From an uncultured Clostridium sp. (GTDB lineage: Bacteria > Bacillota > Clostridia > TANB77 > CAG-508), in NCBI GenBank assembly GCA_947303785.1, contig CAMYZH010000001.1, forward strand, positions 3,896 to 67,895: 64,000 nt of DNA, given 5' to 3'. The translations under genes and the position numbers were made by a program. Each line of letters opens with the position of its first letter. Positions within the stretch are counted from its first letter, which is position 1. Positions 1 to 64,000 of the stretch are shown here, piece by piece. The notes under the pieces are model-generated. The model made no database searches. It was not told the DNA's origin and saw only the letters and a list, made by a program, of their open reading frames with translations.

Positions 1-26
1 CATTTTTATTCTTTCTTTATTTATTT

Positions 27-695
27 TTATTCACTTAATATATATCCTACACCTCTAAGTGTTTTAATGTATTTATCATAACCGTATTTTTTTAATTCTT
101 TTCTTAGACTACTTGCATAAACTTCAATAACATTTGTGGAGGTATCTGAATCAAATCCCCATATTTTGTCAAAAATTTGTTCCTTTGTAATTATTGTATC
201 TTTGGATTGAATAAGATATTCAAGTAAATCAAATTGTTTTCCTTGTAGATTTACTTCTTTTTTATTTATGTATGCCTTACGATTTTTAAGATTTAATTTT
301 AAATCTTTAAAATCTAATATATTATTTTTAAAAAATGAATTATTTCTTCTAACTAGTGCATCAAGTCTTGCGAGTAATTCTTCTCTTTCAAATGGTTTTA
401 CTAAATAATCGTCTGCTCCTAGATTTAGACTTTTAACCTTGTCTGAAACAGAGTCTTTAGCTGTTAATATAAGTACTGGAGTTAGTATTCCTTCATTTCT
501 TAATTTTGCAAGTACTTCATTCCCATTCATTTCTGGCATCATTAAATCTAGTATAATTACATCATATATATTTTCTTTTGCATACATATATCCTTCATAA
601 CCGTCTAGCGCTTGTTCTGTATTATATTTTTTTTCAATACACTGTTTTATGGTATCTGAAAGAATTTTATCATCTTCGACAATTAAGGCTTTCAT
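27..695 (-). CDS. OmpR/PhoB-family two-component response regulator (receiver + winged-helix DNA-binding domain)
   Basis: 222 aa. Receiver motifs are present: acidic pair EDD near the N-terminus, phospho-acceptor context ILDLMMP, LTAK, and ADDYLVKPF. The C-terminal winged helix shows KEQIFDKIWG ... LRGVGY. An ATG on the minus strand at positions 3-1 suggests the partner kinase continues off-window. Confidence 0.9.
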   Translation of the reverse strand: MKALIVEDDKILSDTIKQCIEKKYNTEQALDGYEGYMYAKENIYDVIILDLMMPEMNGNEVLAKLRNEGILTPVLILTAKDSVSDKVKSLNLGADDYLVKPFEREELLARLDALVRRNNSFFKNNILDFKDLKLNLKNRKAYINKKEVNLQGKQFDLLEYLIQSKDTIITKEQIFDKIWGFDSDTSTNVIEVYASSLRKELKKYGYDKYIKTLRGVGYILSE

Positions 696-770
696 CTTAA
701 TCCTCCTTTTAGTTTTGTAATTATATCATATTTTTGAATGATTATATATTTATTAACTTAAAAATTGCTT

Positions 771-809
771 AAAAAAGGGCTTAATTAATAAATAATTAAG
801 CCCTTTTTT
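771..809. terminator. Bidirectional rho-independent terminator hairpin
   Basis: GGGCTTAATTA / TAATTAAGCCC stem (777-803) flanked by an A-run (771-776) and a T-run (804-809). It lies directly after the stop of the 811.. gene. Confidence 0.6.
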
Positions 810-810
810 C

Positions 811-1794
811 TTATAGTATTGATGTTTTATTTCCTGTATTTATAGCATTTTTACTAGTTTCTTCTTTATTTAATTGCTTTGATTTACTACTTTTTTCATC
901 AGATTTTTCTTTCTCTTTTGTCTCCTTTTCTTCAGTTTCCTTTTCTTTAGCTTCCTTTTCTTCGGCTTCTTTTTTCAATTTCTTAGCTTCTTCTAATTCG
1001 TCAACAAGTTTTTGAATATCTTTATCCTTTGGTAATAATTTTGAAGCTTTATTTATTTGTGTTTCAGCTTTACTTAAATCTTTTTTTATTAATTCTCTAG
1101 CTTCTAGGATAAAACTATCTTTATATTTATTTTCTATCTTTTCAATTTGGTCATCCACATCTTCAAAGCCATTAGAATCAATTTCAGAAATGTATTCTAA
1201 TATTTTTAATGTATCTTGGCTTTCTTCTAATTTTTCGACTTCTGATTTAATTTTTTCAATAAATATCTCTGATTTTTTATCTAATACAATTTGTTCATCT
1301 TTATAGTCTTCTTCTATTTCATTTAATACTTTTAAAGCTTTGTCAAATTTTTTATCTTTTAAATAGCTATCAGATTCTGTTAAATATTCATTTAGGTATA
1401 ATTGATATACTTCTTTTTGTTTATTTTTGACTTCTGAATATTTTGAATAATTTTCATCTATTGTTTCTAATAAATCAATAGCGTTTTTATAATCTTTATT
1501 TTTGATTGAAATAACTGCTGTTTTATAAATTTGGTTCATTTTTTCATCATATAATTGTTTTTCTTTTTGAGTTAAAAACTTTTGAGAATAAATAAACCCT
1601 ACTAAAAGTAATATAATTACAAAAACTATTCCTAATATAAAATTTCTAAATTTTCGGCTAAATGAATTTTTTATTCTTTCTTTTTCCTCTCGAATTGCTA
1701 CTTTCTCTTCCATTTTACGTTGTTTTTCTTCTAATTTCATTTCTTGTGCTTTTAATTTCAAATCTTTTTTGGTGACTACCTTATTTTCATCCAT
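811..1794 (-). CDS. Hypothetical membrane-anchored K/E-rich coiled-coil protein
   Basis: Long ORF with one TM helix (ILGIVFVIILLLVGFIY) and a very Lys/Glu-rich C-terminal tail. The track ORF extends to a TTG at 1860. I prefer the ATG at 1794 (MDENKVV), which follows AAAGGA. No recognisable family. Confidence 0.5.
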   Translation of the reverse strand: MDENKVVTKKDLKLKAQEMKLEEKQRKMEEKVAIREEKERIKNSFSRKFRNFILGIVFVIILLLVGFIYSQKFLTQKEKQLYDEKMNQIYKTAVISIKNKDYKNAIDLLETIDENYSKYSEVKNKQKEVYQLYLNEYLTESDSYLKDKKFDKALKVLNEIEEDYKDEQIVLDKKSEIFIEKIKSEVEKLEESQDTLKILEYISEIDSNGFEDVDDQIEKIENKYKDSFILEARELIKKDLSKAETQINKASKLLPKDKDIQKLVDELEEAKKLKKEAEEKEAKEKETEEKETKEKEKSDEKSSKSKQLNKEETSKNAINTGNKTSIL

Positions 1795-1864
1795 ATTAAA
1801 ACTATCCTTTCGCTTTAATAAATATATATTTACTATATACCAAATCATTAATTTTTGCAATTAT

Positions 1865-1897
1865 AAAAATAAATGCCATCCATTTTTCTTGGATGGC
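1865..1897 (-). terminator. Rho-independent terminator after the permease gene
   Basis: GCCATCCA / TGGATGGC stem (1875-1897), followed on the minus strand by a T-rich run. Confidence 0.6.
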
Positions 1898-1991
1898 TTG
1901 GGGAAGAAAAAAATTTTCAAGACTATATATTTCTTAGTCTTTATGTATATATAATACTATTTAAATATTAAAATAAACTTAAAAATAAAAA

Positions 1992-2807
1992 TTATTTTAA
2001 TATAATTTTATTTATTATTTTTGTAATACCCAATAATATAATATACACAAAAACAATACTTGCACCTGTTGGAAAGCTTAAATAAAAACTTACAAGTATT
2101 CCTAGTATAAAGCAAATCACTGAAATAATTCCAGATGTAATAATTAATTGCTTAAAACTAGATGTTAATCCTTTCGCTATAATGCTTGGAAATACAATTA
2201 GACTTGAGATTAAAAGTGTTCCCATCATTCTCATTCCTATAACTACAATTAATGCAGTTAAAAATGATATTAAAAACTGATAAAATGTGACATTGATTCC
2301 TCTTGATCTTGCAAATTTTTCATCATATGTTATCATAAAAAGTCTGTTATAATAAATCATATATATAGCAAAGACTGCTATTGAAAGAATTATACTAATT
2401 ATCACATCAGCTTTTGACATTGATAATATACTTCCAAACATGTAATTTGAAACATCTATATTAAACCCTGTAGAGATTGATGTAATTATTATTCCAGATG
2501 CTAATGCTCCTGTAGAAACTAATGCAATTAGTATATCTCCACTTTCGCCTTTTTTCTGGCTTATTAACATTATTATTATTGCTGCTATTAAAACAATTGG
2601 TAATGAAATATACATTGGTGGAAGGTCTAATGCTACAGCTAATGTTAAAGCTGCAAATCCTACCTCACCCAGTCCATGACCTATCATTGAATAATTTTTT
2701 AATACAAGTATTACACCAATTAGTGCTGCACAAATAGAAATTGCAATTCCACAAATCAATGCTCTTTGTATAAAAGAATAGTTTAATAAATTAATTATTT
2801 GCTCCAT
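1992..2807 (-). CDS. Metal (Zn/Mn) ABC transporter permease, ABC-3 / ZnuB-like
   Basis: 271 aa polytopic membrane protein with typical ABC-3 family length and composition. It sits in the same strand block as the ZnuA-like binding protein and ZnuC-like ATPase at 5170-6807. Confidence 0.8.
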   Translation of the reverse strand: MEQIINLLNYSFIQRALICGIAISICAALIGVILVLKNYSMIGHGLGEVGFAALTLAVALDLPPMYISLPIVLIAAIIIMLISQKKGESGDILIALVSTGALASGIIITSISTGFNIDVSNYMFGSILSMSKADVIISIILSIAVFAIYMIYYNRLFMITYDEKFARSRGINVTFYQFLISFLTALIVVIGMRMMGTLLISSLIVFPSIIAKGLTSSFKQLIITSGIISVICFILGILVSFYLSFPTGASIVFVYIILLGITKIINKIILK

Positions 2808-2837
2808 TTTGACCTCTTATTTTTATATACTTTGTAT

Positions 2838-2866
2838 ATTTTATCATAATTCTAAAATTCTAGCAA
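2838..2866 (-). promoter_or_regulatory. Putative sigma-A promoter for the permease gene
   Basis: Minus strand TTGCTA (2866-2861), 17 nt spacer, TAAAAT (2843-2838), about 30 nt upstream of the AGAGG RBS and ATG at 2807. Confidence 0.4.
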
Positions 2867-2880
2867 TATGTGGAGGTCTA

Positions 2881-2925
2881 ATAAAATTGGATTAAACCAA
2901 ATGAATTGTTTTAATCCAATTTTAT
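2881..2925. repeat. Perfect 16-bp inverted repeat with a 13-nt spacer
   Basis: ATAAAATTGGATTAAA (2881-2896) is the exact reverse complement of TTTAATCCAATTTTAT (2910-2925). It lies between a terminator and the permease promoter. Confidence 0.8.
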
Positions 2926-2956
2926 AAAAAAATAATAGCGACCATTTCTGGTCGCT
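2926..2956 (-). terminator. Rho-independent terminator after the 212-aa gene
   Basis: AGCGACCA / TGGTCGCT stem (2937-2956), followed on the minus strand by TATTATTTTTTT. Confidence 0.6.
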
Positions 2957-2966
2957 AAACTTTTTA

Positions 2967-3605
2967 TTAATATAAATAATCATAATATGATGAATATGAT
3001 GAACTTGTGCTACTTACATAAGGGCTAGAAATAACTTTTCCTTTGTAAAGAATGAATGTAGCTGTTCCTGTTTGTGTAACCTTAGTAGTTTTTTCTTTTT
3101 TCCACATTGAATCTTCATCTTCGTCTTCATCTCTATCTTTATCTTTCTTTGGATTATATGTAACTTCAACTAAAGCTCTAACTTTAACTAAGTTACTATT
3201 TTTCTTTGCTTTAGTAGTAGAAATGATTTTCTTTACTTTGTAAGTATAAACTCCTTTTTCACCATCTTTAAAGCTATCTTTAATTTGATCTCTGTAGTCT
3301 TTTACATCATCTTCCTCTACATCTTTAACAGCATCTTTGAAATTTTTAATATCTTCTTCATCTGATTTATCTAACTCAGCATATGCAATAGCAGCTTCTA
3401 AATCCATTGATTTTGCAACTTTTGTTCCGCTGCAAGAATTTATAGCATTTAAATGCTTTTTGATAGCTCTTTTTGAAGATCCTCCTCCTAAAGCTACAGC
3501 TAGTATTATTACTAAAACTACTGCTACAATGCAAACAATTGAAGCTACTAAATGAGATTTAACCCATGCTCCACAATTTGCAAAAAATCCTTTAACTTTT
3601 TCCAT
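2967..3605 (-). CDS. Hypothetical N-terminally anchored protein with acidic/basic low-complexity regions
   Basis: 212 aa with one TM helix (LVASIVCIVAVVLVIILAVAL), a D/E/K-rich body and an S/Y-rich C-terminus. No recognisable family. Confidence 0.5.
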   Translation of the reverse strand: MEKVKGFFANCGAWVKSHLVASIVCIVAVVLVIILAVALGGGSSKRAIKKHLNAINSCSGTKVAKSMDLEAAIAYAELDKSDEEDIKNFKDAVKDVEEDDVKDYRDQIKDSFKDGEKGVYTYKVKKIISTTKAKKNSNLVKVRALVEVTYNPKKDKDRDEDEDEDSMWKKEKTTKVTQTGTATFILYKGKVISSPYVSSTSSSYSSYYDYLY

Positions 3606-3713
3606 CGTATTTTCCCCTTTCAGAAATTATTTAATAAATTTTCTTTAAATTATATTGTCATTATATTAAATAGATTCTAAAATATCAATACATATTTTAA
3701 AATTTTTTTTATT

Positions 3714-5180
3714 TTATATACCTATTGGACATAAATCATCTGTTGCAATTTTTTCTACACATTGAAATTGAGTTAATTCTTTATCAAGATAATTTTTATA
3801 TTTTTCTGTATTATTCTCATCAGGTTCAAGTTTTTTATTAGAGCCAATTAATATTATATTTTGTATTTCATCATCATTAAAATAATCTTTTTGTATTTGA
3901 AAAATCTTAACATCATCAAACACTGCTTTGTATGTCGCATACTCATATTTTATCATTTTAGAGTTTGTTCCTGTTAAAGATCCTACAATATTTGTTATTA
4001 CTATTCCATCATCAGAAAGGCTTCTTTTTACTTGTTGCATTGCTTCATATGTAGTTAATTGAAATGGTGCGTTTAGCCCCTTAAATGCATCTATTAAAAT
4101 ACAGTCATATTTTTTGGTATTAGTGTTTAAGTATCTTCTTCCATCTTCGTGGTATATTTTTAAATTTGAATTATTTGTATCTAAATTGAAAAATTGTTTT
4201 GCTATTTCAGTCATCTTAGGGTCTATTTCTACAACATCAATTTTTTTATCTGGATATTTATTTAAATAATAAGTTGGATATGTATATGCTGCTCCACCAA
4301 TCATTAATACATTATTAGTATCAGGTTTATAAATCTCAAATAAATCATAATATTTAAGATATGTACTTGATAGCTCATTATCCTTTGAATCTATTGATTC
4401 TAGGCCTAAGTCAACTTGTAAAGTATTAAATTCATTGCCACCTGAATCATGTATTTTTTTTACCCAAATTCTACTATATTGTGAATCTGTATCTAATAAT
4501 ATATCAGAATTTTTTTTGAAAAATAATTGTTTTCCAATGAAATATAAAAAAACTAATAAAACTAACATTATTATTGCTTTTATAATATATTTTATGTCTT
4601 TATCTTCTCTTAACAAAAAAGATAATATACATAAAATAATCACAATCATCAAAATAACATTTTTAACTCCTAATTTTGGTATTAATAGAAATCCTGCCAA
4701 AAATGTTCCTACAATACTTCCTACTGTGGAACAAGCTGAAATTCTCCCTGAAGTTTTTCCTATATTTCCTAGCTCATCTCCTTCTAATTTAACAGCAAAA
4801 GGTGAAGCCATAGCAAGTAACATACTAGGAATTCCAAATGTAATTGTAGATGTTATTATTGCAATTAAAGGTAAACTTAAGCTTGTATTTGAAAGAGGTT
4901 TTATTACATATATTTCTATTAATGGAATTAAACATATAAAAATTCCAGCATCTAATAAAAATAAAGATAGTAGATTTAATTTAGGATGTTTATCTGAAAT
5001 CTTTCCTCCAATATAATATCCTAAACTCATAAATGCAAGCATCATTCCAATTATACATGTCCAAATTAAATTAGAATTACCTAAATATGGAGATAATATC
5101 CTCGAGGCAACTAATTCAACTATCATGCCTATTCCACCGGTTATAAATGCTACTATTTCTAAAATATATTTATTTTTCAT
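3714..5180 (-). CDS. Fused polytopic membrane domain / spermidine-synthase-like (class I SAM-MTase fold) protein
   Basis: 488 aa. The N-terminal ~200 aa are multi-TM. The C-terminal domain has the spermidine-synthase-like motif VLMIGGAAYTYP ... IDVVEIDP ... YDCILIDAF. The start overlaps the ATPase stop by 11 nt. Confidence 0.75.
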   Translation of the reverse strand: MKNKYILEIVAFITGGIGMIVELVASRILSPYLGNSNLIWTCIIGMMLAFMSLGYYIGGKISDKHPKLNLLSLFLLDAGIFICLIPLIEIYVIKPLSNTSLSLPLIAIITSTITFGIPSMLLAMASPFAVKLEGDELGNIGKTSGRISACSTVGSIVGTFLAGFLLIPKLGVKNVILMIVIILCILSFLLREDKDIKYIIKAIIMLVLLVFLYFIGKQLFFKKNSDILLDTDSQYSRIWVKKIHDSGGNEFNTLQVDLGLESIDSKDNELSSTYLKYYDLFEIYKPDTNNVLMIGGAAYTYPTYYLNKYPDKKIDVVEIDPKMTEIAKQFFNLDTNNSNLKIYHEDGRRYLNTNTKKYDCILIDAFKGLNAPFQLTTYEAMQQVKRSLSDDGIVITNIVGSLTGTNSKMIKYEYATYKAVFDDVKIFQIQKDYFNDDEIQNIILIGSNKKLEPDENNTEKYKNYLDKELTQFQCVEKIATDDLCPIGI

Positions 5181-5835
5181 TTGTATAATCTCCTATTTTA
5201 CCGTCAAACACTATTTCTTGATCTAATGCTATTACTCTAATATTTTTGTTTGTCAATTCATCTATATCATGTGTTGCCATTATTATAGAAATCTTATCAT
5301 TTTCATATAAATCATCTAATATTTTATAAAATAATTTTATAGAAAATGCATCTAATCCACTGCAAGGTTCGTCTAAAATCAATAATTTTGGTTTACCTAT
5401 TAATGTTCTAGCAAGTAATACACGTTGTCTTTGACCTCCTGATAAATCACCTATTTTTTTATAAATTAAGTCTTCAATTTTTAGTTTTTTTATTATTTTT
5501 TCAAATTCTTCTTCATCATTTTTACTATAAAATGGCTTAATTCCATGTTTTTGAGTTCCTGTCATTATTATTTCTTTGGCAGTTGCTGGAAATTCTATAT
5601 CTGTCATGTTATTTTGTGCTAAATAAGATATTTCAGATCTTGGTAATCTATATTCAATATCTCCAGAATATTTCTTATTTAATCCAGCAATCGCCTTTAT
5701 TAGTGTACTTTTACCAGATCCATTTTTCCCGACTAGACAAATATATTCATCTTCATTAATTGTAAGATTTATATTCTTTATTGCTATATGCTCATTATAT
5801 TTTATTTATATATTTTTTACATTAATAATACTCAA
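5170..5835 (-). pseudogene. ZnuC-like ABC transporter ATP-binding protein, interrupted by an in-frame TAA at codon 10
   Basis: The track ORF (5170-5607) has the signature LSGGQRQR and Walker B LLILDEP but lacks Walker A. Reading the same frame upstream gives LVGKNGSGKST (Walker A) and a TTG start at 5835 behind GGTGGA. There is one in-frame TAA at 5808-5806 (NVKNI*IKYNEH). Confidence 0.75.
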
Positions 5836-5847
5836 AATTTTCCACCT

Positions 5848-6807
5848 CTAATTTAATGCTTCCTTAAGATTTTCTAAATTCCTATACATAATTGATAAAT
5901 AATTTTCATTAGAATTTAATTGATTTTTAGTAACTGTATGTAGACTATGAAATTCTAAACATTTAGCTCCTGTTTCTTCTGATATTCGTTTGGCATAATT
6001 TGATGAAGATAGTTCCTTATAGAAAATAACTGGTAAATTATCTTTTTTGACTTCTTCTATTACACTATATAGTTTTTTTACACTTGGTTCATTACCTTCT
6101 CCGCAAGAATCATAAGCTGTCACAAAATTTAAATTATATCTTTTGATAAAATATGCATAAGCAAAAGGTCCTCCAAATGCAATTTTATTTCTCTTTGAAT
6201 TGTTTACAGTATTCATGATAGACTCATCTAATTCTTGAAGTTTTAAAATATACTTTTCCGCATTTTCTTTATAATATTCACTATTATTAGGATCTATCTT
6301 TGATAGGTGTTCTTGGATATTTCTTACCATTAAAATTGATTTTGTTGGATCAAGCCAAATATGAGTGTCATATTTTTCATGTTCCTCATGCTCCTCGTGT
6401 TCTTCTGTATTTTTCAAATATTCTTCTTCAAATTCTTCATTTTCTATTAACTCAATATTGTCTGCTACACTATTTATATTGCTATTATCATCAATACCGG
6501 TAGTAATTGTTTCTACCCATGGTTCTAGCTGATTACTTGTATAAAAAAACACATCTGAGTCTTGAATACTTGCAATATCTTGTGTTGATGGATCATAATC
6601 ATGTATTTCGACTCCAGGTGGTAGTAACATTACAACTGTTGCTTTATCTCCAGCAACCTCTTTGGTAAAATCATAAACTGGATAAATACTTGTTGTTATA
6701 TATAGTTTTCCATCTTCTTTTCGTGTTTTATTATTATATCCAAAAATTGCTACTATTCCAATTACAACTATAATCAAAATAAATAATGAAATAATTGTTT
6801 TTTTCAA
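5848..6807 (-). CDS. Zinc ABC transporter substrate-binding lipoprotein, ZnuA/AdcA (cluster A-I) type
   Basis: 319 aa with a signal anchor, the conserved IHDYDPS region and DTHIWLDP. The acidic/His-rich loop EEHEEHEEHEKYDTH is typical of zinc-specific members. Confidence 0.85.
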   Translation of the reverse strand: MKKTIISLFILIIVVIGIVAIFGYNNKTRKEDGKLYITTSIYPVYDFTKEVAGDKATVVMLLPPGVEIHDYDPSTQDIASIQDSDVFFYTSNQLEPWVETITTGIDDNSNINSVADNIELIENEEFEEEYLKNTEEHEEHEEHEKYDTHIWLDPTKSILMVRNIQEHLSKIDPNNSEYYKENAEKYILKLQELDESIMNTVNNSKRNKIAFGGPFAYAYFIKRYNLNFVTAYDSCGEGNEPSVKKLYSVIEEVKKDNLPVIFYKELSSSNYAKRISEETGAKCLEFHSLHTVTKNQLNSNENYLSIMYRNLENLKEALN

Positions 6808-6821
6808 AGAATTTCCCCCTT

Positions 6822-8124
6822 TTATTTTTTATAAAACTCTTCCCCTATAAATTCATAAAATATATCTGTTAAATTATTTATATATAAATCATAGCTTGAT
6901 ACTGTTTTTTTGTTATATAAACTGTAAATTCCTGAATAACCTGGATTTTCAATTTCACTTCCATCCGTATTTTTTAAAGTGATTTTTTTTCCTGTTAAAT
7001 CTACTATATCATATTCTAAGTTACTCGGAAATCCAAAGCTATTAAAATTAACTCTTGCTGGCAAGTTTGCACATATCAATAGTCCTTCGTCTAATAGTAT
7101 CGGATTAATATAATCATATTCTATGTCTAATATTTTTTCAAAGTTTTTGTTTATAACAATATATTTATTATTCAAATTTTTAACTATATAAGCATCATCC
7201 AAAACAAAAATATCACGATATATGTCTGAAATCCTTTCATAATCTGTGTTTAAAAAATATACTGTATTATCATCGAAATTTTTTACCAATATATTATTAT
7301 CATAGAATTCTAAAATTTGAATATTCCCTGGTATTTCAATTCTTCTTGTTTCTTTATCATACCATCCTTGCATCTTTTCAGAAACTTTATAAAATGGTAA
7401 GTTCCCATTACTATATATGTAAAGGTGTGATCCATCAAATTTTAAATTATCACAATCAATACTTACTTTGATATTTGAATTTCCTTTTTTCATAAATTCA
7501 TATCTATTTATTCCGCCAGTTTGCGAAACTGTAATATAAATATCGTATTCATCATTAAAAGGATATCTATATGGTGATTTTTCATATGATGGTATATAAT
7601 TTATATTACTTGTAGGAACTTTAGAAAATTGCTCGCCTATAGTCCCTTCTTGTTTAAAGGTTTCATTATATAATAATTGTAATTTATCTAGTTGTCCTTG
7701 GTAATCATCTATGGAGATTTCGTTTTTAAAAGACATAACCGTTCTTTTGTTTTTTAAAATTATATATGATACATCTTCTTTACAAACAAGAGCAATATCA
7801 AAATTTTTGTCAAATTCATTAATTGTTATAAATGGAGATGCATAATCATATTCAAAATCTATTTTTATATTTCCATTTTTATCGATATATCCCCATTTGT
7901 TATTTCTTTTTACATTTAAATAAAACTCTGAATCTTCTCCTAAAACAGAAATATTCTTAAAATAATCAGTTTCATATTGGATATAACCTTTATTTTCTTT
8001 GCTTACAATCTCTTCGACTTTATCTTTATATGTTACAATATTAATTCCAACTAGTCCTATTGCAATTATTACTACTCCAACAATTGCAATAAATAATACT
8101 TTTTATGTTTAACAAGATTTTCAT
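6822..8124 (-). pseudogene. Membrane-anchored WG-repeat (KWG) protein, apparent +1 frameshift in an A5 run near the N-terminus
   Basis: The frame of the track ORF 6822-7736 stays open upstream to 8099 with no start codon. That stretch encodes a TM anchor (VLFIAIVGVVIIAIGLVGI) and a WG motif (KWGYIDKNGNIKIDFEYDYASPF). ATG at 8124 (MKILLNIK, behind AAGGGA) joins this frame if one A is removed from the run at 8098-8102. Confidence 0.6.
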
Positions 8125-8432
8125 GTATATTGTCCCTTAAGACTTGAATCATTATAATAAATGAAGCCAGTATATATATTATACTTATATATGGAAAATC
8201 AAAATAGTAGAAACATGACGATAAAATAGCTATAGTATATGAAAATAATAGTATCTTATCTTTTCGGTTAAATATTAATGCTATCAAATTAATAAAAGCG
8301 ACTGCTATAGTTAAAAATAGTATTAATCTATTGTTATCTCTTATAACAACCAGTTCTTCTCCGTGTTGCCCTAGATATGCTTGGCATATAAAAATTAAAT
8401 AATAATACTAGTATTCCAAATAATAGGTTCAT
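8072..8432 (-). pseudogene. Small polytopic membrane protein, apparent +1 frameshift in a homopolymer
   Basis: ATG at 8432 (MNLLFGILVLLFNFY) runs into a stop. The adjacent frame continues as ICQAYLGQHGEELVV...LIALIFNRKDK into the track ORF 8072-8287. The junction is at the A5/T5 run 8390-8394. Confidence 0.4.
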
Positions 8433-8448
8433 TGCTCCTACTATACTA

Positions 8449-9288
8449 TTAACAATTTTCCCTCTCATTTATTTCTTTTGTCTCCTCTACTTTTTTATCT
8501 AATCTTGTAATTCCAATTGTTGCAAGTAAAAATATCGCTACAATAATGATGCCTATTATTCCTTCTACAACACTTGCGTATTTTGGTATAAACATTACTA
8601 GTGAAGTAATTGAAAATCCAATAATTGCGTAATATGTGATTCCATAAAATTTTTTAAATAGATATGTTATCATACTAGCAGTTGTTAAAGCCAGTGCAAT
8701 ATAACCTATTCCAAATGGTATGATTACTCCAAAATTTAAAGATGTAAAACCAGTTAAAATAGGCGCCCAAACTCCCATATAAATTAAAATATGTATAGTT
8801 GTCATTCCAGGCATTACAGCTCCCCATGCGTAAATTGCTCCATAAATAATTAATTCTATAGGACTTAGATAGTGTGTTATTGATCCTGCTTTCGTATTAT
8901 TAGCCCAAAAAGTTAAAACAACTGTTATTATAAATGCTACTAAAATACTTATTAAGTATGTTTTTTTAAATCCTTCTTTATTTGCAACTTTAAATAATGT
9001 TGGTATACCTCCAATTATGATTCCTAAAAATGCGCTCCTTGTATATGCCTCATAATTATTTAGTAAAAAGCTTATTAATTTCGCGCAACATGCAGCACTA
9101 ATTAATATACCAATTAATATTGGCCAAATATACTTCAGATTTTCCTTGAAATTTCTAAAAGGATTTGCTATTATTTCCATACATCTATCATATATACCAA
9201 GCACAATTGCAAATGTGCCAGCTCCTGCTGTTAAAGCAGCGATACCAATAATCATACCTTTAATAAATTTTGTAATATTATCTCTCAT
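8449..9288 (-). CDS. DUF368-family polytopic membrane protein (polyprenyl-phosphate transporter family)
   Basis: 279 aa, about 8 TM. The N-terminal segment GMIIGIAALTAGAGTFAIVLGIYD resembles the DUF368 G-x-A-x-x-PGVSGGT-x-A-x-x-x-GIY motif. Confidence 0.55.
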   Translation of the reverse strand: MRDNITKFIKGMIIGIAALTAGAGTFAIVLGIYDRCMEIIANPFRNFKENLKYIWPILIGILISAACCAKLISFLLNNYEAYTRSAFLGIIIGGIPTLFKVANKEGFKKTYLISILVAFIITVVLTFWANNTKAGSITHYLSPIELIIYGAIYAWGAVMPGMTTIHILIYMGVWAPILTGFTSLNFGVIIPFGIGYIALALTTASMITYLFKKFYGITYYAIIGFSITSLVMFIPKYASVVEGIIGIIIVAIFLLATIGITRLDKKVEETKEINERENC

Positions 9289-9297
9289 AACTCTTCC

Positions 9298-9864
9298 CTA
9301 AAGATATAGTTTATTATTTTTAATATATTCTTTTATTTCCTTTGTTACATATTTGTCAATTGACATATTTTCTTTTAAATTATTTCTAATCAATGTTGAA
9401 CTAATTTTTAAGTTTTCATTATTTTTCATATAAAATACATTTTTATCATTTATATGATTCTGACTTGTATTATCTCTTTGAAAAACTATGTATTTATATT
9501 GTTTTAAATCATCATAATGATTCCATGAAGGCATTTTAATATAATTATCTTCACCCATTATAAAGTATACTTGTTTATCTTTATTGTTTTCAGCTATTAA
9601 ATTTAATATTTCATATGCCGAATATTTAGAACTTTTTTTACTTTCTATTCTTGATACTCTAAGATTCGGCTCATCTTTTACGATCAAATCTAGCATTTGG
9701 CATCTTTTATCAAAATCTATTAAATCTTTCTTTTGATAATAGTCATTTACAGGAACAAAATAAAATATGTCTAAATTATATTCTTTCAATGCCTGTTTTG
9801 CTAAATTTAAATGAGCAATAGTTGGTGGATTAAACGAACCTCCAAAAAAACCAATTTTCATCAT
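9298..9864 (-). CDS. nadD: Nicotinate-nucleotide adenylyltransferase
   Basis: 188 aa. The N-terminal IGFFGGSFNPPTIAHL matches the (H/T)xGH nucleotidyltransferase motif, and the C-terminal ISSTLIR matches ISST-IR. Confidence 0.85.
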   Translation of the reverse strand: MMKIGFFGGSFNPPTIAHLNLAKQALKEYNLDIFYFVPVNDYYQKKDLIDFDKRCQMLDLIVKDEPNLRVSRIESKKSSKYSAYEILNLIAENNKDKQVYFIMGEDNYIKMPSWNHYDDLKQYKYIVFQRDNTSQNHINDKNVFYMKNNENLKISSTLIRNNLKENMSIDKYVTKEIKEYIKNNKLYL

Positions 9865-10550
9865 TTTATTTCTAACCTTTTTAGTTCTTCTTTTACAATT
9901 GAAAAAATTTCTTCATGTATATCTTCAATTGTTCTAATTTTATTATCTTTTACACATTTAATTTCTGTCCATCCATAAATTTTTGGCAATTCGCATGCAG
10001 CATTATAGCTATCAATCATGTGATTTACATCTTTTTCATGTATATCTTTATTCATTGTATGACTAAATTTATTTTCTCTATTTTTTATAAGTTCTAAGCT
10101 TTTTTCAGGTGGCATATTTAAGAAAAATACTTTATCTGGTTTTGGAATTTTATAAATATTAAATTCGAGATCCATAAGCCAATCTAAAAATTTTCTTCTT
10201 TCTTCTTTGTCTTTAATTTTCCCTGTTTGGTGAATCATACTAGCTGTAGTATATCTATCTGCCAGTATAATTCCACCTTCATTATAATACTTTTCTAATT
10301 GAGTTTTAAATGTTGCATATCTATCTGCAGCATAAAATGTTGATGCAACATATGGACTAACATCTTTTGCATTTTCTCCAAATTCTCCTGATAAATACAT
10401 TTCAACTAAAGATGATGATCTGCTATCATAATTTGGAAATGAAATCGACTTATAATTTATATTTTCTTTGTCAAAACTTTCTTTTAATAATTGTAATTGT
10501 GTTTGTTTTCCACTTCCATCAGTTCCATCGATTACAAATAATTTTCCCAT
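9861..10550 (-). CDS. tmk: Thymidylate kinase family protein
   Basis: 229 aa. P-loop IDGTDGSGKQTQ, a DRY motif (ADRYTTAS) and a lid region. Overlaps nadD by 4 nt. Confidence 0.7.
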   Translation of the reverse strand: MGKLFVIDGTDGSGKQTQLQLLKESFDKENINYKSISFPNYDSRSSSLVEMYLSGEFGENAKDVSPYVASTFYAADRYATFKTQLEKYYNEGGIILADRYTTASMIHQTGKIKDKEERRKFLDWLMDLEFNIYKIPKPDKVFFLNMPPEKSLELIKNRENKFSHTMNKDIHEKDVNHMIDSYNAACELPKIYGWTEIKCVKDNKIRTIEDIHEEIFSIVKEELKRLEIK

Positions 10551-10564
10551 ACTAGATACTCCCT

Positions 10565-12160
10565 TTACTTTATTCTTTCAAATAGTGGTTCAATATTTTT
10601 ATTTTTTAAATCTATTTCTTTTTCTAAAAAGATTGGTTCCCATTTAGTGTTTTCAATATCTAGATAATTTCTAATCTTTTCTGTTGTGCCTGGCATTATT
10701 GGTGAAAATAAATTACTTAAATTTGCAATTACTGTAGAACATGTATAAATTGTATTATTAAATTTTTCTTCATTTTCTTTTACCTGTTTCCATGGTTCTT
10801 GTGTATCATAATACTTATTAGTTTGTTCTACTAAATTCATGATTTTTGAAGTAGCTTCTCTAAATTCAAGTTTTTCAATTAAGTTTCCTACTTCATTGTA
10901 TATATTTAGAATAGTTTTTTTAATTTCTTCATCTAGAACTCCATGTTTGATTTTTTCGATTCCTTTAAATTTTAAAGTTCTATTTACTAAATTTCCAAAT
11001 TTATTTAATAATTCGCCATTATGTGTTGCAATAAAATCTTCTGGTGTAAAGTTTGTATCTTTTTTTTCTGGTCCATTGCTTACTAAATGATATCTTAAAG
11101 AATCTAATGGATAAATATCTAATGCTTCTAAGGCAGTAATTCCAATCTTTTTGCTTTTTGAAAATTTTTGATCATTATAATTTAAATATTCAGTTGAAAC
11201 TATTGTATCAACTAAGTGGAAGTTATCTTCTTGCCCTAGTAATAGTGCATTTAGAATAATACTATGGAATACTATATTGTCTTTTCCATGGCACATATAT
11301 ATTTTATTATTTCTTCCTTCTTTCCAGAAATCTTCGTAATTAAGTCCTCTTTCTTCACATACTTTCATTGTATCTGTTAAGTATCCAAGTACAGCATCTA
11401 TCCATACATACATTCTTTTGTCTTCATATCCTTCTACTGGAATTTCTACTCCCCATGTAATATCTCTAGTTACTGCTCTTTCTTTTAATCCTTGATTTAA
11501 ATATTTATGAGTTTCATTTCTTGCATTTATTCTCCATTCATGTTCAACTTTTTTGGTATGTTCTTCAATTTTTTCTTGAAATTCAGGTAGTTTAAGATAC
11601 AATATTTTATTATTTTTTTGTATTGTTGTATTTCCACAAACGATACATCTGCTTCCTACCAATTCTTCTTGAGTAGGAACGTGAAGGCAATTATCACATT
11701 GATCTCCTTTTGTTTCTTCTCCACATTCTGGACATTTTAAATAAACTTCTCTGTCTGCTAAAAATTTATTACATTTTTCACAAAAGCATTGTGGCTCTAT
11801 TTTTTCGTAAATATATCCATTATCATATAATTTCTTAAATAACATTTTAACTTTTTCTTTATGGTATTCAGTTTTTGTTGCAGAATATAAATCATATGAG
11901 AAGTTTAGTCTCTTAAATAGGTTTCTAAATTCTGTATCATATTGTGTTGCTATTTCATCTGGAGTTCTTCCTTCTTTTCTAGCTCTTTCCGTAATTGGTG
12001 TACCATGGCAGTCGGAACCTGATACAAACATTACATTATCTCCGTTTAATCTATAATATCTGGCTAAAATATCTCCTGAAATTAATCCTGCAATATGTCC
12101 TAAGTGTAATGAGCTATTGGCATATGGCCAAGCATTTCCGATTACAATATTTCTTTTCAT
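10565..12160 (-). CDS. metG: Methionine--tRNA ligase
   Basis: 531 aa with the class I HIGH motif (LHLGHI), KMSKS as KFSKSK, and Zn-knuckle cysteines (CPECG...CDNC). No C-terminal Trbp111-like domain. Confidence 0.95.
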   Translation of the reverse strand: MKRNIVIGNAWPYANSSLHLGHIAGLISGDILARYYRLNGDNVMFVSGSDCHGTPITERARKEGRTPDEIATQYDTEFRNLFKRLNFSYDLYSATKTEYHKEKVKMLFKKLYDNGYIYEKIEPQCFCEKCNKFLADREVYLKCPECGEETKGDQCDNCLHVPTQEELVGSRCIVCGNTTIQKNNKILYLKLPEFQEKIEEHTKKVEHEWRINARNETHKYLNQGLKERAVTRDITWGVEIPVEGYEDKRMYVWIDAVLGYLTDTMKVCEERGLNYEDFWKEGRNNKIYMCHGKDNIVFHSIILNALLLGQEDNFHLVDTIVSTEYLNYNDQKFSKSKKIGITALEALDIYPLDSLRYHLVSNGPEKKDTNFTPEDFIATHNGELLNKFGNLVNRTLKFKGIEKIKHGVLDEEIKKTILNIYNEVGNLIEKLEFREATSKIMNLVEQTNKYYDTQEPWKQVKENEEKFNNTIYTCSTVIANLSNLFSPIMPGTTEKIRNYLDIENTKWEPIFLEKEIDLKNKNIEPLFERIK

Positions 12161-12181
12161 TTATATTATCCTTTCTTATTA

Positions 12182-13762
12182 TTAATAAGGTCTCCTGTTT
12201 TGCCCTCTTATCACATCTATATCATCTTTTTCATTAATAACTGTAGATTCATCTAACCCTAATTGTTTTAAAATTCTTCCTCTTTCACCATAAAGACTAT
12301 TTAAATCTTTTGTGTCTTCGCCTGTCTCTAATTCTTCATCATATTCGCCTTGCAACGATTTGTCATTTTCTGGTTTTGTTTTATTTTCAATTTCTGAAAT
12401 TCGATTTTCTATACTTTTTAGTTTTTGTAATAACTCTTTCTTTTCATTAATATCGTTAAAAGAAATCTTTGATGAAGGTGAATTAATATTTTCTTCTCCA
12501 GCAGATAATTCTGTTGTTTTATTATTTCCTCTATTATTTTCTAAATAAATTCTGCTAGGAAAAACAGAAGAAACAGGAACAGGTACTAACGCTCTTTCGC
12601 CTCTATCAGCATGCTCTATTACACTCATTTGAGTATCACCAAATGTTCCTACATATAATAGGTTTTTAGGTTCACCATATTCACTTTCACCATTTCCTCT
12701 AATTAAAAAATAATTATAATCTTCGTTTGTTGTATTAGCTTTTCCTACTCTAATATCTCCTCTTTTTAATGCTACTTCATCTTTTAAACTTTGATTATCT
12801 TTTAATAAAGAGGCCAATTCGCGTGACGCAGGTGTTGATTCATATCCTTCTAGTTTTTCAAATTTTCCTTCTTCATTTTCTTTTACAATGATAAACTTAC
12901 TTTGAATAACACCATCTCTAGTTCTAACTACATAAGGTGTACCATTATTATTAATTGAAGGATCATTGTAAAATTTTGAACCAACTTCTTTATCATCAAT
13001 TCTAATAACACTAACTATGTCGTCACTGTCAATACCTAGATCTTTTGCCATTTTTTGTTTCTTTTCTTCATCTTGTTTTCTTACTGATTCTTTTTCTTCC
13101 AAAGTAGAGGCCCTTAACGTGTTTCCTTGATTTTTTTCTCTTCCTTCAATTTCTTCTATCACAAGATTACTAGAATTGTCTAATACTCCAAAACTCTTTA
13201 AACTTTCTAGTAATTTAGGCTCAAGTTCTAAATTTCCTCTTTCATCAATTTCTGCTAATTTTTTTAAATTGTTAACTTGTAATCCACCATTTATATCTGG
13301 AACAACTTGAACACCTTTTTTAGCCATTTCAATCAATTGTTCTGGCTTTATTTCTTCTTCTAGACGTTCTTTAATTTGAATACTATCTGCTAAACTTTTA
13401 GAATCTATACTCTCTGCTATACTATTAATACTTTCTAGTTCTAATCCAAGTTTTAATAATTCTTCAATCTCACTTTCTGCTAGTCCTGTTTCTTTAGTAA
13501 CTTGAGCAAGTTGTTCTTTGCTATATTGAGTAGAAGTTATATTAAATAATTCAGTTATTCCTCTAGAATTTTCTAAAAGCAAGATATTCTTAATTGGAAT
13601 ATTTAAGTCTTTTAGTAATTCTAAGCTATCAGCTTGTCTAATAGAAGTATAGGTTTCTTCCATCCTGCCTGTTTTAGATAAATAATCTTGAATTAATGAT
13701 ATTTGTGAAAATTCTTTTTCTATTTTTTTCATAGTATCATCATTTATCTTTCCTTTTATCAT
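12182..13762 (-). CDS. Hypothetical acidic soluble protein
   Basis: 526-aa uninterrupted ORF tightly packed between glmM and metG. No TM segment and no recognisable motif. Confidence 0.5.
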   Translation of the reverse strand: MIKGKINDDTMKKIEKEFSQISLIQDYLSKTGRMEETYTSIRQADSLELLKDLNIPIKNILLLENSRGITELFNITSTQYSKEQLAQVTKETGLAESEIEELLKLGLELESINSIAESIDSKSLADSIQIKERLEEEIKPEQLIEMAKKGVQVVPDINGGLQVNNLKKLAEIDERGNLELEPKLLESLKSFGVLDNSSNLVIEEIEGREKNQGNTLRASTLEEKESVRKQDEEKKQKMAKDLGIDSDDIVSVIRIDDKEVGSKFYNDPSINNNGTPYVVRTRDGVIQSKFIIVKENEEGKFEKLEGYESTPASRELASLLKDNQSLKDEVALKRGDIRVGKANTTNEDYNYFLIRGNGESEYGEPKNLLYVGTFGDTQMSVIEHADRGERALVPVPVSSVFPSRIYLENNRGNNKTTELSAGEENINSPSSKISFNDINEKKELLQKLKSIENRISEIENKTKPENDKSLQGEYDEELETGEDTKDLNSLYGERGRILKQLGLDESTVINEKDDIDVIRGQNRRPY

Positions 13763-13779
13763 TTAATTACTCCTTTATA

Positions 13780-15147
13780 CTATTTCAATTTTTTTTCAAT
13801 AAATTGTGCTAATTTCTTTGCCTTTTCTGTAATTAATCTTTGATCTTCACCTTCAATCATAACTCTTACTAGTGGTTCTGTTCCTGAAGGCCTAATTAAA
13901 ACTCTTCCATTACCTGAAAATTCATCAGTAAGTTTTTCTATTTCTTCTTTTATTTCTTTATCATTTTCATAATCATATTTTTTACTACTATCAACTTTTG
14001 CATTTATAAGTACTTGAGGATAAATATTTATAATTTTTCTAGCTTCTGATGGAAGTTCATGATTTTCGAATAGAATTTTTATTAACATTAATGATGTTAA
14101 TATTCCATCACCTGTAGGATTATAATCAAGATATATAATATGCCCTGATTGTTCACCTCCTAAGTTGTCTCCACATTTCATCATTTCTTCTAGGACATAT
14201 CTGTCTCCAACTTTCGTTTGTTTAAAATTAATACTATTCTTTTCAGCAAATTTCTTTAATCCTAAATTACTCATGACAGTAGCTACTAATGAATGATTAG
14301 CAAGTTTTCCTTTGGATTTTAAATAGTTAGACGCTATTGCAAGCATAATATCTCCATCAATTTCATTACCATTTTCATCAATGGCTAAACATCTGTCTCC
14401 ATCACCATCATATGCAATTCCTAAACTATATTTCCCTTCTAATACTTTTTTCTTAAGCATTTCTAAATGTGTAGATCCACAATTATAATTTATATTAATT
14501 CCATTAGGCTCATTGTTTATAATATCGAAATTAATTCCTAATCTTTTATATATTCTTTCTGCAACTTTATAAGTAGCTCCATTTGCTGTATCTATTAATA
14601 TTTTAAAATCATCAGTTTTATTTTTTGTAATTGATTCATGAAATATACCTACAATAAAGTCTACATAGTCTTCTAACATATCTTCTCTATTTTCTGCTAT
14701 TCCAATTTTCTCAGCAACTGCTGTTAATTCTAATAATTTTTCATCAGAATCCATAATTTCTTCTATTTCTTCTTCTAAGCTGTCTGGAATTTTAGTTCCT
14801 TTATTACTAAAGTATTTAACTCCATTAAATTCAAATGTATTATGAGATGCTGAAATAACTACACTTGCATCAGCATTATATTTTTTAGTTAAATAAGCAA
14901 CAGCAGGTGTTGGTATAACACCTAATATTTTTACATTAGCTCCGTAACTTAAAAATCCTGCAACCATTGCACTTTCTATTAAAGTTCCTGAAATACGTGT
15001 GTCTCTTCCAATTAAAATTGTAGGCGTATGATTAGAATGTTTTGATAAAACATAGGCTCCTGCTTTTGCAACTTTGAATACTAAATTTGGAGACAACTCA
15101 GTATTTGCTATTCTTCTAATCCCATCTGTTCCAAAATATTTTCTCAT
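13780..15147 (-). CDS. glmM: Phosphoglucosamine mutase
   Basis: 455 aa with N-terminal YFGTDGIRR, active-site SASHN, metal loop DGDGDR, and GEQSGH. Confidence 0.95.
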   Translation of the reverse strand: MRKYFGTDGIRRIANTELSPNLVFKVAKAGAYVLSKHSNHTPTILIGRDTRISGTLIESAMVAGFLSYGANVKILGVIPTPAVAYLTKKYNADASVVISASHNTFEFNGVKYFSNKGTKIPDSLEEEIEEIMDSDEKLLELTAVAEKIGIAENREDMLEDYVDFIVGIFHESITKNKTDDFKILIDTANGATYKVAERIYKRLGINFDIINNEPNGININYNCGSTHLEMLKKKVLEGKYSLGIAYDGDGDRCLAIDENGNEIDGDIMLAIASNYLKSKGKLANHSLVATVMSNLGLKKFAEKNSINFKQTKVGDRYVLEEMMKCGDNLGGEQSGHIIYLDYNPTGDGILTSLMLIKILFENHELPSEARKIINIYPQVLINAKVDSSKKYDYENDKEIKEEIEKLTDEFSGNGRVLIRPSGTEPLVRVMIEGEDQRLITEKAKKLAQFIEKKLK

Positions 15148-15314
15148 TTTCTAGTTCACTTTCCTTTCTATATAAAGCTGATAAATTATCAATTTACCAT
15201 AGATGGTATAATTATACATATTAATAACAATATTTTCAAGTTAATTGCCTTACTTTTAGTATTTTAAAATAAAAAAAGAGGTAATATATTTACCCCCTTT
15301 TCATTTATATTAGA

Positions 15315-16130
15315 CTAGTCTTGATTACTTTCTTTTAATTTTCTTTCATTATTTAAAGTTTCAGATAATAATTGAATTATCCAAATTAATACTAAAAATG
15401 CAGGTAAATAAGCTGCTACAGGAATCCTAATAATTGCTATTATAGAAAGAATGAACAATTGATTTAAAATTAGTTTACCAGCTAGTTTTAGTGGCTCTAA
15501 AACAAATGCATTCTTATATAAATTGTGGTATCTTATACCGAAATATACCATTACTATTAACAAGCTTACTCCTAATGGTAAAAATAGATTTTTTATCATA
15601 TCAAATGCACTTGTTCCTGCAACCGTTTTTAATCTTACAGCTGATGAAGTATCTAAAAGTTCCTCTTTTGTATATTCTATATTATATTTTTCTTTTATTT
15701 GATTAATTATTTCTTGTATTTCTTCATCTGATTTGTCATTTATAGCCTTTACATCTAGCTCAATTAAAATCTCGTCTTTTTTCATTTCTTTAATTGAATA
15801 GTCTTTAGAATAAATTTCATTTAGCTTTGACAATAATTTATTGATTTCTTCTTCTTTAAATTTATTTGAATCTACTACTAAAGTTGTCCCATATAATGTA
15901 GCTTTTCTAGTTATATGATCTGTTTTTATATTTTCATCAACTATATTTTTAGCCTTTTTTAAGTCAATATCAGATCCGATAATAATTTCTAATCTTTCAT
16001 GCTTTGAATATAATATTCCATAGTTAAATCCTTTTACAAAAACCATAGTAGAACCTAGAACTACAGCAACTACCATAATTATATATATAGCTTTATTTTT
16101 CATTTTTTTCAACTCCATTCTTTTTTCCAT
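15315..16130 (-). CDS. SecF-like membrane protein (divergent)
   Basis: 271 aa. The N-terminal TM followed by KGFNYGI parallels SecF KGLNLGIDFTGG. A periplasmic-type domain is followed by C-terminal TMs. The canonical GYSINDTIV motif is not recognisable (LIWIIQLLSETL instead). Confidence 0.45.
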   Translation of the reverse strand: MEKRMELKKMKNKAIYIIMVVAVVLGSTMVFVKGFNYGILYSKHERLEIIIGSDIDLKKAKNIVDENIKTDHITRKATLYGTTLVVDSNKFKEEEINKLLSKLNEIYSKDYSIKEMKKDEILIELDVKAINDKSDEEIQEIINQIKEKYNIEYTKEELLDTSSAVRLKTVAGTSAFDMIKNLFLPLGVSLLIVMVYFGIRYHNLYKNAFVLEPLKLAGKLILNQLFILSIIAIIRIPVAAYLPAFLVLIWIIQLLSETLNNERKLKESNQD

Positions 16131-17568
16131 TTTCTGTATTTAATAAAATTATTGATAATATTAAAGTACTTGCAAATGATAATGTTCCCCAGATACTAAC
16201 CATACCAACTGATTGAAGATTAATCTCTTTTCCTAATAATGTAAATACTACTGTTGTAATTATAAATGGAATTATAGATAATACAAATCTTCCAAAGCTT
16301 TCTAGTTTTTCAATTGTTCTTTCTTTATTATATAATGCTAATATTAATACAAAATTTGCTAATGCCATTAACATTATTGTAATAATTCCAGATAGTGAAA
16401 GCGTTACACCTGCATATCTGATTAGTAATAGGTGAATTGCAATATAGAATATTTCTATTAATGAGATAAATATTCCATTTATTTTGTTTTTAATAATATT
16501 AATTATTAGTACTATGGCTAATAAAACGATCGCTATAATAACTATTGTTTTTATAAAGTCACTGTTTAGATTTGAATTTATATATAGTCCTGTATTTAAT
16601 TCATATACTATTGGCATTGTATCTGTATCAACGATTATTTGTTGAAGTATACATTCATTATAATAAGTATTAAATAGCTCCATATCTTCAGATGATACCT
16701 GTTGATAAAGAGTCATTGGTAATTCAGTGTAATTTTCATCTGGTAAGAACCAAGTTGTATATTTATGTCCATCTTCTCCGTCAATTTGAACTGTTATAGT
16801 ACTTTGAACAGCGTTTCCATTTTCATCTGTTGTTTCAATATGGTTTTTAGTAATTTCTTTAAATTTCTTTTGACCTTCATTTGTAAATGATAGTCTAATT
16901 CCTAAATTATATAGGGTTTCGCCCGTATTTTCTGAACTACTTGACTGAGTATAATATGCTTGTGCTTTACTAATCATTGATTTATCCATTAATACTTTTC
17001 CTGAATCAGTATCGATTATTTCAATTTTTCCAGGTGAAGTAATAAGTTCAATTATTGAATCAGCATTATCTGTATAAGGTGTGGCTAGTGTTATTTCTCC
17101 TGTTTCTTCATTTAATCTAACACTAGAATCTGAAACCTTGTATTGATTTAATCTTTTTTCTACTATAGACTTTGATTTTTTATAATTATCCTTATTTAAA
17201 ACAGATGGGTCATTTATTGGTACTTCTTTAGTATCTTCTTCAGTTTCTTCGGAAGTATTATCAATCACATTTACTCCTTCAGTAGTATTGGCATCTTCAA
17301 TATTGTTTTCTTGATTTGTTTCATCTGTATTTTCATTTTCTTCTGTTTGCCCTTCTTCTTCCTCTACAGTTTTTGTTGATTGATCAACTGTAAATTCAAA
17401 AGTTCTAGTATTACTTAATTCTTTGCTAAGCTCATATTCTGGTAGAATATTTTTCCATATGTTTAAATCTCTTTTGTGAATTCCACAGAAAGAAACTATA
17501 CTAACTAGTATTATTATTAATATAGCAATTGCTTTAACTAGTATATTATTTAATGTTCCTTTTTTCAC
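16093..17568 (-). CDS. SecD-like membrane protein (divergent)
   Basis: 491 aa. An N-terminal anchor, a large extracytoplasmic domain with an acidic insert, then a C-terminal TM bundle. MALANFVLILALYNKER aligns to SecD GMAVDANVLIFERIKEE. Gene order D then F. Confidence 0.45.
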   Translation of the reverse strand: MKKGTLNNILVKAIAILIIILVSIVSFCGIHKRDLNIWKNILPEYELSKELSNTRTFEFTVDQSTKTVEEEEGQTEENENTDETNQENNIEDANTTEGVNVIDNTSEETEEDTKEVPINDPSVLNKDNYKKSKSIVEKRLNQYKVSDSSVRLNEETGEITLATPYTDNADSIIELITSPGKIEIIDTDSGKVLMDKSMISKAQAYYTQSSSSENTGETLYNLGIRLSFTNEGQKKFKEITKNHIETTDENGNAVQSTITVQIDGEDGHKYTTWFLPDENYTELPMTLYQQVSSEDMELFNTYYNECILQQIIVDTDTMPIVYELNTGLYINSNLNSDFIKTIVIIAIVLLAIVLIINIIKNKINGIFISLIEIFYIAIHLLLIRYAGVTLSLSGIITIMLMALANFVLILALYNKERTIEKLESFGRFVLSIIPFIITTVVFTLLGKEINLQSVGMVSIWGTLSFASTLILSIILLNTENGKKNGVEKNEK

Positions 17569-17580
17569 CTTTTGTTCCTC

Positions 17581-18243
17581 CTATAATAAATTGGTATTAT
17601 TTATGTATACTTCAAACCATAAACCTAAAAAATTTGCTGCATGTTTACTCATCATCGTTCTTTCCATAAAAATTTCAAAATAATCTAGTACAGGACACAT
17701 ATTAGTGTCTATAGTAAGATCTAATAATATTTTTTTCTCTTCTTTATTAATTGTTAATTTAGAATTAGTGATTGCGTAATTAACTCTATCGTGCTTGTCA
17801 AATAATGACATATTGGTCTTTTTTACTCTACTTCTATGAGCATCTGATTTATCTGCTAAAATTAGCGCTGCAGATATATCACTTACTGCAGTTCCGGAAC
17901 ACTCATCATGATTGCCTATTGCCATCATAATTTCTGTTCTTTCCTTAATATCCATCCCCATATCTTTTAATATGTTTCCAGCTAAAATTGCACCAGTATG
18001 AGCATGGTCTACTCTATTTATAGCATTTCCAATATCATGCAAGTAAGCTGCAATTTGGGCTAATCTTATACGATTTTCATCATATCCCAGAGTTCTAAGT
18101 ATATATGCTGCTCTTTCAGCTACAATATTAATATGTCTATGTGAATGTTCAGTATATCCTAAAACATCTAATTGTCTTTGAGCTGCAAGTATTAACTCTT
18201 CAACTTCTTGATTGTTTTTCACATCTTCTAGTGTTATACTCAC
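17581..18243 (-). CDS. HD-domain phosphohydrolase
   Basis: 220 aa. H...HD signature (HSHRH ... AAYLHDIGN ... HAHTGA ... GNHD). Confidence 0.8.
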   Translation of the reverse strand: MSITLEDVKNNQEVEELILAAQRQLDVLGYTEHSHRHINIVAERAAYILRTLGYDENRIRLAQIAAYLHDIGNAINRVDHAHTGAILAGNILKDMGMDIKERTEIMMAIGNHDECSGTAVSDISAALILADKSDAHRSRVKKTNMSLFDKHDRVNYAITNSKLTINKEEKKILLDLTIDTNMCPVLDYFEIFMERTMMSKHAANFLGLWFEVYINNTNLL

Positions 18244-18317
18244 TTAAATTATCCTCCTTATTTTTACTGTTAAATTTTATATTAAATATATAAAAATATC
18301 AACTATTTTTATTAATT

Positions 18318-18689
18318 TTATTTTAAATTTACGCCTACTATTCCGCCAATACTTCCACAAACAAATGAAACAAACATCATTATAATTGAATATATATTTA
18401 TAGTAAAATTTTTAAGATATATACTTGAGATTAAATACAAAATTATAAAATATATAAAACCAGATAGCCCACCTTTTATAAATCCCTTTTCTTCTGTTTT
18501 GAATGTTGAAATTGAAGTACCAATTAATATACTTATTCCTGATATTATAATAATTGCAGGATTAATAATTTTTTCTGGTACAGTGGATAGTGATAATATT
18601 ATTCCTAATAAATAAAACAATATTATTGTTATCCCAAAACTTACTATTATTCCTTTTCCTATAATAAATTTCTTTTTTATCATTTCCAT
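18318..18689 (-). CDS. Small 4-TM membrane protein (TIGR04086/YrzE-like, tentative)
   Basis: 123 aa, four hydrophobic helices, with a central EEKGFIKGGLSGFIYF segment. Confidence 0.4.
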   Translation of the reverse strand: MEMIKKKFIIGKGIIVSFGITIILFYLLGIILSLSTVPEKIINPAIIIISGISILIGTSISTFKTEEKGFIKGGLSGFIYFIILYLISSIYLKNFTINIYSIIMMFVSFVCGSIGGIVGVNLK

Positions 18690-18770
18690 ACTAAAAATTC
18701 TCCTTTACATAAAAAATCCTTTCATTTCAATATATGAAAGGACTTTTTATAATATTCTTGAAATATAGTA

Positions 18771-20405
18771 TTATTCTTCAAAGTATTGTTCTTCGTAATA
18801 ATTATCTTGTTCATTTTCTATTTCTTCATTATTAGATTTATTAAATTCCTGTTCTTCTGCTTCTCTTTCGGCTTCATATTCTTCTTCAGTTTTTTCTTGC
18901 GTTATAGCATTCTTAAAATTATCACTTGTTCTAATTAATTCCTCTAAAGTTTTTATTTCTCTATTGCTTGGTTTATTAAAGTAATATGTAATTTTTCCAT
19001 TTCTCTGAATGTAATATATTGCTGTATAATATGCATTTTGTACAACAGTTCCTTTGGTTGTAATTACACCATATGTTGTTGATCCTGCAGCATTTTTCAT
19101 AGCAAATATTATTCCTGTAACTTCATCAGAAAGTGGCATAACTAAAGTAGGCATAGCCTCTGTTGTAAGAGTACTTCCGGCATCTGAAATTATTTTGCTT
19201 GGATTAGCACATCCTAATTCAATAAATCTTGAGTTAGCTATTAAGTTTCCTTCTAAATCATATAGTCCATAAACTCCATTCTTTTTTACTGGAATACAAG
19301 AATCTGCAATTATATATTTATCTTTAATATCTTGTCCTGAAAATACACTAATATCAGATAAACCAATTTGATCATATTCAGTTGGAATAATTATTTTACC
19401 ATTTGTATTAACAACCCCATATTTGTCTTTGTTTTGAACTATGTATAGTTTCTTTTCAGCACTTAATAATTCAATATTTTGATAATTGGTGTCAATTGTT
19501 AATTGTTCTTTTCCAGGTGCTGCCATACCAAATTTAGAATTTGTAAGAATTAAAAACTCATCAATACTTTGTACAAATTCTACTGCATCATATTTAACAC
19601 TTAAAACTGTATTATAATCATCGAATATTGCTAAGGAACCATATTTATCATCTTTTCCAACTACTGCATATCCTGATGCTAATGCCCTTTGATTTTTAAA
19701 ATTATTAGTCAAATTATAGCCTTTTTGTTGTATTAGTGCTCTATAGGTTTTTACTAAATGGTCTAAAGTAAAAATTTCATATTCTGAACCATTTTTTTGA
19801 ATTATCATATTAAATCCTTTGTTTATTCCTTGATAATTTACATATAATTTATTATCAAATCTTATAACAGGATTATCTATTACAAATGATTCTTTATCAT
19901 CTTCATTTGTCCCTGATGATTTTGTTTGATCTCTAAGAGTTTTCATTATTCTTAATTCCCCATCAGTCACTCCCTGTTGATTTGTTTTAATTGTTTTATC
20001 TACTTCATTAGAATTTGATATAAATGTTACATATTCACCACCATTGTCAATATAACATTTATCTTTAGATTCATCTACTTTGTCTCCATATGCACCATTG
20101 TTGTATGTATAATTAGAAAGTGTAGCTAAAGTTTCTATACAGAAATACTCTGTTCCATTTTCATCTACTAGCATAATAGGTAATTCTTGCTTTTTGTATT
20201 CAATTGTACTTTGATGGTATATTCCATCATTTGCTTGAAGATCATATGTTTTAGTTTTATAAATAGTATTCTCCATTTTAAATCTTATTTTAGAATCTTC
20301 TTGCTTCATTAAAACTAATAAAACTATTAAAAGTATAACAAATACAATACTTAATATTGCTATTCCAGTTAATAGCATTTTTTTCTTTTGATTAGCTTCT
20401 TCCAT
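18771..20405 (-). CDS. Membrane-anchored WG-repeat protein
   Basis: 544 aa with an N-terminal anchor. Repeated WG-type beta motifs are DKYGVVNTNGKIIIPTEYDQIG, NGVYGLYDLEGNLIANSRF and DKYGSLAIFDD. Acidic tail. Confidence 0.75.
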   Translation of the reverse strand: MEEANQKKKMLLTGIAILSIVFVILLIVLLVLMKQEDSKIRFKMENTIYKTKTYDLQANDGIYHQSTIEYKKQELPIMLVDENGTEYFCIETLATLSNYTYNNGAYGDKVDESKDKCYIDNGGEYVTFISNSNEVDKTIKTNQQGVTDGELRIMKTLRDQTKSSGTNEDDKESFVIDNPVIRFDNKLYVNYQGINKGFNMIIQKNGSEYEIFTLDHLVKTYRALIQQKGYNLTNNFKNQRALASGYAVVGKDDKYGSLAIFDDYNTVLSVKYDAVEFVQSIDEFLILTNSKFGMAAPGKEQLTIDTNYQNIELLSAEKKLYIVQNKDKYGVVNTNGKIIIPTEYDQIGLSDISVFSGQDIKDKYIIADSCIPVKKNGVYGLYDLEGNLIANSRFIELGCANPSKIISDAGSTLTTEAMPTLVMPLSDEVTGIIFAMKNAAGSTTYGVITTKGTVVQNAYYTAIYYIQRNGKITYYFNKPSNREIKTLEELIRTSDNFKNAITQEKTEEEYEAEREAEEQEFNKSNNEEIENEQDNYYEEQYFEE

Positions 20406-20420
20406 GTTTTAGATTTCCCC

Positions 20421-21569
<1,149 letters not shown>

Positions 21570-22919
21570 TTATTTACTTATTTCTTTACTATCTTTTTCT
21601 CCTAAAGGTTCAGATTGTGTTTTTATTTGAAAGCCTTTAGATACTGCATCAATTTTATCTAAATCTACTTCCTTTTTCAAATCATCGGTAAATCTTGTGT
21701 CATCCATTACTTTATTAGCCTGTTCTAGAGCAGTATTTTGAGATGTAATACTATATTTTTTTGCTAAATATTCATTATGTTCTGGTTTAACATGCTTTTG
21801 ACCTAAAAAATATGTTATAAATTCTTTTACTCCATATATTCCGCTATTAGTAATAAAACTAAATGATTTAGGCAATAAATTAACATTTTCTTTATTTGCG
21901 TTGTTGAACATACTTATAGAGTTTTTATCTAAAATTCCTATTCCAGGATTAGTCGGATCTATTACAAGATATATATCATCCTCTTCTATATATACTAAAA
22001 CAACCATATGGTTGGCTGTAATTTTTTTGTCTTGAAGCCAATCATTTATTTTTTGTGTATCTTCATCATTCTCATTCGAATTAAGGTCATTTTGACTGTC
22101 ATCACTAATGAATATATTATCTGTCTGTTCTGTTTCATTGCCAGCTTCTTTCGTTTGAATATTTGGATAAACATAATATTGATATGAGTTGAGATCCATA
22201 TATACTGGAAGTGTTCTAGCTTTATACCCCATGGCTTGTAAAACTTTAGCAACATATGTAGCAAAATTTCTACATATTCCATATCCATTTGCTCTAGTAA
22301 CATCTAATTCTAAGCAACCATTAGCATCAATGAGAGGTGGATCTTTATATCCTTCTATATTTGCCCACATGTCATCTACCACTTTCATTATTACCTGTAA
22401 ATCTGTTAGTTTTTTACCTTCAAACTTTTTGACATACTCTTCAATTTTAAAATCTGACTTGCTTATTTGTTCAGCATATGTCTTTTTGTTTTGATTGATT
22501 TCAGCTGCAGGGATAAGTAGTGTATCACTCGAAATTGCTAAAAATAAAGCTGAAAAGAATATAGCTATTGATCTATATCCTAATTTTCTGATTTTCCATA
22601 AAAAAGCTGAAACGTTTCCTTTTTCTTGCTTTATATCTTGATACATCGCGCTTAAAAGGAGTTTATCATGTAATTTTTCTCCATATTTTACATTGATCTC
22701 TTCATATCTTTTTTCTTTTTTTAATTTCTGAAGATCTTTTCTTTGGTAGTTTTTATTGGCATATTTCCTATATGCTCTCTGACCGAATAATTGATATATT
22801 CTCTCATTCTCACCATTTTTTTCGAGTCTTTGGCAAACATTTTTATATGCTCTTAAAAACTCTTTTTCTTTTCTTTTTTGCTCTGCTTCCAATTTGATCT
22901 CATCAAAAAATCGAGACAT
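21570..22919 (-). CDS. Membrane protein with a transglutaminase-like cysteine peptidase core
   Basis: 449 aa. The Cys motif GYGICRNFATYVAKVLQAMGYKARTL resembles the transglutaminase core G-x-C-x-x-FA...GIPAR. Downstream NHMVVLVYI...LVIDPTN supplies His and Asp. Confidence 0.6.
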   Translation of the reverse strand: MSRFFDEIKLEAEQKRKEKEFLRAYKNVCQRLEKNGENERIYQLFGQRAYRKYANKNYQRKDLQKLKKEKRYEEINVKYGEKLHDKLLLSAMYQDIKQEKGNVSAFLWKIRKLGYRSIAIFFSALFLAISSDTLLIPAAEINQNKKTYAEQISKSDFKIEEYVKKFEGKKLTDLQVIMKVVDDMWANIEGYKDPPLIDANGCLELDVTRANGYGICRNFATYVAKVLQAMGYKARTLPVYMDLNSYQYYVYPNIQTKEAGNETEQTDNIFISDDSQNDLNSNENDEDTQKINDWLQDKKITANHMVVLVYIEEDDIYLVIDPTNPGIGILDKNSISMFNNANKENVNLLPKSFSFITNSGIYGVKEFITYFLGQKHVKPEHNEYLAKKYSITSQNTALEQANKVMDDTRFTDDLKKEVDLDKIDAVSKGFQIKTQSEPLGEKDSKEISK

Positions 22920-22934
22920 TTCTCCTCCACTTCA

Positions 22935-23957
22935 TTAATAAATAAACATTGCATCACCAAAACTAAAAAATCTATATTTTTCTTTTACTGCCATATTATA
23001 TGCCTTAAGAATAAAATCTCTATTTGAAAATGCAGAAACAAGCATAAGCAAAGTTGATTGTGGTAAATGAAAATTTGTAATTAATCCATCTATACATTTA
23101 AATTTATAACCTGGATATATAAATATCTTTGTATCACCCTCGGTTTGCTTTACAAAACCATTTTCATCTGCAATAGTTTCTAAAACTCTGCATGAAGTTG
23201 TTCCAACAGAAATGATTCTTTTTCCGTTTTTCTTAGCATTATTGATTTTATAGGCATCTTCTTGTTTAATATAAAAATGTTCTGAATGCATATCATGTTT
23301 TTCTACTTCATCTTCTTTAACTGGTCTGAATGTTCCAATTCCAACATGTAATGTAACATTTGCAATTTCAATACCTTTTTCTTTTATTTTTTCTAATAAA
23401 TCTTCTGTAAAATGTAATCCCGCTGTGGGTGCTGCTGCAGAACCATTGTATTTTGCATAAACTGTTTGATATCTATCTTTATCTTTTAAAGTTTCGTGAA
23501 TATATGGTGGAAGTGGCATTAATCCAATTTTATCTAAAATTTCATTAAAAATACCTGCATATTTAAATTTTACTTTTCTGGTTCCACCTGGCATTATATC
23601 TAATATTTCAGCCTCAAGAATTCCATCACCAAAAATAACTTTTGTACCAATATGCAATTTATTTCCTGGTCTAACAATTGCCTCCCAAATATCTCCTTCA
23701 ATATTGTTTAATAGTAAAAACTCTACATTAGCACCTGTTTCTTTTTTTCCATATAATCTTGCTGGAATAACTTTTGTATTATTTCTAACTAAACAATCTC
23801 CAGGCTCTAAATAATCAATAATATCTTTAAATACTTTATGTTCAATTGACAAAGAACTTCTGTCTAAAACCATAAGTCTTGATTCATCTCTATTTTTTAT
23901 AGGAACCTGTGCTATTAATTCTTCAGGTAATTCATAATTAAAATCTGATACTTTCAA
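22935..23957 (-). CDS. queA: S-adenosylmethionine:tRNA ribosyltransferase-isomerase
   Basis: 340 aa. [41 protein letters not shown] and [10 protein letters not shown]. Confidence 0.95.
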
Positions 23958-23973
23958 AATTTTACATCCTTTC

Positions 23974-25329
23974 TTAGTCTGTAGTTATTGTTACAAAGTT
24001 TGAATCTTCAATTTCACTTTCTTTATTGTTTGCCATTACAGCTTTTATATTTCCAATAATTTGGCTTGCAACATCAATTATATTATGTGGTTCTTGTTCA
24101 AATTCAACTTCTTGACTATAATCAAAATCACTCATTTGAACAGGTTTGGTTTCATATACAATAGGGTCAAGTCCTGTTTTCCCATCCTTTGAAGGAATAT
24201 TACACATCATATAGTCTTTATACCATTCTCTAAGTCCAGAAACAGATTGTGTTTTATAACCATATTTTTCATTATCATGTAATGCTGGAAACTCATATCC
24301 TTTTTCAGCTAAATTTCTTTCAAGTGAATGTAAAAACTCGTGTACAAATACTTCTTCTGGGAATGTATCATTTTTAATGTTATACTTGTACATTGTACTA
24401 TTTGCTAAATCATTAGGCATTCTGATATCAGAAAAGCCAATTGAATCATATCTCATACTTCCAAGTCCAATCCATTCATTAACTGGAATTCCTCCATTTT
24501 TATCTCCCATTCTTATTCCTATAAATATGTGGTCAAATTCATTTTCTTTGACATATTTATCTATTAGTGTCTCAACATCTTTTGGTGCAACATAATAATA
24601 GTTTTCTTCATCATATGATAGTGATGTTAGTGGCTCTTGTATCTCAATTGTTTTATATGAAACAGTCATTAACTTATCTGAAAAGATTTCACATGTATTT
24701 GCATATCTTTGAAGATTTGTCTCTAAAAGTTCTTTATCTTCTTTAGTTAAGGAATAATTATATTGTTTTCCATCTAATTCCACATCAACATTATCTATTA
24801 AGAAACATACTACATTCCAATCTATTGATGGATCTTTAACCCCCTTTTCTACATGCATATCAGCAAACCATACTTTACCTTTAGAACTTCCTTCATATCC
24901 TCCAAGTCTAAATGCAATATTTAAATTTTCTTTATCTTTACTATCAACTAATAAAGTAACTTTTTGCCAGTCATTTGTTCCTTGAATCGGAAGAGTCTGG
25001 TCGGCTGTTCCCATTATTCCAATACAAGCTCCAGAAGTGTCTGGCTTATCGCTTTCAACATTTTCTGTTTTTATCATACATGTAATTTTATATGGGGTAT
25101 CTTTTTCAACCTTAATTTCTTTAAAGAATAATGCATTATCATAATCTTGACTTTCAATTACATAGCTTTTTTTGTTATTATATTTTTGTTTTGAATCTCT
25201 GTAATATGCAGCATTTGACTTAACTTTCATAAAATCATTAAAATAATATTTATTATAGATTGTAACAAGTACAACTATCATTGCAATCAATAGTATTAAA
25301 GTTATTATTCTTGAAATCCATTTTTTCAT
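23974..25329 (-). CDS. Membrane-anchored putative zinc metallopeptidase (HExxH) with an N-terminal beta-sandwich (CBM-like) domain
   Basis: 451 aa with a signal anchor. HEFLHSLE motif followed by acidic residues. The N-terminal region resembles galactose-binding-like folds. Family not recognised. Confidence 0.5.
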
Positions 25330-25925
25330 ATTTTTTCTATTATCTCCTTTAGTGATTTTTCTAATTTTTCTATTTCTCCATCATTGTGAATAACAAAATC
25401 TGCTTTTTGAACAAAGAATTCGTTGTTATTTTGTATTTCTAACCTCTGTTTTGCAACTTCTGGTGATATATTATCTCTTTTACATATTCTAGATATTTTT
25501 TCTTCATCTTCAGCAACAACCGCAATTACATAATCACAAATTGTTTCCATTTTAGCTTCATATAAAAGTGGTACATCAATTCCTATATATTCATAATTTT
25601 TATTTTTATTGTCTTCAACCTCTTGATTAATCTCTTTTACAACATAATAAAAAGTTAGTTTATTAAGCGCTCTACGTATTTCTTTATTTTTATAAATAAT
25701 AGAAGCAACTTTTTTTCTATCTAGTTCTCCATTTTCTTTTAATACTTCATTGCCGAAAAGTTTTACCATCTCTTTAAAATAATCTGAATTCATATCTTGA
25801 GTAAGTTTTCTTGCTACTTCATCTGCATCTATTGTATATGAATTATAATTTTTACCTAACAAGGTATTTAATGTCGTTTTTCCTGCTCCTGAAGGACCTG
25901 TAATCCCTAAAACTTTCATAGTCAC
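25326..25925 (-). CDS. coaE: Dephospho-CoA kinase
   Basis: 199 aa. GITGPSGAGKTT P-loop and IDADEVAR. Typical size. Confidence 0.9.
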   Translation of the reverse strand: MTMKVLGITGPSGAGKTTLNTLLGKNYNSYTIDADEVARKLTQDMNSDYFKEMVKLFGNEVLKENGELDRKKVASIIYKNKEIRRALNKLTFYYVVKEINQEVEDNKNKNYEYIGIDVPLLYEAKMETICDYVIAVVAEDEEKISRICKRDNISPEVAKQRLEIQNNNEFFVQKADFVIHNDGEIEKLEKSLKEIIEKI

Positions 25926-25930
25926 ACTCC

Positions 25931-26365
25931 TTATAAATTAGTGATTGCATTTCTTGCAAGTTCATCACATCTATTGTTAAACTCATTATCACTATGTCCT
26001 TTTACTTTTATAAATTCAATTTTATGAATTTTAGTAAAGCCATACATTTCTTCCCATAATTCTTTATTTTTTACAGGTTTTTTATCTGCTGTTTTCCAAT
26101 TATTTTTTTTCCAATTATAAATCCAACCATTATTAAAAGCATTTACCACATATGCACTATCACTATAAACCTTAACATTACAAGGAAATTTTAATAGTTT
26201 TAGTGCTTCTATTACAGCTGTCATTTCCATGATGTTATTTGTAGTAGCAGGATTCCCACCAGAAATCTCTTTCTTAGTATCTTTGTACATTAAAATAGAA
26301 CCCCAACCACCAGGTCCTGGGTTTCCGGAACATGCTCCATCTGTATATATAATTACATCTTCCAT
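25931..26365 (-). CDS. rnhA: Ribonuclease HI
   Basis: 144 aa. [31 protein letters not shown] and KGHSDN..N..CDELA. Confidence 0.9.
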
Positions 26366-26480
26366 TTTATCCTCACTTAAATAAATAATTATAAACTATT
26401 TATATTATTGCAAAAATGCATCTATCTATGGTATTATAACAATAATTAGTAAAATATACAATATAAAGGAGTGATAAAAT

Positions 26481-27659
26481 TTGGAAAATGTTTTAAGTAT
26501 CATATCTGAATATAATCCATTTCATTTTGGCCATCTCTTTCAATTGGAAGAATCAATAAAACAGGTAAATCCCAAATATAAAGTTGCAATTATTTCAGGT
26601 AATTTTGTTCAGCGTGGTGAACCAAGTATTTTAAATAAATGGGAAAAAACTAAAATTGCTTTATTTTATGGATTTGATCTAGTTATTGAATTACCTACAA
26701 TTTATAGTATTTCGAGTGCAGAAAATTTTGCACATGGTGCTATGAAAATTGCACATTCAATTGGTACAACTCATATTTCTTTTGGAAGTGAAAATGGAAA
26801 TATTGATGATTTAAAAGGTCTTTCAAATTTAATTAATAATTCTCCTATTTTTATTAATAAAGTTAAAGAAAAAATTTCAGAAGGTTTTTCATACCCTAAA
26901 TCTCAAGAATTAGTAATTGAGGAGCTTTTTTCAGATAAATATAAAAATATTTGTACTCCAAATAATATTTTAGGATTGGAATATTTAAAATCGATAGAAA
27001 AGCTAAATTCTAATATTGTTCCTATTACTGTAAAACGCAATAATGAATATTATTCATCTAGTCAAATAAGAGAAAACTTGAGAAATGATATTTCTTTTGA
27101 TGGGTTTGTTCCTGAATATACAAAACAAATTATAAATGAAAACCTTTCAAATGGTCATATTGTAAAATCTATAAAACAATATGAAAAAGAAATCATTTAT
27201 ACAATTAGGAAAATGTCATTTGAAGATTTAACAGATATTCCTGATTTATCCGAAAATTTAGTAAAAAAATTTAAAAATGCTGCAAGTTCTTGTAATACTA
27301 TTGAGGACTTAATTTCAAATATTAAGAATAAGAGTATTACACAAGCTAGAATTCAAAGAATTTTACTTTATATTCTTTTAGATATTAAAAAATCTGATAT
27401 GGAAATTTCAAAATCTGTGACTCCATATATTAGAATTCTAGGCTTAAACTCAAAAGGAAAAGAATTATTATCTTCTATATCTAAGAGAAATTATAATATT
27501 ATTACATCTGTAAATAAATTTGAAGAAGACTGTACAAATGCGAGATTATTAAGATTGCTTGATATTGATAAACTTTCAACAGATATTTATACACTTGCTT
27601 ATTCAAATAATTCTGCTTGTAATCTAGATTATACAACTAAGCTTATAGAGTTAATTTAA
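26481..27659 (+). CDS. tmcAL: tRNA(Met) cytidine acetate ligase (YlbM/DUF795 nucleotidyltransferase)
   Basis: 392 aa. The N-terminal ISEYNPFHFGHLFQ (HxGH) and GNFVQRGEP are typical of TmcAL. TTG start. Confidence 0.85.
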   Translation: MENVLSIISEYNPFHFGHLFQLEESIKQVNPKYKVAIISGNFVQRGEPSILNKWEKTKIALFYGFDLVIELPTIYSISSAENFAHGAMKIAHSIGTTHISFGSENGNIDDLKGLSNLINNSPIFINKVKEKISEGFSYPKSQELVIEELFSDKYKNICTPNNILGLEYLKSIEKLNSNIVPITVKRNNEYYSSSQIRENLRNDISFDGFVPEYTKQIINENLSNGHIVKSIKQYEKEIIYTIRKMSFEDLTDIPDLSENLVKKFKNAASSCNTIEDLISNIKNKSITQARIQRILLYILLDIKKSDMEISKSVTPYIRILGLNSKGKELLSSISKRNYNIITSVNKFEEDCTNARLLRLLDIDKLSTDIYTLAYSNNSACNLDYTTKLIELI

Positions 27660-27692
27660 AAATAAGTAGAATTTTTTATACGAGGAGGAAAA

Positions 27693-28544
27693 ATGCAAAA
27701 ACTTATAGTTGAAACAAAATTTGATAATAAAAAATTAAGTAGTTTTCTATATTTTCACTTTTCTGGTCTTACTTCATCTACATTTCATAAAGCTCTTAGG
27801 AAAAAAGATATTAGAATAAATGATAAAAGAATTTCTGAAGACCAAATAGTTCATGAGTTTGATACTATTACTTTATATATAGTTGATGAGTTATTATATA
27901 AAAATTATTATATTAAAACTATTTATGAAGATGAAAATATTATTGTTGTAGATAAACCTGCAGAGCTTGAAGTTTTATCTAATAATTCTTCACAAGAAAG
28001 TTTAACTTCTATTTTAAATAAAAAATATTCTTACATATCTCCTTGTCATAGAATTGATAGAAATACTACAGGTCTTGTCTTATTTGCTAAAAATAAACAA
28101 GCTTTAGAAATATTGTTAGATAAATTTAAAAATAAAGAAATTAAGAAAAATTATAGATGTACTGTTTTGGGTAAAATGCCTCAAAAAGAAGCTTTATTAA
28201 AGGCATATTTATTTAAAGATAATAAAAAATCTATTGTTTATATTTCAGAAAAACCTAAAAAAGGATATGTTGAAATTTTGACCAAATATAAGGTATTAAG
28301 TCAAAATGGTGATAATACTTCTACACTTGATGTTGAGCTAATTACAGGGCGTACTCATCAGATAAGAGCTCATCTTGCTTTTATTGGTCACCCTATAATT
28401 GGTGATGGTAAATATGGAATAAATGAAATCAATCGAAAATTTAATTCAAAATTTCAAAAATTAGAAAACTATAAAATTGAATTTTGTTTTAAATCAGATT
28501 CAGGAATTCTTAATTATTTAAATGGAAAGATTATTTCTATTTAA
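27693..28544 (+). CDS. RluA-family pseudouridine synthase with an S4-like N-terminal domain
   Basis: 283 aa. Catalytic HRIDRNTTGLVLFAK and TGRTHQIRAHLA. Confidence 0.9.
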   Translation: MQKLIVETKFDNKKLSSFLYFHFSGLTSSTFHKALRKKDIRINDKRISEDQIVHEFDTITLYIVDELLYKNYYIKTIYEDENIIVVDKPAELEVLSNNSSQESLTSILNKKYSYISPCHRIDRNTTGLVLFAKNKQALEILLDKFKNKEIKKNYRCTVLGKMPQKEALLKAYLFKDNKKSIVYISEKPKKGYVEILTKYKVLSQNGDNTSTLDVELITGRTHQIRAHLAFIGHPIIGDGKYGINEINRKFNSKFQKLENYKIEFCFKSDSGILNYLNGKIISI

Positions 28545-28610
28545 ATTTATTTATTTTAAAAAAATAAAAGCGCTATTATTAGTATAAAACTAATTACTAG
28601 CGTTTTTTGG

Positions 28611-29180
28611 TTATTTTTCAAATATACTTAAAGGTTTTGATACTGCATATATTATAGAATTACATTTTGTTTTTGCAAACGATTTACCTAAAGCTTTTCC
28701 TCCAACTGTTAGTGATGCAACAAATGCGCTCATTAAAAATTGTATATCTAATTTTAATCCAAAATTTTGTGTAATCTTTAGTGTCAACATGGCACTTATT
28801 GCTCCACTTAATACTCCTGCTATATCTCCTATTACATCATTACAGATGTTTGAAACTTTAGGAGCTGATCTTATTAATTTAATTGCAGTTTTAGCTCCTT
28901 TTACTTTTTTTGATGCCATTGCATGAAATTCTTCTTCTGTCGCACATGTAACTGCAACTCCTACTATGTCAAATATTACTCCTACAAATATAACTATTAT
29001 TAATACTATTACTGCTGGAATTATGTTTAGCTTTGTAATGCTTGTTGTAGATATATATGAAAATATCATTGAAAGCATAAATGTTATTATAAATATTGTT
29101 AAAAACCATTTTATGGCTTTTAATTTTTTATTTTTGTTTTTTTTGTTCATTATTAGATTTTTATTCCTTTCATCTTTCAC
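28611..29180 (-). CDS. Membrane protein, DUF21/CNNM-TM-like (tentative)
   Basis: 189 aa, 3-4 TM. The segment TCATEEEFHAMASKKVKGAKTAIKLI...NDVIGD resembles the DUF21 S-x-x-E-x-A...A pattern. Confidence 0.4.
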   Translation of the reverse strand: MKDERNKNLIMNKKNKNKKLKAIKWFLTIFIITFMLSMIFSYISTTSITKLNIIPAVIVLIIVIFVGVIFDIVGVAVTCATEEEFHAMASKKVKGAKTAIKLIRSAPKVSNICNDVIGDIAGVLSGAISAMLTLKITQNFGLKLDIQFLMSAFVASLTVGGKALGKSFAKTKCNSIIYAVSKPLSIFEK

Positions 29181-30864
29181 TTTCAGGTCTTTTAGCTAGT
29201 GTACCATCCTCATTATATTCTTTCTTTTCATAGAATGCAACTTCTCCTTTTTCATCTAAATGAGAAATTTGCTCATATCTTTTTACTCCATCTACTACAT
29301 TTCCGATGTGATATTTTGTATTAACACCATCTTCATCATATTCTCTTCCAGAAAATGTATATGTACCGTCTCCATCATTATTAGAATAATCATAATTATA
29401 CTCACTTGCAACTTCAAATCTATCTTTTTTCTTATTAAACGGATAATATTTAATTATACGTGAAACTCTTTCCTTATTATCATAATAAAAAGTTCTCTTT
29501 CTAAAAGGAGCTTCCTCAAAAGTCATTTCATCTTTACTGACTATTGAATTATTATTATATAATGTTGATATACGATATGATGGTTCATATGCTTCATTTT
29601 CGTAATAAAAGAGATCTGTATGTAGTTGACCATTTTTATCTTTATAATAGTGTTCATCTAAAAGACAACCTACATCCACATCTGATTTTTTACTCGTTGT
29701 AAATGTCTGAAAAATTACTCCATTGTAATCTGGTGAAATTACTATATGCTCATCAGGCTTATGTTCTTTACTACTCCATGTCGATGTTGAATAATATGTT
29801 ATTAGATGAGATTCCTTTATTCTATCACATAGGCTACATATTTCTTTATCATTTAATTTACCATCTTCTTTAATTTTTTTAGCTATATTGCTCAAGCAAT
29901 TTCTTTCATCATCTAAACTGCATATACTTTCTATTATACTTTTAAACTTTTTCATAAATATGTCATTTAAGTATAAATATTCAGGTATTCCACATCTTCT
30001 TGCTATTTCTGCTAATGCCAAGCTACATTTTATATCAAATAACCTTTCTTTGGCTTTTTCTTTTTTACCATTTTCATTAACATTATAGGTAGTCTTAGAT
30101 AAAAATTGACCTCCTACTACCTCACCTTGATGAAACTCAGTATACATACCTTTTTCATCATACATATACCCTTTAAAAGAAAAAGTATGATTATTTATGC
30201 CGTGGGGAGTAAAATCGTAACAAATTTTTCTTTTACCATTTTCGTAATTTTGTACAGCATCAATAATCCTACGATGCCCATCTAATAAATAATATCCTTT
30301 TTCAGTTCCTTTATCATTATATAGTATTTTTTTAATACTAAGCATTTCACCTTCTGTATTATAAGAACTCTTCTCTTTTCTTATTGGTTTTCCTTTGGAC
30401 AAATATAGAATATCGCTTTTATGGAATCCAACCTCATATATGTTATATTCATCTTTTGATATAGAACTATAGGCCGGTCTTGAACCTGAAGCTCCATATA
30501 CAGTAACTGTTTGAAAGCATACGCCCCCATTTGGTTTAACATCCATAGTACAAATTGTTTTCTGAGAATTCTGGGCAATTTCTTCCTCTTGAAGCTTTGT
30601 CCACTTTTTGGCTTCTTCATCTGACATCATTTTTGAATGATCGGAACATATGCTTTCAGCTATTTTATTTACTGCTTGATCATCTAATTCTCCACCTTGT
30701 TTTATGGTCTGTGATATAGCATTTAAATCGGTTCCATTAGGAGCTGATGATGTTAAACTTTCTACTATATTTTGATACTTTGTCATAAACATTTCATTTG
30801 AACATAAATTTTTAGGTGCTCCTAGTTTTTTTGCGACTTCTTCTAATGCTTTTCTATATTCCAT
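29170..30864 (-). CDS. Hypothetical soluble protein built from two ~280-aa tandem modules
   Basis: 564 aa. The two halves align, for example ALEEVAKKLGAPKNLCSNEMFMTKYQNIVESL vs ALAEIARRCGIPEYLYLNDIFMKKFKSIIESI, and YDEKGMYTEFHQGEVVGG vs YDEDGVNTKYHIGNVVDG. RBS AAAGGAAG precedes the ATG. No known family recognised. Confidence 0.55.
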   Translation of the reverse strand: MEYRKALEEVAKKLGAPKNLCSNEMFMTKYQNIVESLTSSAPNGTDLNAISQTIKQGGELDDQAVNKIAESICSDHSKMMSDEEAKKWTKLQEEEIAQNSQKTICTMDVKPNGGVCFQTVTVYGASGSRPAYSSISKDEYNIYEVGFHKSDILYLSKGKPIRKEKSSYNTEGEMLSIKKILYNDKGTEKGYYLLDGHRRIIDAVQNYENGKRKICYDFTPHGINNHTFSFKGYMYDEKGMYTEFHQGEVVGGQFLSKTTYNVNENGKKEKAKERLFDIKCSLALAEIARRCGIPEYLYLNDIFMKKFKSIIESICSLDDERNCLSNIAKKIKEDGKLNDKEICSLCDRIKESHLITYYSTSTWSSKEHKPDEHIVISPDYNGVIFQTFTTSKKSDVDVGCLLDEHYYKDKNGQLHTDLFYYENEAYEPSYRISTLYNNNSIVSKDEMTFEEAPFRKRTFYYDNKERVSRIIKYYPFNKKKDRFEVASEYNYDYSNNDGDGTYTFSGREYDEDGVNTKYHIGNVVDGVKRYEQISHLDEKGEVAFYEKKEYNEDGTLAKRPESER

Positions 30865-30899
30865 AAAATATCTTCCTTTATTTAAAATAGTATATATAT

Positions 30900-31474
30900 A
30901 AAAATAAGATGGTAGAAATTTAAGTAAATTTTACGGTTTAGGTCTAGCAGAATTTCTCTGCTTCTTACTAAGCATTACTGCTTAGCTGTTTCCATTTAAA
31001 AGAAGCATTCCATAAAGCTTGGAAAGCTAGATCACCACTAAAATCCGTACCTTAATCCCTAAATTTCCCTGCTTCTCAATCGAAGCAAACATTCTAGAAG
31101 TTTTCCTTCATATACTAGAACTATTACTAGTCTCTGTTGCAATAATGATTTCATAGTCTCAAAAATCAGCAACGTGGCCTCGCACTAATTCTCAAGTAAC
31201 GACTAATCCCAAGATTATCACTCAAGACAGATTTATTGTATAACAAATGCCATACATTTAACTTAGATTAATATCACAAAAGATACAAATTGTGATAGTG
31301 AAAATAGGATTATAATATATGCCATTATATCTCTTCCTAAGTTCTTTGCTCCTTATGCCAGCACAAAATTGGCATTTCATGCAAAACATAGGGCGCCACA
31401 TCTAAATAAACCATGTGTGGATTTTTAGCCCCACCTTCGTAATAGCCTGTATAACTAGAATAATGCACCATCTG
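30900..31474 (-). ncRNA. Candidate large (~575 nt) structured non-coding RNA or giant structured leader; class unassigned
   Basis: No ORF of 60 aa or more on either strand. G+C is 22-27 per 60 nt versus about 10 per 60 nt in flanking coding sequence. It has its own promoter and many perfect 5-8 bp stems. See findings. Confidence 0.55.
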
Positions 31475-31480
31475 TTTTCT

Positions 31481-31509
31481 ATTATACCAATTATATCTAA
31501 AAATAGCAA
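31481..31509 (-). promoter_or_regulatory. Near-consensus sigma-A promoter with extended -10, reading into the ORF-free region
   Basis: Minus strand TTGCTA (31509-31504), 17 nt spacer, TGgTATAAT (31489-31481). Confidence 0.55.
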
Positions 31510-31549
31510 ATGATTAAAATAACTTTTGTAGTTTATTTTAATCATCTGC
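31499..31549 (-). terminator. Rho-independent terminator of the 867-aa gene
   Basis: 17-bp AT-rich stem GCAGATGATTAAAATAA / TTATTTTAATCATTTGC (31506-31549, one G-U pair), followed on the minus strand by TATTTTT. Confidence 0.65.
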
Positions 31550-31561
31550 TATAAATAATCT

Positions 31562-34165
31562 TTATTTTTTCTTAGTTTTTTTCTTTTTCCCTACTGAACC
31601 TTTATCTTCTTTTATACTTTTTTCTATTTTTTTATTTTTAACCTTTTCATTATATACTTCTTCGATTATATTGATTTCTTTTTCATCTTTTTTCTTTGTT
31701 TTATTTTTCTCTTGACTTACTTCTTCTGCTAAATTAATATCTTTTTTAATTTTTTTATCTTTTTTATCCTTTTTTTCTTCGCTAAATATATTTTCTTTTA
31801 AACTTACATTGTATTCTTCAATATAAACTGTAAGTATTCTTGGATATATTTGGTCTGGCATATTAAAATATCTATTAGTTTTAATTTTTTCTTTTGAAAC
31901 AAGCTCAAATTCAAACATACTACTATCTATTATCATTTTTGAATTTATATCCATTCCAACTGGTAGTGTATTATTTAAATTATCATAATATACTGCATTA
32001 GTTAATAAAATAGCAGGGAAGCCTTCTTTTAGATTTAGCTTAAATAATTTTACACTAGATTCAAATTTATTATCATATGTTTGCAACTCTCTTTCAGCGT
32101 TCATATCGCAAACACAATAATCTGACTGATGTACCTTTTCATTTGCAGGCATAACTTTATATAAAGAAATGTTATAATCAAATTTAATCTTGTGTATTGC
32201 CTCTTTTATCATATTTGTTGCCATTTCTAGTTTTTCAGTAAATTCAAATACATCAATTTTTTTGTTAATATCTAATACTTGATATTTGTCTTTTTCATTT
32301 TCTCTATGAGATTTATTGTTTAAATAACGTACCTTGCTTGACTCATCTTTCATTGCACCAAAAATATCAAAATCTACTTTTTTTGAAGATTGTGTAGCTG
32401 AGGTTGTTAAATATTCGCTTTTTAAGTTTCTAAGCATATCATCAATTGCATCTTTATTCATATCTTTATTTTTTAGCATGTTTATTATTGGTAGAACATT
32501 TGTGCTTGCAATAAATATACTATCAAATTCTTGTTTTGAAAATTTAGTTCTTTGAAGTTTATCATATGTTATTCCAACATCTTCAAAATCATAATCATAA
32601 TCAAAAACTTTCTTTAATTTAGGTACATTTTCTGAATACTCTTCACTTCCGCTCTCTAATGCTAAAACATTATCTTTATTAGCAAATTTCCAAAAATCAA
32701 AAATACTTTTTTTGTGTTCATCAATTTCATTAATATAAATAGTAGCATTTTCTATTTTTTTATCAGTATTTGCAATCTTAAGTTCTAATGCTTTAATATC
32801 TTGTTTTAAATCTTTAACATATCTTTGACTTTTATCGTATAAACTCTGTACTGTAACCAAATCATCAATTGTATGATACTTTTTGTCATCACTATATCCT
32901 TGAATAGGTTTTAGTTTTGTGTCTGTGTCTTCAGTTTCATTTTCTTTTTCATCTTTTTCTTCAACTTTTTCTTTTAGATTTTTTTTCTTTGAAAAGAAAT
33001 ATCTTACTTTTCCCAAAAATGATTTTTTACACTCTAAAAACATAGTAATTTCTTTTTGTTTCATAAAGTATTCAGCATCTTTTTCTTTAGATTTTTCTTT
33101 TAATTCTTTTAATTTCTTTTCAAGTTCAAATGATTCTTGATTAAACTTTTTAATTTCTGCTTCTGTAGAAATATACTTATCTTTTATAAAATCAGGTAAA
33201 TCACTGAAAGATATTTTTTTACCTTCATATAAAAATTCTATCCCATTTTTATCATTTATTTGAGTAGTAAAATTATATCTTCCACCAAGTTCTGTTTGCA
33301 TTATGAATAATGCTTTAATTAATTTATAAAAAGTTTCTGCTTGTTCTTTGTTATCTAAAACAATTTTGTACATAGATTTTAGGTTTTCATAAATTGGTGT
33401 TTCTCCAACTATTTGTAATGTAAGTTTATCATTTATGTCATGTACCTCATAAGTAAGTGACCAATTTTTTGTGAATACCCATAAGTAATTTTCAATATCA
33501 TTAATCTGTTTTGTAGTTAGGAATTCTTCACTGTAATTTACATATGAAATTGGTACATAGATTTTTTCGTCTTTACCACTTTTCTCAAGCTCTATTCTCT
33601 TTTTCAATAAATAAAATAGGTAATCAAATGTATCTTCTTTTAATGATGCAAGCATAAAATATCTGTTTGTTTCTTGCGAATAGTATATTTGCCATAATTG
33701 GTTTCTATTATAATGAACTAAAAATGGTATTTTTTCGGCCATTTTGGATTGTTCTATATCAATTCTTTTAATGTTTATATCAGAAATTTTTTGAAAAACT
33801 CTTAGTAATTCCACTGTTTTTTCTGGATCTTCAGCACTTAGCTTTATAAATTCTCCAAATGGTAGTGAATGAGTATATTTTTCTTTGATTGAATCATCTC
33901 TATATGATGTTGTACAAAAGATTTCTATGTCTTTAATTGATATATATTTATATACTTTTAATTCTTTATCATTATTTAATCTTGAAGGATTAAATATAAT
34001 TGGTTTATTTTCATCTAGGAATTGTGGTAAATTATCTAAATCTAGTCCTATAACACTTAATTTTTCTTTTATATCTTCTTTAGTAATCAAATCTTTACTA
34101 CTCCCTTCGTAAAAAATCTTCAAAAAAATCAATGATAGTATATCATATAGAAAAATTTTTTCCAA
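31562..34165 (-). CDS. Large hypothetical protein with a central coiled coil and a strongly Lys-rich C-terminal tail
   Basis: 867-aa ORF. The start is uncertain: TTG at 34165, or a TTG about 25 codons downstream behind GAAGGGAG. The last ~90 aa are K/E-rich (KKDKKDKKIKK...GKKKKTKKK). No family recognised. Confidence 0.6.
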   Translation of the reverse strand: MEKIFLYDILSLIFLKIFYEGSSKDLITKEDIKEKLSVIGLDLDNLPQFLDENKPIIFNPSRLNNDKELKVYKYISIKDIEIFCTTSYRDDSIKEKYTHSLPFGEFIKLSAEDPEKTVELLRVFQKISDINIKRIDIEQSKMAEKIPFLVHYNRNQLWQIYYSQETNRYFMLASLKEDTFDYLFYLLKKRIELEKSGKDEKIYVPISYVNYSEEFLTTKQINDIENYLWVFTKNWSLTYEVHDINDKLTLQIVGETPIYENLKSMYKIVLDNKEQAETFYKLIKALFIMQTELGGRYNFTTQINDKNGIEFLYEGKKISFSDLPDFIKDKYISTEAEIKKFNQESFELEKKLKELKEKSKEKDAEYFMKQKEITMFLECKKSFLGKVRYFFSKKKNLKEKVEEKDEKENETEDTDTKLKPIQGYSDDKKYHTIDDLVTVQSLYDKSQRYVKDLKQDIKALELKIANTDKKIENATIYINEIDEHKKSIFDFWKFANKDNVLALESGSEEYSENVPKLKKVFDYDYDFEDVGITYDKLQRTKFSKQEFDSIFIASTNVLPIINMLKNKDMNKDAIDDMLRNLKSEYLTTSATQSSKKVDFDIFGAMKDESSKVRYLNNKSHRENEKDKYQVLDINKKIDVFEFTEKLEMATNMIKEAIHKIKFDYNISLYKVMPANEKVHQSDYCVCDMNAERELQTYDNKFESSVKLFKLNLKEGFPAILLTNAVYYDNLNNTLPVGMDINSKMIIDSSMFEFELVSKEKIKTNRYFNMPDQIYPRILTVYIEEYNVSLKENIFSEEKKDKKDKKIKKDINLAEEVSQEKNKTKKKDEKEINIIEEVYNEKVKNKKIEKSIKEDKGSVGKKKKTKKK

Positions 34166-34199
34166 TACTTTTAGAGATTTCTCTTATTTCATAAACATA

Positions 34200-34235
34200 A
34201 GGAACAGTAGAAATGCTACCATTCCTACTGTTCCT
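34200..34235 (-). terminator. Probable terminator downstream of thrS
   Basis: 11-bp stem AGGAACAGTAG / CTACTGTTCCT (34200-34210 / 34225-34235). The trailing T-run is weak. Confidence 0.45.
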
Positions 34236-34261
34236 ACTATTTCTTTAATTATACATTTTTG

Positions 34262-36043
34262 CTAAAAAGCCATATTCTCAATTTCTTCTTTAATCTTTGA
34301 AATAAAGTCTTCAAGAGGCATTTGTCCAATATCTCCTTCTTTTCTTTTTCTAACTCCTACAGCTTTTGCTTCCTGTTCTTTTTCTCCTATAATTAGCATA
34401 TATGGTGTTTTCTTAAGTTGGCCTTCTCTTATTTTATATCCGATTTTTTCTTGTCTATCATCTAATTCAACTCTGATTCCTTGTTTAATCAAACTTTCTT
34501 CTACTTCTTTAGCATAATCAATATATTTATCAGATATTGATAAAATTCTAACTTGTACAGGTGATAGCCAAAGTGGAAGAAATCCTTTTGTTTCTTCTAA
34601 TAAGAAAGCAATAAATCTATCTGATGATCCAAGAATTGCTCTGTGAATTACAACTGGTCTATGTTCTTTACCATCTTCACCAATATAAGATAAATCAAAT
34701 CTTTCTGGAAGTGCAAAATCTAATTGACATGTTGGAATTGTTACATCATGATTTAGCGCTGTCTTGATCTGTATATCAATTTTTGGACCGTAAAATGCAG
34801 CTTCTCCTTCAGCTTCATAAAAATCTATATTTAATTCTTTTAATATTGCTCTTAATTGATTTTCTGCTGTTTCCCACATTTCATCATTGTCAATGTATTT
34901 TTCTTTATTCGTTTTATCTCTTAAAGATAATCTATATTGAAAAGCTGAATGTGGAAAATTAAAATCTTTTTCATAAACTTCTGTAATTAATTGAAGTACC
35001 TTTCCGACTTCTTCTTTTATTTGATCTGGTCTTACAAAAAGGTGTGCATCATTTTGACACATTTGTCTAACTCTTTCTAAGCCGCAAACTGATCCACTAT
35101 CTTCATATCTAAAATCATGTGCTATTTCACCAATTTTTATTGGTAAATCTCTATATGATCTCATTTTGCTTTTATAAATTAACATATGATGTGGACAATT
35201 CATTGGTCTTAAAACTAGTTCTTCATTTTCCATCTTCATTACTGGAAACATATCTTCTTTGTAATGGTCCCAATGTCCTGAAGTTTTGTATAAACTTACA
35301 TTTGCAAGTGATGGTGTGTATACATGTTTGTATCCTCTAACTAATTCTTTGTCTTGAATGTATCTTTCAAGTATTCTTCTAATTGTAGCTCCATCTGGTA
35401 AATACATTGGTAGTCCAGATCCTACTAAAGGATGTGTCATAAATAATTCTAGATCTTTTCCAATTTTTCTATGATCTCTTTCTTTTGCTTCTTCTAACAT
35501 TTGCAAATGTTCTTCAAGCATGCTTGCTTTTGGGAATGAAATACCATAAATTCTTTGAAGCATTTTATTTTTTTCGTCACCTCTCCAGTAAGCACCTGAA
35601 GTTGATAATAATTTAAAAGCTTTGATAGGACCTGTTGATGGTATATGTGGTCCTTTGCAAAGGTCAGTATAGTCTCCTTGCTTATAAAAAGAAATAACTT
35701 CTCCTTCAGGTAAATCATTTATTAATTCTACCTTATAAGGCTCTCCTTTTTCTTCCATTAATTTGATTGCATCTTCTCTTGGAAGTTCGAATCTTTCAAG
35801 TTCTAAGTCTTGTTTTACAATGTTTTTCATTTCCTCTTCTATAGCTTTTAGGTCTTCTTCAGAAAATGGCTTTTCAACATCAAAGTCATAATAAAATCCA
35901 CTTTCAATTGATGGTCCAATTGCTAGTTTTGCATTTGGAAATAATTTTTTTACAGCTTGGGCCATAACATGTGAAGTTGTGTGCCAAAAACTAGCCTCAT
36001 CAACATCCATTGTTCTTCCGCCACTTAATTTGATTTTAAACAT
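34262..36043 (-). CDS. thrS: Threonine--tRNA ligase (N-terminal TGS domain largely absent)
   Basis: 593 aa. The editing-domain motif HTTSHVMAQA sits at residue ~21, and class II motifs and the anticodon-binding domain are present. A strong RBS AAAGGAGG precedes the ATG. Confidence 0.95.
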   Translation of the reverse strand: MFKIKLSGGRTMDVDEASFWHTTSHVMAQAVKKLFPNAKLAIGPSIESGFYYDFDVEKPFSEEDLKAIEEEMKNIVKQDLELERFELPREDAIKLMEEKGEPYKVELINDLPEGEVISFYKQGDYTDLCKGPHIPSTGPIKAFKLLSTSGAYWRGDEKNKMLQRIYGISFPKASMLEEHLQMLEEAKERDHRKIGKDLELFMTHPLVGSGLPMYLPDGATIRRILERYIQDKELVRGYKHVYTPSLANVSLYKTSGHWDHYKEDMFPVMKMENEELVLRPMNCPHHMLIYKSKMRSYRDLPIKIGEIAHDFRYEDSGSVCGLERVRQMCQNDAHLFVRPDQIKEEVGKVLQLITEVYEKDFNFPHSAFQYRLSLRDKTNKEKYIDNDEMWETAENQLRAILKELNIDFYEAEGEAAFYGPKIDIQIKTALNHDVTIPTCQLDFALPERFDLSYIGEDGKEHRPVVIHRAILGSSDRFIAFLLEETKGFLPLWLSPVQVRILSISDKYIDYAKEVEESLIKQGIRVELDDRQEKIGYKIREGQLKKTPYMLIIGEKEQEAKAVGVRKRKEGDIGQMPLEDFISKIKEEIENMAF

Positions 36044-36149
36044 ATAAATTCCTCCTTTGCCTTTTAATATAGGCTAAACAAAATTTATTTTAAGCTGTGC
36101 TATAGAGGGCTTTTCATGAAAATTTTAAATTTGCACCAGAATTTAAAAT

Positions 36150-36379
36150 AAAAACAAAAAGCCCCTATAAGCATTTTTAGCTTATAGGGGTAAGTTTATT
36201 TCTTACGGTTCCACCCTAATGTTTAACTCTTAACCGTTTTAACGCAACATCCACGCTTTTCTTTCGAAAAGAAACTCCAGGCTAGTTTTTCCTAAATGTT
36301 TATCAAGATTAGCTTTCAGCCGGTGACTAATCATCTCTTTTAACAACCTTTTTAGTACTTTGTCCCTTCTTCGTTTACA
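36150..36379 (-). promoter_or_regulatory. T-box riboswitch leader (Thr specifier) with intrinsic terminator
   Basis: Minus strand features: stem I AGAAGGGACAAAGTA; a specifier loop with ACC followed by G (complement of 36322-36324); the T-box sequence CATTAGGGTGGAACCGTAAG (36204-36222); and the terminator CCCCTATAAGC/GCTTATAGGGG (36161-36190) followed by a T-run. Confidence 0.85.
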
Positions 36380-36385
36380 TGTATT

Positions 36386-36414
36386 ATTTTACAATTAAAA
36401 ATTGTTTATGTCAA
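36386..36414 (-). promoter_or_regulatory. thrS/T-box promoter
   Basis: Minus strand TTGACA (36414-36409), 17 nt spacer, TAAAAT (36391-36386). Confidence 0.6.
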
Positions 36415-36546
36415 GTGTCAAATGGGACTGTCAAATGGGACGGAGGATTTTGACACTAAAATAAATACTAGCAATTCTTAATATAATATAATTATTTAAA
36501 ATAGTGTCAAAATCCTCCGTCCCATTTGACAGTCCCATTTGACACT
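36414..36546. repeat. 133-bp palindromic element: perfect 44-bp inverted arms around a 45-nt AT-rich centre
   Basis: Arm 36414-36457 (AGTGTCAAATGGGACTGTCAAATGGGACGGAGGATTTTGACACT) is the exact reverse complement of 36503-36546. Each arm contains a tandem 13-bp unit TGTCAAATGGGAC repeated twice. Confidence 0.9.
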
Positions 36547-37323
36547 ACCCTAAAGCAACATCTAATACCATCATTATAACAAACCCTATCGCAACACCAA
36601 TTGTTGCTAAATTAGAATGTTCTCCTTCTTGTGCTTCAGGTATTAATTCTTCAACAACAACATATATCATCGCTCCTGCTGCAAATGAAAGCAAATATGG
36701 TAGAACAGGTACTATTGCTTTCGTTAATAATATCGTTATTATTGCTCCAATTGGTTCTACTATTCCTGATAGTGTACCATATAAAAAGGCTTTAGTCTTT
36801 GACAATCCTTCACTCTTAAGTGGCATAGAGATTATTGCACCTTCTGGAAAGTTTTGAATTGCTATTCCGAATCGCAAGTGCAAAAGCTCCTGCCATTGTT
36901 ATTCCAGCATTTCCAAGTAGTGCACCTGCAAATGTAACTCCCACTGCCATTCCGTTCAGGGATATTATGAAGAGTAACTGCAAGGACAAGCATTGTTGTT
37001 TTTTTTAGTTCTGCCCTTATGCCTTCTGGTTTCTCATCATGTAAATGTAAGTGTGGAATTAAACTATCTAAACCTAATAAAAATAAAATACCTAAAATAA
37101 ACCCTATGGCAGCAGGAAACCAAGAAATTCTGTTTTGTTCTGTAGCCATTTCAATTGAAGGAATTAAAAGTGACCATACAGATGCTGCTATCATTACACC
37201 AGATGCAAAACCTAGTAATACTTTCTCAATACTTTTGTTAATCTTATTTTTCATAAAGAAAACCATAAAACTTCCTGCAGAAGTTCCTATAAATGGTATG
37301 GCCAAACCCAAAAACAAATTCAT
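36545..37323 (-). pseudogene. ZIP-family (ZupT/GufA-like) zinc transporter with two +1 frameshifts
   Basis: Track ORFs 36862-37323 and 36545-36883 are the N- and C-terminal parts. The conserved HNIPEGMAVGV and LAIGIAIQNFPEG motifs read correctly only if one C is removed at 36954 and another at 36869 (minus strand gaaCggaatggca and attCggaatagca). Confidence 0.8.
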
Positions 37324-37337
37324 AACTATACCTTCTT

Positions 37338-39083
37338 TTAACTATTTTTAATCTTTTTAATAATTTCATCTTTTGAAATTTTTATTGTAGTTGGTCTTCC
37401 ATGTGGACATGTATAAGGATTTTGAAGTGACAAAAGTCCTTTAATTAAATCATGAACTTCTTGTTCTTTTAAATCCATATGTGCTTTTACTGCAGCTTTA
37501 CAAGCCACTGTTGCTATAAATCTTTCTTCGACATCTTTTAAATTACTTCTTTGCCCTGTAAGCATTTCATCTAATACATCTAAAAAAATCTGCTTTGTAT
37601 CAGTTTTATATTCTAGATTTGGTATTCCGTTAATTTTAACAGAATTTTGCCCAAATGGCTCGATTACAAATCCAATAGTTTTGAATAATTCAATATTTTC
37701 TTTGATAAACTCCATTTCTTTATGTGATAAACTTAGTATTTCTGGAACTAATCTCATTTGAATATTATTACTTAAATTATCTTTATAATTTGCTTTAATT
37801 TGTTCATATAATAGTCTTTCATGAGCTGCATGTTGATCCATCAAATACAGTTCATCTCCAATTTCAATTATAATATATGTTCTAAACAAGATCCCTAGAT
37901 ATTTATAATCAATATTTCTTTTTTCTTCCCTTTTGATTAAATCATCTGCTTTTGGCAAAGTATAATTACTTTTTTCCTCTTTAATTTGCTCAGATATATC
38001 ATCAGCTTTTTTATCTGTAAAATGATTTGTTAAAAATGCATATTCATTTTCAACATATTCTTTTTTCTCCTCTTTTTCATTGTTTCCAAGAAATTGGCTA
38101 CTAAGCAGGGCATCTTTTATGGCATGGTAAAATACCTTATAAATCTTATTTTCATCATTAAATCTAACTTCCTGCTTTGTAGGATGAACATTGACATCAT
38201 AATTATCTGCTGACATTTCTAGGTTTAAAATAAAAAATCCATATTTCCCAATTCCTGTAGCTCCTTTAAAAGCTTGGTCAGCACTACTTGTTAAAACAGC
38301 ATTCCTAATATTCCTTTTGTTTAAATAAATAATTTGATCTTTTCTTGTATCTTTTGCAATTCTTGTGTTTCCCACAACTCCCTTAACTTTTATTCCTTCA
38401 AGCTCATAATCAACTTTTACAATATTTTCTTGTATTTCTTTACCATAAATTGTATAAATAATATCTTCAATTTTACCGTTTCCACTTGAATAAAATACAT
38501 TTTTTCCATCTATAATAAGCTTGAATGATACTTCAGGATTTACAAGTGCTGTTTTTTCAATCCACTCTTTAATAAATCTTGCCTCTGTAAAATCCTGTTT
38601 TAGGAATTTATATCGTACTGGCGTATTGAAGAAAAGATCTTCAACAATAATTGTGGTTCCCTGTTTTCCACCAGTTTCCTCCCTACTTAGAATATCTCCT
38701 GCAGATGCAATAATTTTATTTGCGTAATCTGAATCTTTTGTTCTAGATATTATAGTTAACTTAGATATAGCACAAATACTTGCTAAAGCTTCACCTCTAA
38801 ACCCCATTGTATATGTATTCTCAAGGTCTTCAATCTTTCTGATTTTACTTGTTGCATGTCTTTCAATTGAAAGTTCCATATCATCTTCTGGCATTCCTTT
38901 TCCATTGTCTTGTATTCGGATTAAAGATTTTCCACCTTTTTTTATTTCAACTAAAACAGATGTTGCTCCAGCATCTAACGAATTTTCAACCAATTCTTTT
39001 ACAACATTAGCTGGTCTTTCAATTACTTCTCCTGCGGCTATTTTATTAATTGTAAGCTCATCTAATTGTACAATATCTCCCAT
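37338..39083 (-). CDS. mutL: DNA mismatch repair protein MutL (endonuclease type)
   Basis: 581 aa. GHKL ATPase motifs (ELVENSLDAGA, DNGKGM, GFRGEAL), the C-terminal endonuclease motif DQHAAHERLLYE, and CPHGRP. Confidence 0.95.
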   Translation of the reverse strand: MGDIVQLDELTINKIAAGEVIERPANVVKELVENSLDAGATSVLVEIKKGGKSLIRIQDNGKGMPEDDMELSIERHATSKIRKIEDLENTYTMGFRGEALASICAISKLTIISRTKDSDYANKIIASAGDILSREETGGKQGTTIIVEDLFFNTPVRYKFLKQDFTEARFIKEWIEKTALVNPEVSFKLIIDGKNVFYSSGNGKIEDIIYTIYGKEIQENIVKVDYELEGIKVKGVVGNTRIAKDTRKDQIIYLNKRNIRNAVLTSSADQAFKGATGIGKYGFFILNLEMSADNYDVNVHPTKQEVRFNDENKIYKVFYHAIKDALLSSQFLGNNEKEEKKEYVENEYAFLTNHFTDKKADDISEQIKEEKSNYTLPKADDLIKREEKRNIDYKYLGILFRTYIIIEIGDELYLMDQHAAHERLLYEQIKANYKDNLSNNIQMRLVPEILSLSHKEMEFIKENIELFKTIGFVIEPFGQNSVKINGIPNLEYKTDTKQIFLDVLDEMLTGQRSNLKDVEERFIATVACKAAVKAHMDLKEQEVHDLIKGLLSLQNPYTCPHGRPTTIKISKDEIIKKIKNS

Positions 39084-39229
39084 AATTTACTTCCTTTCGA
39101 CTACTACTTTCCGACTACTACCTTTTTTAATCTTTCAAACCCTGATTTATATTATGTATAATCTAATTTTTTGTGCACATATTTTCTTTTGCAATAATTC
39201 GAGCCTCTACTTATGATTGCACTTTGTAA

Positions 39230-39722
39230 TTATTTTTCTAAATCATTTTCTGCTGATTTTTGTATAATACTATCTGTAATCTCTTCTACTGAATTAACAA
39301 CAGTTCCCATTTGTTTTGTAACATTCACACCTTTACTATTTACAAAAATTGTATTTAATCCAGCATTTCTTGCTCCTAAAATATCTAATAAATAATCATC
39401 ACCAATCATAACACATTGACTTGGCTTGTAGGGTCCGCAGGCCTCTATAAAAGCCTCTTTATGTGGCTTTATCTTACGCTCTCCATAGTATGCAAGGAAA
39501 AAACGTCCTATACCCATATTGTTTAATCTATTTCTTTGTGATAAAGTAAAATAATTTGTTAAAATTGTAATCTCATATTTTTGGGCCAATTCCGTGATTT
39601 GGTTTATTAAACTTTGACTATTATGCACCAACTCTTATGAGTGTCTGACGTACGCTTTCTTCGAAGTTTACTCCGCGGATGAGTGTTCCATCTACATCAA
39701 AGATTAATCTCTTTATTGACAT
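39230..39722 (-). pseudogene. HAD-superfamily hydrolase remnant (frame break and missing cap region)
   Basis: ATG at 39722 gives MSIKRLIFDVDGTLI (motif I) and then a stop at 39623-39621. A second frame from GTG 39631 carries motif II (ITILTN), motif III (KPHKEAF) and motif IV (MIGDDYLLDI). Only about 45 aa separate motifs I and II. Confidence 0.65.
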
Positions 39723-39800
39723 ATTTTATTCTCCAATCTATAACTTTTGCAAATTATATCAATTTTCTTTAAAATTATCAATGAATACTAGTTTTAAGAA

Positions 39801-41786
39801 TTATTTTGTTATAATATTACAAATAATTTGTGCAGCTTTTTCTACACCATATGTATCACTATTTATACAAATATCATAATTCGAATAATTTTTCCATTCC
39901 CTTGAAGTATAATATTTATAATGATTTGATCTTAATTTGTCAATTTTGTTTATTTCTTTTTTAGCCTTTTCTTTTTCTAAACCATAAAACTTTACAGCTC
40001 TTTCAATTTTATTTGCTTCATCACTATAAATAAATACTTTTATTGTGTTTTTGTTGTCTTTTAGAATATAATCTGCACACCTTCCAACAATTACACAAGA
40101 TTGTTCACTTGCAATTTTTCTAATTAAATTAGATTCTTGAATAAATAATTCATCACTATTAGATAATCCAGCATTTCCGTCTTGTTCAAAATTTGTAAGC
40201 ACAGATCTTTTTTGTTCATTTTCTTCAATGTAACTTTCTGAAAGTCCAGTTTCTTTGGCAAGTCTTGTAATAAAATCTTTATCATAAAACTTTATACCAA
40301 GTTTATCAGCAATTAATCTGGCTATATACCTTCCACCAGATCCATATTCTCTTGAAATTGTAATTACAGTATGTTCTTTTAAAACATTATCTGTACTTGT
40401 GTCATCTACAAGAGCCTGGCTTTTTGAAGCAGTTTTTCCTAGTTTTCTTACTTGAATTATAATAAGTGTTGCAGCTAAGACAAAAGCTAATCCATCTGCA
40501 ACCGGTCCTGCAGCAAGAATTCCTATTATTCCTAACCTTTTACCTAAGATTATCATTGCTGGTATTAAAATTGCTATTTGTCTAGATATTGATAAAATTG
40601 CACTTATAACACTTTTTCCTATTGCTTGGAAAAATATTCCTGATGGTATCTGTATTCCATTAAAAATACATAACATTAAATAAGTTCTAAATGCTAAACA
40701 AGCAAATTCAATATATTTTGAATCACCACTTCCAAATATCGCAATTAGTTTATCAGGAATTAACTGGAATAATATAAAAGCTATAACACTTACTATTGTA
40801 CTTATTCCTAGAACTCTTTTTAGTGTTTCTTTAACCCTATCATTTTTTCCTGCACCATAATTATATCCAATAATTGGTTGTGAACCTACAGCAACTCCTA
40901 AAATAATACTATTTAAGATTTGACTTATTTTCATAACAATTCCTAGAACAGTAATTGGAATTTCAGCACCATATTTTGATCTAGCTCCATATTTTTTTAA
41001 TAAATTATTTTCAACAGCCATTAGTAATACGAAACTCATTTCAGTAATAAAGCTGCTAATTCCAAGTGATACAAGCTTTAAGCAAGTTTTTAGATTTAAT
41101 TTAAAATCTTTTTTAGTAAGTTTTATTGATTTAAATCTTTTCAAATATAGAACATTTAAAATAAATGATAATACTTGGCTTATTAATGTAGCAGTAGCTG
41201 CACCTTTAACACCTAATCCAAACACAAAAATAAATATTGGATCTAGTATAGTATTTAAGACTGCTCCGCTAACCATTGAAATCATAGAATATTTTGGGCT
41301 TCCGTCTGATCTTATAACTCCATTTAAGCTAGTTCCAATCATCATAAATGGTAATCCAATAGTAATTATATATCCATAGTCTTTAGCATATGGTCTTAAT
41401 ATGTCTGTACACCCAAACAAATTAAGTAAAACAGGTAGTAGTGTAAATATAATAATAAAAAATACTATTGATATAATTATTGATAATAATAGACCATTGG
41501 CTACACCTTTTTTTGCCTCTTCTTCTCTTTTTTCTCCAAGTTTTAAACTTAAATATGCTGATGTTCCATCACCAATCATTAGTGCAAATGCTAAACATAC
41601 TATATTAAGTGGGAACACTATATTAGTAGCCCCATTTCCTAAATATCCAACTCCCCAACCAATAAAAATTTGGTCAACTATATTATATAGTGAGTTTACA
41701 AGCATTGATATAATACATGGTATCGAAAATTTAAGCATTAATTTCCCTATTTTCTCTTTTCCTAAGATATTCTCTTCTGAATTCAT
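39801..41786 (-). CDS. MATE-family efflux transporter fused to a C-terminal cytidylate-kinase-like (AAA/P-loop) domain
   Basis: 661 aa. The first ~450 aa form a 12-TM MATE (MLKFSIPCIISMLVNSLYNIVDQIFIG). The C-terminal ~200 aa start ITISREYGSGGRYIARLIADKLGIKFYDKD, typical of the cytidylate kinase-like family. Confidence 0.8.
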   Translation of the reverse strand: MNSEENILGKEKIGKLMLKFSIPCIISMLVNSLYNIVDQIFIGWGVGYLGNGATNIVFPLNIVCLAFALMIGDGTSAYLSLKLGEKREEEAKKGVANGLLLSIIISIVFFIIIFTLLPVLLNLFGCTDILRPYAKDYGYIITIGLPFMMIGTSLNGVIRSDGSPKYSMISMVSGAVLNTILDPIFIFVFGLGVKGAATATLISQVLSFILNVLYLKRFKSIKLTKKDFKLNLKTCLKLVSLGISSFITEMSFVLLMAVENNLLKKYGARSKYGAEIPITVLGIVMKISQILNSIILGVAVGSQPIIGYNYGAGKNDRVKETLKRVLGISTIVSVIAFILFQLIPDKLIAIFGSGDSKYIEFACLAFRTYLMLCIFNGIQIPSGIFFQAIGKSVISAILSISRQIAILIPAMIILGKRLGIIGILAAGPVADGLAFVLAATLIIIQVRKLGKTASKSQALVDDTSTDNVLKEHTVITISREYGSGGRYIARLIADKLGIKFYDKDFITRLAKETGLSESYIEENEQKRSVLTNFEQDGNAGLSNSDELFIQESNLIRKIASEQSCVIVGRCADYILKDNKNTIKVFIYSDEANKIERAVKFYGLEKEKAKKEINKIDKLRSNHYKYYTSREWKNYSNYDICINSDTYGVEKAAQIICNIITK

Positions 41787-41888
41787 GTTTTTCCCTTTCT
41801 TTCTATTTGCTAATTTCTATACTTAGATTCTAAAACAATATGAAATACGTGTCTTTATATAAACACGTATCTAATATTTATAATAAAA

Positions 41889-42998
41889 CTATAATTCAAT
41901 AATTTTTTCCCATGGCAAATCTTTTTTCCCGAAATGTCCATAATTCGTTGTTTTTGAGTAAATAGGCTCTTTTAAATTCAAATATTCAATAATTCCATTT
42001 GGGGTTAAATCAAATTTTTCTTCAATTATTTTTACTATGTTTTCTTCAGACATTTTAGCAGTTCCAAATGTATTTACATATATAGATAAAGGTTTGTCCA
42101 TTCCAATTGCATATGCAACCTGTATTTCGCATTTATCTGCTAAGCCGTTTGCTACGATGTTTTTAGCAATATGTCTTAACATGTATGCAGCTGATCTATC
42201 AACTTTACTTGCATCTTTTCCTGAAAAAGCTCCTCCTCCATGGCGTGCATAGCCACCATATGTATCTACTATGATTTTTCTTCCAGTTAAACCTGTATCT
42301 CCAAGAGGTCCACCAATTACAAATCTTCCTGTTGGATTTACATATATTTTTGTATTATCATCAATCATATTACTAGGAATAGTTTCATCAATTACTTTTT
42401 CTATTATGTCTTTTCTTATTTTTTCTTGTTCTACAGTATCTAGATGCTGAGTCGAAATTAAAATAGTTTCAATTCTTTTTGGCTTTCCATTTTCATATTC
42501 AACAGTAACTTGTGTTTTTCCATCTGGTCTCAAATATGGAATTATTTTTTCTTTTCTCACATCTGTTAATCTTTTTGCAAGCTTATGTGCCATACTTATA
42601 GCATAAGGCATGTATTCTTCTGTTTCATTACATGCATAGCCAAACATAATTCCTTGGTCACCTGCTCCACCTGTATCAACCCCCATTGCTATATCTGGAC
42701 TTTGTTTTACAATATCAGCAGTTATATTACATGTTCTATAATCCATGTCTGTTTCAGCATTATCAAAACCAATTTCTTTAATTCTTTGTCTTATAATTTC
42801 TGATATCTTTATTCTAGCAGTAGATGTAAGTTGTCCTGCAACTGTAATATTATTTCCATTTGCAAATGTTTCAATTGCTACTCTTGAATTTTTGTCTTGT
42901 TTTAGACATTCATCTAATATCGCATCTGATATACTATCACATAATTTGTCTGGATGTCCTTCAGTTACACTTTCAGAAGTAAAGTAATATTTGTTCAT
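41889..42998 (-). CDS. metK: S-adenosylmethionine synthetase
   Basis: 369 aa. [37 protein letters not shown] and DRSAAY. Confidence 0.95.
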
Positions 42999-43013
42999 TT
43001 TAAATTTCCTTTC

Positions 43014-43691
43014 TTATTCTATTTCATATATAATCTTATGTTCTTTTATAATTTTACATATCATTCTAATACCAAGTATTACAATTATAAGCCCAACTAT
43101 AAATCCTGTTATAGCATCTATTTTAACTATTTTTGAAGTATGTGGGCCAAACTCATCTAATAAAACAACTTGTGTTAATACTACAGATGTAAGGGCTTTT
43201 GATATATTTCCTTGGCATGCTGCTGCAACAATTGGATCATCTTTATGATTATATATTGTCAAACTAATAATTGCAGATATAATACTAGATATAGATAAAA
43301 TTGCTGTTAAGTATATTAAATATCCTTTTAAATTATTATTTGTTTTACCAGTTTTTAAAATTATTAAATTAATTCCAAAATAAGCTATTCCAAGTAAAAC
43401 AAGTAACCAGCCATTATATAGATAATTTTTGTATGTTATACTTTTTTTGGACTTTAGATTTTTAGTTTTTTTCACTCTTCTATAATCTCTAATAGATCTA
43501 TATTTTGAATAGCCTAGTATTGCATAAAATACAGCATTTATATAAAACCATATTGAAGAATATATAATTCCAAAAAATAGTTTAAATAATCCTACTGCTA
43601 TTGTACTAATTGTATTTACTTGTAGCATGTACATTTTTCTATCTTTTCTATCTAGTTCAAAAAATTTATGAACTACCTTTTTTGCTTTCAT
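43014..43691 (-). CDS. Hypothetical polytopic membrane protein
   Basis: 225 aa, about 6 hydrophobic helices. Ends 15 nt before metK. No recognisable family. Confidence 0.45.
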   Translation of the reverse strand: MKAKKVVHKFFELDRKDRKMYMLQVNTISTIAVGLFKLFFGIIYSSIWFYINAVFYAILGYSKYRSIRDYRRVKKTKNLKSKKSITYKNYLYNGWLLVLLGIAYFGINLIILKTGKTNNNLKGYLIYLTAILSISSIISAIISLTIYNHKDDPIVAAACQGNISKALTSVVLTQVVLLDEFGPHTSKIVKIDAITGFIVGLIIVILGIRMICKIIKEHKIIYEIE

Positions 43692-43703
43692 CTTGTCTCC
43701 TAC

Positions 43704-44054
43704 TTAGATTTCTTTTATTTCTAAATCAAATTTATCTTCAAATACCTTTTTTTTGGCATTATATTCTTTAGTCTTATACCCTTTGACATCAATTATTTCT
43801 TGAGTTCCATCATTATTGAAGACAATGAAGTCTGCCTTGTATTTTAAACCAGCAGCTAATATAAAAGTAGGTTGTATACAAAAACCTCTAATATCATTAG
43901 CTTTTAATCGGTTTTTTAATTCACAATAATATTCTGCTTCTTTTTGGCTATCAAATGTATGACCATCTATTGAAGTCTTATATGATCTATACTTGGATTT
44001 TCCAGCACTTTTATTATTATAATTATTATAATCTTCAATACTCCAATGTTCCAT
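43704..44054 (-). CDS. DUF1064-domain protein (phage-type, endonuclease-like fold)
   Basis: 116 aa. KYRSYKTSIDGHTFDSQKEAEYYCEL ... KADFIVFNNDGTQEIIDVKG matches the DUF1064 pattern (K-x-x-x-DG-x-x-FDS-x-x-E ... DF ... E-VKG). Confidence 0.7.
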   Translation of the reverse strand: MEHWSIEDYNNYNNKSAGKSKYRSYKTSIDGHTFDSQKEAEYYCELKNRLKANDIRGFCIQPTFILAAGLKYKADFIVFNNDGTQEIIDVKGYKTKEYNAKKKVFEDKFDLEIKEI

Positions 44055-44081
44055 TACTTCACCCCATATGAATAATTTCTA

Positions 44082-44867
44082 CTAAGTTTTAGGTAAATAT
44101 TTAATATAGCTAATATTGCTATTTTTGCTTCTTTCAACCATAAGTCTATATATACGATTTCTTAATTCTATGTATGAATCTCTTTCATTTAAACTTTTAT
44201 CCGGATAATATGGGCCATCAACATATGAAACAATTCGTAGTTTATTCATTTTTTTCCCATATTTTTGATATGTATTTGTTATTACATATGATGGCTTATT
44301 TAGTTTTACTGGATATTTAAATGAAACTGCCTTGTAATTTCTAATTCCCGTATAAAAAGGCCAAATATGTGCTTCTGGATATATGGTAATTGAATGTTTT
44401 TGACAAATTCTTTTATTAATTTCATTTAAAAAATTTTTCATTGCACCTTTATTCCCTGGAACTGGTACCGCACCAAGTAATTCTACAAGCCATCCTGAAC
44501 CTTTCATAGAAATATTTTCAGGATTTACTATTAGAAAATTTCTTTTAGGAAAGTTAGCAAGACTTGGAATAAATGTATCTTCAAAGGGTTGTGTGTGGTT
44601 ACAATATATAAAATAGCCCTCTTTTTTGCATTTTTTAAATTTTTCTTTTCCAATAAATTTATGATGAAACTTAATTTTTGAATGTAATACTTTTATTGGC
44701 ATACTAAATATATTTTGGCATAAAAGAGAACAAAAATCCCATATAGGATTTTTGTTATACTTAAAATTTTCATCGATTTTTCTAGGTACAATTTTTGCTT
44801 CAGAAAATTCATCATTCAATTCATCAGTATAATATATTGTTTTAATATTCTCTTTTTTTATTTTCAT
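44082..44867 (-). CDS. Lysophospholipid/glycerolipid acyltransferase-family protein (PlsC-like)
   Basis: 261 aa. An NH-x4/5-D/E block (CNHTQPFED) and a YPEAH block in the position of FPEGT. Confidence 0.55.
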   Translation of the reverse strand: MKIKKENIKTIYYTDELNDEFSEAKIVPRKIDENFKYNKNPIWDFCSLLCQNIFSMPIKVLHSKIKFHHKFIGKEKFKKCKKEGYFIYCNHTQPFEDTFIPSLANFPKRNFLIVNPENISMKGSGWLVELLGAVPVPGNKGAMKNFLNEINKRICQKHSITIYPEAHIWPFYTGIRNYKAVSFKYPVKLNKPSYVITNTYQKYGKKMNKLRIVSYVDGPYYPDKSLNERDSYIELRNRIYRLMVERSKNSNISYIKYLPKT

Positions 44868-44880
44868 ATTTATTCCTTTA

Positions 44881-46707
44881 TTAATATTTAGGCATCTTTT
44901 CAGGTGGTGTTGTATATTTTAGTGGAATTTTATAATAATCTTCGTAAATATTTTTCCAAAGATTATAATTTAGTTCTTTCATTTCTTTTGCATTATCTCT
45001 AGGATTAACACCACTTTTAGGATAAATTGGTTTTTCTATATGCATTGTATATTCTTGAATCTTAAATCCATCATCACCTACTAAATCACTATCTTTCATT
45101 GTGATAAATATAGGAACAACTGGTACATTATTTTTGGCTGCAATTTTAAAAGCTCCTGGTTTTAGTGGTTTTGGTTTTTTATAATTCCACCATAGACTTT
45201 GTTCTGGATAGATTAAAATTACATCTCCTCTTTGTAGTATTGTTTTTGTTGCTCTAATAAATTCCATCATTGTTTTATTACTTGAGCTTAAAGGTAATGT
45301 ATCACAATTTCTGAAGAAAAATCCATATAGTCCTGGGAAATTAGTATAATTACCTTCTCTTATAACTTTATATAGTCTTTTAGTTTTAACTAATTCTGAT
45401 TTTCTAAAAGCAGTTTCTACTGCAAATGCATCAAATGGATTAAAGTGATTACATGTAATTACTGCTCCATCTTTTATACTATTAAGATTTTCTAATCCTT
45501 TAATTTCTTTTATTAAAAGTTTTTGATTTCTAATAATATTTTTTAAAAAGTATTCACCAGTTTTATTTGCAAATATATTTTTTACTTTACTTGTTAATTT
45601 TTCATTTAAATAGTCAACATCATCAAATTCAAGTGTTGTAGATGGTGGGTCTTTTTCAGCATCTTTATCAAATAAACCAGCTTCTTCAAGTCTTTCAATT
45701 TCTGTTAAAATTTCTATTCTTTCTTTTGATTTTTCCTTTGATCTTTCATTTATTCTTTCTGAATTTGATTTTAATATTGGTTTTATTCTGTCATCACCTA
45801 CACAATCACATTCTCTTTGAGCAAGCATTCTTAATTTTTTGTCTGCTTCTCTATCATTAAATTTATCCTCATCTGAATATGTATCTTTAATTTTTAAGAT
45901 ATCATCAAAAAATTCTGTCTTTTGAGCATATTCCCAAAAATATTCTTTATATAAAATATCTTCAAAATGCCATGGTTTGAATGCTAAATTATAGTGAATT
46001 ATATTGAGATTTTCTCTTCTTATATTATCACCACCAATTGGCATTCTGTCCCAAGTATTATCTATAATCTTAACTCTACCCTTGCACAATCTATTTAAAT
46101 AATCTTGATCTTGTGCAACAGTAAATTTTATGGTTTCTAATAAATACATGAATTTTTCTTGGAAATTAAATTTTCTCATTTCATCAAGATTCATAACAAT
46201 TATACCTGCATTAAAGTAATGTCTATAATCAGATACTCCAACGACTTTTTCAGCATAGTCTTGAAATACTATTATATTCTGAATTACATCATCAGGTGCT
46301 GCAGCTACTAAATTGTCTTTCAATCTTATATTATAAAGATCAGCAACATCCCTTAAAATTGTAATATCACTATCTAAATATAATGCTTTATCATATTGTG
46401 GATATAATTCTGGTATAAATAGTCTAAAATATGTTGTTTTAGAATAATAGTCTCTTGTATATAATTTATCTTTTATTTTATCAATATAATATGTTAAATC
46501 AACAAATTCGATTGAAATATTTTCTCTTTCATATTTTTTTATTTTTACTTGATTTTCTTCGCTAATATCTGTATATAAGACTTTGATTATATACATGTTT
46601 TTTGGTGATGCATGATCTGATAGGCTTTGTATTGCAACTGCTAAAAATGGAATATATCTATTATCTACCGCGAAAAAAATTGGTATCAAATGTTTATTTT
46701 TCTTCAT
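44881..46707 (-). CDS. Fusion protein: N-terminal GT8 glycosyltransferase plus C-terminal PlsC-like acyltransferase
   Basis: GT8 motifs are IPIFFAVDNRY, YLDSDITIL (DxD), FNAGIIVMNL and DQDYLN. The C-terminal domain has CNHFNPFDAF (HX4D) and IYPEQS. The track ORF starts at 46752, but the ATG at 46707 (MKKNKH) has better RBS context. Confidence 0.7.
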   Translation of the reverse strand: MKKNKHLIPIFFAVDNRYIPFLAVAIQSLSDHASPKNMYIIKVLYTDISEENQVKIKKYERENISIEFVDLTYYIDKIKDKLYTRDYYSKTTYFRLFIPELYPQYDKALYLDSDITILRDVADLYNIRLKDNLVAAAPDDVIQNIIVFQDYAEKVVGVSDYRHYFNAGIIVMNLDEMRKFNFQEKFMYLLETIKFTVAQDQDYLNRLCKGRVKIIDNTWDRMPIGGDNIRRENLNIIHYNLAFKPWHFEDILYKEYFWEYAQKTEFFDDILKIKDTYSDEDKFNDREADKKLRMLAQRECDCVGDDRIKPILKSNSERINERSKEKSKERIEILTEIERLEEAGLFDKDAEKDPPSTTLEFDDVDYLNEKLTSKVKNIFANKTGEYFLKNIIRNQKLLIKEIKGLENLNSIKDGAVITCNHFNPFDAFAVETAFRKSELVKTKRLYKVIREGNYTNFPGLYGFFFRNCDTLPLSSSNKTMMEFIRATKTILQRGDVILIYPEQSLWWNYKKPKPLKPGAFKIAAKNNVPVVPIFITMKDSDLVGDDGFKIQEYTMHIEKPIYPKSGVNPRDNAKEMKELNYNLWKNIYEDYYKIPLKYTTPPEKMPKY

Positions 46708-46752
46708 TCCCCTTAATTCCTTTATATTTTTCCTTCCATAATAAATATTCAT

Positions 46753-47358
46753 CTAAATCTTTATCAAAAGCTTTGCATTTGTATATTTTATGAACTCTCT
46801 TTTTTTATTTTTAATTTTATATCTTGCTTTTTCTAGTAATTTGGTTTGTTTAATTTTTTTCATGTTCAAAAGCAACATTCCTGCATTTATATAATCTGGT
46901 CTAATAATCCAGCATCCATACTTTTCTTTAACTGCAGCATATTCATATTCTTCTATATCTATATTAAATAGTTTTGAAATGTCTCCTCCTGCCATCATAT
47001 CTAAATCAAGATATAATAATTTGTCTGGCATATTGGGAACAAGATCTGCGAGTAGTCTTAAGAGTGTATATGGCGTACAATAAGCTGTTTCATTTTTTGA
47101 ACCTGAAAATTGTTCTTTATATATTTTTGTAACATCAACCCTTGTAACTTTGTTTTCTTTATTTTTACTTTTTACAACTTCATCTAAAAATTTACAATCT
47201 TCTTCAGAAATACTTGTATATTCTGGTTTTAGATTTGTCGCATCCATAGTGAAAATGTAGCAATTAATAGGTTCTGATGTCTTATTTGTAATAGATATTA
47301 ATTCTGTTAGTGCACCATCAAACACTTTACTATTTCCGCCAAATAGCAAATTAATCAT
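46753..47358 (-). CDS. Short GT8-like glycosyltransferase (N-terminal half only)
   Basis: About 200 aa. LYLDLDMMAGGD (DxD) and INAGMLLLNM are present, but the DQD..LN..WN C-terminal half is absent. The preferred start is ATG 47358 behind GGAAGGA (track start 47373). Confidence 0.55.
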   Translation of the reverse strand: MINLLFGGNSKVFDGALTELISITNKTSEPINCYIFTMDATNLKPEYTSISEEDCKFLDEVVKSKNKENKVTRVDVTKIYKEQFSGSKNETAYCTPYTLLRLLADLVPNMPDKLLYLDLDMMAGGDISKLFNIDIEEYEYAAVKEKYGCWIIRPDYINAGMLLLNMKKIKQTKLLEKARYKIKNKKREFIKYTNAKLLIKI

Positions 47359-47359
47359 T

Positions 47360-48268
47360 TTATTTCCTTCCAACTTTATTTTCTAGTGTTAAAAAATATA
47401 TATTATTATTAATATTGTTAATCTCAATATTTCCAGTTGTTTCTTCTTTTTCTCCATCTAATGACCAAAACATATTTTGATTGGTTTCGATTTTTAGATT
47501 TGATGTTTTAAAAAAAATTACATTTTTGTCCCTAATATGATTTATTAAACCTGTATATGTTTTAAGAAGCTCTGCTTTATTTTTTGTTTTCTTAATTAGA
47601 ATCACTTCAAATTTTCCATCATTATAGCAAAACTCATCATTTTTAAACATTTTGAATCCACCAATATATTGAGAATTGCTAATACTTACAAATTCAAAAT
47701 CATCTTCAAAAGTTTCCTCATCTGTAGTTATTTTAAGATGTGCAACATTTTCTTCTTCTAAAAAATCCTTTGTTCCTTTACTAAGATATGCTAATCTGCC
47801 AAATTTATTTTTTAATTCTCTTTCTGTTGAAAACGAAGTATTTGCAAATGTTCCAAATGCTGACACATAATTAAAATATTTACCATTAAAAACCCCTGTA
47901 TCACAAGATTTTTCTATTGCATTATTAATTTTTTTAGATAATGTAAACCTATCTGAAGGTATATTTAAAGATTTTGCAAAATCATTTGTTGTACCAAATG
48001 GAATAAAACCTATTTTTACGTTTTTGTTACTTTTTATAATACCATTTACAACTTCATTTAAAGTTCCGTCTCCACCTATTGCAACAACTACTTCTCCATC
48101 TTTTGCTTTTGCTTCTACAATAATTTCAGCATTATTTTCTATAGTAGTATATTCTGTTTGAACATTATAACCTGACTTTTCAAAGTTATTAACTATTTGT
48201 GGAATATCTTTTTTAATATTTCCATTTCCTGCAACAGGATTTACTACTAATAAAAGATTGTTTTCCAT
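47360..48268 (-). CDS. Diacylglycerol-kinase-family lipid kinase (YegS/BmrU type)
   Basis: 302 aa. LLVVNPVAGNG and AIGGDGTLNEVVNG. Confidence 0.85.
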   Translation of the reverse strand: MENNLLLVVNPVAGNGNIKKDIPQIVNNFEKSGYNVQTEYTTIENNAEIIVEAKAKDGEVVVAIGGDGTLNEVVNGIIKSNKNVKIGFIPFGTTNDFAKSLNIPSDRFTLSKKINNAIEKSCDTGVFNGKYFNYVSAFGTFANTSFSTERELKNKFGRLAYLSKGTKDFLEEENVAHLKITTDEETFEDDFEFVSISNSQYIGGFKMFKNDEFCYNDGKFEVILIKKTKNKAELLKTYTGLINHIRDKNVIFFKTSNLKIETNQNMFWSLDGEKEETTGNIEINNINNNIYFLTLENKVGRK

Positions 48269-48336
48269 TTCTTACTCCTGTAACAAATATTCACAGTTTC
48301 TATTTTATCAAATTTTTATTATTTTGGCAATGCTAA

Positions 48337-50988
48337 TTATTTTTTAAAGATTCTTCTTTGGAAAAATTTAAATATTTCTGTTATAGGTAAAACTGCAAAT
48401 GCAAGTCCAAATGCAACAAAGAATTCTTTAATATTTATATGAGTTAGACCAAATAATTTTGATAATATAGGAATATATATTACTCCTAATGTAAATATAA
48501 TACTTAATGCAAATGAACCTAATAACCATGGGTTTCTAGTTTTCATAGTTAGAATTGAATCCTTTTGTGACCTCATTGAAATTGCATAAAATATTTCAAC
48601 TAAATTAGCTGTTAAGAATGCCATTGTCATTCCATCTGCTGATTCAAAAAATCCAAATTTTCTTAATTCCATAAATTGACCTATAAAAAATGAAACCACA
48701 ACTATTATTGCCATACATAATCCATGTGTAATAGTCGCAAAACCGGCGCCATGTGCAAATACACTTTCATTAGAATTACGTGGTTTTCTCTTCATGACAT
48801 CACCTTCTGCTTTTTCCATACCTAAGGCTAGTCCTGGTGTACTATCAGTTATCATATTTATCCATAAAAGTTGAGCTGGTGTAACAATACTTACTCCAAA
48901 TGCAGAGGCCATAAACACATAAATAACTTCTGCTGCATTTGTTGCTAGTTGAAATTGTAATACTTTTCTTATATTGTCATATATTTTTCTTCCTTCTTGT
49001 ACTGCATTTACTATTGTTGCAAAATTATCATCTGCTAATACCATATCAGATGCACCTTTTGTAACATCAGTTCCTGTAATTCCCATACTTACACCAATAT
49101 CTGCTTCTTTAATAGAAGGGGCATCATTTACGCCATCACCTGTCATTGCAACTACTTGATTTTGTGATTGTAGTGCTTTTACAATTTTAGTTTTATGTTC
49201 AGGTTGAACTCTAGCAAACACAGAATGAGTTTTTACGACTTCTATTAACTCCTCATCTGTTAATCCATCTAAAGAATTTCCTGTAATTGCTTCATTTGCT
49301 TCTTTGATGATTTTCAAGTCTTTTCCTATTGCAGTTGCAGTATCTATATGGTCTCCTGTAATCATTATAACTCTAATTCCTGCACTTCTACAGTTATTGA
49401 TAGCATCAAACACCTCTGGTCTACATGGATCAATCATTCCAACAAATCCTATAAATATCAAATCATTTTCTAAGCTTTCACTATCAATTTTTTGTGGAAC
49501 ATTATCATATTCTCTGTATGCTGCGCCAAGAACTCGAAGAGCCTGATCTGCGTATTCTTTATTTAGTTTTTTTATCTTTTCCTTAATTTCATCAGTTAAA
49601 GGAACAACTTTATTGTTTTCATCTAAATATTTAGTTGATCTTGCAAGTAAAATTTCACAAGCACCTTTTGTATATTGAATATATCCAACTTCTTTTTTAT
49701 GAACTGTTGTCATCATTTTTCTCATAGAATCAAAAGGAACTTCTCCGACTCTTGGCATTTCTGCTGATAATTTATATTTAGGTAATTCTAATTTATTTGC
49801 ATAATTTACTAAAGCCGCTTCTGTAGGTTCTCCAATTGCTTCTTTATCACCTTGCTTAATCGTTGCATCTGAACATAAAGCCATTGCTGTAGCTAATAGT
49901 TTTTCATCATTTGTTTCAGCTTTTGTAACTGTCATTTTATTTTGTGTAAGTGTTCCAGTTTTATCTGTACATATAACTTGTGTACATCCTAAAGTTTCAA
50001 CTGCATTAAGTTTTCTAATCAATGCTTGTCTCTTTGACATTGATGTTACACCCATAGATAATACTATTGTAACTATTGCAGGAAGGCCTTCTGGAATTGC
50101 TGCAACTGCAAGTGCAACAGCAACTAAAAATGTATCTAGTATATGTTGCCCTGATATATCTCCTGTTTTAATTATTCCAAATATAAATACAAAAACACTT
50201 ATTGCAATTACTAATTTAGTTAATACTTTTGAAATTTCAGACATTTTCTTTTGTAATGGTGTTTTACTCTCTTTTGCACTTTGCAAAGCATCTGCTATTT
50301 TTCCCATTTCAGTATCCATTCCAGTACTTACAACTACTGCTTTTCCTCTACCATAACTTATAGTACTTCCACTATATAACATATTAGTTCTGTCACCTAG
50401 TGGAATGTCTTTTGTAGTATCTTCTAAATTAATTAAATCTACAATTTTACTTACAGGAACTGACTCTCCTGTAAGTGCTGCTTCTTCAACTTTCATACTA
50501 TATGATTCTAATATTCTACAATCTGCAGGAACAGCATCTCCAGCCTCTAAAACAATAACATCACCTACAACTATATCTTCGCTTTTTATGTTTTTAATTA
50601 CTCCATCTCTAATTGTTTTTGAAGTTGCTTTTGTCATTTCCATTAATGAATCAATTGCATGTTCAGCTTTGCTTTCTTGTACTAGACCTAAAATAGTGTT
50701 TATTATAACAACAAATAATATTATAAATACATCGGCAAATCCATCTCCACTTGCAATCGAAGTTACTGCTGATATAATTGCTGCTGCTATAAGCATTATT
50801 ATCATTGGATCTAATAATGATTTTATAAATTTTTTTACCATTCCATCTCTTGGTAGTTCTTTTAATTTATTTTTTCCATTTTTTTCAAGCCTTATTGTAG
50901 CTTCTTTCTGGGTTATACCATTTTCTGTAGAATTAAGTTCTCTAAGAACTTCTTTACTTTCTTTTAAGTATTCTTTCAACTTTCCCAT
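48337..50988 (-). CDS. P-type cation-transporting ATPase, Ca2+ (P2A/YloB-like) type
   Basis: 883 aa. TGES, the phosphorylation site ICTDKTGTLT, MITGD, VAMTGDGVNDAP and 10 TM segments. Confidence 0.95.
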   Translation of the reverse strand: MGKLKEYLKESKEVLRELNSTENGITQKEATIRLEKNGKNKLKELPRDGMVKKFIKSLLDPMIIMLIAAAIISAVTSIASGDGFADVFIILFVVIINTILGLVQESKAEHAIDSLMEMTKATSKTIRDGVIKNIKSEDIVVGDVIVLEAGDAVPADCRILESYSMKVEEAALTGESVPVSKIVDLINLEDTTKDIPLGDRTNMLYSGSTISYGRGKAVVVSTGMDTEMGKIADALQSAKESKTPLQKKMSEISKVLTKLVIAISVFVFIFGIIKTGDISGQHILDTFLVAVALAVAAIPEGLPAIVTIVLSMGVTSMSKRQALIRKLNAVETLGCTQVICTDKTGTLTQNKMTVTKAETNDEKLLATAMALCSDATIKQGDKEAIGEPTEAALVNYANKLELPKYKLSAEMPRVGEVPFDSMRKMMTTVHKKEVGYIQYTKGACEILLARSTKYLDENNKVVPLTDEIKEKIKKLNKEYADQALRVLGAAYREYDNVPQKIDSESLENDLIFIGFVGMIDPCRPEVFDAINNCRSAGIRVIMITGDHIDTATAIGKDLKIIKEANEAITGNSLDGLTDEELIEVVKTHSVFARVQPEHKTKIVKALQSQNQVVAMTGDGVNDAPSIKEADIGVSMGITGTDVTKGASDMVLADDNFATIVNAVQEGRKIYDNIRKVLQFQLATNAAEVIYVFMASAFGVSIVTPAQLLWINMITDSTPGLALGMEKAEGDVMKRKPRNSNESVFAHGAGFATITHGLCMAIIVVVSFFIGQFMELRKFGFFESADGMTMAFLTANLVEIFYAISMRSQKDSILTMKTRNPWLLGSFALSIIFTLGVIYIPILSKLFGLTHINIKEFFVAFGLAFAVLPITEIFKFFQRRIFKK

Positions 50989-51020
50989 ACCTCCTTATTT
51001 TGCAAAAAGACTTCTTACAT

Positions 51021-51058
51021 AAAAAAAGACTTGTTTGCATTTATTTTGCAAACGAGTC
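51021..51058 (-). terminator. Rho-independent terminator located ~35 nt upstream of the ATPase start
   Basis: Minus strand GACTCGTTTGCA / TGCAAACAAGTC stem (51028-51058) followed by TTTTTTT (51027-51021). Confidence 0.65.
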
Positions 51059-51222
51059 TCATTATTTAAAATATAACCAGATTATAAAAATCGAGAATGT
51101 TGGCTATATTGCACTTTTTAAGTACTAATTACTCCCTCATTTTTAATATATAATATTATATATTAAACTTTTTTGATTTACAATAATTATTATCAATTTT
51201 TTGTCTTTTTACTCAGTACTAA

Positions 51223-53184
51223 CTATTTTGCAGGCTTTTTATCCAATTCTTCTTGACTTAGATTATCCTCATTGTTTTTTATTGAATCTATTATTGTTAT
51301 AAATTTAACCCTACTTTCAACTTCACTATTTTCTACAGTAAATGTATTGTATTTGTCTGCTAATTCTTGTAATTTTTGTGCTCTTAAAGAAACATCTCTA
51401 ATATCTTTGTTTAGAAAATCACATATAGGTTTAATACCATTTTCATTAAATTCGTGAATTCCATTTGATAATTGTTCTGCTCCCTCGTAAATTGTTTTAG
51501 CTCCCTCTGTTAATTGGGTATCATAATTGTATATAGTATTTGCACTTGTTTGTAATGTATCCAAACCTGATTTCATTTGATTAGATCCTGTTTTAATCTG
51601 TCTTGTTCCAGCTGCTAATTGAGCACTTCCATTTGTTAATTCTTTTGCTCCTGCTGATAATTGATTAGTACCAGCTATCATTGTACCTAATCCACCTGAC
51701 AATTCATACATATTTTCTTTTATCATTTGAGTTCCCTGACTCACCTGCTCTGCTCCATTTTTAGCACTATCTATACCTTCATATAGTGTTTGTAATTTTG
51801 TTTTTGTTTGTGTATTTATGGTTTCAATTAATTGTTTATATCCTTGTGCATTTGTTTGTAATTCTCCTGCAATTTTAGTATTATTTTCTATTATTCCCAA
51901 TAATGTTTGTTTTGTTTCTTCATCTTCAGCAGCATCTGCAATTTCTTTAAGTTTTTGATTTTCTGCTTGTAATTCTCCTGCTTTAGTTAATTCAACTGTC
52001 ATTAAAGATGTTAAATTTTGTACAATTTCTTGATTTTGATTATTTATTTCTTCTTTGATTCCATCTTCAATTGTCTTTAATCCATTAGCTACACTTCCAG
52101 CGCCATATACTAATCTGTCAATATCTCCTGTTGATGAGTCAACTCTTTGTTTCATATATGTAGCACCTTGGCTTAACTGTTCTGTTCCATCATATAATTT
52201 TTTTGAACCTGCTTGTAATTTTTGAGAATTTGCATCAATTTGATTTATCCCATTATTTATCTGCAAGTAGCTTGAATTTGCTGTACTTACACCATTTGAA
52301 AATTGACCTACAGCACTGTTAAATTCTTGTGATTTTTCGTAATATTCTAAAGTTCCTTGTGCTAATGTATTTGCACCTTCTTCTATTTTTTTACTTGCTG
52401 ATTGTAATTGATCAACTTTTGAATAGATATCGTTTAAATTTTTCATTAAATCTAGATTTTCATCATTTATTTTAAGTGGTGTAATATAAGTAATTATATT
52501 ATTCATTTCAAAATCTTTTGCGCACATTGTTATCTCAATTGATTCTGGTATTTCAAAAGCATTTTTAGTTATATTTAAACTTTCTTGTAAGCCTGGAAAT
52601 GCAAGTCCAACTATAAATGTTTTTGTGCCATCATCTATTATTTTACCATTTTTTATTTCTATATTCTCTATTTTTTCATTATTAATATATGTTCCAATTG
52701 CAACTACAAATGGTGTATACATTTTTACATATTGTCCATTCATCCAAATACTATGTTCTTGATTATTCTTTGTTTTTATTATTACTTTTACATTACCTGT
52801 TTTCCCACCAATATCACTGCTATTAATTTTTTCTCCATCTAGTTCATATTCAACTGACACTAAAACTGGTAATTCTTTTTCAGTTTCTCCTTTGTAGTAA
52901 ATATCATTTGAATTTGCTTCCCAAGTTATAATACTTCCATTTTGAGTATATTTTTCATCTCCATTTGTGTTTTCAATATTTATAAGATCTGTCATATCTT
53001 TTAATATTTTTTCATCATCTATGTTTTCAAGATGTTCTGCAACTATCGATTTGTATTTTTCCCCATTACTTTTGGCATTTGAATATACAGTTTCATCCTT
53101 TGTAAAAGCCATAACTGGCAAGCAATACATTAACATTGTTCCAATTAATAAACCTGCTGAAAATTTTTTTACACTATTTAGCAT
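51223..53184 (-). CDS. Secreted YhgE/Pip-N-terminal-like protein with x-x-x-Leu-x-x-Gly heptad repeats
   Basis: 653 aa with a signal peptide. Repeated segments include LQAGSKKLYDGTEQLSQG, LSAGAKELTNGSAQLAAGTRQIKTGSNQMKSG and LTEGAKTIYEGAEQLSNG. Confidence 0.6.
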   Translation of the reverse strand: MLNSVKKFSAGLLIGTMLMYCLPVMAFTKDETVYSNAKSNGEKYKSIVAEHLENIDDEKILKDMTDLINIENTNGDEKYTQNGSIITWEANSNDIYYKGETEKELPVLVSVEYELDGEKINSSDIGGKTGNVKVIIKTKNNQEHSIWMNGQYVKMYTPFVVAIGTYINNEKIENIEIKNGKIIDDGTKTFIVGLAFPGLQESLNITKNAFEIPESIEITMCAKDFEMNNIITYITPLKINDENLDLMKNLNDIYSKVDQLQSASKKIEEGANTLAQGTLEYYEKSQEFNSAVGQFSNGVSTANSSYLQINNGINQIDANSQKLQAGSKKLYDGTEQLSQGATYMKQRVDSSTGDIDRLVYGAGSVANGLKTIEDGIKEEINNQNQEIVQNLTSLMTVELTKAGELQAENQKLKEIADAAEDEETKQTLLGIIENNTKIAGELQTNAQGYKQLIETINTQTKTKLQTLYEGIDSAKNGAEQVSQGTQMIKENMYELSGGLGTMIAGTNQLSAGAKELTNGSAQLAAGTRQIKTGSNQMKSGLDTLQTSANTIYNYDTQLTEGAKTIYEGAEQLSNGIHEFNENGIKPICDFLNKDIRDVSLRAQKLQELADKYNTFTVENSEVESRVKFITIIDSIKNNEDNLSQEELDKKPAK

Positions 53185-53186
53185 AT

Positions 53187-55253
53187 TTACACTCCTTTCA
53201 TTTTTCTTGTTGTTTTACAAATTATTTTATCAAACAATAATAAGAATGCTGGTAACATTGTAATTACAACTATTACACTTATTATTGCTCCACGGGCCAT
53301 CATTTCACATAATGATCCAATTAACTCAATTTTTGAAAACATGCCAACTCCAAATGTTGCTCCAAAGAAACATAAGCCACTTACCATAACTGAACTAATT
53401 GAACTTTCTAATGCTTCTGTAGCACTACTTTTTTTATCTTTCCCTTCTTTTCTGAAATTAATATATTTTGTTGTTATTAAAATTGCATAATCAATTGTTG
53501 CTCCAAGTTGAATTGTTCCAATTACTATTGATGAAATAAATGGAATCGTATTTCCCATTAAATAAGGAGCTCCCATGTTTATAAATATTGCACACTCAAT
53601 AACTAAAATTAATATAATAGGTAATGATATTGAACTTAAAACTATAATCATGATAATAAAAATAATACCTATTGAAACTGTGTTTACACTATTAAAGTCA
53701 TGATTGCTAATTTCTACTAAATCTTTCATCAGAGGTCCTTCTCCAACAAACATTCCATTTTTATCATATTCCTTAACTATTTTATTTATTTCATTTATTT
53801 GATTATTTAATTCATTTGAAGCAACTTCATATTTTGAACTTACTAAAATCATTTTGTAATTATCACTTTCAAATATTTCTTTTACTTCATCTGATAAAAT
53901 TTCTTCAGGCACATAAGTTCCAATTTTTGAATAAGATAGTGTAAAATCTACTCCATCTATTTTTTCTATCTTTGCAAGCATTTCGTTAATTTTATAATTT
54001 TCTAAGTCTTTATCTACAATTATCATTGCTTCAGATGTTAATCCAAACTTGTCATGTAATTCTTTGTTAGCAGAAATACTTGGCAATGAATCTGGTAGTG
54101 AAGCATCAAGCTTATAATAAACTTTTGTATTATTTTGACAATACCATGCAATTGGCATGATTATTACAAATATTATTAATGCTACTATGTAGTGTTTAAT
54201 TATAAAATTTGATAGTTTTGTAAATTTTGGTAAGAATTCTCTGTGTTTTGTTTTTTCAATTAATCCATCAAACTGTAATATTAAAGCTGGCAATACTGTT
54301 ACAACAGTGATTATTCCGAACAAGACACCTTTTGCCATAACAATTCCTATATCTTTTCCAAGTGTTAAACTCATACTACATAATGCTAAGAAACCAGCAA
54401 TTGTAGTTAGTGAACTACCAAGTACTGCGGAAAATGTTTGTGAAATTGCACTTTCCATAGCTTTTTCTTTTGTATCATATTCTTGTTTCTTAGCTGTATA
54501 ACTATGATATAGGAATATTGCAAAATCCATTGTTACTCCCAATTGCAATACTGCACTTATTGCTTTTGTAATATATGATATTTCGCCTAAAAATACATTT
54601 GTTCCCATATTATATAAAATAGCAATTCCTATATTGATAAGCAATAAAATTGGTGATACAAACGAATCTAATGCAATTTGCAGTATTACTAAACATAGTA
54701 AAGCTGCAATTATTACATATGAAAGCATTTCTGATTCAGATAAATCTTTTGTATCAATTAATGTTGCTGTCATACCACTTATTTTGCACCTTTTATCTGT
54801 AATTTCTCTTAATTTTTGAACTGTATCCATAGTGCTTTCTGATGAAATTGCATCTTTAAAAGTTACAAGCATTAATGTATTTCCATTTTTATATAGTTTT
54901 CCTTTTATTTCATCTGGAATCACTTCCATAGGAATATTACTTCCAATTAAATCTGAAGCGCTTAATACTTTTTCCACATTATCTATTTTTTTAATTTCTT
55001 TTTCTAAATTTATTATGTCTTTTGTTTTCATATTATCTAGCAAAATAATTGAAAATCCACCCATTTTAAATTCATCTGATAATATGTTTTCACCTTGCAT
55101 AGTTTCTATCTCTTCTGGGAGATATACCAAAATGTCATAATTTACTCTTGTTGCCTTATATCCAATTATTGAAGGTATTAATAACAATAAAGCTATTATT
55201 ATTACAATTGTTTTATGTTTGCATACAAATTTAGATATTCTAGACATTATCAA
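53187..55253 (-). CDS. MMPL-family (RND superfamily) membrane transporter
   Basis: 688 aa in two 6-TM bundles, each preceded by an extracytoplasmic domain. It has typical MMPL architecture and is paired with the heptad-repeat protein. Confidence 0.85.
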   Translation of the reverse strand: MIMSRISKFVCKHKTIVIIIALLLLIPSIIGYKATRVNYDILVYLPEEIETMQGENILSDEFKMGGFSIILLDNMKTKDIINLEKEIKKIDNVEKVLSASDLIGSNIPMEVIPDEIKGKLYKNGNTLMLVTFKDAISSESTMDTVQKLREITDKRCKISGMTATLIDTKDLSESEMLSYVIIAALLCLVILQIALDSFVSPILLLINIGIAILYNMGTNVFLGEISYITKAISAVLQLGVTMDFAIFLYHSYTAKKQEYDTKEKAMESAISQTFSAVLGSSLTTIAGFLALCSMSLTLGKDIGIVMAKGVLFGIITVVTVLPALILQFDGLIEKTKHREFLPKFTKLSNFIIKHYIVALIIFVIIMPIAWYCQNNTKVYYKLDASLPDSLPSISANKELHDKFGLTSEAMIIVDKDLENYKINEMLAKIEKIDGVDFTLSYSKIGTYVPEEILSDEVKEIFESDNYKMILVSSKYEVASNELNNQINEINKIVKEYDKNGMFVGEGPLMKDLVEISNHDFNSVNTVSIGIIFIIMIIVLSSISLPIILILVIECAIFINMGAPYLMGNTIPFISSIVIGTIQLGATIDYAILITTKYINFRKEGKDKKSSATEALESSISSVMVSGLCFFGATFGVGMFSKIELIGSLCEMMARGAIISVIVVITMLPAFLLLFDKIICKTTRKMKGV

Positions 55254-55364
55254 TAAACTCCTTTCCTTCTTTTTCCATTTTATAATTATAAACTGATTTT
55301 TATATTTTACAACTACAAATTTGCCTTATATTAAAGATATTCTACATTTTTTTATTTTTGTATA

Positions 55365-55398
55365 TACTTTTGTAGATTATCTTTACTTTTGTAGATTA
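55365..55398. repeat. Tandem 15-bp direct repeat in the tetR/mmpL divergent promoter region
   Basis: ACTTTTGTAGATTAT occurs at 55365-55379 and again at 55384-55398 (period 19 bp). Confidence 0.8.
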
Positions 55399-55421
55399 TT
55401 GTATTATTATAATATTAGTTG

Positions 55422-55446
55422 TAATTATCTATTTCTGCTAGATAAT
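55422..55446. promoter_or_regulatory. 9-bp inverted repeat, candidate TetR operator
   Basis: AATTATCTA (55422-55430), 7 nt spacer, TAGATAATT (55438-55446), about 30 nt upstream of the tetR start. Confidence 0.4.
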
Positions 55447-55477
55447 TTATTATTTTAACTAGAAAGAGGAAAAATAT

Positions 55478-56038
55478 ATGTCTGATTTAAGAACTCTTAG
55501 AACTTATAAATTATTAAAAGATGCTTTACTTGAATTATTAAGTAAAAATTCTTTTGATATTATTCGCGTAAATGATATTTGTAATTTAGCTATGATTCAT
55601 CGAACAACTTTCTATAGCCATTTTTCTGATAAATATGAATTATTAGATTATGTTATTAAAGATGTAGAAAATGAATTATTATCAGGTTTTAATGTTTCTG
55701 ATTATTCATCTCCTAAAGATTTTTATACTGGACTTGTTATGAATCTTTTAAATTATCTTGGTTCTAACAAACAATTTTATAAAAATGTTATGAAAAACAA
55801 TTACAGTGCTGTTATTATGAATATTTTTCATAATTCTGCAATTACACATATTTCAAATATTATTGAAAAAGAAGAAAAACAAAATGGTAGAAATGAAATA
55901 CCAATCTCTGTAAGAGCTGAGTTTTTCTCTGGTGCTGTTACTTCTATTTTAATGTGGTGGCTGACCTCAAATAGTAGCATTTCAGAAGAAAAATTATGTA
56001 ATTATATTATTTCTTTAATTTTTGATGCTCAGGATTGA
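55478..56038 (+). CDS. TetR/AcrR-family transcriptional regulator
   Basis: 186 aa. N-terminal HTH (IRVNDICNLAMIHRTTFYSHF). Divergent from the MMPL operon. Confidence 0.85.
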   Translation: MSDLRTLRTYKLLKDALLELLSKNSFDIIRVNDICNLAMIHRTTFYSHFSDKYELLDYVIKDVENELLSGFNVSDYSSPKDFYTGLVMNLLNYLGSNKQFYKNVMKNNYSAVIMNIFHNSAITHISNIIEKEEKQNGRNEIPISVRAEFFSGAVTSILMWWLTSNSSISEEKLCNYIISLIFDAQD

Positions 56039-56094
56039 TTTTTTGATTTATTATTGATATTATTATATATATTTTAAGAAAGGTTTTTAATAAT

Positions 56095-56460
56095 ATGTCT
56101 AATTTGAAAAAAATATTTGTTTTAATTTTTGTAATATCTTTAATAATTTGTAACATAAGCTTTGCTGCTACTACTTCAAGGACGCTTGATGATGATGAAG
56201 ATTTAGATGAAGATGTTTCAAATTCTTATGAAGATGAAGAAGATGATGGTGAAGACGAAGAAAATACAAATACTTCATCTGGAAACAGAGTAAAATCTCA
56301 AACTTCTACAAATGCTCAAAGTACTACTACAAATACTACTACAACAGGAGTTGACAATACAGATTTAGGTATTTCTAATGCTTTATCACTTGTTTTAATC
56401 GCAATTGGAGTTTTATTAATATTTTTAGCAATTGCAATATTAATTCGAATGAAAAAATAA
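56095..56460 (+). CDS. Small secreted/anchored protein with acidic and Thr-rich low-complexity regions
   Basis: 121 aa with a signal peptide, a D/E run, a T-rich run and a C-terminal TM. RBS AAGAAAGG lies upstream. Confidence 0.5.
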   Translation: MSNLKKIFVLIFVISLIICNISFAATTSRTLDDDEDLDEDVSNSYEDEEDDGEDEENTNTSSGNRVKSQTSTNAQSTTTNTTTTGVDNTDLGISNALSLVLIAIGVLLIFLAIAILIRMKK

Positions 56461-56477
56461 TTTTTTTAAAATATAGA

Positions 56478-56509
56478 GAGCGTTTTAATAAAAACGTTCT
56501 TTTTTTTTT
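56478..56509 (+). terminator. Rho-independent terminator
   Basis: GAGCGTTTT / AAAACGTTC stem followed by a T10 run. Confidence 0.65.
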
Positions 56510-56572
56510 GCATATTTTTGTTTTCAATGTAAATACTAAATTTAGATTATGAATTTAATTTGGAGGTTTACT

Positions 56573-57064
56573 ATGAAAAATAAAATAATTATATTTACTT
56601 TTTTATCTGTAATATTCTTTTCTCTGATAAGTACAGTTTATGCAACAGAAGATTTTAAAGATGACCTAAAAGATACTGCAAATTCAATGCAAAATACTGC
56701 ACAAAGTGCTGGAGACATGATGAAAGATTATGCAGAAGATGCTAAAAATCAAATGATGGATAGTACTGATAAAGCAAGAGATAATATGAAAAACGCTGCA
56801 GATGATACTAAAGATAATATAGAAAACATTGGAAATAATGTAAGAGAAACTACTAATGATATGGCAAATGTAATTACATCAAATCAAACAACAACAGAAA
56901 ATTTAACTGGAAATTATAATACTACTAAAACAACCGCTAATTCCCCTACTACAGCATCTAGAAATGCTACTATGTGGATGTGGATTATGCTTGCAGTTGT
57001 TGCAGTTTTAATAGTAGGACTAGTTTGGTATTATGCATCACAAACAAATAATACAAAACATTAA
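56573..57064 (+). CDS. Secreted/anchored protein with repeated D-x-x-K-D/N motifs (YtxH/LEA-like composition)
   Basis: Signal peptide (IIIFTFLSVIFFSLISTVYA) and a C-terminal TM. The start is set at ATG 56573, 6 nt after GGAGG (track start 56549). Confidence 0.5.
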   Translation: MKNKIIIFTFLSVIFFSLISTVYATEDFKDDLKDTANSMQNTAQSAGDMMKDYAEDAKNQMMDSTDKARDNMKNAADDTKDNIENIGNNVRETTNDMANVITSNQTTTENLTGNYNTTKTTANSPTTASRNATMWMWIMLAVVAVLIVGLVWYYASQTNNTKH

Positions 57065-57207
57065 TAGTATTTTACATTTTTCTTAAAAATCTTTTTCGAA
57101 AAATGTTGAGTACTATTAGAAAAATTAGGGTATTAGAACATTAATTGTTCCAATACCTTAATTTTTATGTTATAATTGTAATTGTAAATTTTTTAGGAGT
57201 ATTTAGA

Positions 57208-57660
57208 ATGGAAAGAAAAATAATTGCAAAAAATCCAAATGCTTATCACAACTATGATATAAAGGATAAAATTGAAGCTGGTATTGAACTTACAGGTACT
57301 GAAATTAAATCAATAAGAAATGGGAAAATTAATTTAAAAGATTCATATGCTATTATTAAAAACGGCGAAATATTTGTTTATGGTATCCATATTAGTCCAT
57401 ATGAATTTGGAAATATATATAATAAAGATCCTTTACGAACACGTCGCTTATTATTACATAAACACGAAATTAATAAATTATTTGGACAGGTTAAGCAACA
57501 AGGTGTTTCTCTAGTTCCTATTTCAGCTTATTTTAGTGGATCTATTGTTAAAATAGAATTAGGTATCGGAAAAGGCAAAAAACTTTATGATAAACGTGAA
57601 GATTTAAAGAAAAAAGATGATCAAATGTATATTAAGAGACATCAAAATGATTTTAAATAG
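57208..57660 (+). CDS. smpB: SsrA-binding protein
   Basis: MERKIIAKNPNAYHNYDI...GIELTGTEIKSIR...LLLHKHEI is the canonical SmpB sequence. The start is set at ATG 57208 behind TAGGAG (track TTG 57145). No tmRNA gene was seen next to it. Confidence 0.9.
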   Translation: MERKIIAKNPNAYHNYDIKDKIEAGIELTGTEIKSIRNGKINLKDSYAIIKNGEIFVYGIHISPYEFGNIYNKDPLRTRRLLLHKHEINKLFGQVKQQGVSLVPISAYFSGSIVKIELGIGKGKKLYDKREDLKKKDDQMYIKRHQNDFK

Positions 57661-57702
57661 AAAAAAGCCATTACTTTTTTATGAAAAAGTAATGGCTTTT
57701 TT
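57661..57702. terminator. Bidirectional terminator between smpB and fba
   Basis: GCCATTACTTTTT / AAAAAGTAATGGC stem flanked by A6 and T6 runs. Confidence 0.7.
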
Positions 57703-58650
<948 letters not shown>

Positions 58651-58771
58651 TTATTATTTTTACCTTTTTAATTTTATTTCTTATATTTTTTTTTGTCAAG
58701 TTGCTAATTTTTTATTGTTATGTTATACTACCATTATAAATTTATAGAATACAAATGAGAGGTGATTATAA

Positions 58772-58915
58772 ATGATAGTTATGAACCACGATGGAGATCT
58801 TTTTGATGAAAGACGTAAAAAAGATAGAAGAACGAAAAATTCAAGCGTTGATAATGAAAGACGCAAATCAGATAGAAGGAAAGAAAATATTAATGAAGTT
58901 AAAAAGAAAAAATAA
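58772..58915 (+). CDS. 47-aa highly basic small protein (not in the ORF track)
   Basis: ATG 58772 lies 6 nt after GAGAGGTGA. It encodes MIVMNHDGDLFDERRKKDRRTKNSSVDNERRKSDRRKENINEVKKKK with a duplicated ERRK-x-DRR motif, and a hairpin terminator follows. It competes with the track ORF 58791-58979, which has no RBS. Confidence 0.4.
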   Translation: MIVMNHDGDLFDERRKKDRRTKNSSVDNERRKSDRRKENINEVKKKK

Positions 58916-58920
58916 AGTTT

Positions 58921-58945
58921 ATGGGATGAATATTTATCATCCCAT
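58921..58945. terminator. Shared terminator hairpin between two convergent small genes
   Basis: ATGGGATGA / TCATCCCAT stem with TTTTT on the plus side. Confidence 0.6.
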
Positions 58946-58947
58946 TT

Positions 58948-59115
58948 TTAATGTGCATTTTTATAATTTGAACATATAGTTTCATCTTCTTTTCTAGATG
59001 TAGTATCTGGAAAAGGCTTTACAGTTATTTGTTCTAGCTTACAATATGGATTTTCAATTCCATTATATTTACAACTTTGTACTGTACATCTGATTGTTTG
59101 ATTATTCTCTTCCAT
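58948..59115 (-). CDS. DUF1540-family small cysteine-rich protein (not in the ORF track)
   Basis: 55 aa, MEENNQTIRCTVQSCKYNGIENPYCKLEQITV...ETICSNY. The C-x-V-x-x-C-x-Y...C...I-x-V...ET-x-C pattern matches DUF1540. A strong RBS AAGAGGAGG lies 9 nt upstream of ATG 59115. Confidence 0.6.
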   Translation of the reverse strand: MEENNQTIRCTVQSCKYNGIENPYCKLEQITVKPFPDTTSRKEDETICSNYKNAH

Positions 59116-59176
59116 AAATATAAAAACCTCCTCTTATGGTATGTATTTATTATACCCTAAAAGGAGATTTTTAATC

Positions 59177-59776
59177 TTAAACAGCAGCTTTTGTTCTAAT
59201 TATTGATTCAATCTGTGTAGATATTTCAGCAGGTGCTTCTATAGCTCTTATTCTATTTTTATATTCTTTTAATAAACCTTTATATATTAATCTTGCATCT
59301 TTTAATTGTTTAAAATCTTCTGGTTTTATTATTTCAGGCAAATTCTTTACATTTACATTTCCAGAAGCTAGAGCATATTTTACAAATTCAGCACAATATA
59401 ATGCATTTTTTCTCTTGATTTTTTTGTTGAACATTACAAAAAATACTCCCCAAAAATTAAATTTATAATTTCTTCTTCTTTCATACATTTTTAATACCAC
59501 TTTTTTTATTTCATCATATTGTATGTCTGAAACATCTATTGAATATATTGATGTGGTCGTTTTTTTAAATCTTTTAAATGTACCTTTATAAAGATATTCT
59601 CTAACTAAACCTCCAATGAAGGCATTATAAGTAAATAATCTTCCAAAAGAATACATTTCATCTAAATCTTCATCAAATGCAATTGAAACATGAGAATAAT
59701 CATTTTTTGTATATAGTTTTATTAAATTTGATAATAGAGTTCCCGTATGTGTAAGAACGAGATATATTTTTTGCAT
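59177..59776 (-). CDS. Hypothetical protein, possibly YiiX-like permuted papain-fold (NlpC/P60 superfamily)
   Basis: 199 aa. LTHTGTLLSNLIKLYTKNDYSHVSIAF and a later YCAEFV Cys. Assignment is tentative. Confidence 0.4.
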   Translation of the reverse strand: MQKIYLVLTHTGTLLSNLIKLYTKNDYSHVSIAFDEDLDEMYSFGRLFTYNAFIGGLVREYLYKGTFKRFKKTTTSIYSIDVSDIQYDEIKKVVLKMYERRRNYKFNFWGVFFVMFNKKIKRKNALYCAEFVKYALASGNVNVKNLPEIIKPEDFKQLKDARLIYKGLLKEYKNRIRAIEAPAEISTQIESIIRTKAAV

Positions 59777-59886
59777 AAGTTACCTCTTTTTTTGAAATTT
59801 CACATATTATTATAACTTTTATCTCGTTTAATGTAAATATTATTTTGGCTCAATTAAAATTTTTTATTTTAAATTTAATAATTTTG

Positions 59887-60933
59887 TTATATTCTAAGCC
59901 TTTGCCCTATATATATTAAGTTTGGATTTTTTATTTGGTTAATTTGTACTATATTTTCAACTGTTGTATTAAATTTAATTGCTATATTATATAATGTGTC
60001 ACCTTGAATTACTGTATAAAAACTTTTACCAACTCCAGCTATTTTTTCATAGTTGGTATTTGTAATTATTGTCAATCTTTGCCCTGCATATATTAAGTTT
60101 GGATTACCTATCATGTTTAAATTTGCAATTTCAGCTATACTTGTATTATAGTCATTTGCAATTTGCCAAAGTGTATCTCCATATTTTACTATATATTCAA
60201 TTCTATCTGATGGATTTGTTTCAATAAATTCTGATGTTACTTTTTTTATTTCTGAATTATCATTTAATAAAATTTCCTTTGTAAATATATCTCGATCAAT
60301 ATATCCTTGAATTCCTTGAATATTTCCAATATCAGTATATTGTCTTCCCTCCCACGTCTTCCAATTACATGTAAAATCTTGAAGATTCATATTAGGGCCA
60401 TAATATGCTATCCATAATGGATATTTTTTTGGTAATTCAAATACATTTTGACTATTATATAAATCACTATATATAATTGTTTCTTTACCTGTTAAATTTT
60501 CTAATTCTTCTAAAAATGCAATTGATATATCATTTACATCATTATTACTTAAATCTCCGAAATCTTCAAAGTCCATTGCTAGCTTGCAATCTATATTTTT
60601 TCCTGATATAGAAGATGCAAAAAATCTTGCCTCTTGTTTGGCTTCAGTTATACTTCTAGCTGTGAGATAGTGATATACACCTACTTTCAAGCCATTTAAT
60701 TTTGCATTCTCATAATCTAATTCAAAATATGGATCTATATATTCTTTTCCTATGGTTGCTTCAATATAAACTATATCTATTCCGGCATTTTTTACTTTTT
60801 CAAAATCAATATATCCTTGCCATGCGCTTACATCAATTCCTTCATAATTGTCTTGTGATGTTGGTTCTACCGCATTAACGTGAATGCTTGAAATAATGAA
60901 AACTAACATTGAAATAATTAATATTTTTTTCAT
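59887..60933 (-). CDS. Secreted GH25 muramidase (lysozyme) with two C-terminal LysM domains
   Basis: 348 aa with a signal peptide. [13 protein letters not shown] ... YHY is the GH25 core. Two LysM repeats are present ([19 protein letters not shown]...AGQRLTI and [19 protein letters not shown]...IGQRLRI). Confidence 0.9.
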
Positions 60934-61011
60934 ATATCCTCCATTTATATAATTTGTATATTATATGAGGATATTTTTTGAAAATTACTATTTTAAAATA
61001 ACGCATTAGAA

Positions 61012-62082
61012 CTATTGTTTTTTTAGTTCTGAATCATCTTCTCTATCTTCAATATTTTTATCTTCGCCTAACATTGCTCCTCCATTAGTTACTTGACTCA
61101 TAGTAGTATCTCCATATCCTGTCATTTCTTCTATAGATTTTGATAATGCGTTTTCTGGTTCTTCCTCTGAATATAGCCAATCAAAATAATCTTTAAAACT
61201 GTTGTTATTTCCGCATTTCTCAAAGAGCTCTCTAGCTTTATCTAGCCATTCTTGCAGCTTTTGTTTCCCTTGAACACTATCTCCAAATCTCGATTTTTTT
61301 ATATTATAAATAGTATAAAATTCCATTCCGTCTTCTATTTTCTTAGGTAATTCTAAACACTCACTTTGATTTTCTAAAAAGCTTTCTTTAATAGTTCTTA
61401 CTTTTGCCATTAAATCTTGAACATTATCTGAAGGAATCTCCCATCCAATAAGCCTAAAACTTCTACTAAAGCTAGGTACCATTCCTAAATTGCTAAAAAA
61501 AGTATCTAGTTTTCTTGAAAATAGTAAATACTGTGATGGTCTAATGATAAAATTATATTTTCCATCATCAAGGCTCTCTATCATGAATGAATGTATATCA
61601 GATTTTTTGTCTATAAAAAATGAAGCTAACTCAAATATATCTTCAGCTAATTTTTCTTCAGGTGGCTCTTCTCCGCTTTCAATTATTGCTGATAAATTGT
61701 TTATAAATTGATTACTTTCATCTTTGCTACATTCTAATTTTAATACTCCTATTCTATGCATATCCATTGAATCACTCGATAGTGGATTAACAACACCATG
61801 TGAAAATGATATTGATGAATTTGTTTCTTTTAAAGTTGCGCAAATCATTTTGCAGAGTTGACTTTTTTTAGAACCTTCTAAATTGAAATCTACATATGTT
61901 AATGGTCCCATATTGGTTCCGAATGTTTCAAGTCCATTATTATAACATTTCCATAAAAAATCTTCCATAGATTTATAGCCTTGAGACCAATCTTTAATTG
62001 CAACTTTAAGCTCATCTTCAGGTATGCTAGATATATCTATTGATGCACCATTATTATATTTTCCTCTTACATATTCAGCCAT
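61012..62082 (-). CDS. Hypothetical soluble protein
   Basis: 356-aa ORF with an acidic C-terminus. RBS AAGGAGAGAG lies upstream. No recognisable family. Confidence 0.5.
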   Translation of the reverse strand: MAEYVRGKYNNGASIDISSIPEDELKVAIKDWSQGYKSMEDFLWKCYNNGLETFGTNMGPLTYVDFNLEGSKKSQLCKMICATLKETNSSISFSHGVVNPLSSDSMDMHRIGVLKLECSKDESNQFINNLSAIIESGEEPPEEKLAEDIFELASFFIDKKSDIHSFMIESLDDGKYNFIIRPSQYLLFSRKLDTFFSNLGMVPSFSRSFRLIGWEIPSDNVQDLMAKVRTIKESFLENQSECLELPKKIEDGMEFYTIYNIKKSRFGDSVQGKQKLQEWLDKARELFEKCGNNNSFKDYFDWLYSEEEPENALSKSIEEMTGYGDTTMSQVTNGGAMLGEDKNIEDREDDSELKKQ

Positions 62083-62101
62083 ATTCTCTCTCCTTTATTT
62101 A

Positions 62102-62422
62102 TTATATCTTTTTAAACATTATTTCATATGTTCTTTTAAGCTCATTTTCTTCATTGCCCTGTAAAATCTTATATAATCTTTTTCGTTCTTCTTCTGAATT
62201 GCACCAATATTTTAAATGTAAATAACATATTACAGAAATTGCTTTTTTACTAATATTTTGTTCATTTAGCGCTTTTTGTCTGTCAATGTTAGGAATATAA
62301 TCATCATTTTTTCTTCTTTCAATTTTGGCTATTATATCATTTGGAATTTTTGATATGTATTTTTCTCCTAATGCCATTAATACACTGTATACCTCTGAAA
62401 ATACATTTTTATTCTGATTCAT
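62102..62422 (-). CDS. Hypothetical small protein
   Basis: 106-aa ORF with RBS AAGGAGAAAAAG upstream. No recognisable family. Confidence 0.45.
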   Translation of the reverse strand: MNQNKNVFSEVYSVLMALGEKYISKIPNDIIAKIERRKNDDYIPNIDRQKALNEQNISKKAISVICYLHLKYWCNSEEERKRLYKILQGNEENELKRTYEIMFKKI

Positions 62423-62552
62423 ACGCTTTTTCTCCTTAATAATTTAAGCTTCTTCATTCATTCTTTGGTCGCTTTCACTTTTATCCAGTGTTTCAGATGG
62501 TACTTGTTTTTTAGCTATAGAAACAGGTTCTTGAGCTCTTTTTTGTTCTTCC

Positions 62553-63965
62553 TCAGAATAATTTCTCATATCCCAAGAAGGATATCCGTTCTTCTTTTTC
62601 TCCTGATTCCCCTTCTGGCGGACTCTCATCTTGTTTAAGCAGTTTTTGATTTGCAAATAAATTTTTTATTTTATTAAATACTCTTTTAAAAACATTTTCT
62701 TTTTTTGCTGGAACCAAGCTTTGTTCTGGACTTGGTTCATTTAAATTGGCCTTCTCTTCTATTTGAGCAATGATTTCAAATTCTTTTTCTATCTCTTGTC
62801 TTGTCATTGGATTAGGTATCTCTTCTATCTTGCTTCCCGCCATCTCCTCTACTAAAAGTGAATCTATTTCTCTAATCAATAATCCAAATTGTGCTTGTCC
62901 TGTGTCTTCATCTATGTCAAATGTAGGTGTATATATTTTATTATTTTTTATTACATAATAATCAATTTTTCCTGTTTTTCTTGTAACTTTTACAAGTGTA
63001 TAATCTTCTAAATTATAAGAATCTTTTCCTCTATTATCATTGTAAATTGCTCGTGCAAACTCTTTTTTTGCATAATCCATACCTTTTTCTTCTGGCCAAA
63101 ACCACTGTGATTGATATTTATAGGATTCTAATCTTCTTTCTATTTCTTCTTCAGAAATTCCTAAATTTTCTAAAAGTTGTTTAGCCTCTTTATATTTTTG
63201 TTCATAATACTGTTTATAAACTATATCTCCACTATATTTTTTATTTTCTTTTTCTCCATTATAATATACTTTTGCTCTTACTCTTTCAAAATTTCTTAGT
63301 TTTTCAAAATAATTCTCTGCATCTTTTAAGGAATGAATATCTTCAAAGTCTTTATCAAAAACCATTTGAAGCAGTCTATCTTGTGTATTAGCTAATATTT
63401 CCAAATCTTGAAATCCTTTAGGAGATGAAATTTGATTTTTTATAGTATTTGTTTTACCAGCTAAATATATAAAATTACGTAATCCGTATTTATTTATAAA
63501 ATCTACTTCAAATGATAGATCTCCATTTACAATACTGTCATACGATTTTTGGCCAGTTGCTACTTCCATTTGTTGAATTATAGATAATAACTCTTCATAT
63601 CCAGCATCACCTGAAAAATTAAAAAATGCTTCTCCAGAACTATTCTTACCTAAGTATCTTTTTCCATGAGATACTTGTTTTCCATAAAAAGCTTCCGTTA
63701 AATTTTCAGTTTGACCTTCTAATAGTCCTGTTAAAAAACACAGATAGTAAATTATTGAACTTTCTCCTGTTTGTGCGTGAATTGCTTCATGGAATCGTGT
63801 TCTTTTTGAGTGTATATCATTCCATTTATTAATTACCATATCTGCATAAATAATAGTATACAATAAAGGGAAATGCATTCCAAAATAATTTGCTATTTTA
63901 TTTGGAATTCTTCTATATTCTGTTTCTTCAATAACAGTATTTACTTGTTCTTCATTAAAATTCAT
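62553..63965 (-). CDS. Hypothetical protein with an HExxH motif
   Basis: 470-aa ORF with HEAIH near residue 60. Its C-terminus overlaps a second open frame (62444-62656). Confidence 0.5.
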   Translation of the reverse strand: MNFNEEQVNTVIEETEYRRIPNKIANYFGMHFPLLYTIIYADMVINKWNDIHSKRTRFHEAIHAQTGESSIIYYLCFLTGLLEGQTENLTEAFYGKQVSHGKRYLGKNSSGEAFFNFSGDAGYEELLSIIQQMEVATGQKSYDSIVNGDLSFEVDFINKYGLRNFIYLAGKTNTIKNQISSPKGFQDLEILANTQDRLLQMVFDKDFEDIHSLKDAENYFEKLRNFERVRAKVYYNGEKENKKYSGDIVYKQYYEQKYKEAKQLLENLGISEEEIERRLESYKYQSQWFWPEEKGMDYAKKEFARAIYNDNRGKDSYNLEDYTLVKVTRKTGKIDYYVIKNNKIYTPTFDIDEDTGQAQFGLLIREIDSLLVEEMAGSKIEEIPNPMTRQEIEKEFEIIAQIEEKANLNEPSPEQSLVPAKKENVFKRVFNKIKNLFANQKLLKQDESPPEGESGEKEERISFLGYEKLF

Positions 63966-64000
63966 ACCTAACTTTTGTTTGGCATTTTGAAAAACTTCTT

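Follow-up and report, generated by a model that had tools for sequence, protein, structure and literature searches.

What does the long stretch without a gene between positions 30865 and 31561 encode in the 64,000-nt window analysed here, the window being the whole stretch of DNA from an uncultured Clostridium sp.? The initial annotation had proposed a non-coding RNA of the large, ornate, structured type, transcribed from a promoter of its own, and we found this to be borne out by a match to the Rfam model RF01071, by covariation and by conservation of the promoter. The observations on which the proposal was built could also be reproduced. The longest ORFs overlapping 30865-31561 are of only 32-47 aa and are disrupted in the closest relatives. 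The G+C counts that had been given were exact, with 24, 22 and 27 of 60 nt in the lines starting at 31021, 31141 and 31381 against 10 of 60 in those starting at 30841 and 31621, and G exceeds C on the minus strand (120 G and 78 C in the RNA). Over its full length the RNA has a G+C content of 33.3%, as compared with 27.1% for the window. The gap had further been described as the only long non-coding one, which is not the case, since 36044-36544 and 58633-59176 are gaps as well. In the former, a T-box leader scoring below threshold was observed together with a long inverted repeat, while the latter is a non-coding gap of ~545 nt.

The family had been considered not assignable, and a search against Rfam had been proposed, with OLE on the shortlist; this search settles the matter. 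Scanning of the full window with cmscan gave a covariance-model match to OLE RNA (RF01071) with a score of 268.9 bits against a gathering threshold of 50 (E = 4.1e-75). The match spans model positions 1-616 of 616, untruncated, so that the RNA is not the orphan it was thought to be, and OLE was the sole Rfam family to reach the gathering threshold in the 64 kb. When the model pairs were threaded on the window sequence, 131 out of 146 were canonical or G-U. In the shuffle comparison that had been suggested, the minimum free energy was -162.6 kcal/mol, as against -132.2 ± 6.1 kcal/mol for the shuffled sequences (z = -4.99). The RNA loci of 11 relatives were also rescanned with Rfam, and all 11 were identified as OLE, with scores from 249 to 365 bits. 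The region almost certainly encodes OLE RNA, a structured non-coding RNA that is found in Bacillota and is ~580 nt long (the name is short for ornate, large, extremophilic). The feature is real, yet its class is already catalogued: it is a copy of the known OLE RNA, in the form of a reduced gut variant. Read from the sequence, the OLE transcript probably extends from ~31474 to at least 30905.

To the structural match can be added the behaviour of the fold among relatives. The initial annotation had asked for a homologue search with an analysis of covariation; the search recovered the RNA at 77 of 80 loci, and a comparative alignment was prepared from the window RNA and 43 homologous RNAs of related uncultured gut Clostridia (n = 44). 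For the 172 pairs of the named OLE structure in the 44 sequences, 84% of the cells were paired, in comparison to 40-45% in slid controls; 97 of the pairs were altered on both sides (35-46 in slid controls), and the covariation score was 0.293, whereas sliding gave 0.06-0.10. None of 500 shuffles matched the observed value for pairing, double changes or covariation score. RNAalifold yielded a consensus of 136 pairs, 68 of them with compensatory changes, and recovered P1-P6, P9 and P12-P14.1 independently. Substitutions in the region were seen to track base-pair covariation and not codon periodicity. The compensatory changes in these sequences strongly support the view that the OLE fold is kept in the relatives. 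The coordinates of the features are collected in Table 1.

Table 1. Positions in the window of the OLE RNA, its helices and the flanking elements, with the basis of each call or further detail.
Feature	Position	Strand	Basis or detail
AU-rich terminator-like hairpin 3' of the upstream 867-aa gene	31503..31552	-	22-bp stem, -22.3 kcal/mol, z -6.83
Predicted sigma-70-type OLE promoter	31481..31509	-	-35 TTGCTA 31509-31504, 17-nt spacer, extended -10 TGgTATAAT 31489-31481
OLE RNA gene	30893..31487	-	Delimited by Rfam RF01071, covariation in 44 sequences, fold z-score
-10 box and spacer within the RF01071 match	31487-31475	-	~13 nt at the 5' end
P1 5' strand GAUGGU	31467..31472	-	Pairs with ACCAUC at 30913-30908
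P2 5' strand UAUUCUAG	31462-31455	-	Partner 31097-31090 (long-range)
P3/P3.1 5' strands	31453-31439	-	Partner 31127-31111 (long-range)
Hairpin GGUGGG-GCUAAAAA-UCCACA	31416..31435	-	Columns invariant in alignment A2
P5 hairpin	31349..31395	-	Model threading and pair counts
P6 hairpin	31300..31344	-	Conserved apical loop AAUGGCAU at 31326-31319
Degenerate P7/P8 region	31234..31297	-	cmscan alignment shows deletions and a low posterior probability
Long P9 hairpin (P9-P9.3)	31130..31228	-	Apical palindrome GGCC at 31179-31176
Invariant hairpin AAGGAAAACUU	31108-31098	-	
P2 3' strand	31097-31090	-	
Variable hairpin UGCUUC/GAAGCA	31088-31069	-	
3' domain	30914..31068	-	Helices 93-100% paired, 26 pairs with both-side changes
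P12	31068-31058 / 30924-30914	-	
P12.1	31049-31045 / 30936-30932	-	
P12.2	31031-31026 / 30948-30943	-	
P13, UUCCA/UGGAA	31024-31008	-	5 bp, 7-nt loop AGCUUUA
P14	31007-31000 / 30966-30959	-	
P14.1	30986-30967	-	8 bp, GUAA tetraloop
P15 region	30958-30949	-	
P1 3' strand ACCAUC	30908..30913	-	RNAalifold and pair counts
564-aa gene (p564) between ole and oapA	29170..30864	-	ATG 28 nt beyond the RF01071 match and 43 nt beyond P1
oapA (OLE-associated protein A)	28611..29180	-	189-aa ORF from GTG
GC-clamped terminator-like hairpin and U-run after oapA	28558..28602	-	Folding of both strands

We inferred the stem numbers P1-P15 from published text descriptions. The 7-nt complement between the two ends of the region, earlier set aside as not significant, is helix P1, which is paired in 100% of the 44 sequences and has changed from A-U to G-C in 6 of them. 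The long-range helices P2 and P3/P3.1 are 96-100% paired in the same sequences, with 12 of the 13 P3/P3.1 pairs changing on both sides, and the helices of P6 are 91-100% paired, 8 pairs showing changes on both sides. On the basis of the published text, we take the GGUGGG-GCUAAAAA-UCCACA hairpin to be P4a. The strand 5' of P5 (~31414-31396), which in canonical OLE is the place of the OapC k-turn, has diverged, the consensus being CACAUCGAUGAAG and the window reading UAUUUAGAUGUGG. At the position of P7 there is a short perfect hairpin, UAUCACAA/UUGUGAUA (31297-31272), and the P7/P8 region also contains an AU-rich hairpin (31260-31234) but lacks the conserved joiners GUGGAG, AACCU and GUAGCCUG. 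Helices of this region are paired in merely 7-32% across the 44-sequence alignment, and it is here that the window clade is unlike the 33 other OLEs of alignment A2. In the same alignment the apical GGCC of P9.3 is swapped for another palindrome, AGCU, in L041, L043 and L071, while the GUAA loop of P14.1 is near-invariant, one sequence pair having GCAA, which is also a GNRA loop. P14, P12.2 and P12.1 are all fully paired in the window sequence. All seven stems listed in the initial annotation proved to be perfect complements, five of them within the conserved fold as P14.1, P14, P11, the hairpin at the P7 position and P1; however, 31355-60/31370-75 and 31396-400/31416-20 lie outside it.

The promoter that had been read upstream of the RNA was the top match of a promoter scan (10/12, with a TG extended -10). 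The pattern TTGnnn-16/18-TGnTATAAT was found in 72 of 72 related loci, in which the end of the -10 box is separated from P1 by 6-9 nt (mode 7), and alignment A2 has no variation at T2, A3 and T7 of TATAAT. This conserved sigma-70-type promoter is placed 7-8 nt upstream of P1. A terminator after the upstream gene had likewise been claimed, and it corresponds to an AU-rich hairpin (z = -6.8) whose 3' arm overlaps the -35 box of OLE. The claim that no intrinsic terminator precedes p564 also held, as neither the terminator scan nor folding revealed a terminator-like hairpin between OLE and this gene. The simple scan, which needs at least 3 G-C pairs and leaves AU-rich hairpins to be detected by folding only, returned nothing in 28400-32000 or in the related locus L001. 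In the closest relatives, a terminator-like hairpin follows OLE and oapA has a separate promoter. The hairpin after oapA, which is shared with a convergent rluA-like gene, likely ends an ole-p564-oapA transcription unit. Transcription would start near 31474 and read through OLE and, because no terminator follows OLE, would continue across p564 and oapA up to this hairpin. The OLE RNA would then either be cut from the joint transcript or serve as its 5' part.

OLE had been argued against on the grounds that no oapA-like gene follows. This argument fails because oapA is present and has been displaced by 1.76 kb through a lineage-specific insertion; it lies 1757 nt downstream of P1, on the same strand and beyond the 564-aa ORF. 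Its start is likely the ATG at 29150, giving a protein of 179 aa. Searches with this protein found 2977 homologues, and the DxxxD motif (D115-V-I-G-D119), a criterion for OapA that is missing from CNNM domains (PMC11332333), is invariant in 24 of 24 aligned homologues. The AF2 model (pLDDT 77) predicts long helices at residues 2-46, 53-79, 106-140 and 146-171, and the hydropathy profile has three strong segments and one amphipathic segment. Residues 81-112 (TEEEFHAMASKKVKGAKTAIKLIRSAPKVSNI), which would correspond to the conserved positively charged patch on the cytoplasmic face of OapA, form a basic cluster with 7 K/R, and the pattern K91, K92, G95, K97 is invariant among the homologues. The top 5 Foldseek matches of the model were all CNNM/CorB/CorC (7m1t, 7m1u, 7cff; probability 1.00, TM 0.49-0.57), and the best phmmer match in the PDB was CorB 7m1t/7m1u (E = 0.014). 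Pfam and NCBIfam scans gave no curated family for the 189-aa, 564-aa or 867-aa protein; these collections hold no OapA model, and the identity was set by synteny, motif and fold. The 80 loci retrieved via the OapA family are from gut-sample MAGs classified as Clostridia, Clostridium, Eubacteriales, Lachnospiraceae, Erysipelotrichaceae, Bacillota or unclassified uncultured bacteria. In 77 of these, nhmmer detected an OLE homologue, always upstream and on the same strand, with an OLE-oapA spacer of 19-1062 nt (median 136); unlike this usual arrangement, oapA is not the immediate neighbour of OLE in the window. Judged by DxxxD, four long predicted helices, the basic cluster, the CNNM/CorB fold, published criteria and synteny, the downstream protein is OapA.

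The intervening p564 is missing from all 80 related loci. Internally, a ~280-aa module is duplicated in tandem, the two halves of the protein being 24% identical (E = 5e-18). A word-indexed search of 5.8e9 proteins matched p564 to itself only, and exhaustive phmmer against 1.84e9 representatives gave one weak partial match (E = 6e-9) to a protein with a MORN-variant repeat. PHROGs had nothing for p564 or for the 867-aa protein, and the single-sequence AlphaFold model of p564 (pLDDT 37) was too poor to use. The gene has replaced two elements that the closest relatives carry here, a terminator-like hairpin and the promoter of oapA, and by these sequence comparisons p564 is a lineage-specific orphan insertion. 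The ole-oapA junction thus appears to tolerate insertion of a 1.7-kb gene which fuses two transcription units. It could be imagined that the window clade is a distinct, further-reduced OLE subtype with OapA alone, and that p564, co-transcribed with ole and oapA, is no neutral insertion but a lineage-specific protein that has newly become a partner of the OLE particle or modulates it; we consider this combination unlikely.

Several sites known to bind proteins in OLE are changed in the window. P13 has neither the GNRA loop nor the bulge required at the OapB site (PMC7936274). The k-turn to which OapC binds is formed by J4a/5 and J5/6, and the C85A mutation abolishes this binding in Halalkalibacterium halodurans (PMC9723947); its determinants, an essential C-G pair and tandem G.A, are absent from the window, where the strand reads UUUA-GAU-GUGG against the consensus CAUC-GAU-GAAG (C to A, and GA to GU, with the motif mapped from text). 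Altogether, the canonically conserved nucleotides are changed in J4a/5, J6/7 GUGGAG, P7/P8 and the P13 loop. The palindromic loop of P9.3 (GGCC, GAUC or AGCU), a dimer bridge through the kissing-loop L9.3 (PMC12286853), is present as GGCC. No L7Ae or KOW domain, as would mark OapB/OapC-like proteins, was found among the ten small ORFs of the 64-kb window. With the GNRA loop and bulge of P13 and the C-G and G.A determinants of the k-turn missing, the RNA would act in a reduced particle made up of OLE and OapA and lacking both OapB and OapC.

Reduced OLE variants, mostly without OapB and OapC, have been described in genome-reduced gut lineages (Fernando & Breaker 2024). P7, P8 and P9 are shorter in variant 1, and P7/P8 are missing in variant 2 (Fernando & Breaker 2024); the window RNA has a shortened P7, a degenerate P8 and a full-length P9 (~100 nt). 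Since the absence of the P13 bulge and GNRA loop is reported for variant 1, P13 of the window is no bar to family membership. The variants are delimited at 310-390 bits (variant 1) and 235-310 bits (variant 2) by the authors' own covariance model, which is not that of Rfam, so the scores of the window clade are not on the same scale (Fernando & Breaker 2024). With the Rfam model, scores are 249-269 bits in the window clade as opposed to 335-365 bits in other gut OLEs, which places the window OLE ~70-100 bits below other gut Clostridia OLEs. The reduced state is in line with the published gut Clostridia variants, and from its sequence the function of the window copy may be altered or partly lost.

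A stronger version of this last point would hold that the RNA is a decaying, perhaps non-functional OLE relic, the terminator of OLE and the promoter of oapA having been lost when p564 was inserted. The low scores, the interruption of the operon and the loss of canonical P7/P8, of what the k-turn requires and of the GNRA loop and bulge in P13 would fit such a history. However, the low-scoring subtype is shared by no fewer than 11 genomes that are distinct at species level (window, L001-L010, L076), and the promoter, P1-P6, P9-P12 and P14 are conserved and covary inside this clade. The window copy itself has most of its model pairs intact, its oapA is intact and 82% identical at the protein level to the nearest relatives, and reduced variants are already on record for genome-reduced gut lineages. 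Decay is therefore a very improbable explanation.

The alternative offered in the initial annotation was that the 564-aa gene has a giant structured 5' leader, that is, a cis-acting riboswitch or attenuator instead of a trans-acting RNA. As a transcript layout this stands, for the lack of a terminator-like hairpin before p564 and the short distance to its ATG make co-transcription probable. As an explanation of the structure it does not: the same RNA occurs in 77 related loci that have no 564-aa gene, the closest relatives have a terminator-like hairpin after the RNA and a promoter of their own for oapA, and the fold is that of OLE, with no expression platform and no alternative terminator/antiterminator pair. 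Moreover, p564 being an orphan insertion, the RNA is much older than the gene it is supposed to control. The comparative sequence data effectively refute the leader as an account of the structure, and we would give it a shade less credence than decay. That the region is a decayed protein-coding gene with incidental hairpins is barely conceivable: short ORF fragments overlap the region, but they are broken by stops and frameshifts in the closest relatives, the substitutions and the full-length Rfam match speak for an RNA, and none of the homologous loci carries an intact protein gene, the presence of which had been named at the outset as grounds for overturning the proposal. Another large RNA class of similar size (ROOL, GOLLD, raiA, RNase P, tmRNA or 6S) has practically no chance of being correct, as OLE alone came out of the whole-window scan and the ROOL, GOLLD, RNase P, tmRNA, 6S and T-box models gave no gathering-level match for 30893-31487. 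Leader, pseudogene and other ornate family were each rejected on the comparative loci, the covariation and the Rfam scan.

We return to the OLE reading and to what is known of this RNA. OLE is among the most intriguing bacterial RNAs, being membrane-associated, dimeric and possibly membrane-spanning. The references are the OLE of H. halodurans and the 577-nt OLE of Clostridium acetobutylicum, for which there is a cryo-EM structure. As published for these two species, OLE forms dimers, in part via the palindrome of loop L9.3, and is a target of OapA, a four-helix membrane protein that is a CNNM-like putative relative of Mg2+ transporters and that binds the RNA as a dimer. The RNA is held at the membrane, and cells need it to tolerate ethanol, cold, excess Mg2+ and poor carbon sources. 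The window copy is no new class, since a curated Rfam model catches it and reduced gut variants have already been described. Its value is comparative: a minimal subtype with P1-P6, P9-P12 and P14, and with no OapB/OapC sites, helps in defining the OLE-OapA core.

ROOL and GOLLD resemble OLE in being large, highly structured and multimer-forming, but they have no sequence or structure match to the window RNA and are phage- or prophage-associated. The predicted fold of the window OapA is that of the transmembrane domain of CNNM-domain Mg2+ transporters (MpfA, CorB; PDB 7M1T, 7M1U, 7CFF), and its top PDB match is the one published for H. halodurans OapA; in contrast to the transporters, and as is to be expected of an OapA, it lacks CBS and CorC domains. 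With canonical OLE the window RNA has in common P1-P6, P9 with its GGCC apex, the AAGGAAAACUU hairpin and the helices P12-P15, in which a GNRA loop caps P14.1, as well as the same-strand linkage to oapA and a host in Bacillota, where OLE is typically carried by anaerobes or extremophiles. It differs in that P13 has a 7-nt loop and no bulge, and hence no primary OapB site, in the substitutions of the k-turn strand (the essential C to A, GA to GU), and in the replacement of P7/P8 and their joiners by short AU-rich hairpins. It also has its own promoter and does not lie inside a long housekeeping operon, and an orphan 564-aa gene stands between ole and oapA. Although P9 is of full length and P7/P8 are not simply deleted as in variant 2, the window RNA shares with the published reduced variants an uncultured AT-rich gut Clostridia host, a markedly lower model score and a shortened or degenerate P7/P8, and with variant 1 the loss of those nucleotides at the tip of P13 to which OapB binds.

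The structured region at 31487..30893 (minus strand) is an OLE RNA, a known family. In the Rfam scan proposed in the initial annotation, which was the right test and settles the family, RF01071 scored 268.9 bits (gathering threshold 50, E 4.1e-75) over model positions 1-616 of 616, and it was the sole RNA family found at gathering thresholds in the whole window (Rfam 15). When the Rfam consensus structure was threaded on the window RNA, 146 of the 159 model pairs had both residues present, and 131 of these 146 were canonical or G-U. The large structured RNA anticipated from the sequence is therefore genuine. No ORF in the surrounding gap exceeds 47 aa on either strand, in agreement with the claim that none reaches 60 aa, and the small ORFs within the RNA region lack conservation even in the closest relatives. 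The G+C counts reported for the 60-nt lines starting at 31021, 31141 and 31381 (24, 22 and 27 of 60, against 10 of 60 in flanking coding lines) were reproduced, the RNA having 33.3% G+C versus 27.1% for the window, and the noted minus-strand excess of G over C amounts to 120 versus 78 in the RNA region. The minus-strand fold has a free energy of -162.6 kcal/mol, whereas dinucleotide shuffles give -132.2 +/- 6.1 (z = -4.99). The gap is not the only long non-coding one, since 36044-36544 and 58633-59176 are also about 500 nt or more.

Using an OapA alignment (OapA being the membrane partner of OLE), we fetched 80 loci from species-representative genomes, every one a MAG of an uncultured gut bacterium with a label such as Clostridia, Clostridium or Eubacteriales. 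A homologue of the window RNA was detected by nhmmer in 77 of the 80, always 5' of oapA and on the same strand, and Rfam confirmed OLE in all 11 loci rescanned. The window RNA and 43 homologues from these loci were aligned with MAFFT, and the RNAalifold consensus contained 136 pairs, 68 of them with compensatory changes. We also scored the named structure, consisting of the Rfam pairs projected via the window row and the long-range helices P1, P2 and P3/P3.1, against controls in which the 3' partners were slid by 1-3 columns. Paired cells made up 84% (slid, 40-45%), both sides changed in 97 of 172 pairs (slid, 35-46) and the covariation score was 0.293 (slid, 0.06-0.10); none of 500 shuffles matched the observed value on any measure. 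The OLE fold is conserved among the relatives.

Stem numbers (P1-P15) were deduced from the helix descriptions in the text of the papers cited. All seven stems listed in the initial annotation are perfect complements; five correspond to P14.1, P14, P11, the P7-position hairpin and P1, and two, 31355-60/31370-75 and 31396-400/31416-20, lie outside the conserved fold. The pairing of the two extremes, dismissed at the time as insignificant, is helix P1, in which six sequences have exchanged A-U for G-C. The apical GGCC of P9 corresponds to the L9.3 dimer bridge of the OLE cryo-EM structure (PMC12286853) and covaries to AGCU in three relatives.

Coordinates of the OLE RNA elements and adjoining features
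Feature	Position	Strand	Remark
p867 (867-aa ORF)	31562-34165	minus	
ORF-free stretch	between p867 and p564		
P1	31472-31467 / 30913-30908	minus	
P2	31462-31455 / 31097-31090	minus	
P3/P3.1	31453-31439 / 31127-31111	minus	
Invariant hairpin	31435-31416	minus	
P5	31395-31349	minus	
P6	31344-31300	minus	loop AAUGGCAU
Two short hairpins	31297-31272, 31260-31234	minus	at P7/P8 position
P9	31228-31130	minus	apical palindrome GGCC 31179-31176
AAGGAAAACUU hairpin	31108-31098	minus	
Variable hairpin	31088-31069	minus	
3' domain, P12 to P15	31068-30914	minus	
p564 (564-aa ORF)	29170-30864	minus	
oapA	28611-29180	minus	189-aa ORF
GC-clamped hairpin + U-run	28602-28558		3' of oapA

The promoter recognised earlier (TTGCTA-17-TGgTATAAT, 31509..31481, minus) was the best match of our promoter scan and does sit on the 3' flank of the upstream gene's hairpin, which is AU-rich and 22 bp long (z = -6.8). 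The promoter is conserved: 72 of 72 relatives have TTGnnn and TGnTATAAT separated by 16-18 nt, and their -10 box ends 6-9 nt before P1 (mode 7). This fixed distance places the start of OLE transcription near 31474, so that the initial ~13 nt covered by the Rfam match would be promoter DNA and not RNA.

Contrary to the statement that no oapA-like gene follows, oapA is present. Its start is probably the ATG at 29150, giving a 179-aa form that is identical to a database protein. We found 2977 homologues, and among 24 aligned ones D115-x-x-x-D119 is invariant and a basic stretch is conserved. The best PDB sequence match was to archaeal CorB, in its CNNM transmembrane domain (7m1t/7m1u, E 0.014). 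AlphaFold predicts four long helices (pLDDT 77), and the top five Foldseek PDB hits of this model were all CNNM/CorB/CorC (probability 1.0, TM 0.49-0.57). These features agree with the published hallmarks of OapA, namely four transmembrane helices, a DxxxD motif absent from CNNM domains, and closest similarity, among solved structures, to CorB 7M1U (PMC11332333; PMC12265935), and identify the protein as OapA. The OLE RNA is linked to an intact oapA.

Between the two lies an inserted orphan gene, p564, which is absent from 80 of 80 related loci. Its only homologue among 5.8e9 proteins was itself, and an exhaustive search of 1.84e9 representatives gave one weak partial match (E 6e-9), to a MORN-variant repeat protein; Pfam, NCBIfam and PHROG gave none. 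Homology between its halves (24% identity, E 5e-18), which form two diverged ~280-aa repeats, argues for a real, evolving protein. Structure prediction from the single sequence gave no usable model (pLDDT 37). The ORF occupies the site where the closest relatives carry a terminator-like hairpin and the oapA promoter.

In those relatives the OLE-oapA spacer is 100-170 nt long. It holds two elements (5860-5950 in the related locus L001, equivalent site in L002-L004, L006 and L008-L010). The first is a long, conserved AU-rich hairpin (z = -2.5 to -3.7) that encloses a stem with a GAAAG loop and leads into a U-run; 3' of it lies a near-consensus oapA promoter, TTGACA-17-TGnTAAAAT (L001 5921..5949, 11/12), so that ole and oapA would normally be separate units in this clade. 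The window has neither element between OLE and oapA, and the earlier remark that no terminator separates the RNA from p564 holds, the AU-rich hairpin being missing. Since p564 is also closely flanked, starting 28 nt past the end of the Rfam match and ending ~20 nt before the oapA ATG, and since a hairpin follows oapA, a single unit is likely, in the order promoter, OLE, p564, oapA, terminator, in which OLE would be co-transcribed with p564 and oapA. The distance from P1 to oapA is 1757 nt in the window versus 19-1062 nt (median 136) in 77 relatives, and the ole-oapA junction looks like an insertion hotspot. Variable spacers were seen in L005 (5600-5980, repeated elements), L007 (5700-5960) and L051 (1300-2200, ~0.9 kb and ORF-poor, next to an OapA lengthened at its N-terminus to 230 aa).

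Directly 5' of OLE, the K/E/N-rich p867 matched nothing in Pfam, NCBIfam or PHROG; the order thrS, p867, OLE, oapA is kept in the nine closest loci, at 52-72% identity. Further 5', the second ~500-nt gap holds a T-box leader (RF00230, 36183-36380, minus) ahead of the gene for threonyl-tRNA synthetase (34262-36043, minus), overlooked at the gathering threshold (75.8 bits versus 93, E 1.5e-16, full model). An inverted repeat (36394-36467 / 36493-36566; 74-nt arms, 84% complementary, 25-nt loop) separates this leader from a split ZIP-family metal transporter gene. It matches many miRNA-precursor models on both strands, indicating a long AT-rich hairpin, and may be a MITE-like element. The overlapping ZIP ORFs (36862-37323 and 36545-36883, minus; 153 and 112 aa) match N- and C-terminal parts of Pfam Zip and reflect either a frameshift, a pseudogene or a misassembly. 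The third long gap (58633-59176, ~545 nt, no ORF of at least 70 aa) yielded nothing credible from Rfam even with E values up to 1 admitted. Two genes appear truncated, a 133-aa HAD-hydrolase fragment (39230-39631, minus; C-terminal profile part only) and a 145-aa ABC ATPase fragment (5170-5607, minus).

Together with its closest relatives (L001-L010, L076), the window RNA makes up a subgroup scoring 249-269 bits with the Rfam OLE model, whereas other gut Clostridia OLEs score 335-365. In the joining strand J4a/5 the consensus CAUC-GAU-GAAG has become UUUA-GAU-GUGG in the window, removing both the OapC-critical C and the k-turn GA; in H. halodurans OLE, C85A abolishes OapC binding (PMC9723947). 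The subgroup also lacks the GUGGAG, AACCU and GUAGCCUG joiners and canonical P7/P8, but keeps the GNRA-capped P14.1. Its P13 has 5 bp, a 7-nt loop and no bulge; the GNRA tetraloop and the bulged nucleotide required there by OapB (PMC7936274) are hence missing. Fernando & Breaker (2024) described reduced OLE variants from genome-reduced gut lineages, variant 1 mostly from TANB77 and variant 2 mostly from RF39, in which the P13 OapB site is often missing, P7/P8 are shortened or missing, and OapB and OapC are largely absent. The window RNA falls within this known spectrum; the score cut-offs that define the two variants belong to those authors' own model and not to Rfam's.

Work on H. halodurans and C. 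acetobutylicum (sources including PMC12286853 and PMC12265935) has established that OLE RNA dimerises, that OapA binds it with at least two proteins per RNA, that it is membrane-localised, and that cells need it to tolerate ethanol, cold, high Mg2+ and non-preferred carbon sources; the literature also contains the proposal that it spans the membrane. At the window locus the RNA would be expected to form a minimal particle with OapA, lacking OapB and OapC. Both the family and this type of reduced variant are already known, and what sets this locus apart from the known systems is its local gene arrangement only.

Follow-up and report, generated by a model that had tools for sequence, protein, structure and literature searches.

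A dispersed REPIN-like palindrome family and its probable RAYT-type partner in a gut Clostridia genome

We analyzed a 64,000-nt stretch of DNA (the window) from an uncultured gut Clostridia bacterium, whose draft genome comprises 1.66 Mb in 108 contigs at 27.6% GC, and found that a 133-bp palindrome lying between a ZIP transporter gene and thrS is best explained as a REPIN-type non-autonomous mobile element, its family having most likely been spread in trans by the single RAYT/TIRYT-type transposase of the genome (probability about 85%). The reading as a REPIN-like, transposase-less mobile repeat follows from the repeat family itself, from a transposase gene flanked by the same modules, and from the distribution of both in relatives. 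The family is species-specific and corresponds, in a Gram-positive host, to the REP/REPIN repeats known from E. coli and Pseudomonas. REP/REPIN-RAYT partnerships have so far been worked out almost only in Gammaproteobacteria, and a high-density REPIN population with its cognate enzyme in a small-genome gut Clostridia bacterium would extend the system to Gram-positives; it would also account for many of the contig breaks, odd gene ends and "mystery palindromes" seen in gut MAGs. Our literature search found no description of REPINs in Clostridia, an absence that is not proof since most subscription-journal papers fell outside its scope.

Anatomy of the 133-bp palindrome

The palindrome is perfect: positions 36414-36457 are the exact reverse complement of 36503-36546 (44 of 44), around a 45-nt AT-rich centre (Table 1). 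Each arm carries the TGTCAAATGGGAC unit twice in tandem, without a mismatch (36416-28 and 36429-41 on the left, 36519-31 and 36532-44 on the right), and six TTGACA hexamers lie within the element, three per strand, with a seventh at 36409-36414 on the minus strand. The right arm overlaps the ZIP stop codon at 36545-36547 by 2 nt, the TAG of the module doubling as that stop codon, and a sequence search of the window returned no second copy of the element. The palindrome, its units and hexamers, the overlap with the ZIP stop codon and the lack of a second copy in the window had been described in the earlier note from the letters alone. We propose that the element was built as a doublet, two inverted copies of a 27-nt REP module that can fold into a hairpin, with a truncated unit attached at each outer end.

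When folded as RNA, the palindrome region reaches a predicted -94.3 kcal/mol, compared with -33.2 +/- 3.8 for shuffles (z = -16). The arrangement of a partial module followed by a full one recurs at C3:63161, C13:4142, C28:14431, C13:27, C16:34277, C26:14112 and C45:4053, the doubled unit being present at only about nine loci of the family. The AT-rich spacers showed patchy similarity only in an alignment of five doublets, which weakly suggests common descent for some of them.

Table 1. Features of the ZIP-thrS region (positions within the window)
Feature	Position	Strand	Basis or remark
Whole REPIN-like element, two inverted 44-nt arms and 45-nt AT-rich spacer	36414..36546	.	Complementarity, fold, homologous doublets at 22 other loci
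Outer truncated unit TGTCAAATGGGAC, left arm	36416..36428	+	Module cut exactly after GGGAC, fused head-to-tail to full module
Full 27-nt REP module TGTCAAATGGGACGGAGGATTTTGACA, inner part of left arm	36429..36455	+	One of the genome's 89 fixed-length modules
Spacer, 45 nt, AT-rich, non-palindromic, loop of long hairpin	36458..36502	.	Partial homology to spacers of other doublets (AAATAAATAC..CAAT)
Full 27-nt REP module, inverted partner, same sequence as left module	36505..36531	-	17/23 doublets with identical arms
Outer truncated unit, right arm	36532..36544	-	Exact unit match
C-terminal ORF of split ZIP transporter gene	36545..36883	-	Pfam Zip, profile positions 211-322; TAG stop overlaps right arm by 2 nt
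N-terminal ORF of split ZIP gene	36862..37323	-	Pfam Zip, profile positions 9-101
thrS promoter -35 hexamer TTGACA, adjoining the element, outside the repeat	36409..36414	-	TTGACA-17-TAAAAT match
thrS promoter -10 hexamer TAAAAT	36386..36391	-	T-box match starts 5-6 nt downstream
T-box leader of thrS	36183..36380	-	RF00230, 75.8 bits, E = 1.3e-16, full model length
thrS (threonyl-tRNA synthetase)	34262..36043	-	Pfam tRNA-synt_2b, HGTP_anticodon, tRNA_SAD

A dispersed extragenic repeat family

The full module belongs to a fixed-length 27-nt family, TGTCAAA-N-GGGACG-N5-TTTTGACA, which is present in the genome in at least 89 copies distributed over 53 loci, most of them extragenic; several copies lie at contig ends (C13:27, C6:345, C44:278, C16:34277). 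A single-copy simple terminator, a possibility raised in the earlier note, does not match this abundance: the 14-mer TGTCAAAYGGGACG occurs 77 times in the genome compared with 0 in 21 same-genus genomes, and the reversed control gave 0. GGGACG is invariant in all 89 modules, and each module is individually palindromic, with a GTGTCAAA/TTTGACAC stem that runs on into covarying flanking bases (tag/cta, gtg/cac, gag/ctc).

Doublets are convergent at 23 loci and divergent at 1, and account for 46 of the 89 modules; single and tandem modules are likewise common. The partner arms of a doublet differ by a mean of 0.30 nt mismatches, compared with 3.85 for random module pairs (permutation p < 1e-4), and the variable pentamer, whether GAGGA, CCCTT, GGCTT or another, has its mirror image in the opposite arm. 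Hairpin-templated repair could account for these matched arms as an alternative to replication of the doublet as a unit. The extragenic bias is pronounced, with 72 of 89 modules wholly outside ORFs of at least 100 aa while such ORFs make up 88% of the genome. Most loci begin 0-13 nt past a stop codon, and the intergenic settings include 11 convergent loci and only 2 divergent ones.

No consistent flanking direct repeat was found at the 23 doublets. Absence of target-site duplications is what Y1/HUH transposition would be expected to leave, and on this ground we assign the family to the REP/REPIN (HUH/Y1) type rather than to classical DDE-type MITEs. The proposal that the palindrome is a MITE or palindromic mobile element is thereby divided: its mobile-element part stands, given a dispersed extragenic family whose modules flank the genome's only Y1 gene, and the classical MITE part falls with the missing duplications. 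A MITE descended from an insertion sequence of the DDE-transposase kind, its TGT...ACA termini serving as terminal inverted repeats, would fit the palindromic architecture, the TGT/ACA ends and the length of about 130 bp, but the lack of consistent duplications at 23 doublets, the many single and tandem modules, and the finding that the only module-bracketed gene encodes a Y1/HUH transposase make it extremely improbable. RUP of S. pneumoniae, Bcr1 of B. cereus and EFAR of enterococci come from, or are mobilized by, DDE-type insertion sequences and make target duplications. Our family resembles these Firmicute MITEs in consisting of small non-coding palindromic repeats of about 100-150 bp that are Gram-positive, often gene-adjacent and RNA-foldable, but differs from them in lacking target duplications and in its tie to a Y1/HUH enzyme.

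A palindrome created by the metagenome assembler would be conceivable in a 108-contig draft with several repeat copies at contig ends. The same architecture nevertheless occurs at 23 loci, each with unique sequence on either side, and turns up again in assemblies made independently from other samples and species, and we give an artefact almost no credence.

A single Y1/HUH transposase gene bracketed by the modules

The genome's sole Y1/HUH transposase gene (C13:29398-30072, 225 aa) is bracketed by inverted modules at C13:29341-29367 (+) and C13:30192-30218 (-). Its product is the one PF01797 match (53.5 bits) in the whole 1.66-Mb assembly, a 108-contig draft in which copies may have collapsed. 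The best NCBIfam match was REP_Tyr_transpos, at 76 bits just under the cut-off of 80 bits, compared with 26.7 bits for IS200. H60, H62 and Y120 are invariant across 24 transposase homologues, and the protein shows the motifs NHIH, F-R at the W position, and YIYDNP; the Y---NP signature places it in class 2. In all, 541 relatives of the protein were detected.

Structure prediction with AF2 (pLDDT 85) gave 4ER8, E. coli TnpA-REP bound to a REP hairpin, as the best fold match (TM 0.71), ahead of IS608, IS200 and ISDra2. The model contains C-terminal helices at 159-224, and homologues match HTH_11, Sigma70_r4, HTH_23 and HTH_24, while the genome's own 225-aa protein gave no significant HTH match. 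The transposase is predicted to carry a C-terminal HTH tail of about 80 aa.

Distribution among relatives

Within the genus, the repeat was found in 0 of 21 genomes and the transposase gene was missing from 20 of 21. Further afield, the module also flanks a homologue at 91% identity, and another at 62% identity retains both the module and the SpoIIP-RAYT-PGI synteny. Across the order, 17 genomes had at least 8 copies of TGTCAAWNGGGACG and 16 of them carried a homologue, compared with 99 of 284 others (Fisher p = 1.2e-6); the exception, G170, holds 23 motif copies and no homologue at E <= 1e-20. This co-occurrence suggests that repeat family and transposase were inherited together.

Among 80 homologue loci in MAGs of other gut Clostridia, 66 have flanking inverted modules (roughly 130 modules in all), 53 of the 66 with GGGAC. 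The stems of these flanking hairpins differ and covary across species, and the GGGAC(G) loop box is conserved: a hairpin whose stem is 6 bp or longer and encloses GGGxC lies upstream in 60 of 89 loci versus 0 of 89 coding-region and 0 of 89 shuffled controls, and 36 distinct stem-arm sequences occur among the 72 detected hairpins. Stems that vary freely between species yet stay self-complementary suggest that what is recognized is a folded single strand and not a duplex sequence.

This pattern bears on the proposal of a multi-site duplex-DNA binding array (an operator, nucleoid-structuring or partition-like site), in which the TGTCAAATGGGAC units would act as iterons for a dedicated binder such as a host factor or the RAYT-like protein acting through its HTH tail. 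Tandem exact 13-bp units, the invariant GGGACG box and the C-terminal HTH of the cognate protein family (HTH_11, Sigma70_r4 and HTH_23 matches in members) would suit such an array, and E. coli BIMEs bind IHF and gyrase. We nonetheless consider it very unlikely, given stems that are free to vary between species and still pair, a doubled unit at only about nine loci, sites without partition-like clustering, and the avoidance of promoter regions (2 loci in divergent intergenic regions).

Comparison with known systems and proposed mechanism

The reference systems are the REPIN-RAYT/REPtrons of Gammaproteobacteria (PMC3116915, PMC3337134, PMC5581495), namely the E. coli REP-BIME with TnpA-REP/YafM and the Pseudomonas fluorescens REPINs. 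Shared with these are short extragenic hairpin modules in tens of copies, inverted doublets forming long hairpins with arms that match beyond chance, a single-copy HUH/Y1 gene between the same modules, the lack of target-site duplications, a preference for sites behind genes, and TnpA-REP as the best structural match of the enzyme. Several features set the Clostridia system apart. A search for the canonical 5' GT[AG]G at the hairpin foot found no GTAG or GTGG at module ends, and in place of this foot tag the invariant motif GGGACG lies inside the loop. The modules are AT-rich and fixed at 27 nt, and the enzyme has an extra predicted C-terminal HTH (about 80 aa) and another residue where the WQ motif has its conserved Trp. 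The system resides in a low-GC Gram-positive gut bacterium, and distribution within the genus is patchy (enzyme missing in 20 of 21 sister species, repeat in 21 of 21).

The mechanism we propose for the REPIN-type element is patterned on E. coli TnpA-REP and on IS200/IS605 TnpA. By this scheme the enzyme would recognize the module as a hairpin in single-stranded DNA, read the conserved GGGACG box in its loop, cut and rejoin one strand, and leave no target-site duplication; the family may still be mobile by this putative catalysis. The copy in the window would have inserted, or persisted, precisely in the gap that separates the ZIP stop codon from the ancestral thrS -35 hexamer, the family's usual kind of place.

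TIRtrons and their TIRYTs (Di Nocera et al. 2013, PMC3733652) are equated with TnpA-Y1 subclass 2.1 (Quentin et al. 2018, PMC6006769) and with Bertels Group 1 (PMC5581495). No REP-like hairpins are reported for subclass 2.1 (PMC6006769); Group 1 RAYTs, which have been recorded in Clostridia, show a weak repeat association, with about 12 genome-wide occurrences of flanking 16-mers (PMC5581495). The HTH-bearing RAYT subclass is stated to lack REPs in two large surveys (PMC6006769, PMC5581495). Judged by motifs and architecture, and not by the authors' HMMs, our enzyme appears to resemble subclass 2.1 (Bertels Group 1). Like TIRYTs, it is a class-2 Y1 protein (Y---NP, NHxH HUH motif) of about 225-240 aa with a putative C-terminal HTH, encoded by a single- or low-copy gene with inverted repeats at a roughly fixed distance that carry a G-rich box; some TIRYT repeat families are also moderately abundant and occur in dimers or clusters. 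The subclass 2.1 motifs are NHVH or NH[YF]H, W[EQ] or FQ, and YIELNP or Y[IV]HLNP, against NHIH, F-R and YIYDNP here. The TIRYT box consensus GGGGWSAS compares with TGGGACGG ((G)GGGACGG) in our genome and mostly GGGGACGG in relatives, agreeing at 6-7 of 8 positions with G rather than A at position 7, and the flanking repeats of some relatives contain an inner GGGGACA(C) partial unit. Unlike published TIRYTs, the Clostridia flanking repeats are clearly self-complementary hairpins and reach at least 89 copies in 1.66 Mb, half of them in REPIN doublets.

A bolder and tentative proposal, which we hold at slightly less than even odds, is that HTH-bearing TIRYT/subclass-2.1 RAYTs of gut Clostridia maintain genuine REPIN populations through a different recognition logic. 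The stem would then be free to vary, with an invariant GGGACG in the loop replacing the GTAG foot, and the truncated units (TGTCAAATGGGAC fused directly to TGTCAAAT...) would be strand-transfer scars marking a putative cleavage and joining point right after GGGAC; the enzyme, or selection, would position modules exactly at stop codons. A loop box in place of a 5' tag would offer a second recognition design for structural and biochemical study of HUH enzymes.

The CGTC-tagged REPs (Rickettsia RPE, Neisseria dRS3) have an unpaired 5' tag, a stem of 8-9 bp, a loop of 4-5 nt and a CCA tail, and have no known cognate transposase (PMC3733652). The opposite strand of our module also contains CGTC (CGTCCC), and both families are extragenic and occur mostly as head-to-head dimers. 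The Clostridia module, however, carries CGTC inside a 13-nt loop rather than at the foot and has a cognate transposase gene. We rejected membership in this group on architecture (PMC3733652); the likeness is probably coincidental.

The ZIP-thrS locus

The palindrome lies next to the thrS promoter and T-box leader. We accept the T-box as real even though its 75.8 bits fall below the Rfam gathering score of 93; across 35500-37500, no Rfam family scored above its gathering score. At the E-value threshold, the palindrome also hit Wolbachia WsnRNA46 and about 25 models of miRNA precursors from plants and animals, all below gathering and several on both strands; these were rejected as generic long-hairpin matches.

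The earlier note had read the thrS -35 hexamer as a partial extra copy of the repeat unit. This does not hold, since TTGAC(A/T) stands at the same position in 16 same-genus thrS T-box leaders that lack the repeat family; judging from these leaders, the thrS -35 TTGACA is the ancestral promoter and no extra repeat unit. For annotation of the locus, the palindrome is not to be taken as a regulatory invention of thrS or ZIP. The suggested comparison of orthologous ZIP-thrS regions yielded no empty site, because neither ZIP nor mutL lies upstream of thrS in the 16 same-genus genomes, and an exact-match look-up of ThrRS for strain-level contigs found nothing.

The setting raises the possibility of a host-selected gene-end structure, a very stable hairpin that would end ZIP transcription or insulate it from the thrS promoter, or would shield the 3' end of the ZIP mRNA, the dispersed family being a set of such hairpins kept for that function. 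In keeping with this, the element runs from the ZIP stop codon to the thrS -35, its hairpin is very stable (-94 kcal/mol), most members sit 0-13 nt behind a stop codon and divergent promoter regions are avoided; E. coli REPs have reported roles in termination and mRNA stabilization (background in PMC3733652). The minus (transcribed) strand past the hairpin, however, reads CTTGACATAAACAATTTTT / CTTGACATAAAC and has no U-tract, so the element is not a canonical intrinsic terminator. Moreover, 21 same-genus species are without the module, and their genes therefore manage without it; a terminator would also give no account of the modules around the genome's only Y1 transposase gene, nor of the stem covariation with RAYT lineages. 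As a full account we find a gene-end structure improbable; we consider it likeliest as a secondary function for which a mobile element has been co-opted, and through which ZIP or thrS expression may be affected. The two functional roles first suggested for the palindrome, terminator or insulator and protein-binding array, are in this sense possible as secondary effects, but neither alone explains about 90 copies at 53 loci. A consensus terminator scan gave a single report, the terminator-like hairpin of the T-box at 36190-36162.

A dispersed family of REPIN-type repeats

The element, of which the earlier note had seen one copy in the window, is not single-copy in its genome. A whole-genome search with it returned 107 matching segments on many contigs (both strands, partial matches counted) of the uncultured Clostridium sp. 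assembly G000 (1.66 Mb, 108 contigs, 27.6% GC), in which the window spans C1:3896-67895. The 14-mer TGTCAAAYGGGACG occurs 77 times in G000, compared with 0 occurrences of a reversed control pattern. A pattern search yielded 89 REP-like hairpin repeats (modules) of exactly 27 nt each, with the form TGTCAAA-N-GGGACG-N5-TTTTGACA. GGGACG is invariant in 89/89 modules, although the search tolerated three mismatches in that half, while the pentamer at positions 15-19 varies (CCCTT, GAGGA, GGCTT, GAGCT, GTTCT and others). The stem GTGTCAAA/TTTGACAC extends into co-varying flanking bases (tag...cta, gtg...cac, gag...ctc), so that each module is an imperfect palindrome by itself. Several modules lie near or at the ends of contigs (C13:27-66, C6:345-371, C44:278-304, C16:34277-34316), which suggests that the repeats probably break the assembly; the count of 89 is therefore a lower bound and the copy number an underestimate.

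The modules are held in 53 loci, where 46/89 of them form 23 convergent (+ then -) doublets, that is, REPIN-like inverted pairs, with spacers of 8-93 nt; 12 adjacent pairs are tandem (same orientation), one pair is divergent, and single modules are also present. Partner arms are identical in 17/23 doublets, with a mean arm difference of 0.30 nt within doublets versus 3.85 over all pairs of modules (a mean this low arose in none of 10,000 permutations), so the variable pentamer is mirrored on the partner arm. No consistent target-site duplication was found at the flanks of the 23 doublets. At about nine loci, including that of the element, there is an extra outer unit that ends precisely with GGGAC and runs straight into a full module.

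Although ORFs of at least 100 aa make up 88% of the genome, 72/89 modules lie wholly outside them. By intergenic class in a crude gene set, 11 loci are convergent, 35 tandem and 2 divergent, against a background of 102, 968 and 104. At most loci the repeat starts 0-13 nt past a stop codon, and the ZIP-thrS copy is typical of the family in this proximity.

The anatomy reported earlier matched in full when the sequence was re-examined: the left arm AGTGTCAAATGGGACTGTCAAATGGGACGGAGGATTTTGACACT and the right arm are perfect reverse complements (44/44), a 45-nt AT-rich centre separates the two 44-nt arms, each arm carries two exact tandem copies of TGTCAAATGGGAC, and six TTGACA hexamers lie within the element with a seventh on the minus strand at 36409-36414. 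In single-stranded form, window 36390-36570 folds at -94.3 kcal/mol (shuffles -33.2 +/- 3.8; z = -16). In Rfam the palindrome (36405-36553) had only sub-threshold matches, to the Wolbachia sRNA WsnRNA46 (54.7 vs 65.3 bits) and to many miRNA-precursor models on both strands, and these were rejected as generic long-hairpin matches. The element thus belongs, as an unremarkable copy, to a REPIN-type repeat family that is extragenic.

Coordinates of the element, its neighbouring genes and the transposase locus (window positions, or contig C13 of G000)
Feature	Position	Strand	Remarks
Element, left arm	36414-36457		44 nt
Element, right arm	36503-36546		44 nt
mutL	37338-39083	minus	
ZIP transporter gene	36862-37323 and 36545-36883	minus	two overlapping ORFs
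Promoter-like match inside element	36510 to 36483	minus	TTGACA-16-TATTAT, 11/12
thrS promoter	-35 at 36414-36409	minus	TTGACA-17-TAAAAT; abuts left arm, upstream of T-box
T-box, thrS leader	36380-36183	minus	75.8 bits, E = 1.3e-16, under Rfam gathering score 93
thrS	34262-36043	minus	
RAYT ORF	C13:29398-30072	minus	225 aa
Pfam Y1_Tnp match	C13:29704-30039		
Module bracketing RAYT ORF	C13:29341-29367	plus	
Module bracketing RAYT ORF	C13:30192-30218	minus	

A single-copy tyrosine transposase as the probable cognate enzyme

Pfam Y1_Tnp (PF01797) has a single match in G000, in a gene for a REP-associated tyrosine transposase (RAYT). Two modules bracket this ORF convergently, as in a doublet, and 14 modules lie within 10 kb around the gene. 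The best NCBIfam model for the protein was REP_Tyr_transpos at 76 bits (cut-off 80), with IS200 at 26.7 bits, and its best PDB sequence match was 4ER8, E. coli TnpA-REP, with which it aligns at the HUH motif (HIH/HMH) and the tyrosine motif (YIYDNPVKAG/YIYINPVKHG); H60, H62 and Y120 are invariant among 24 homologues. The AlphaFold2 model (pLDDT 85.3) likewise had 4ER8 as its top match (E = 4.7e-7, TM 0.71 on target); the transposases of IS608, IS200 and ISDra2 ranked lower. Residues 159-224 form a helical tail in the model, and several homologues have HTH_11, Sigma70_r4 or HTH_23 matches there. This single-copy transposase is most likely the cognate enzyme of the G000 repeat family, and of the roles suggested earlier for the palindrome, that of a mobile element is the one that the evidence supports.

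By its architecture (C-terminal HTH, length of about 225-240 aa, Y---NP motif, and Phe where the W position usually has Trp) the protein fits the HTH-bearing class-2 group named TIRYT (PMC3733652), subclass 2.1 (PMC6006769) or Group 1 (PMC5581495). TIRYT genes were described by Di Nocera et al. as flanked by inverted repeats with a common GGGGWSAS, with moderately abundant families in a few species (PMC3733652), Quentin et al. did not find REP-like sequences for subclass 2.1 (PMC6006769), and Bertels et al. recorded Clostridia among the hosts of Group 1, yet linked REPINs with Groups 2 and 3 alone (PMC5581495). Canonical REPs carry a 5' GT[AG]G foot, whereas the G000 modules have none. Our literature search, incomplete in its coverage, found no description of REPINs in Clostridia. 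The G000 system is a variant within a known type, in which a loop-box REP and a RAYT bearing an HTH are paired in a Gram-positive bacterium; for specialists the interest lies in this family-level finding, and the ZIP-thrS copy itself adds little past membership.

Repeat and transposase across related genomes

The 14-mer TGTCAAAYGGGACG was absent from all 21 same-genus genomes searched, only one of which has a RAYT homologue, a distant one at 36% identity. Among closer relatives of the protein, a metagenomic contig with a 91%-identical RAYT has a G000-type module on either side of the gene, as does a scaffold with a 62%-identical RAYT (L127), where further copies lie nearby. In both G000 (C13:28501-30998) and this scaffold (L127:8706-12119) the gene sits between spoIIP and pgi, and the shared site suggests that the gene has long been inherited vertically at a single chromosomal position, despite the absence of the gene from 20/21 same-genus genomes.

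Among uncultured gut Clostridia the RAYT family is widespread, with 541 loci confirmed by tblastn. An inverted module pair flanks the gene in 66 of the best 80 homologue loci, with GGGAC in 53 of these pairs. An upstream hairpin with GGGxC enclosed by a stem of 6 bp or more, about 100-140 nt before the start codon, was found in 60/89 loci, compared with 0/89 coding-region and 0/89 shuffled controls. Stems are diverse across loci (TGTCAA/TTGACA, TGCCAA/TTGGCA, TGATTTT/AAAATCA, GAGTCAAAA/TTTTGACTC, TGAACTTTA/TAAAGTTCA, GGGGAAAAG/CTTTTCCCC and others), yet the loop start is constant, (N)GGG(G)AC(G). Such covariation in sequence would be expected if a folded single strand is what is recognized.

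Across 301 genomes of the order, a RAYT homologue occurs in 16/17 that have 8 or more copies of TGTCAAWNGGGACG versus 99/284 others (Fisher p = 1.2e-6); these others probably carry repeat types with different stems. A 1.1-Mb genome of the same family (G170) has 23 copies of TGTCAAWNGGGACG and no RAYT homologue at E <= 1e-20, and may hold an orphaned repeat population, as in E. coli strains without RAYT, or reflect an assembly gap. Truncated units recur in relatives, on the inner side of the full module rather than the outer side as in G000: a second unit ending GGGACA(C/G) is present at L127:9871-9936, 10699-10764 and 17202-17267 and at several further loci (L050, L065, L070, L071 and L085), and its agreement with the TIRYT box GGGGWSAS is closer than that of the full module.

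A putative route of spread

Binding of hairpins in single-stranded DNA is established for TnpA-REP and the IS200/IS605 transposases (PMC6006769). By analogy with these enzymes, the single RAYT would bind a single-stranded module in its hairpin form, read the GGGACG box in the loop, and then cut one strand and rejoin it, these catalytic steps being putative. Each doublet would spread as a whole, without a target duplication. Where truncated units end in GGGAC, TGTCA follows directly, which may mark a joining point just past GGGAC.

The copy between ZIP and thrS

All genes around the element are on the minus strand. The ZIP stop TAG and the right arm share 2 nt; the outer (T)AG, which flanks modules more often than any other sequence, here doubles as the stop codon. 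The split into two ZIP ORFs implies a frameshift near 36862-36883, so that ZIP is a pseudogene or the draft assembly contains a sequencing error.

The seventh TTGACA had looked like a partial extra repeat unit. The T-box leader and promoter are kept in 16 same-genus genomes without the repeat, each with TTGAC(A/T) at -35 (CAATTGACATAACTGG in two of them), so this hexamer is the ancestral thrS -35 and the element merely abuts it. Neither ZIP nor mutL was found upstream of thrS in any of these 16 genomes; synteny breaks at ZIP-thrS, and an orthologous empty site is absent among the same-genus genomes compared.

A terminator role had also been proposed, but the transcribed minus strand reads CTTGACATAAAC 3' of the hairpin instead of a U-run, and the element is thus not a canonical intrinsic terminator. 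As RNA, the 44-bp perfect duplex might nevertheless impede exonucleases or read-through, or serve as an RNase III substrate. The promoter-like match inside the element, a consensus match only, is directed at thrS and combines the inner TTGACA of the right arm with the AT-rich spacer; since each module supplies two TTGACA hexamers, the family could seed promoters. The element is not a regulatory invention specific to the ZIP-thrS locus.

In the sole same-genus genome with a RAYT homologue (L108, G004:C5), the thrS leader contains GGGGACG...CGTCCCC palindromes (TTTTTGGGGACGTATGTGTTTTTGGTACACGTCCCCAAAAACACACACGTCCCC), placed after the T-box terminator and ahead of the ribosome-binding site of thrS. 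This insert looks like that species' own repeat type, independently inserted in the thrS leader region.
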